From: Candidatus Saccharimonadota bacterium
GTDB taxonomy: Bacteria > Pseudomonadota > Gammaproteobacteria > Enterobacterales > Enterobacteriaceae
DNA length: 32,000 nucleotides
Reading direction: 5' to 3'
Assembly: GCA_002688505.1 (NCBI GenBank)
Contig: CP024013.1
Location: 1 to 32,000 of the forward strand
The position numbers and the translations under genes are program-made. How positions within the stretch are numbered: position 1 is the stretch's first letter; each line of letters starts with the position of its first letter. The notes beneath the pieces were generated by a model. It did not search any database. It saw only the letters and a program-made list of their open reading frames with translations, and had not been told where the DNA came from. Positions 1-32,000 of the stretch are shown piece by piece.

Positions 1-60
1 TTAAAAATAAATAATATAATAATTTATAAATAATATTATTAAATTAAATAAAATTAAAAA

Positions 61-1581
61 ATAAATAAAAATATAATTATAATAATAAAAAAAATAAAAA
101 AAAATATTAAATATATAGAAAATAATAATTTTAAACAAACTTTTAAAACTAATTATTTTAAAAAAATATCACAATTATATAAAAAATACTTAAAAAAAAA
201 AAAAATATCTATATTTACATATAGTAAATATATTACATTAATTAGAAAACAATTTATAAAAAAAAAACATCATAACTTAAATAAAAATTTAAATTTATTA
301 TGTAAAAAATTTAAATATTATAAAAATGAAATAAATAAATTAAAATACATATCAACTAATTTAATATTTAAAAAAATAAAAAATATAAAAAAAAAATTAT
401 CTAAAATTAAAATACTTATAAAATTTTTAAATAAAATAAAATTAAAAAATAAAAATAATATATATAAAATAAAAAAAATTATAAAAAAAATACCAGAATG
501 AAAAAAAGAATTAAAAAAATTAATAAAATATAAATGATATAAATCAAATAAATTAATAATTAATAAAATTCAACAAGGTATAAAATTATTTAAAATAATA
601 AAAAAATTAAAAATAAATCATGAAATTTTATTTCATTTAAAAATTGAAAAAAATAAATTATTATTAATAAAAAAAAAATCTATAAAATCCTTAAAAAAAA
701 AAAAAAATAATACAATTAAAATAAATTATAAAAATTATATTACTAAAATATATAATATATTTAATAATATATCTGAATTAAAATCATTTAATGATATATC
801 TTCATTATGTTTTGCTCTATCAGCAATATCTGGAAGAAGAATGATAGAAATTATATATAGAGGTAAATTTAAAATTTTTAATAAAAATAAATTATACTTT
901 AAGGGACAAGTTAAAAATAAAAAAAAAAAAATATATAAAATATATACTTTATTAAATACTAATATTTTTATGAAAAATATTAAAAAACTAAGATCATGTG
1001 AAATTATTAAAAATATTTTAAAAAAAACACAAAATAAAAAAAATAGATTAATATCAAAAAATGCACAAATAAGTAATTATATATCACCACACTTAAATAA
1101 ATGAGTAAAAATTTTTTTCAATGATAAAACAAGAACATATAAAGATAGTAGATCTATTTATGCTCGTATAACATTTAAAAAATGATTTAATAATGATAAA
1201 AAATGAAAATTTAAAGATGAAGATATATTCTTTAGTAAAATTTTAGGTCATAAAAATATAAATAGTCAAATGTATTATAAACAATTTAAATTACAAAATT
1301 TTTCTAATAAATGAAAACCTAAAAAATATAAAAATTTAATATTAAAAAAATTAAAACTATTAGATAATAAACTTAATAAAATAATAAAAAGAAAAAAATC
1401 ATATAAAATACATTATATTACAAAAAAAATTATAAAAATAAACCCTAATAAAAAAATCACAAGTTACTTACTAAGAAAATATGGTTTTAATACTAAACTA
1501 ATACAAAGATACATTAAATTTATATCAAAATATATAAATAATAATAATAAAAAAAAATATAATAAAATAATTATTAAATAA
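61..1581 (+). CDS. telN: Protelomerase / hairpin telomere resolvase, TelN/TelK family (about 506 aa)
   Basis: Frame 1 is open from 58 to TAA 1579-1581 when six in-frame TGA (499, 535, 1102, 1183, 1204, 1312) are read as Trp. Track ORF 841..1104 is only an internal piece. The translation tracks my recollection of phage N15 TelN along its length: KIKKIIKKIPEW, QQG..LKINHEILFHL, LCFALSAISGRRMIEI, IYTL...LRSC, KWVKIFFNDKTRTYKDSRSIYARI, KDEDIFFSKILGH..SQMYYKQFKLQNFSNKWKP, ITSYLLRKYGFNTKLIQRYIKF. The Arg/Lys/Arg/His residues and the nucleophile Tyr are all present. Five of the six TGA fall where TelN has Trp. There is no in-frame ATG upstream of 841, so the start is probably ATA 61 or a nearby ATA/ATT. 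The 5' boundary is uncertain. Confidence 0.8.
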
Positions 1582-1651
1582 CTATTTATTTAATAAAAAA
1601 ATAAATATAATATAAAATTAATAAATTTAATAAATAAAATAATTTAATAGT

Positions 1652-1675
1652 AATGAATCTAAATAAAGATTCATT
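1652..1675. terminator. Candidate bidirectional hairpin between convergent telN and gapA
   Basis: Perfect 9-bp inverted repeat aatgaatct (1652-1660) / agattcatt (1667-1675) with a 6-nt loop. It is one of the few G/C-containing elements in the 118-nt spacer and has A/T runs on both sides. Confidence 0.4.
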
Positions 1676-1699
1676 TAACTATTAAAAAAAATAATATAA

Positions 1700-2707
<1,008 letters not shown>

Positions 2708-2817
2708 AAAATCACCAAAATAAATAAATATTTTAAAATAATTTATAATATTATATAATGTTTATTTTTAAATTAAAATAATTATTTTAAAATAAAATAA
2801 TATTTTCATTTAAAAAA

Positions 2818-2844
2818 CTTGAAAAAAAAATTTATAATCATATT
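2818..2844 (+). promoter_or_regulatory. Candidate sigma-32-type (or sigma-70) promoter for ibpA
   Basis: CTTGAAA at 2818-2824 matches the sigma-32 -35 core. Twelve nt downstream, aatCATaTt (2836-2844) resembles an A+T-eroded CCCCATnT. It lies about 50 nt upstream of the ibpA ATG, and rpoH is present in this window. -10-like hexamers are everywhere in this DNA, so only the -35 is informative. Confidence 0.25.
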
Positions 2845-2893
2845 ATATAATTAATATTAATATAAGAAATAAATATAATTATAGGTAATATAT

Positions 2894-3328
2894 ATGTCTT
2901 TTAAAAAATTTTCAATAATACCAGATATTTCTGAATGTATTTTTAATAATAGATTTAATAAAATAGATAAATTATTTAGTAAATTAACAGGAGATATTCC
3001 ATTAAATTCTTTTCCTATATATAATATACAAAAAAATGGTAATAACTTAAAATTAATGATAAGTTTACCTGGATGAAAAAAAAATGAATTAGAAATTAAT
3101 TTAATTAATAAACAATTAAATATTATAGGTAATAAAATAAAAAAAGAAAACAAAAAAAATTTTATATATAAAGGAATAATAAAAAATAATTTCAATATTA
3201 ATTATTCAATTCCACAAAATTCTAAAATTACTAATGCTAAATTAAAAAATGGTATATTATCAATAAATATAGAACAAAAAATACAAGAAAATAAAAAAGT
3301 TAAAAAAATACAAATTAATAAAAAATAA
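2894..3328 (+). CDS. ibpA: Small heat-shock protein, IbpA/IbpB (Hsp20) family (144 aa)
   Basis: ORF 2894..3076 continues through TGA 3074-3076 (SLPGW) to TAA 3326-3328. Alpha-crystallin pattern: FPIYNIQKNGNNLKLMISLPGWKKNELEINLINKQLNIIGNK...FIYKGIIKNNFNINYSIPQNSKITNAKLKNGILSINIE. AGGT lies 8 nt upstream of the ATG. Confidence 0.85.
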
Positions 3329-3333
3329 AAACT

Positions 3334-3365
3334 ACCTATTTATTTTATTTTAAAAATAAATAGGT
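3334..3365. terminator. Bidirectional intrinsic terminator hairpin between convergent ibpA and rnhA
   Basis: Perfect 13-bp stem acctatttatttt (3334-3346) / aaaataaataggt (3353-3365) with a 6-nt loop. It is followed by ggTTTT on the + strand and a T-run on the - strand. The right arm overlaps the last rnhA codons. Confidence 0.55.
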
Positions 3366-3832
3366 GGTTTTAAATCATTTAAAAATGGATTTTTAGCTTG
3401 TAAAAATGCTATTTTATCACATTTCTCATTATATAAATTACCATTATGACTTTTTATATAAAAAATCTTAATATTACTGTTAAAATAAAGAATTAAATAA
3501 TTAATTTCAATTCATAAATCTAAATTTTTAATAAATTTATTTTTTGAATTTTTTCAATTATTTTTTTTTCATTTAACTAATCATTCATTAATACCTTTAT
3601 ATAAATAAATACTATCTGTAAATATATATATATAAATCATTTTATTTTTTTTATATAAAAAAAATCTCATAGGTAATATAAAAGCCATTAATTCCATTCT
3701 ATTATTAGTAGTATAATAATAACCAGCTTTAAAAATAAATTCTTTATTATTAATTTTTACTATTGCAGCACATCCACCAGGACCAGGATTTTTAATACAT
3801 GAACCATCTGTATAAATATTAATATATAACAT
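3350..3832 (-). CDS. rnhA: Ribonuclease HI (160 aa)
   Basis: MLYINIYTDGSCIKNPGPGGCAAIV...TTNNRMELMA...FTDSIYLYKGINEW(TGA)LVKW(TGA)KKNNW(TGA)KNS...DLW(TGA)...SHNGNLYNEKCDKIA. I use ATG 3830-3832, matching the E. coli MLKQVEIFTDGSC start, rather than the upstream TTG used by the track. Stop is TAA at 3350-3352. It is divergent from dnaQ as in E. coli. Confidence 0.9.
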
Positions 3833-3873
3833 ATAAATTAAAAACAAATTAATATTATATTATAACAAAAAAA

Positions 3874-4646
<773 letters not shown>

Positions 4647-4743
4647 GAAATTAAAAATCATATAAAATATTTAAAATATATAAAAAAAAAATATAAAAAA
4701 TGTATATGAAAAATATAAAAATTAAATTAAATAAGGTAAATTA

Positions 4744-6102
4744 ATGAAAATATTATCTATATCAGAAATATTAAAAATAAAAAATATAAAAAAATTTAAA
4801 AATAAAAATATAATAATAATAGGATGAATAAAAACACAAAGACATTCAAAAATAGGAATATCTTTTATAGATATAAATGACGGATCTTGTATAAATAATA
4901 TACAAATAATAATAAAAAAAAATATAAAAAATTATAGCAAAATAATAAAATTAACTAGTGGTTGTTCTATAAAAATAAAAGGTTTAATAATTAAAAATAA
5001 AAAAAAAAAAAATTATGAAATAAATGCAAATCATATAAAAATATTAGGTAATATTAAAAACCCTAAAAAATATCCACTAAGTCCTAAATATCATTCTTTA
5101 GAATTTCTTAGAAAAATATCACATCTTAGACCAAGAACAACATTATTTGGAGCAATAACAAGAATAAGAAATACATTTATATTTAACTTACATAAATATT
5201 TACAAAAAAAAAAATTTTTATTAATAAATACTCCAATTATAACATCTTTAGATACTGAAGGACATAGTAAAATGTTTGTAGTTAAATATAATAATAATAA
5301 TTTTTTTAATAAAAAATCATATTTAAGCGTTTCAGGACAATTAAATTTAGAATCATATGTATGTTCTTTATCTAAAGTATATAATATAGGACCTATATTT
5401 AGAGCTGAAAACTCAAATACTAAAAAACATTTATCTGAATTTTGAATGTTAGAAACTGAATTAGCATTTTGTAAATTAAAAGAAATAATAAATTTATCTA
5501 AAAATATATTATCATACTGTTCAAAAAAAATACTAAAAAATAATAAAAAAGATATATATCATTTAATGAATTTAAATAATTTAAATAATATTAATCATAT
5601 AAAAAATATTATAAAAAAAAAATTTATAGAAATTGATTATTATGAAATTATTAATATATTAAAAAAAGAAAAAATTTTTAAAAAAAATAATATTAAATGA
5701 GGTATAAATATATCTACAGAATATGAAAAATTTCTAACAGAAAAATATTTTAAGAGTGCATTAATAATTAAAAATTATCCTAAAAATATAAAACCATTTT
5801 ATATGAAAATTAATAAAGATAAAAAAACAGTATCATGTATAGACATAATATTTCCTAATATAGGAGAAATAATAGGAGGTTCATTAAGAGAAAATAAAAT
5901 CAATAAATTAGATAAAAATATTAAAAGAAACAAATTAAATAAAGAAAAATATAATTGATATAGAGATTTAAGAAAATATGGTACTATTCCACATGGTGGT
6001 TTTGGATTAGGAATAGAAAGATTTATTATGTATATAACAAAAATTAAAAATATTAGAGATGTAATACCATTCCCTAAATATCCTAATTATTCTAATTTCT
6101 AA
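4744..6102 (+). CDS. asnS: Asparaginyl-tRNA synthetase (452 aa)
   Basis: ATG 4744 follows AAGG. Class IIb motifs: [16 protein letters not shown](TGA)[10 protein letters not shown](TGA)[39 protein letters not shown]. Track ORF 5446..5700 is an internal piece. Stop is TAA at 6100-6102. Confidence 0.95.
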
Positions 6103-6201
6103 TATAATAAAAATATTAAATTTAATAAATATTGTTTATATATAATTAAGTTAATATAATAAAATAATAAAAAATTAATTAATAAAATTAAAGGATAAAA
6201 A

Positions 6202-7350
6202 ATGAAATCATTAATAAAAAAAATTAGTTATTGAATAATAATATTTTTATTAATAAAACCAGTATATTCAATGAAATTAAATATTAATAAAAATTCAATT
6301 ATAAATATAAATGGAAATATAAAAATATTAAATTTGATAAATATAAAAAATAAATATAATATTGAAAATAATAATATTATTACATTTAAAATTAAAAAAA
6401 AAACATTTAAAAAAAATATTAATATATTTTCTAAATTACAAGGTAATATAATAAAAAATACTATATCAAATAATAAAATTAAAAATAAAAAATTTAATAT
6501 TAATATATCTTATATAGGAATTAAATTTAATAAATTAGGATCTATAAGTTATGGTAAAAATTATAATGTACTACATAATACATTACATATAAATAATGTA
6601 TTTCCATATAATAATAGTAAATTTATAAATAATGATATATATAATAATTATTCAAATAATATTTTGACATATAAAAAAAAATTTAATTTTAAAAATAAAT
6701 TTATAAATTTCATTAATATAACTACACAATATCAAGGATATAATAATAAAAAGAATATTATAGATTCTATAAAAAATAGTTGAGGTATAGAATATAAATA
6801 TAATACAAATTATGGAATTAATATATCAGCATCATATTTAAATAAAACAATTAATAATATAACAAAAAAAAATAATAATTTGTTATTTAAAAATATATTA
6901 AATTATAAATCTAAAATATGATCTACATCAATAAAATATAATTTAAATAATTTATATATATATACATCATATTCTAAAGGAATAAATTTTACACCTATAC
7001 TATCCATAATTAAATCATCATTTTATGATGAAAAAATAAAACAATATTATTTTGCTAAAAATAGTGAAAATATATCAATAATAATAAAATATAAATTTCA
7101 AAATATAAGTACAATATTAGGATTTATACAAACTATAGCAAATAATCTTGAAAGAATAAAAATAACTAATAATATATATACTCCTAAATCAATTGATTTA
7201 GAAAAATATTTTAATTTAAGTTTAATATATAATTTTAATAAATCATTAAAAACATATATAGATTATAAAATAAATCAAATTAATAAAAATAAATTAATTA
7301 AAATTAATAATGATAATATAATAACATTTGGATTAATATATAAATATTAA
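6202..7350 (+). CDS. Outer-membrane general porin, OmpC/OmpF-like 16-strand beta-barrel (382 aa)
   Basis: AAGGA precedes the ATG. The N-terminus MKSLIKKISYW(TGA)IIIFLLIKPVYS looks like a signal peptide. Porin-like segments: IGIKFNKLGSISYGKNYNV (cf. GLKF..GSFDYGRNYGV), ITTQYQGYN, W(TGA)GIEYKY, W(TGA)STSIKYNLNNLYIYTSYS, TYIDYKINQI, and a C-terminal ITFGLIYKY ending in an aromatic residue. Track ORF 6271..6783 is an internal piece. Confidence 0.75.
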
Positions 7351-7411
7351 TTAATTTTTTATAAAAATTTCTTATTTTAAAAAATATAATTTTAAATAAT
7401 TTTAATTCTAA

Positions 7412-7484
7412 AGCATCCGAGAGGATTTGAACCCCTGACCATTCGGTTCGTAGCCGAAAGCTCTATCCACTGAGCTACGGATGC
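7412..7484 (-). tRNA. tRNA-Arg (anticodon ACG)
   Basis: The reverse complement folds as a cloverleaf: GCATCCG/TA/GCTC-AGTGGATA-GAGC/T/TTCGG-CTACGAA-CCGAA/TGGTC/AGGGG-TTCAAAT-CCTCT/CGGATGC. It is a G+C-rich island. No CCA is encoded. Confidence 0.9.
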
Positions 7485-7496
7485 AATTTAAAAACA

Positions 7497-7583
7497 TAGT
7501 GAGAGAGGGATTTGAACCCTCGATGCATTTTATTACATACTCCTTTAGCAGAGGAGCGCCTTAAACCACTCAGCCATCTCACT
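7497..7583 (-). tRNA. tRNA-Ser (anticodon GCU), class II with long variable arm
   Basis: On the reverse complement, acceptor AGTGAGA pairs with TCTCACT. Anticodon arm is CTCCT-CTGCTAA-AGGAG, the long variable arm is TATGTAATAAAATGCATC, and the T arm is GAGGG-TTCAAAT-CCCTC. No CCA is encoded. Confidence 0.9.
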
Positions 7584-7658
7584 AAAACAATTATATATTA
7601 AAATTTTAAATATATTATAAATTATAATATATTTTTAAATAAAAACTAAATATTATTT

Positions 7659-7850
7659 TTATTTAATATTTTTAATAATATTATTATTTTTAGAATTTAA
7701 CTTAATATAAATTTCTTTTCTATGAACAGAAATATCTTTAGGAGCATTTATACCTATACGAACCTGATTTTCTTTAATACCCAAAATTATAACTGTAATA
7801 TTATCTCCTATAACAAGAGTTTCACCAATTTTACGAGTTAATACAAGCAT
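7659..7850 (-). CDS. csrA: Carbon storage regulator / translational repressor CsrA (63 aa)
   Basis: [48 protein letters not shown] is near-identical in pattern to E. coli CsrA. GGAG lies upstream of the start. Stop is TAA at 7659-7661. Confidence 0.95.
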
Positions 7851-7862
7851 ATAAAATCTCCA

Positions 7863-10538
7863 TTACAATCTTTCTTTTATACAATTTCAAATATAATCAA
7901 AAATTAAATATCTATTTATATTATCATAATTTATATAAAATATATTAATATTAAAACTTTTGTTTTCAGTAATAAAAAATTTATTAAATACTATTTTTTT
8001 ATTTAAAAAATTAATTTTAATTATTTTAAAAATATCTTTTAAAATATTTTTTTTAATTAATAATATAAAATATAATTTATCATTAATTAATGTAGATATA
8101 AATATTATATATAAATTATATTTAAAAAATAAATTTTTTAATAAAATAAATAAAATATTTTTATCAAAAAAATCAAAATTTAATTTATTATTTAATAAAA
8201 TTTTATAATTTTTAATAATAAAAATATTTTTTTTATTATTTAAAACACTTATTATATTTTTAATAAAAACATTTTTAATATTTCTATTTAAATTATTTAT
8301 ATTTTTATTCTTATTAATTAATAATTTTATTTTATTATATACATAATATGTATTTATTTTTAAAATATTACTAATTTTATTTAAAATATATTTATTATTA
8401 TTAATATAAAATAAAACATTTAGATAAGTAATTGCCTTAATTCTTTTAACACCAAAAGATATATTATAATTACTTATAATTAAAAAAACACCTATATCTT
8501 TACTATTTAATACATGAGTACCACTACAATATTCACTAGAAATACCATCTATTTCAACTAACCTAATAATATTTTTACCAAAAAAATTAAATTTATCTTT
8601 AAATAAAATATTATTTTTTATATATTTGTTTTTAATATTCAAAGATTTTCAAATATAATAATTAACTAAATTTTCTATTTTTAATATAATATAATTATTA
8701 ATTTTATTATTATAAGAAATATCTAAAGTAAAATAATCTTTTGTAATATTTGAACCATTAAATAAAATTTGTTTACCTAAAATAATCTTTAATATTGAAC
8801 ATAAAATATGTAAACAAGAATGATTTCTAGATATTATATTTCTATGTTCAATATCATAATAACATTTAACATAATCATTAATCTTTAAAACACCATATAT
8901 CATATGTCCATAATGTATAATATAATTACCTATTTTTATAGTTTTATATACAATAAATTTAGCACTTTTATCTAATTTAATTAATAAACCTATATCACCA
9001 GACTGACCAGAAGATTTAGGATATAAAACAGTTTTATCTAGTATAATACTACAATTTGATTTTAATATAGTTTCTTTAATTAAATTATTTTCATTAAAAA
9101 TAAATAAAATTTTAGATAATATTTTAATTTTATTAAAACCTAAAAATTTAGTTATATTTAAATTATTTAAAATATTTAAATCAACAAAATATTTATTATA
9201 AACTTTTTTTTTTTTATTTGAAATTTTACATAAATTTTTTATTAAATTTAATCTAACATTAAATTTATCTAAATTTATAGATATATTATAATATTTACAT
9301 ACATCAATTAATATATATAAAGGTAATCCATATGTATCATATAATAAAAAAACTATTTTACTACTTAAATAATATTTTTTTTCTTTATATAATTTACTTA
9401 TATAAGTATTCAATATTTTTAAAGAATTATCTATAGTTTTAAAAAATTTATTTTCTTCACTTAAAACAATATTATTAATAATTTTTATATTTTCAATTTT
9501 TAAAAAACTAAAGTCATATACATTACTTAAAACATTATTAACAATTTTAAAAAAAATAATTTTATTTATATTTAAAAATCTAATATGTATTAAAGCTCTT
9601 CTAATTATTTTTCTTAATATATAACCTCTATGTTCATTAGAAGGATATACACCATCTATTATTAAATATATAATAGCTCTAATATGATCTGAAATAACAT
9701 TAAAATTATTTAAATTGTTTTTTTTTATTTTTATACTTAAAATATCTGAAATTATATTTTTAATTTTTAAAAAAATATCAATATCAAAATTAGATTTAAC
9801 ATTTTGTAATATAGAAACAATTCTTTCTAAACCCATACCTGTATCTACACATTTATTTGATAAAATATTTAAATTATTTTCTATATCTAAATTAAATTCT
9901 AAAAAAACTAAATTTCATATTTCTAAAAATATATTTTTATTATTTACATAAGAAATATATTTATTTTTATTATTACTATATAAATTATAAAAAATTTCAG
10001 TACTATAACCACATAAACCAAAATCACCCATTCTTCAAAAATTTGAAGAATTTAAAGTTGAATTACCAACTAAAAAAATCCTATTTTTATGTAATTTAAT
10101 TATGTTAAGTCAAATATTATATGATTCAATATCATTCTTATGAACAGTTACAATTATATTATCTTTATTTAAACCAAAATAATTTTTATTAATTAATAAA
10201 TCTCAAGCATAAACAATAGATTCCTTTTTAAAATATAATCCAAAACTAAAATTACCCATCATTTCAAAAAAAGTATTATGTCTATAAGTATATCCTACAT
10301 TTTTAAAATCATTATGTTTACCACTAACTCTTAAACAACGTTGAATACTAACAAAATTTTTATCTAAATCTTTTCTAATACCTAAAAAAAATTCTTTAAA
10401 TTGATTCATACCAGCATTAGTAAATAATAAACTATCATCATTATTAGGTATTAAACTACTACTACTGACTATAGTATGATTATTATATTTAAAATAATTT
10501 AAAAAAATATTACGAACATCATTAGAATTAATAGTCAT
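7863..10538 (-). CDS. alaS: Alanyl-tRNA synthetase (891 aa)
   Basis: Track ORFs 10203..10538, 8649..9836 and 7887..8642 share one frame and are joined by TGA=Trp. N-terminus is [15 protein letters not shown]...[35 protein letters not shown]. The editing/Zn motif HSCLHIL...CSGTHV is present. True stop is TAA at 7863-7865. Confidence 0.95.
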
Positions 10539-10700
10539 ATTATAAAATTATTAAATTTAATTTAAAATATACTAAATTATAAATAAAAAATAATAAATAA
10601 TAAAATAATATATTAAATAAAATTATAATATAAAATTATAAATATATATAATTAATTTAAAAAATAAAAAATTTATTATTATTAATATAAATATATAAAA

Positions 10701-11687
10701 ATGCAAAAAAAAAATGAAAAATCTATTTTAGAAGCTTTAAAACAAATAGAAAAACAATTTGGTAAAGGTTCAATAATGCAGTTAGGAAAAAATAAATTAA
10801 CTAAAATAGAAACTATATCTACAGGATCACTATCATTAGATATAGCATTAGGAATAGGTGGATTACCAATGGGAAGAATAATAGAAATTTACGGACCAGA
10901 ATCATCAGGTAAAACAACACTGACACTAGAAATTATAGCTTCAGCACAAAAAAAAAATAAAACATGCTTATTTATAGACGCAGAACATTCATTAGATCCT
11001 ATATACGCTGAAAAAATTGGTGTAAATATCAAAAAATTATTATGTTCACAACCAGATAATGGAGAACAAGCATTAGAAATATGTAATTCATTAGCAAAAA
11101 AAAATAATATAGATGTTATAATTGTTGATTCAGTAGCAGCATTAACACCTAAAGCAGAAATAGAAGGTGAAATAGGAGATTTACATATAGGATCAACAGC
11201 AAGAATGATGAGTCAAGCTATGAGAAAATTAGCAAGAAATATTAATAAATCAAACATATTATTAATATTTATAAATCAAATAAGAATTAAAATAGGTATT
11301 ATATTTGGTAATCCAGAAACTACAACAGGAGGTAATGCACTTAAATTTTATTCTTCAATAAGACTTGAAATAAGAAAAATAAGAAATATAAAAAAAGACA
11401 ATTTAATAATAGGTAATGAAACTAAAGTAAAAGTAGTAAAAAATAAATTATCAGCACCATTTAAACAAGCAGAATTTGAAATTATATATAATAAAGGTAT
11501 AAATAAATATTCAGAAATACTAAATTTAGGATTAATAAATAATATAATAAAAAAAAATGGTAATTGATATAATTATGATAAATATAAATTAGGACAAGGA
11601 AAATTTAAATCAATACAATTTCTTAAAAAAAATAAAAATATTTATAAAATAATAAAAAATATAATTCAAAAAATATATTTTAAATAA
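10701..11687 (+). CDS. recA: Recombinase RecA (328 aa)
   Basis: [20 protein letters not shown], Walker [49 protein letters not shown]. It continues through TGA 11565-11567 (NGNW-YNY, where E. coli has AGAWYSY) to TAA 11685-11687. Confidence 0.95.
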
Positions 11688-11688
11688 A

Positions 11689-12327
11689 TTAATTATTTAA
11701 ATTATATATTATATTTTTATTAATTTTATTAATATCATTATTTGCATTTATTAAAATATAATTTTTTTTAAATTTATTTAAACCAAAATAATTTTTATAA
11801 AAACTTTTTAAATCATTAATAAATTTTTTATAAGTTAAAATTCTCTTTTTTATAACATTTATATTTAAATCATCTTTTCTAGAAATTAATTTTTCACCAG
11901 TATAATCATCTAAACCCTCCACTATAGGAGGGTTATATTTAATATTATATACTCTACCAGATTTTAAATGTATTTTTCTATTTAATAATCTATCAATAAT
12001 TAAATAATCAGATATATATAATTCAATTACATAATTAATATTAATAAAACTCAAAAATTTAGCTTGTGATATATTTCTTGGAAAACCATCAAATAAATAA
12101 CCATTAACATTTAAATTATTAATTATATAATTTTTTATAATTTTATTAGCTAATTTATTAGCTATCAAATTACCTTTATTAATTAATTTACTAACTAAAT
12201 TATTTGATAAAAATTTATTTCTTAAAATTTTACCAAAAGATATTAATTTTAAACCAAATTTATTAACTATAAAATTAGATTGAGTTCCTTTACCTGATCC
12301 TGGAGGACCTAATAAAATTATATTCAT
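11689..12327 (-). CDS. adk: Adenylate kinase (212 aa)
   Basis: MNIILLGPPGSGKGTQ P-loop, GYLFDGFPRNISQA, and lid region GRVYNIKYNPP. Its TAA stop (11689-11691) is 1 nt from the recA stop. Confidence 0.95.
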   Translation of the reverse strand: MNIILLGPPGSGKGTQSNFIVNKFGLKLISFGKILRNKFLSNNLVSKLINKGNLIANKLANKIIKNYIINNLNVNGYLFDGFPRNISQAKFLSFININYVIELYISDYLIIDRLLNRKIHLKSGRVYNIKYNPPIVEGLDDYTGEKLISRKDDLNINVIKKRILTYKKFINDLKSFYKNYFGLNKFKKNYILINANNDINKINKNIIYNLNN

Positions 12328-12331
12328 TTAA

Positions 12332-14233
12332 TTAATTATTATAAATAAAATTACAAAATAAATCATTAATAATATTTACAAAATTTACAGAATTTTCTAA
12401 AGAATTACTTTCTATTAAATAAGCCTGATAATACATAAATTTAATTCATTTTTTAAATAAATTTTCATCTTTAACATTTTTAATATATTTTATTAAAATA
12501 TGATTAATATTTATATCAAAATAATATTTAATTTTAGGTATATCTTTACCAGTAGATTTTAATAATTTTAACATTTGAGTACTAATATCATTAGAATCAG
12601 TTACTAAAACTACAGGAAATTTTTCTATACGATCAGTTATTCTAACATCTTTAATATATTTAGATAAAACATCTTTAATTCTATTAATAAATAATTTATT
12701 ATCATCATTATCATATAAAGATGTATTTATTAAATTAGATTTATTATTATTTGTAACTAAAATATTATCTAAATTATTAATATTATTTCTATTTATTGAA
12801 CAAAAACTAATACCTTTAAAATCAGTTAGATAATTCATCATTCATTCATCAATTTTATCTACCATTAATAAAACTTCAATATCATTTTTTAAATATATCT
12901 CTAAATGAGGACTATTTTTAGATGAAATATAATTCTCAGATGTAATATAAAATATTTTATCTTGTCCTATTTTCATTCTTGAAATATAATCTTCTAAAGA
13001 TATAAAAATATCTTTATTAAATTTAGATGAATTAAATCTTAATAAAGAAGATATTTTATATTTATCTATATTATTATCTGCTAGACCTTCTTTAAGAACA
13101 ACACCAAACTTTTTTCAAAAAATATTATATTTTTTATTATTTATTGATAATTTTTCTAACATTTTAAAAATTCTATTAGTTAAACTAATCTTAATTTTTT
13201 TTAAAAAAATATTATCTTGTAAAATTTCTCTTGATACATTTAATGGTAAATCATTAGTATCTAAAATACCTTGTACAAAACGAAAACAATATGGTAATAA
13301 ATCTTTAATATTATCCATAATAAATATTTTATTAACATATAATTTTAAACAAATTTTGTATTCATCTCTATTTCAAATATTTCAAGGTGAAGTATCAGGT
13401 ATATATAATAAACTAATATAATTTTGAGAACCTTCTACTTTATTATGTGATCATATTAAAGGATTACCTAAATTATTAGTTAAATTATAATAAAAATTTT
13501 TATAATCTTTTTTACTTATATCATTCTTATTTTTTAATCAAATAGCATTATATAAATTTATCTTTTTTCATATATATTTCTTTTTATCTTTATCAAACTC
13601 TTTATACTCTATAGGAAAATCAATATAATTAGAATATTTATTAATTATAGAAATTAAATTATTTTTATTTAAAAATTCTTTACAAGAATCTTTAATATAT
13701 AAAATTATATCAGTTCCATTATTTTTCTTATATAAATTACTTATAAAAAATTTACCATCTCCTTTAGAAGATCATAAAATTGAATTATTACTATTTTCTT
13801 CAAAAATTGATTTAGTATGTACTTTAACTTTATTAGAAACCATAAAACAAGAATAAAATCCTACACCAAATTTACCTATTAAATTTTTATTTAAAGATTT
13901 ATTATCATTTAAATTTTTTAAAAATTTTTTAGTACCAGATTTAGCTATTGTTCCTAAATTATTTATAACTTCATCATAATTCATTCCTATACCATTATCT
14001 CTAATAATCAATTTATTACCTTCAAAAAATAATCTAATATAAAAATTATCATCAAATTTTATATCTTTATTTTTATTAGCAACTAAATTAAATCTTAATT
14101 TATCTATAGCATCAGAAGCATTAGATATAAGTTCCCTTAAAAATATTTCTTTATTAGAATAAAGAGAATTAATCATTAACTTTAATAATTCATTTACCTC
14201 TGACTTAAATATAAATTTCTTTTTTACATTCAT
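12332..14233 (-). CDS. htpG: Chaperone HtpG (Hsp90) (633 aa)
   Basis: Track ORFs 13772..14233, 13115..13318 and 12446..12841 are in one frame. N-terminus is FKSEVNELLKLMINSLYSNKEIFLRELISNASDAIDKLRF...IRDNGIGM...GKFGVGFYS (GHKL ATPase). Middle segment is DLPLNVSREILQ. Stop is TAA at 12332-12334, 4 nt before the adk ATG. Confidence 0.95.
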
Positions 14234-14331
14234 AAAATTTAATACCTATTAATATTTTTTAAAATTTTAATATAAAATTAATTAAATATAAATATATAAA
14301 AAATATATTTTATTATAAAATATAATATATA

Positions 14332-15444
14332 CTAACTAATAATTTTATTTTTATTATAAAAAATACATTTAAAAATTAAATATTCAAAAAATATTTTTTT
14401 ATCATAAAAATTAATTAAGTTATTTCTATTCAAAAAAAATATTTTATAATAAAAATTTATATCATTTATATTAACTAACTTACATAATTCAATTATTTTA
14501 AATCTATAATTACTATCAACAAAATCTATACTATAACAATTAAAATTAGGAATAACTTTAAATAATAATAATTTATATAATTTATCTAAAATATTAGATA
14601 TTATATATTCATAATCAATATTTTTATTTAAAAATATATTTAAATAAAATATAATTTTTTTATAATTTATTAAAAATAAATATTTTAAAAAGGAAAATAT
14701 ATATTTATCTTCTATTCTATTTAAAAAAAAATTAGTATTTTTTAATGTTATATTATTATCAAAAAGAGATAACTGATCTAATAAAATTAAAGCATCTCTT
14801 AAACTTCCATTAGAATATATTGAAATTAATTTTAAAGCTTTAATATCATATTTAAATAATTCTTTATCAGATATATAAATTAACCTATTAAAAATTTCAT
14901 TAATATTTAATGGTTTTAAATTAAAACATATACATCTTGATAATATAGTATCAGGTATTTTATTAAATTCAGTAGTTGCTAAAATAAATTTTACATATTT
15001 AGGAGGCTCCTCAAAAATTTTTAATAAAGCATTAAAACTATAACGAGATAACATATGAACTTCATCAATAATATATATTTTATACTTCATAGATATAGGT
15101 AAATAATAAATATTATCTAAAATATCTTTAATATCTTCTATTTTTGATTTAGAAGCAGCATCAATCTCTATAACATCTGATGATCTACCTTTATCAATAT
15201 ATAAACAATTTAAACAATTTAAACAAGAATTTCCATTTAAACTATTAATACAATTTAAACTTTTAGATAATAATTTAGATAAACTAGTTTTACCTACTCC
15301 CTTTGGACCATAAAATAAATATGTTGTATAAATTTTATTATTTTTTAAACTATTTAAAATACTTTTAATTACATTTTTATTTCCAACAAAATCTTTAAAT
15401 GATTTTGGTCTTCACTTTATAGGTAAAATTTTATAAACATTCAT
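14332..15444 (-). CDS. dnaX: DNA polymerase III clamp-loader subunit DnaX, short (gamma-length, 370 aa)
   Basis: The track ORF extends 5' to ATG 15442-15444: MNVYKILPIKW(TGA)RPKSFKDFVGNK...YLFYGPKGVGKTS...LNCINSLNGNSCLNCLNC (Zn module)...IEIDAAS...YIIDEVHMLS...LLKIFEEPP...SRC. Stop is TAG at 14332-14334. Confidence 0.9.
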
Positions 15445-15539
15445 ATTAAAATAATAAATATAAATAAAAAATAAATTAAATTATAATTTTAAAATATATA
15501 TTTAAAAAATTAAATATATTTAATTTAAAAAATTAATAA

Positions 15540-18062
15540 TTAAAAATTTAAATAATTATTACTAAAATTTAAATTTATTAAAAATTCACTTAATTTTTTA
15601 ATATTATTAGGTAATAAAAATAATATTTTAATAATTTCAATATAAAAATTATTTAACATTTTATTAAAAATTTTAAAAGACTCAAGTTTATATTCTTGAA
15701 GAGGATCTTTCTGTGCATAACTTCTTAAATGTATATAATCTCTTAAATTATTAATATAATATAAATATTCTCTTCAATAAAAATCTAATGTTTTTAAAAT
15801 TATATCTTTTTGTAAATTCATAAATAAATTAATACCTAATTTATTTTGCTTTTCATAATATAATTTAATTAAATTATTAATAATTAATTTTTTAAAATTA
15901 TAATATATTTTTTGTTTAAAATAAAAAATCTTTAAATTATAATTAAAATATTTATATATAATATTTTTTATTTTATTATAACTTAATAAATAATTATTTT
16001 GATTAAATATTTTAAATTTATCATTAATAATTTTATATATAATTTTTTCTATTTTAGAATTTAAATTCTTAGAAAATAAAATTTTATCTCTATTAAAATA
16101 TATAATTTTTCTTTGATCATTAATAATATTATCATATTCTAATAAATGTTTTCTTATTTCAAAATTTCTATTTTCAATTTTTCTCTGAGCATTTTCAATA
16201 GATTTATTAATTCAAGGATGTTCAATTGATTCATTTTTATTTAAATTAATATTCTTCATAAAATTTATTACATTATTTGGTATAAAAATACTCATTAAAG
16301 AATCATCTAAAGAAATATAAAATCTAGAAGAACCAGGATCTCCTTGTCTGCCTGATCTTCCTCTTAACTGATCATCTATTCTCCTAGATTCATGTCTTTC
16401 AGAACCTATAATATGTAAACCACCTAATTTTTTAACTAAAAAATTATTAAATATTCATTTCTTTTTAAAATATTTAATATCTTTAATATTATCTAACAAA
16501 TTAATTTTATCTAAATAATTACCACCTAAAACTATATCAGTACCTCTACCTGCCATATTAGTTGCTATCGTTACAGAACCTAACTTACCAGCTTTAGAAA
16601 TTATTTTAGCTTCAAATTTATGATATTTAGCATTTAAAATTTTATGTTTAATTCCTATTTTCTTTAATTCACTAGAAATAAATTCAGACTTATCAATTGA
16701 TACTGTTCCTAGTAATATAGGTTGTTTCTTCATATGTCTTATTTTAATATCTTTAATAATAGATTTAATTTTAGAATCTTCATCTAAATATATTAAATCA
16801 GTTAAATCATTTCTAATTATAGGTTTATTAGTAGGTACTAAATAAGTATTTAACTTATAAATAGTACTAAATTCTAATGATTCACTAATAGCAGTTCCTG
16901 ACATACCTGATAATTTTTCATATAATCTAAAATAATTTTGATATGTTATTGAAGATAAAATTTTATTATCATTTTTTACAGAAACATTTTCCTTAACTTC
17001 AATAGCTTGATGTAATCCATTAGATCATCTTCTATCATCAACCATTCTTCCAGTAAATTCATCAATTATAATAACATTATTATTCTTAACTAAATAATCA
17101 ATATTTTTTTTAAATAAATAATAAGCTTTTAATAATAATATTACACAATCAATAATATTAATATTATCAATATTATAAGAAAAATTTTTATTTTTAATAA
17201 TATTAAACTTAATTAATAAATTTTCAATTTTATCAATACCTTTTTCAGTTAAAAAAATATTTTTTGATTTATAATCAATTATAAAATCACCATTAATTAA
17301 TTTATTATTATAATTTATATCTAAATATGGAATAATTTTATTAATTTTAAAAAAAATATTATTATTTAAATTATTATAATCAGAAATTATTAATGGATTT
17401 CTAGATTCATCTATTAAAATAGAATCTACCTCATCTAAAATAGCAAAATTTAAATATTTTCTTTGAACTATTTCATCTTTATTAAGAGACATCTTATCTC
17501 TTAAATAATCAAAAACATATTCATTATTAGTAGAATAAGTTATATCACATAAATAAGATTTTTTTTTATCTATTAAAGACATATTAGGTAAATTTAATCC
17601 TACAGTTAAACCCAAAAAATTAAATAATTTACTACTATAAATTGCATCTCTTTTTGCTAGATATTCATTAACAGTTACCATATGAACACCTTTACCATAT
17701 AATGAATTTAAATAAGCAGGTAACGTAGAAGTAATAGTTTTACCTTCACCAGTCTTCATTTCAGCTATATTTCCATCATTTAAAATTATAGCACCTAATA
17801 ATTGAACATTAAACAATCTAATATTAAAAACTCTTTTTATAGCTTCTTTAATATTAGCAAAAACAAAATGCAAAATATTATTAATATTTTTACCAGATAA
17901 TAAATAATCTTTATATTTAAAAGTATTATTTTTCAAATCATTATCACTAAAATTAATAAAATAATTTTCTAAACTATTAATTTTATTAATTATATTTTGC
18001 ATATAAATAAATTTTTTACTAATATTTCTATTGTAAATATACGAAAAAAATTTAGTAAACAT
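15540..18062 (-). CDS. secA: Preprotein translocase ATPase SecA (840 aa)
   Basis: Track ORFs 17025..18062 and 16455..16904 plus a 3' extension, all in one frame with only TGA interruptions. I scanned 15540-16454 codon by codon. Motifs: [99 protein letters not shown]. Stop is TAA at 15540-15542. The protein ends before the C-terminal Zn-finger/SecB-binding tail of E. coli SecA. Confidence 0.95.
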
Positions 18063-18150
18063 ATTTAAAATATAAAAATTTATTCTTTAAAATATAATAT
18101 ATAATATATATAAAACAATTATAATATAATTTTAAATTTAATACACTAAA

Positions 18151-18458
18151 ATGATAAAAAAAAACCTAAATTAATTATTGAAATATTTAATAAAAATAAT
18201 TTAAATAATCTAAAAAAATTAATAAAAAAATATAAAAAAATAAAAATATTTAATAAATTAATAAAAAAAATAATACCAAAATATTTTAAAAAACAATTTA
18301 ATATTTTAAATATAACTAAAAATAATATATTAATAGAAACATGTAATATAAATAATAAAATATACTTAAAACAAAATATGAAAAAAATAATAAAAAAATT
18401 AAAAATAAAAAATATAAAATATATTTTTATAAAAATAAATCCAAATCTTAAAATTTAA
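18151..18458 (+). CDS. Small basic protein, tentatively DciA/DUF721-like; needs a +1 A in an A9 run or a non-ATG start
   Basis: Frame 3 is open from 18150 to TAA 18456-18458 (about 102 codons), which is improbable by chance in DNA this rich in TAA. Translation: PKLIIEIFNKNNLNNLKKLIKKYKKIKIFNKLIKKIIPKYFKKQFNILNITKNNILIETCNINNKIYLKQNMKKIIKKLKIKNIKYIFIKINPNLKI. The spacing pattern (L..L...LP......C.V....G.L.L.......LR......L..L......I.FKV.P) matches my memory of gammaproteobacterial DciA. The only upstream ATG (18151) is in frame 1 and hits TAA after 7 codons. The A9 run at 18156-18164 separates the two frames. The ORF is absent from the supplied track. Confidence 0.35.
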
Positions 18459-18499
18459 ATAATTTAATTATAAAAAATATTTATATAAAATTAATAATA

Positions 18500-19438
18500 T
18501 TAAACAATCTTTTTAGATAACCTTAAAATAGAACTTCTTATTCTATTATTTAATAAAATATCCTTATATAAAGGTTTAAATTTACCTAAATTTAACATTT
18601 TAATAAAATTAAACTTTTTTATTTGATTTAAAGTTAAAGGTAAATCTTCTAATAAAGAATAATTATAATTACTTTTATAATTAATAAAATTTTTTACTAT
18701 TCTATCTTCTAAAGAATTAAAACTTATTACTAATAACCTACCACCTTTTGATAAAATATTATAAGCAGAATTTAAACCTTTCTTTAAATTATTTAATTCA
18801 TTATTAATAAATATACGTATTGCTTGAAATGTTCTAGTCGATTTATTTTTATAAAATTTTTTACAATAAACAACTTTATTAATAATATTACATAGATCCA
18901 TAGTATTTCTAAACTTATTTTTTTTTCTCTCAAAAACTATTTGAGAAGCTATTTTTTTAGCAAAAAATTCTTCACCAAATTTTTTAATAACATTATAAAT
19001 ATTAACTTTACTAGCATTATTTAATCAATAACTAGCTTTAATACCAATGTTTTGATTCATTCTCATATCTAAAGGACCATTTTTTTTAAAAGAAAAACCA
19101 CGTAGTGGATTATCTAATTGATAAGAAGATATTCCTAAATCAAAAATTATACCATTAATTTTATTAAATAAAGAAAATTTATTTATATAAAATTCTAAAT
19201 TAGAAAAATTATCATTTATAATTACAAAACGTTTATCATTTATAATATATTTAGATAATATTACAGATTGAGGATCTATATCAAAAGCAATTAGCCTTCC
19301 TTTAGGACTTAAATTATTTAATATTTTAATTGAATGACCACCACAACCAAAAGTACAATCTATATATATCCCATTAGGTTTAACCTTTAATAATTTAACT
19401 ATATCATTTAAAAAAGCTGAATTATGATTTACAAACAT
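18500..19438 (-). CDS. rsmH: 16S rRNA (cytosine1402-N4)-methyltransferase RsmH/MraW (312 aa)
   Basis: Track ORFs 19025..19438 and 18500..18901 are in one frame, joined via TGA. Motifs: [63 protein letters not shown]. Stop is TAA at 18500-18502. Confidence 0.9.
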
Positions 19439-19529
19439 AATATTAAAATAATATATAATAATAATTTATAATAATATAAAATATATATATAATACAATAT
19501 TTTAATAAAAATAAAATAATTATAATAAA

Positions 19530-20282
19530 ATGAAAAAAATAATAATATGTAATTGAAAACTTAATGGTAATAAAAAATTTATAAAAAAATATATAAAAAT
19601 ATTAAAAAAAAATAAAAAATTATATAAAAATAATAAAATATCTATATCACCTCCAATAATATATATGGATTATACTAATAAATTAATTAAAAATACTAAT
19701 ATATCTTTAACTTCACAAAATGTAGATATTAATTTAAAAGGTTCTTTTACTGGAGAAATATCTGCAAAAATGTTAAAAAAAATTAATACAAAATATATAA
19801 TAATAGGACATTCAGAAAGAAGATTATATCATAAAGAAAAAAATAATATTTTATTAAAAAAAATAATTATAACTAAAAAAGTAAATATAACACCAATAAT
19901 TTGTATAGGAGAAAACATAAATGATTATAATTTAAAAATAAGTGAAAAAATATGTAAAAAACAATTAAAATACTTTATTAAAAAAAAAGGAATAAAAATA
20001 TTTGAAAATATAATAATAGCATATGAACCTATATGATCTATAGGAACAGGAAAAAATGCAAGTATTAAACATATAAATAAAATAAATAAAACAATAAGAA
20101 AATATATAAATAATAAAAATAAAAAAATTAAAAATAAATTTAAAATTATATATGGAGGATCTGTAAATAAAAATAATGCTAATAAAATATTTAATCTAAA
20201 AAATATAGATGGCTTATTAATAGGTAAATCATCAATAAATATAAATGAATTCTTAAAAATTATAAAAAATATAAATAAATAA
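19530..20282 (+). CDS. tpiA: Triosephosphate isomerase (250 aa)
   Basis: MKKIIICNW(TGA)KLNGN, IIGHSERR, ICIGE, IIAYEPIW(TGA 20034-20036)SIGTGKNA, IIYGGSVN. Start is ATG 19530 and stop is TAA at 20280-20282. Confidence 0.95.
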
Positions 20283-20355
20283 AAATTTAATATAATATAT
20301 AATATAAATAAAATATATTAATTTTAAAAATTAAATAAAAAAAATTATATAAAAT

Positions 20356-20571
20356 TTAAAATTTTAAATTAATATTTTTAAAACGTTTTCTTAAAATATC
20401 TATTCTACCTTTAGAATTAGAAATTTTTTGTTTACCTGTATAAAAAGAATGACATTTATAACAAACATCAATAGAAAATTTATTTTTTAAAGTAGAATAT
20501 ATAACTATATTATTACCACATGAACAATTAATATATAACTTATATATATTAGGATGTATTTTTTTTTTCAT
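20356..20571 (-). CDS. rpmE: 50S ribosomal protein L31 (71 aa)
   Basis: MKKKIHPNIYKL...CSCGN...CYKCHSFYTGKQK...GRIDILRKRF. It is divergent from priA as in E. coli. Confidence 0.95.
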   Translation of the reverse strand: MKKKIHPNIYKLYINCSCGNNIVIYSTLKNKFSIDVCYKCHSFYTGKQKISNSKGRIDILRKRFKNINLKF

Positions 20572-20611
20572 ATATTAAAATATTGACAAAATTATTATTT
20601 TAAATAATACC

Positions 20612-22387
20612 ATGTTTATATTAAAAATAATAGTACCAATTAATAAAATTAAAAATTTATTTTATAAAACAAAATATATAAAAAATTTAGAAATAGGTTC
20701 AAGAGTATTAGTACAATTAAAAAAACAAATAATTACAGGTATAATAATAAATATATATAAAAATAAAATAATAAAAAATATAAATCTAAAAAAAATTATT
20801 AAAGTAATAGATAAAAAATTTCTACTAAATAAAAAAATATTTAAATTAATTAAATTAACAAGTAAATATTATCACTACCCTTTTAAAGAATTAATATTTA
20901 AATTAATACCAAAAAATAAAAATTATATTATTTCAAAATATATAAAAAAATCAAATAATAATAAAATTAAAAAAAAAAAATCAAAAATATCATTACTAAC
21001 AAAATATAATAAATCAATAAAAATAAAATTTATTTTAAAAATAATAAAAAAAAATATAAAAAAAAATTTACAAATTTTAATATTAAGCCCAAATATAAAA
21101 ATATTATACAATATATTTAATATTATAAATAAAAAAATTAAAAAAAAAATTGATATAATACATTCAAAAATTAATAAAAATAAAATTATTAATATATGAG
21201 AAAAAACCAAAAAAAATTATACTAATATAGTAATAGGAACAAGATCATCTATTTTTACTCCATTTAATAATTTAGGACTTATAATAATTCTAGAAGAACA
21301 TAACTATTTATATAATGAATATAAAAAAAATATATATAATGCAAAAAATTTATCAATAATACGATCAATAATAGAAAAAAATAATATAATTTTAGAATCA
21401 AACACTCCATCAATAAAAACTCTTTATTATATTAAAAAAAAAAAATATAATTTAATAAAAATTAAAAAATATAAAAAAATAAAACTAAAAAATAAAATTT
21501 ATATACTTAATAATAAAAATAAAAATAAAATTATTAAATATATTAAAAAAAATATAATAAAAAATAAAAAAATATTAATTATAACTAATAAAATTTTTAT
21601 TAAATATAAAATAAAATGTAAAAAATGTAAATATTTTCAATATAATTGTAAAAATTGTAATAATATTTTAATACTTAAAAATAAATTTAAAAATAAATGT
21701 ATATATTGTAAAAAATTAAATTTCGTAAAAAAAAAATGTAATAAATGTAATAATAATCTAATATTTAAAAAAAATAAATTTATAAAATATATTAAAAAAA
21801 ATTTTTATAATATATATAATAAAAATAATAAAATAAAAATAAAAAAATTAGTAAAAATATCAAATAATTTTACTAATTATAATAAAAAAATAAAAATAAT
21901 AATTATAAATAATATAGATAAATATTTAATATCAGAAAATTATAAATCTATAGAAATATTTATAAAAAAATATTTTATATTTTTAGAAAAATATAATAAT
22001 AAAAAAAAAATAATATTTAAAACTAAATATCCTAATCATTATATATTTAAACAAATTAAAAAAAATAATTATAAAAAAATTATATTAAATATAATAAAAG
22101 AAAGAAAAATTATAAAATATCCTCCTTATTCATATGAATCTATTATAAGATTTGAAGAAAATAAAAATATATTACTATTATGAAAAAATATTAAAAATAT
22201 AATTAAAAAATATAAAAATTTAATTAAAATTAATATTTTTTCAAAAAATAAAAATAACTATTTTTATAAATATAAATGAAATATAATAATACAAAGTAAA
22301 TTACAAAAAAATTTACATAAATTTATAAAAAATATATTAATAAATATAAAAAAATTTAATATTAAATATAAACTAGAAATAAATTAA
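20612..22387 (+). CDS. priA: Primosomal protein N' (PriA), with degenerate helicase motifs (591 aa)
   Basis: The N-terminal 3'-DNA-binding domain pattern is present (IVPINK...Y....NLEIGSRVLVQLKKQIITGII...KKIIKVIDKKFLLNKKIFKLIKLTSKYYHYPFKELIFKLIP). VIGTRSSIFTPFNNLGLIIILEEH matches E. coli [24 protein letters not shown]. Four CxxC pairs are present: CKKCKYFQYNCKNCNN...CIYCKK...CNKCNN. The C-terminal PPYSYESIIRFE matches LPPWTSHVIVRAE. It continues through TGA 21197-21199 and others to TAA 22385-22387. Confidence 0.85.
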
Positions 22388-22397
22388 TAAATATTTA

Positions 22398-22673
22398 CTA
22401 AAAACAAATAAAAATTTTATTAGATAAACAACATATATCAGAAACTTGTTTGTTTAAACCCTTAGGAAATAAATTAAATAATAAAAAACTATTATAAATA
22501 TGTTTTTTATTATTTAAATACTGTAAAAGTATTTTGCTATTAGGCAACAAACCATTTTTATTATAAAAGTTTCTATAAAAATATATAATCTTTCAATGAA
22601 TTTTTTGTAATATTAATCCTTGTTTTTTAGCTATTTTTATAGCTATTTTTTCACTCCAATTCTTACTATTCAT
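22398..22673 (-). CDS. tusE: Sulfurtransferase TusE / DsrC-family protein (91 aa)
   Basis: Not in the track because it is split by TGA. Translation: MNSKNWSEKIAIKIAKKQGLILQKIHW(TGA)KIIYFYRNFYNKNGLLPNSKILLQYL...LFNLFPKGLNKQVSDICCLSNKIFICF. It parallels E. coli TusE (WSE..A..IA..EGI.L...HWEV..F.R.FY......P........LF PKGPAKQATKIAGLPKP.KCI), including the penultimate Cys. It uses both TGG and TGA for Trp. Stop is TAG at 22398-22400. Confidence 0.7.
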
Positions 22674-22697
22674 ATATATTTAAATTTAATAAATATT

Positions 22698-24047
22698 TTA
22701 TAAAATAAATTTACTTAAATCTTCATTAATAACTAAATCATTTAATTTAGATTCAACATATTTTCTATCTATAATAATTGTTTTATTATTATATTCTGTA
22801 GCATTAAAAGATATATCTTCCATTAATTTTTCTAAAACAGTATGTAATCTCCTAGCTCCTATATTTTCTGTATTTTCATTTATTTTTCAAGCTATATTAG
22901 CTATACATTTAATACCATCATTAGTAAAATTTATATTTACACCCTCAACACTTAATAAATTTTTATATTGTGAAGTTATTGAAACATTAGGTTCTATTAA
23001 TATTTTTTCAAAATCCTTAGGACTTAAAGAACTTAATTTAACTCTTATAGGAAATCTTCCTTGTAACTCTGGTATTAAATCTGATGGGCTACATAACTGA
23101 AAAGAACCAGATGCTATAAATAATATATAATCAGTTTTTACTACACCATATTTAGTTGAAACTGTACAACCTTCAACTAAAGGTAATAAATCTCTTTGAA
23201 CTCCTTCTCTTGAAACACCAGAATCTACCATTTGACCCCTTTTACAAATTTTATCAATTTCATCTATAAAAACAATACCTTGTTGTTCAACTAAATCTAT
23301 AGCAGTTTTTTTAATATCATCTAAATTTATTAATTTTGTAGACTCTTCCTCAATTAAAAAATTCATAGCATTCTTAATTTTTAATTTACGTATTTTCTTT
23401 TTCTGACCACTTAAATTTTGAAATATAGATTGTAATTGACTCGTCATTTCTTCCATACCTGGAGGTGACATTATTTCAATACCTAAAGTTGGTATAGATA
23501 CATTTATTTCTATTTCTTTATCATTATAATATCCATTACGTAATTTATTTAATAAAAATTTTTTAATAAAAATATTAGAGTTACTACTATCAATATTTTC
23601 ATTTATAAATTCTGATTTAATAAATTCACTATCATTAATTAATATATCTATAATTCTACTTTCAGCTAATATTTTAGCTTTCTTAATATTATTCTTTATA
23701 ACTTGATTTTTAATCATTTTAACTGCATAATCAGTTAAATCTCTTATTATTGAATCAACTTCTTTACCAACATAACCTACCTCAGTAAATTTAGTAGCTT
23801 CAACTTTAATAAAAGGAGAATTACTTAATTTAGCTAAACGACGTGCTATTTCTGTTTTACCTACTCCAGTAGAACCAATCATTAAAATATTTTTAGGAGT
23901 TATTTCACTCTTTAAATCATCATCTAATTGCATTCTTCTTCATCTATTTCTTAAAGCAATAGAAACAGCTTTTTTAGCATCACTTTGACTTACAATAAAT
24001 TTATCTAATTCATTAACTATCTCTTTAGGAGTCATTTCATTATACAT
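22698..24047 (-). CDS. hslU: ATP-dependent protease ATPase subunit HslU (449 aa)
   Basis: The track ORF extends 5' to ATG 24045-24047 ([36 protein letters not shown](TGA)RRMQL). It extends 3' through TGA 22887-22889 ([33 protein letters not shown]...DLSKFIL) to TAA 22698-22700. Walker A is [17 protein letters not shown]. The alignment to E. coli HslU is very close. Confidence 0.95.
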
Positions 24048-24062
24048 AAACAAAAACCTTAT

Positions 24063-24608
24063 TTATTTTAAAATATTATTATTTTTATAATATAATTTTT
24101 CTATAGTAAATTTATGATTAGTATATACACATATATCAGCTGCTATAAACAAAGATTTTTTTACTATATCAAAAGAATCTAAATCAGTATTTTCTATTAA
24201 AGCTTTTGCAGCCGAAAAAGCATAAGAACCACCACTTCCTATAGCTATCAAATCATTTTCTGGTTGAATAACATCTCCATTACCTGTAATAATTAAAGAA
24301 TGATTTATATCTGTTATTGCTAATAAAGCTTCTAATCTTCTTAGAATTTTGTCAGTTCTTCAATCTTTAGCTAATTCAACTGCCGATTTAATTATATGAC
24401 CTTGATACATTTCTAATTTTTTTTCAAAAAATTCAAATAAAGTAAAAGCATCAGCAGTACTACCAGCAAATCCAGCTATAACTTTATTATTATATAATTT
24501 TCTAACTTTTTTAACATTACCTTTAATAATTGTACTACCTAAAGTAGCTTGTCCATCTCCACCCATTACTACTAAATTTTTTTTTCTTACACTCAATATT
24601 GTAGTCAC
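24063..24608 (-). CDS. hslV: ATP-dependent protease peptidase subunit HslV (181 aa)
   Basis: (M)TTILSVRKK...[44 protein letters not shown]...AVELAKDW(TGA)[13 protein letters not shown]...[22 protein letters not shown]. The start codon is GTG (24606-24608), preceded by AAGGTG. Stop is TAA at 24063-24065. Confidence 0.95.
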
Positions 24609-24652
24609 AAAACACCTTTAAAATTAATTTTATATAATAAAATTCTAAAATA

Positions 24653-25510
24653 TTACTTTAATTTAATTAATAACAATCTTAATTTACAAATAGCATTTCT
24701 TTCCAATTGTCTTATTCTTTCAGCAGAAATATTATAATAATTAGCTAATTTTTTTAAAGTAATCTTTTTCTTATTTAATCATCTACATTTTATAATATGT
24801 TTGCTTCTATCATCCAAATATATAAAAGCTAATTTTAATTTTTTTAAAATATATTTTTTTCAATTTAAATATTCAAAATTATTAGTAAAATTAGAACACT
24901 TATCTCATAAATCAATATAACTAAAATTTTTATTATAATTATTATATTCCTTTTTAAAACTTAAATTAATATCTTTAGAAAACATTCTAGATTCCATTTC
25001 ATAAATATCTTTTTTAGAAACAGATAATCTTTTAGAAATATTTTTTATTTCTTTATTATTAAATCATCCTATTTTTTTTTTAATTTTTCTTAAATTAAAA
25101 AATAACTTACGTTGTGATTTAGTAGTAGCTATTTTTACAATACGTCAATTTTTTAAAATAAATTCATGTATTTCAGCTTTTATTCAATAAATAGCAAAAG
25201 AAATTAATCTAATCTTAAACGAAGGATTAAATTTATTAACAGCTTTTATTAAACCTATATTACCTTCTTGAATTAAATCAGCTATAGATAATCCATAACC
25301 TGAATAATTTTTAGCAATACTTACTACAAAACGTAAATTTAAAATAATTAATTTTTTTGCAAATTGAAAATCTTTTAAATAATAAAATTTACTTAATAAA
25401 TTATACTCTTCATCTAAAGATAAAATTGGAAAAGAATTAACTATATATATATAAGAATTTAAACTACCTAAATTAAATTTATTAAAATTACTAATTTTAG
25501 TAATTGACAT
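24653..25510 (-). CDS. rpoH: RNA polymerase heat-shock sigma factor sigma-32 (285 aa)
   Basis: [38 protein letters not shown]...FAIYW(TGA 25184-25186)[13 protein letters not shown](TGA)[20 protein letters not shown] (the RpoH box)...[18 protein letters not shown]. Stop is TAA at 24653-24655. Confidence 0.95.
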
Positions 25511-25775
25511 ATAAATACTCTTTAATAAAAGATATTTTAAAAAAATTTAAAATTAAAATTATAAATTAATATATATATATATAAATATATATAAATTAAT
25601 ATAACTAAAAATTTTTAAAATTAAAATATATAATTAAATATAACTATAAATTTATATTTTAATATTATAATTAATATAAATATATTATAAATAATATTTA
25701 AACAAATTACTATTTAAATAAAATATAAAATATTTACAAAATTCAAAATATTTAATTAAAAAAATAAAAATATAT

Positions 25776-26333
25776 ATGAAAATTATATCAGGTAAATATA
25801 AAGGTAAAAAAATTTATACATTAAAAAAAAAATTACTTAAACCTACCAATTCAATAACAAAAAAAATATTATTTCAATGATTAAGTCCTTTTATAAAAAA
25901 TAAAATATGTCTAGATTGCTTTGCAGGTACAGGATCTTTAAGTCTTGAATCACTATCAAGAAATGCTAAACATGTAACATTAATAGAAAAAAATTATAAA
26001 ATTTCCAAATTAATAAAAAAAAATTTTAAAAATATAAAAAATAAATATTTTAAAATTTATACAAAAAATTCAATTAAATGACTAAAAAAAAATAAAAAAA
26101 AATTTAATCTAATATTTATAGATCCACCATATAATAAAAATTATATAAATAAAATAATAAAATTAATAAAAAAAAATAATATAATAAAAGAAAAAACATT
26201 TATATATATAGAAACATTTAAAAAAAATATAAACATAAAAGTACCAAAAAAATGATTTTTATATAAAGAAAAAATAAAACATTCTACTAAATTATTATTA
26301 TATATAATAAAACCTAAATTAAATAAAAAATAA
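25776..26333 (+). CDS. rsmD: 16S rRNA (guanine966-N2)-methyltransferase RsmD (185 aa)
   Basis: MKIISGKYKGKKI...KPTNSITKKILFQW(TGA)L...CLDCFAGTGSLSLESLSRNAKHVTLIEKN...FNLIFIDPPYNK. The DPPY and SAM-binding motifs and the overall length fit RsmD (YhhF). Its position near rpoH matches the E. coli neighbourhood. Confidence 0.8.
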
Positions 26334-26511
26334 ATAAAATATAAAATTAATTTTTAAATATATATAAATTTTAAAATATAAATATTATTTAAATTTATAA
26401 ATAAAAAAATAATAATTTTATTAAATTAAATAAGTCATAATTTAAAATAAATATTAATTTAAATATTTAAATATTAAAATAAATATAATTTAAATAAAAA
26501 ATAAATATAAA

Positions 26512-27894
26512 ATGAAAAATTTTAATACAAAAATTTATAAATATAAAGATATAAATATACCTCCTTCTTCTTTAGAAGCTGAACAATCAGTATTAGGTGG
26601 TTTAATGCTAGATAATGAAAAATGAGAAAATATATATGAAATAATTAATTTAGATGATTTTTTTAATAAATCACACCAAATTATATTTCAAGAAATGCAA
26701 GAACTTTCTGAAACATATAAACCAATAGATCTTATAACATTATCAGAATCATTAAAAAAAAATAAAAAATTAAATATTATAGGAGGATTTGAATATTTAG
26801 CTGAACTATCACAAAATGTACCAAGTGTATCAAATATAAAATACTATGCTGAAATAATTAAAGAAAAATCTATATTAAGAGAAATTATTAATATATCAAA
26901 TGAAATAATAATGTATGGATTTCATCCAGAAGGTAAAAATAGTAAAGATATATTAGACTTAGCAGAATCTAAAATTTTTAAAATATCTGAAAAAAGATTA
27001 ATTAAAGATAATAAACCAATAAATATAAAAAATATTATAAAAATTACAAAAAATAAAATTAAAAAATTATATAAAAATCCAAAAAAAGAAATAACAGGAA
27101 TAGATACAGGATATATAGATTTAAACAAAAAAACATTTGGTTTTCAACAATCTGACTTAATTATAATTGCAGCTAGACCATCAATGGGTAAAACAACATT
27201 CGCAATGAATATATGCGAAAATATAGCTATGTCCCAAAGTAAACCTATATTAATATTTAGTTTAGAAATGTCATCAGAACAAATACTAATAAGATTAATA
27301 TCTTCACTTTCTAGAGTTAATCAAAATAAAATTAAAACAGGTAAATTAAATAATAAAGACTGAATTAGAATATCAAGTACAATAAAATTATTAGAAAAAA
27401 AAAAAAATATATTTATAGATGATTCATGTAATCTAACACCTACAGATATAAGATCAAGAACAAGAAAAATTTATAAAGAAAATAATGGATTAAGTATAGT
27501 AATGATAGATTATTTACAATTAATGAGATCATCAACATATTTAGAAAATAGAACATTAGAAATAGCAGATATATCAAGATCATTAAAACTTTTAGCTAAA
27601 GAATTAAAAATTCCTATAATAGCTTTATCACAGTTAAATAGATCATCAGAACAAAGATCAGATAAAAGACCTGTAAATTCAGATCTAAGAGAATCTGGTT
27701 CTATTGAACAAGATGCAGACTTAATTATATTTATATATAGAGATGAAGTATATTATGAAAACACTGATATGAAAGGAGTAGCTGAAATAATAATAGGTAA
27801 ACAAAGAAATGGACCAACAGGAACTATACACTTAATGTTTAATGGAAAAATTTCAAGATTTGATAATTATGCATCTACAAAATATAATTATTAA
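26512..27894 (+). CDS. dnaB: Replicative DNA helicase DnaB (460 aa)
   Basis: PPSSLEAEQSVLGGLMLDNEKW(TGA)..., Walker A ARPSMGKTTFAMNI, FSLEMS, MIDYLQLM, ALSQLNRSSEQRSDKRPVNSDLRESGSIEQDADLIIFIYRDEVY, GKQRNGPTG. Track ORFs 26695..27363 and 27502..27894 are pieces of it. Confidence 0.95.
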
Positions 27895-27958
27895 AATATA
27901 AAAAATAAAATAAATTTTATGATAAAATAAATTTATTAAAAAATAATTTTGAAAAAAT

Positions 27959-28432
27959 ATGGCTAGTAAAGGTGTTAATAAAGTTATAATAATAGGAAAT
28001 CTAGGTCAAAATCCTGAAACAAGATATACATCAAATGGAAATACAATAACTAATTTAAATGTTGCTACTTCTGAAATATGAAAAGATAAAAATACAGGAA
28101 AAAAAAAAGAAAAAACAGAATGACATAGAATTATATTATTTGGTAAATTAGCTGAAATAGCATCAGAATATTTACAAAAAGGATCACAAGTATATATAGA
28201 AGGATCATTACAAACTAGAAAATGACAAGATAAAAAAGGTAATGAAAAATATATAACAGAAATAATAGTAAATATGAACGGAACAATGCAAATGTTAGGA
28301 CATAAAAATATAAATAATAATATAATAAGTAAAAAAAATAATAAAATTAAAAAAGAAAAAATTAAAAAAAATAAAAAAATCAAAGAAAAACCTGAAGATA
28401 TATCAATAGATTTTGATGATATTCCTTTTTAA
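27959..28432 (+). CDS. ssb: Single-stranded DNA-binding protein (157 aa)
   Basis: [41 protein letters not shown](TGA)KDK...TEW(TGA)[31 protein letters not shown](TGA)QDK. The canonical acidic tip IDFDDIPF is present at the C-terminus. This gene was missed by the track; only the antisense ORF 28006..28383 is listed. Confidence 0.95.
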
Positions 28433-28472
28433 TAAAAATATATAAAATTAAATAAAATAAAAATATAAAAAA

Positions 28473-30116
28473 ATGTCAGAAATATTTAGTAAACTATTTA
28501 AAAAAATAATTAAAAAAACTAAAACTAATTACGGTTCAATTATTAAAGGTAAAATAATAGATATAAAAAAAAATAAAGTAATTATAGATTCAGGACTAAA
28601 ATCAGAATCATATATACCTATAGAAGAATTTAAAAATTATAAAGGAAAAATTAAAATAAAAATAAATGATAAAATAAAATTATTTATAGACAGTTTTGAA
28701 TCTGGTAATGGACAAACTATATTATCTAGAGAAAAAGCTAAAAAATATGAAACATGAAATGATTTAGAATTATCATATACACAATCAAAAATAATACAAG
28801 GTATAATAATTGGTAGAGTTAAAGGAGGATTTACTGTAGATGTAAATGGAGTAAAATCTTTTCTACCAGGATCTCTTATAGATATAAAACCGATAAAAGA
28901 TACTACAATTCTTGAAGGAAAATTATTAGATTTTAAAGTAATTAAATTAGATAAAAAAAATAATAATATTGTATTATCAAGAAAAGCAGCTATTATTAAT
29001 GATAACAATGTAGAAAAAAAAAAATTATTAAAAAAAATATATGAAGGATCTATAATTAACGGTATAGTTAAAAATTTAACAGATTATGGAGCATTTATAG
29101 ATTTAGGAGGTTTAGATGGACTATTACATATAACAGATATATCTTGAAAAAGAATAAGACATCCTAATGAAATTTTAAATATAGGTGAAGAAATACAAAT
29201 AAAAATTATAAAATTTGATAAAGAAAAAAATAGAGTATCATTAGGATTAAAACAACTAACTAAAGATCCTTGAGAAAATATAGACAATAAATATCCTCAA
29301 AATACTAAAATTAAAGGAAAAATAACAAATTTAACAGATTATGGATGCTTCATAGAAATAGAAGAAGGTATTGAAGGATTAGCACATATCTCTGAAATAG
29401 ATTGAATAAATAAAAATATAAATCCATTTAAAATATTTAATATAGGTGAAAAAATTAAAGCAGTAATATTAAAAATTGATAAAATAAAAAGAAGAATATC
29501 ATTAGGTATTAAACAATGTAAACCAAATCCATGAATTAATTTTAGTAAAAATCATAATATAGGAGATATAGTAAAAGGTAAAATTAAATCAATAACAGAC
29601 TTTGGTATCTTTATAGAATTAAAAGAAGGTATAGATGGTCTAATACATAGCTCAGATATTTCATGAAAAATAAATAATGACTTTAATAAAAATCAAATAT
29701 ATAAAAAAAATAATACAATTGAAACAAAAATTTTACAAATAGATATAGAAAAAGAAAGAATATCATTAGGTATTAAACAATTACAAGAAGATCCGTTTAA
29801 TAAATATATATCATTTAAAAAAAATAAATTAATTAATTGTAAAATTACAAAAATTAAAAAAAAATTAATAAAAGTTTTAATAGAAAATAGTATTAAAGGA
29901 TTAATAAATATCAAAAAAAATAATAAAAATATAATAAAAAATCTTAGAATAAATAATATTATAAAAACAACAATTTCTAAAATAGATAAAAAAAATAGAT
30001 TAATAAATTTAAAAATTTTTAAAAATAAAAAAATTAAAAATAAAAATATTAAATTTAAAGAAAAAAATTGTTTTAATACAATGATAGAAGCATTTAAAAA
30101 AGCAAAATCTAAATAA
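28473..30116 (+). CDS. rpsA: 30S ribosomal protein S1 (547 aa)
   Basis: Repeated S1 domains are present: [65 protein letters not shown](TGA)[32 protein letters not shown](TGA), [30 protein letters not shown](TGA). Stop is TAA at 30114-30116. Confidence 0.95.
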
Positions 30117-31146
30117 AATCTTTAAAAATAAAATATATAAAATCTAAATAATTATTAAAACTATTAAAATAATTTATAGAACGTAAAATTCTATTTCTAA
30201 AAATAGAAGCATTTTTAATATTATTAAATATATATATAATATGTTTAATAATATTATATAAATTAATATTTTTTTTTTTTTGTAACACAATATAATTATA
30301 TAAATTATAAAAAATAAATATAATATATTTAGAAATTTTATTTTTATTAAAAAATAAATTTTGATTAAAATTTTCTATATCATAATTATTAATATAATTT
30401 TTATTTAAAATATAATTTTTAATAGCTACTAAAAATAATGGATTAAAATAAATACCTCTTCCTATCATTACTCCATCTACATATGATAAGTGTTTATTAA
30501 TATCAAATAAATTTTTTATATTACCATTTAAAATTATATTTAAATGTGATAAATCTTTTTTTAATTTATAAACAATTTCATAATCTAATATAGTTTTATT
30601 TAAATTAAAATATGTAGAATAATTATTCTTTAATATATTACGTGCATGAATTATAAATTTCTTACATGATGTATATAAAGAAATATTACCTACAAAATCT
30701 AATAAATAATCATAAGAAATATTATATAAACCTAATCTATGTTTTATTGAAATAATAACATCTATATTACTAGCTTCTTTAATAGAATTTAAACAATTAA
30801 TAATTAAATTATAATTATTCATTAAATATATTCCATAATTACATCTTTTAGCACTTTTTGAAGAACATCCTAAATTAAAATTAATTTCACGAAATTTAAA
30901 AATATTAATATATCTAATACATTTATATAAATCTTTATAATTATTTCCTACAAACTGTATTATTGTATTTTTATTATTTAATTTTCTAAAAATATTATTA
31001 TAATATTTATAATTACTTAAATAAGAAGAAGTATGTATCATACCATTATATATATAAATATTTTTCATTAATAATCTATAAAAATAATAACTATGTATAT
31101 CTAAATATTTAAATAATGGAGCTACTAAAATTTTATTCGTTAACAT
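30109..31146 (-). CDS. dusA: tRNA-dihydrouridine synthase, DusA-like (345 aa)
   Basis: VAPLFKYLDIHSYYFYRLL (cf. VAPMLDWTDRHCRYFHRLL), INFNLGCSSKSAKRCNYGIYLM (catalytic Cys region), FIIHARN, LNGNIKNL, YVDGVMIGRG. The TAG stop at 30109-30111 overlaps the rpsA 3' end by 8 nt. Confidence 0.8.
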   Translation of the reverse strand: MLTNKILVAPLFKYLDIHSYYFYRLLMKNIYIYNGMIHTSSYLSNYKYYNNIFRKLNNKNTIIQFVGNNYKDLYKCIRYINIFKFREINFNLGCSSKSAKRCNYGIYLMNNYNLIINCLNSIKEASNIDVIISIKHRLGLYNISYDYLLDFVGNISLYTSCKKFIIHARNILKNNYSTYFNLNKTILDYEIVYKLKKDLSHLNIILNGNIKNLFDINKHLSYVDGVMIGRGIYFNPLFLVAIKNYILNKNYINNYDIENFNQNLFFNKNKISKYIIFIFYNLYNYIVLQKKKNINLYNIIKHIIYIFNNIKNASIFRNRILRSINYFNSFNNYLDFIYFIFKDFI

Positions 31147-31162
31147 AACTAATTTAAAATAA

Positions 31163-32000
31163 TTATTTATTAAAATTTATATATTTAATTCCATTCATAT
31201 ATTTTATTAAAACTTTGGGAATTTTAATTACTCTATTTTCTACTTGATAATTATCTAATATAGCTATTAATGTTCTACCTACCGCTAAACCTGATCCATT
31301 TATAATATGAACAAATTTCTTTTTATTTTTAATAACATCATAATATTTAATATTAATTCTTCTAGACTGAAAATCTGAAGTATTAGAACAAGAAGAAACT
31401 TCTAAAAATTTTTTATTAACAGGTGATCAAAATTCAATATCATATGTTTTACATGAACTAAAACCCATTGTACCTGTAGATAATAATACTTTTCTATAAG
31501 GTATTTTTAATAATTGTAAAATTTTTTCTGCATTACTAGTTAACTCATCTAAGGATAACACAGAATTATTAGGTTTAACAATTTGTATTAATTCTACCTT
31601 ATCAAATTGATTTAATCTTATTAAACCTTTATTATTTTTTCCATATGAAATAGATTCAGCTCTAAAACAAGGAGTATTAGATACTAATTTTATAGGTAAT
31701 TCTGTTTCTTTAAAAATTTTATCTTTAAATAAATTTATTAACGCTACTTCTGAAGTAGGTATTAAAGCATATTTAAATTTATTAATATCATTATTTTTAT
31801 GCACATAATATATGTTATTTTTAAATTTAGGTAATTGTCCAGCATTATATAAAGAATTAACTTTAACTATATAAGGAACATATATTTCATTATAATTATT
31901 TTCTTTAATATGATAATTAATCATAAATTGAGATATGGCTCTATACAATAGAGCTATAACATTTTTCATTACTACAAAAGAAGTACCACTTAATAAAGAT
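31163..32000 (-). CDS. serS: Seryl-tRNA synthetase, 3' portion (N-terminus lies beyond the window)
   Basis: VVMKNVIALLYRAISQFM..., YVPYIV...LYNAGQLPKF, YALIPTSEVALINL, LPIKLVSNTPCFRAE, IRLNQFDKVELIQIV, CKTYDIEFW(TGA 31427-31429)SPV...EVSSCSNTSDFQSRR...NGSGLAVGRTLIAILDNYQ. Stop is TAA at 31163-31165. The frame is still open at 32000. Confidence 0.9.

What the first reader, a model, noticed from the sequence alone, without database searches (positions are those of the whole stretch)
1..1581. Resident, intact TelN/TelK-type protelomerase in a minimal symbiont-type genome: candidate linear, hairpin-ended chromosome
The first gene encodes a roughly 500-aa protein that matches my recollection of phage N15 TelN block by block. 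The active-site Arg (SGRRMIEI), Lys, Arg (KDSRSIYARI), His (ILGH) and nucleophile Tyr (SQMYYKQF) are all conserved. It shows no sign of recent acquisition. It has the same extreme Lys/Asn/Ile-rich, A+T-saturated composition as the neighbouring genes and uses TGA for Trp at positions where TelN has Trp. It is followed directly by gapA, with no other phage genes nearby. Protelomerases are known only as the enzymes that create and maintain covalently closed hairpin telomeres of linear replicons: N15, phiKO2 and PY54 plasmid prophages, Agrobacterium TelA and Borrelia ResT. Keeping an intact copy in a genome that has deleted whole operons argues for selection on its function. That would mean the chromosome itself is linear and resolved by a domesticated phage enzyme. 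I do not know of this being described for an obligate, tiny-genome symbiont.
Basis: partly seen in the sequence, partly recalled or inferred. Interest (0 to 1): 0.9.

Follow-up and report, generated by a model that had tools for sequence, protein, structure and literature searches.

The report
Phage protelomerase keeps symbiont chromosome linear
The first gene of this window, from the tiny genome of the leaf-beetle gut symbiont Candidatus Stammera capleta, is a real phage-type protelomerase, and related genomes show that it sits next to hairpin-forming chromosome ends, so this symbiont's main chromosome is most likely linear rather than circular, which does not seem to have been reported.

Summary
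Window 61-1581 (+) encodes a 506-aa TelK/TelN-type protelomerase when TGA is read as Trp. It has all three Pfam protelomerase domains, matches the TelK crystal-structure chain at E=7e-89, and keeps all five catalytic residues. The caveat is that it starts with ATA where relatives have ATG.

The organism is Candidatus Stammera capleta. All 31 Stammera chromosomes found (212-314 kb) carry the gene, and its dN/dS (0.20-0.39) matches housekeeping neighbours.

The linear-chromosome reading is strongly supported by sister genomes:
- The gene always sits 35-150 nt from a conserved palindrome that resembles phage telRL.
- In at least 15 public records this spot is the original contig end.
- Each arm there folds back on itself past a shared 25-35-nt terminal inverted repeat.
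- GC skew flips from + to - there in 23 of 23 genomes, marking the replication terminus.
- A plasmid from one of these strains assembles as an ordinary circle.

An independent assembly of the window strain's other arm ends in the same telomere box. The window itself holds no telomere, and no physical test exists. One strain has a catalytically dead copy.

I found no paper describing any of this. I file it as a new member of a known kind, in an unexpected host.

The parts
1..60 (.). Leader upstream of the tel gene, apparently the left end of the public record. It contains no telomere box. The hairpin tip is inferred to lie about 140 nt upstream of the gene, outside the record.
   Evidence: No GTTAC box or palindrome is present. 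In the closest relative (the Stammera of Cassida vibex) the terminal inverted repeat runs from the tip to 11 nt inside tel, and the palindrome centre lies about 126 nt before the ATG. Window 1-17 matches the window strain's other arm at 99-116 nt from its contig end with one mismatch. The chance rate for such a match is about 3%, so this is only a weak hint.
61..1581 (+). tel: a 506-codon TelK/TelN-type protelomerase ORF in genetic code 4, with an ATA start and a TAA stop.
   Evidence: phrog_5272 matches at E=2e-113. N15 TelN is the best phage hit.
268..618 (+). TelK muzzle domain (PF20849)
   Evidence: 52.9 bits against a cut-off of 27, covering profile positions 2-118 of 118.
709..1287 (+). 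ResT/TelK catalytic domain (PF16684)
   Evidence: 84 bits against a cut-off of 27, covering profile positions 1-181 of 181.
838..840 (+). Codon for R260, the second Arg of SGRR, equivalent to TelK R275.
   Evidence: Conserved in 16 of 17 aligned homologues.
913..915 (+). Codon for K285 (GQVK), equivalent to TelK K300.
   Evidence: Invariant.
1150..1152 (+). Codon for R364 (KDSRSIY), equivalent to TelK R383.
1249..1251 (+). Codon for H397 (ILGH), equivalent to TelK H416.
1276..1278 (+). Codon for Y406 (MYYKQF), the predicted nucleophile, equivalent to TelK Y425.
1333..1527 (+). TelK stirrup domain (PF20818). The protein ends soon after it and lacks the C-terminal domain (PF22853) found in the phage-type homologues P0018 and P0019.
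1652..1675 (.). Stem-loop AATGAATCT-aaataa-AGATTCATT between the convergent genes tel and gapA, probably a bidirectional terminator (inferred).
   Evidence: Read directly. Other strains carry an analogous conserved inverted repeat after tel or cspA.
1700..2707 (-). gapA, the first core gene inward of tel on this chromosome arm. Listed for context.

Best explanation
The window is the left end of the roughly 271-kb chromosome of Candidatus Stammera capleta. Its first gene is a domesticated N15/phiKO2-type protelomerase (Tel), and the chromosome is linear with covalently closed hairpin ends.

Proposed mechanism:
1. Replication starts at an internal origin and runs outward to both ends.
2. Copying around each hairpin produces a perfect palindrome, which is the replicated telomere junction. 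Its form is ...TTGTAACATAT-N4-TAAATATA|6 bp|TATATTTA-N4-ATATGTTACAA...
3. A Tel dimer binds this palindrome and cuts both strands 6 bp apart through Tyr406.
4. Tel rejoins each strand to its complement. This recreates two hairpins and separates the daughter chromosomes.

Shown here:
- The identity and conservation of the enzyme.
- The conserved palindrome next to the gene.
- The fold-back and terminal-inverted-repeat structure of both arms in sister strains.
- The telomere box on the window strain's other arm.
- The position of the junction at the replication terminus.

Inferred:
- Covalent closure of the ends.
- The cleavage positions, by analogy with TelK.
- That this strain's ATA-started gene is expressed.
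- That linearity replaced dimer resolution and decatenation at the terminus.
For: **Enzyme**
- It carries the three Pfam protelomerase domains and matches TelK at E=7e-89.
- The model of the 85%-identical orthologue has pLDDT 86.9 and matches TelK at TM 0.74. TelA and ResT come next.
- The catalytic residues are conserved in 16 of 17 homologues.
- dN/dS is 0.20-0.39, against 0.15-0.48 for gapA, rnhA and rnt.

**Distribution**
- 31 records titled 'Candidatus Stammera capleta' carry the gene.
- It is always the first gene reading inward from the junction between the two arms.

**Telomere**
- Perfect palindromes with 29-115-nt arms, and at least 250 nt in L030, lie immediately upstream of tel. 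The longest palindrome anywhere in the 32-kb window has 11-nt arms.
- The box ATATGTTACAAT is nearly invariant across 17 strains.
- The half-site aligns without gaps to the phiKO2 and N15 telRL half-sites. GTATA falls at positions 3-7 and TA.TATGT at positions 14-21.
- Variation concentrates in the central 6 bp, which read CATATG, TAATTA or CAATTG.

**Linearity**
- At least 15 records have an NNNNN gap exactly at this spot.
- The authors' methods show these gaps are the original MEGAHIT contig ends, joined after the records were rotated to oriC.
- On each side of the gap the palindrome arms run past the shared 25-35-nt terminal inverted repeat into that arm's own flank. The structures are therefore R-T-R' and G'-T-G, not R-T-G.
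- In L028 and L035 two fold-backs abut each other, with arms of 71+30 and 71+37 nt.
- The 2020 record CP043978.1 starts at tel and ends in the palindrome after cspA.
- Independent Logan contigs start or end within 0-15 nt of the palindrome centre.
- The window strain's own R-arm contig (L045, run SRR6147586) ends ...ATAATGTAACATATAATATAAATATATATAT|ATATATATTTATATT.
- Plasmid CP043979.1 of one of these strains (the Cassida vibex Stammera) assembles with a direct end overlap and no palindrome.
- GC skew flips from + to - across the junction in 23 of 23 genomes.
Against: - The window itself contains no telomere. Its first 60 nt do not match the half-site.
- I saw assemblies, not raw reads. No physical data on topology exist.
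- Within the shared core, a short-read graph cannot tell a hairpin from a palindrome in a circle.
- Two records are closed across the junction. L018 has a single R-T-G palindrome. L014 has no palindrome at all.
- The window's gene lacks an ATG, GTG or TTG start.
- Several strains have 1-nt poly(A) frameshifts in tel.
- One strain, CP144771.1, has R260K, R364I, H397Y and Y406Q, yet still shows a 115-nt fold-back.
Confidence: 0.85

Rival explanations
1. The chromosome is circular. The palindrome is an ordinary inverted repeat at the terminus, and Tel is a relic or does some other job there, such as site-specific nicking or topology control, without producing permanent ends.
For: - Two public records are closed across the junction (L018 and L014).
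- The source papers treat the genomes as single chromosomes and set oriC as for circles.
- A de Bruijn graph of the shared core looks the same for both topologies.
- A strain with a dead active site survives.
Against: - The fold-back arms extend 5-46 nt beyond the shared repeat into arm-specific sequence on both arms. That requires reads of the form G'-T-G and R-T-R', which a circle with one R-T-G junction cannot give.
- The authors could not close at least 15 genomes at exactly this point.
- A functional TelK-type enzyme acting on its palindrome linearises a circle by definition. This is shown by E. coli engineered with tos and TelN (PMC5862497).
Confidence: 0.08
2. tel and its palindrome belong to a separate N15-like linear plasmid-prophage that was mis-joined to chromosomal contigs.
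For: The closest relatives of the protein are enzymes of phage-plasmids (N15, phiKO2, PY54). In N15 and phiKO2 the tel site also lies just upstream of the gene, 190-192 nt from the ATG.
Against: - tel is contiguous with gapA or with cspA-ruvC in 31 NCBI records and in independent Logan contigs of up to 50 kb.
- It has the same 8-15% G+C and the same TGA=Trp usage as the neighbouring core genes.
- No phage or partition genes occur within 10-20 kb on either side.
- Its dS equals that of its neighbours.
Confidence: 0.02
3. The palindromes are library or assembly artefacts, such as chimeric inverted reads, and say nothing about the molecule.
For: - Illumina adapter remnants sit at two of these contig ends (L016 and L017).
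- One record end is chimeric with non-Stammera DNA (L026).
- The arm lengths are mostly 71 nt or less, which may be a limit set by the assembler's k-mer size (my inference).
Against: - The palindromes occur at the same locus in at least 15 independently sequenced strains and in two independent assembly pipelines.
- Their sequence is conserved and resembles telRL.
- They lie next to the one gene whose product makes such structures.
- The plasmid of one of these strains shows no such structure.
Confidence: 0.03

Closest known systems
Phage N15 TelN with telRL, and phiKO2 TelK (linear plasmid-prophages of Enterobacteriaceae)
   Same: - The domain architecture is the same (muzzle, catalytic, stirrup) and so are the catalytic residues.
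- Identity is 41% in the catalytic core.
- The target palindrome lies directly upstream of the gene, so the gene becomes the first gene at one end.
- The half-site aligns in register with telRL.
- The host lineage is Enterobacteriaceae.
   Different: - It serves a cellular main chromosome, not a prophage, and no other phage gene is nearby.
- The protein is 506 aa against about 630-640 and lacks the C-terminal domain PF22853.
- The telomere is almost pure A+T, and its central CGCGCG is replaced by CATATG, TAATTA or CAATTG.
- The tip lies 35-150 nt from the start codon, against about 190 nt in the phages.
- It is read in code 4.
E. coli with a chromosome linearised artificially by N15 tos and TelN near dif (used in PMC5862497, citing Cui et al. 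2007)
   Same: A phage protelomerase and its site, placed at the replication terminus of an enterobacterial chromosome, give a viable linear chromosome. In Stammera the junction is also at the skew-defined terminus.
   Different: The E. coli strain is engineered. Stammera would be a natural, ancient and fixed case in a 0.21-0.31 Mb genome.
Borrelia ResT and Agrobacterium TelA (natural bacterial replicons with hairpin telomeres)
   Same: Both are cellular replicons ending in hairpins, with short terminal inverted repeats of about 25 bp, resolved by a dedicated telomere resolvase. The Stammera model matches TelA and ResT structures as second and third best.
   Different: These enzymes are much more distant, with 15-19% identity in the structural alignment. 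Stammera's enzyme belongs to the phage TelK/TelN subfamily, which has muzzle and stirrup domains.
'Candidatus Phytoplasma mali' linear chromosome (PMC2459194)
   Same: It is an obligate, A+T-rich, small-genome bacterium with a linear chromosome, terminal inverted repeats and hairpin ends proven by snap-back.
   Different: [quoted passage not shown] Stammera's genome is less than half that size and carries an unmistakable protelomerase.

Membership tests
TelK/TelN-type protelomerase | Catalytic domain PF16684 (ResT-TelK_cat) above Pfam's gathering score | tested here: met
   84 bits against 27, matching the full profile length.
TelK/TelN-type protelomerase | N-terminal muzzle domain (PF20849) and C-proximal stirrup domain (PF20818) | tested here: met
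   52.9 and 33.7 bits, each against a cut-off of 27.
TelK/TelN-type protelomerase | Active-site Arg, Lys, Arg and His plus the Tyr nucleophile | tested here: met
   R260, K285, R364, H397 and Y406 align to the TelK catalytic positions. The TelK residue numbers are from memory of the TelK structure paper.
TelK/TelN-type protelomerase | TelK-like three-dimensional fold | tested here: met
The model has pLDDT 86.9 and matches 2v6e_A at E=5.5e-28 with TM 0.74/0.70.
TelK/TelN-type protelomerase | Cognate palindromic target site next to the gene | tested here: inconclusive
   Met in at least 17 sister strains and on the other arm of the window strain. Not present in window 1-60. The record apparently stops short of it.
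TelK/TelN-type protelomerase | Cleaving-joining activity that produces hairpins | not testable with these tools
   Needs purified protein, recoded TGA to TGG, and a palindrome substrate.
Linear replicon with hairpin telomeres | The same sequence in inverted orientation at both ends (terminal inverted repeats) | tested here: met
   Six sister strains have perfect 25-35-nt terminal inverted repeats, and a seventh (L020) shares only 10 nt. The repeat is about 150 nt in the Cassida vibex strain. It is kilobase-scale, including tel and/or cspA, in L029, L030 and others.
Linear replicon with hairpin telomeres | Fold-back sequence at each end that reaches arm-specific DNA | tested here: met
   For the window strain only the core was recovered.
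Linear replicon with hairpin telomeres | Absence of a circular junction | tested here: inconclusive
   At least 15 records were left open with NNNNN, but L018 and L014 are closed. Raw reads were not available to me.
Linear replicon with hairpin telomeres | Covalently closed ends, shown by snap-back and exonuclease resistance | not testable with these tools
   Requires wet-lab work.
Ordinary tyrosine integrase or Xer recombinase | Phage_integrase-type catalytic domain as the best match | tested here: not met
   No such Pfam hit appears at E<=1. XerH, Cre and FLP structures match only at E>=0.15.
N15-like plasmid-prophage | Phage structural, repA, partition or repressor genes around tel | tested here: not met
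   Only core genes (gapA, ibp, rnhA, rnt, aaRS genes, recA, and cspA, ruvC, aspS, argS) flank tel for 10-20 kb.

The most novel reading that the evidence does not exclude
A single N15-like protelomerase with its telRL site was captured by the Stammera ancestor. It converted the main chromosome, at its replication terminus, into a hairpin-ended linear molecule, and this state has been inherited across the whole genus since the Paleocene (the age comes from the title of 10.1101/2023.12.12.571295).

This would be the smallest known linear bacterial chromosome (0.21-0.33 Mb) and the first natural case of a phage TelK/TelN-type enzyme serving as a core chromosome-maintenance gene.

The ends are dynamic. 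tel and cspA flip between arms, and the terminal inverted repeats range from 25 nt to more than 2 kb. One lineage keeps fold-back ends despite an inactivated active site, which hints at a second way of resolving telomeres.
Probability: 0.75. Interest if true: 0.85.

Novelty: new member of a known kind. Interest (0 to 1): 0.78.

Why it matters
- Obligate insect symbionts with tiny genomes are assumed to have circular chromosomes and to shed all mobile-element genes. Here a phage gene appears to have become indispensable housekeeping machinery and to have been kept for tens of millions of years while most of the genome was lost.
- It would explain why dozens of public Stammera genomes could not be closed and carry NNNNN gaps at one spot.
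- It would correct the topology and annotation of those records. NCBIfam has no model for the protein.
- It offers a natural counterpart to the engineered linear E. coli chromosome.
- It raises a testable idea: that linearisation at the terminus lets a shrinking genome dispense with dimer resolution and decatenation.
- The compact, AT-only telomere and the 506-aa enzyme are also a minimal protelomerase system of possible biotechnological use.

Tried and rejected
- **Telomere half-site in window 1-60.** I aligned it to the closest relatives and found no GTTAC box. No palindrome or telomere motif occurs anywhere in the window.
- **Recovering the window strain's tel-side end.**
  - The rnt protein is not on record.
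  - The adk contig (L042) stops about 5 kb short.
  - The window's own Tel is absent from the protein database, where the best hit is 85% identical.
- **The 17-nt match.** Window 1-17 matches the other arm with one mismatch, but the chance rate is about 3%, so I treat it only as a hint.
- **Linear Stammera plasmids sharing the telomere.** Rejected for CP043979.1, which has a direct end overlap and no palindrome. It serves as a control.
- **Short or interrupted tel ORFs as pseudogenes.**
  - In L029, L036, L039 and L031 the breaks are single-base indels in poly(A) runs.
  - In L019, L023, L024, L025, L032, L034 and L038 the NNNNN gap falls in the 5' part of the gene.
- **Unmasked tblastn.** Without composition correction it was swamped by Lys/Asn/Ile-rich noise. 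I repeated it with default statistics.
- **NCBIfam scan.** No family matched.
- **Literature searches.** Stammera combined with protelomerase, resolvase, telomere or linear chromosome gave nothing relevant. The 2017 Cell and 2020 Current Biology genome papers are not held.

Full report
**What is in the window**

The window is 8-25% G+C. Read with TGA as Trp, it opens with a frame from 58 to 1581. Alignment with relatives places the start at 61, where this strain has ATA and all relatives have ATG. The next in-frame ATG, GTG or TTG is codon 261.

The 506-aa product is a protelomerase:
- It matches Pfam TelK_muzzle, ResT-TelK_cat and TelK_stirrup, all above their curated cut-offs.
- It matches phrog_5272 at E=2e-113.
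- In the PDB sequence search it matches only TelK, chain 2v6e_A, at E=7.4e-89 over residues 43-491.
- R260, K285, R364, H397 and Y406 sit at the TelK catalytic positions.
- Five of its six TGA codons align with Trp in TelK.
- A model of the 85%-identical orthologue has pLDDT 86.9 and superposes on TelK at TM 0.74. TelA and ResT come next, and ordinary tyrosine recombinases score only E>=0.15.

The protein lacks the C-terminal domain of the phage enzymes. gapA follows on the minus strand. The next 20 kb or more holds only core genes, judged by synteny with annotated relatives and with a contig of the same strain.

**Organism and distribution**

A scan of species-representative genomes found the gene in 31 records titled 'MAG: Candidatus Stammera capleta', 212-314 kb in size. 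Stammera is an Enterobacteriaceae-derived symbiont of cassidine leaf beetles, and its UGA=Trp code is published.

The window strain is the one sequenced in run SRR6147586. It has a 271,175-bp NCBI record.

The best phage relatives are N15 TelN, phiKO2 TelK and PY54 Tel. Between strain pairs, tel has dN/dS of 0.20-0.39 and the same dS as gapA, rnhA and rnt. It therefore co-diverges with the genome under ordinary purifying selection.

**The telomere**

In sister genomes a perfect palindrome lies 35-96 nt upstream of tel. Its arms are 29-115 nt long, and at least 250 nt in one case. The longest palindrome in the whole 32-kb window has 11-nt arms.

The half-site, read from the centre outward, is ATGTATATTTAT(W3)ATATGTTACAAT. 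The box ATATGTTACAAT is nearly invariant in 17 strains whose other intergenic DNA cannot be aligned. The half-site aligns without gaps to the telRL half-sites fetched from N15 and phiKO2. GTATA falls at positions 3-7 and TA.TATGT at positions 14-21. Variation is concentrated in the central six base pairs, which read CATATG, TAATTA or CAATTG, where N15 has CGCGCG. By analogy with TelK, that is the interval between the two cuts. As in N15, the site lies just upstream of the gene.

**Evidence for linear, hairpin-ended molecules**

1. At least 15 public records have an NNNNN gap exactly here. The authors' methods say genomes were assembled with MEGAHIT, mostly as one contig, and then rotated to an oriC set by GC skew. 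The gaps are therefore the original contig ends.
2. On both sides of the gap the sequence folds back on itself. The two arms share only a perfect 25-35-nt terminal inverted repeat. Each palindrome continues into its own arm's flank. Such G'-T-G and R-T-R' sequences cannot come from a circle with one R-T-G junction.
3. In two 'complete' records, two fold-backs simply abut, with arms of 71+30 and 71+37 nt.
4. CP043978.1 begins at tel and ends, after cspA, in the palindrome.
5. Independent Logan contigs start or stop within 0-15 nt of the palindrome centre. In the Cassida vibex strain, one contig starts exactly 30 nt (k-1) inside a roughly 150-nt terminal repeat that reaches 11 nt into tel.
6. 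The plasmid of that same Cassida vibex strain assembles with a direct overlap and no palindrome.
7. GC skew flips from + to - across the junction in 23 of 23 genomes, and the window itself has negative skew. The ends are therefore the replication terminus. E. coli tolerates tos/TelN linearisation at the same place.

**The window strain itself**

Its other arm (aspS-ruvC-cspA, Logan contig L045) ends in ...ATAATGTAACATATAATATAAATATATATAT|ATATATATTTATATT. That is the telomere box, the palindrome centre and 15 further nt.

The tel-side tip was not recovered. In this clade it probably lies about 125-145 nt upstream of tel, beyond the record's first base.

**Dynamics of the ends**

tel is always the first gene reading inward. 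It sits on the gapA arm in some strains and on the ruvC arm in others. cspA is on one arm, the other, or both. In L029 and L030 the terminal repeat includes tel itself.

**Caveats**

- There is no physical evidence, and I did not see raw reads.
- L018 is closed through a single palindrome, and L014 is closed with none.
- Several strains have poly(A) frameshifts in tel.
- CP144771.1 has R260K, R364I, H397Y and Y406Q in both NCBI and Logan assemblies, yet still starts with a 115-nt fold-back.

**Novelty**

Full-text searches found no paper linking Stammera to a protelomerase, a resolvase, telomeres or a linear chromosome. The 2023 preprint does not mention any of these. The 2017 and 2020 genome papers could not be read.

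The mechanism itself is well known from N15, phiKO2, Agrobacterium and Borrelia. 'Ca. Phytoplasma mali' is a precedent for a small obligate bacterium with hairpin ends. I therefore file this as a new member of a known kind in a surprising setting.

Noticed in passing
window 61-63: The tel start codon is ATA where every relative has ATG. No ATG, GTG or TTG occurs in frame before codon 261. Either a non-canonical start is used, or this is a base-call error, or this strain's gene is poorly translated.
   Followed up: partly
L040 (CP144771.1) 9869-11422; protein P0015: Four of the five catalytic residues are replaced (R260K, R364I, H397Y, Y406Q) in both NCBI and Logan assemblies. Yet the contig begins with a 115-nt fold-back palindrome that carries the telomere box. 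It is unexplained how telomeres would be resolved in this strain.
   Followed up: partly
L009-L040, junction regions: tel lies on the gapA arm in some strains and on the ruvC arm in others, always as the first gene reading inward. cspA is on one arm, the other, or both. In L029 and L030 the terminal inverted repeat includes tel itself. The chromosome ends are recombinationally dynamic.
   Followed up: partly
L014 (CP144787.1) 9305-9593: This record is labelled 'complete genome' and joins ruvC to tel through 290 nt with no telomere palindrome. Either the ends were trimmed before joining, or this is a real exception.
   Followed up: partly
L029 10381; L036 ~10600-10645; L039 ~1040-1076; L031 ~244-281: The tel reading frame is broken by single-base length changes in poly(A) runs in four strains. 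These could be sequencing error or the slippage-rescued frameshifts known from other A+T-rich symbionts.
   Followed up: partly
L016 (CP144850.1) 9790-9823; L017 (CP043980.1) 1-35; L026 (CP043985.1) 1-790: Two public records contain Illumina adapter sequence at the chromosome ends. In L016 it sits 7 nt short of the palindrome centre. In L026 about 790 nt of normal G+C, non-Stammera DNA is attached beyond tel, which looks like a chimeric end.
   Followed up: no
window 1652-1675; L003 2589-2653; L045 2985-3049; L046 10863-10927: A conserved inverted repeat, GTGAATTATTTAAATA...TATTTAAATAATTCAC, follows cspA or tel in many strains. The window has a different 9-bp stem-loop between tel and gapA. 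These are probably terminators.
   Followed up: no
L041 (CP043979.1, 5,564 bp): This Stammera plasmid record repeats about 55 nt at its start and end, a leftover assembly overlap. PLSDB lists no annotated features for it.
   Followed up: no
window 61-1581 (protein): NCBIfam has no model that matches this protein, and none of the homologues carries a name in the protein collection. The gene is therefore probably labelled 'hypothetical' in public records.
   Followed up: partly
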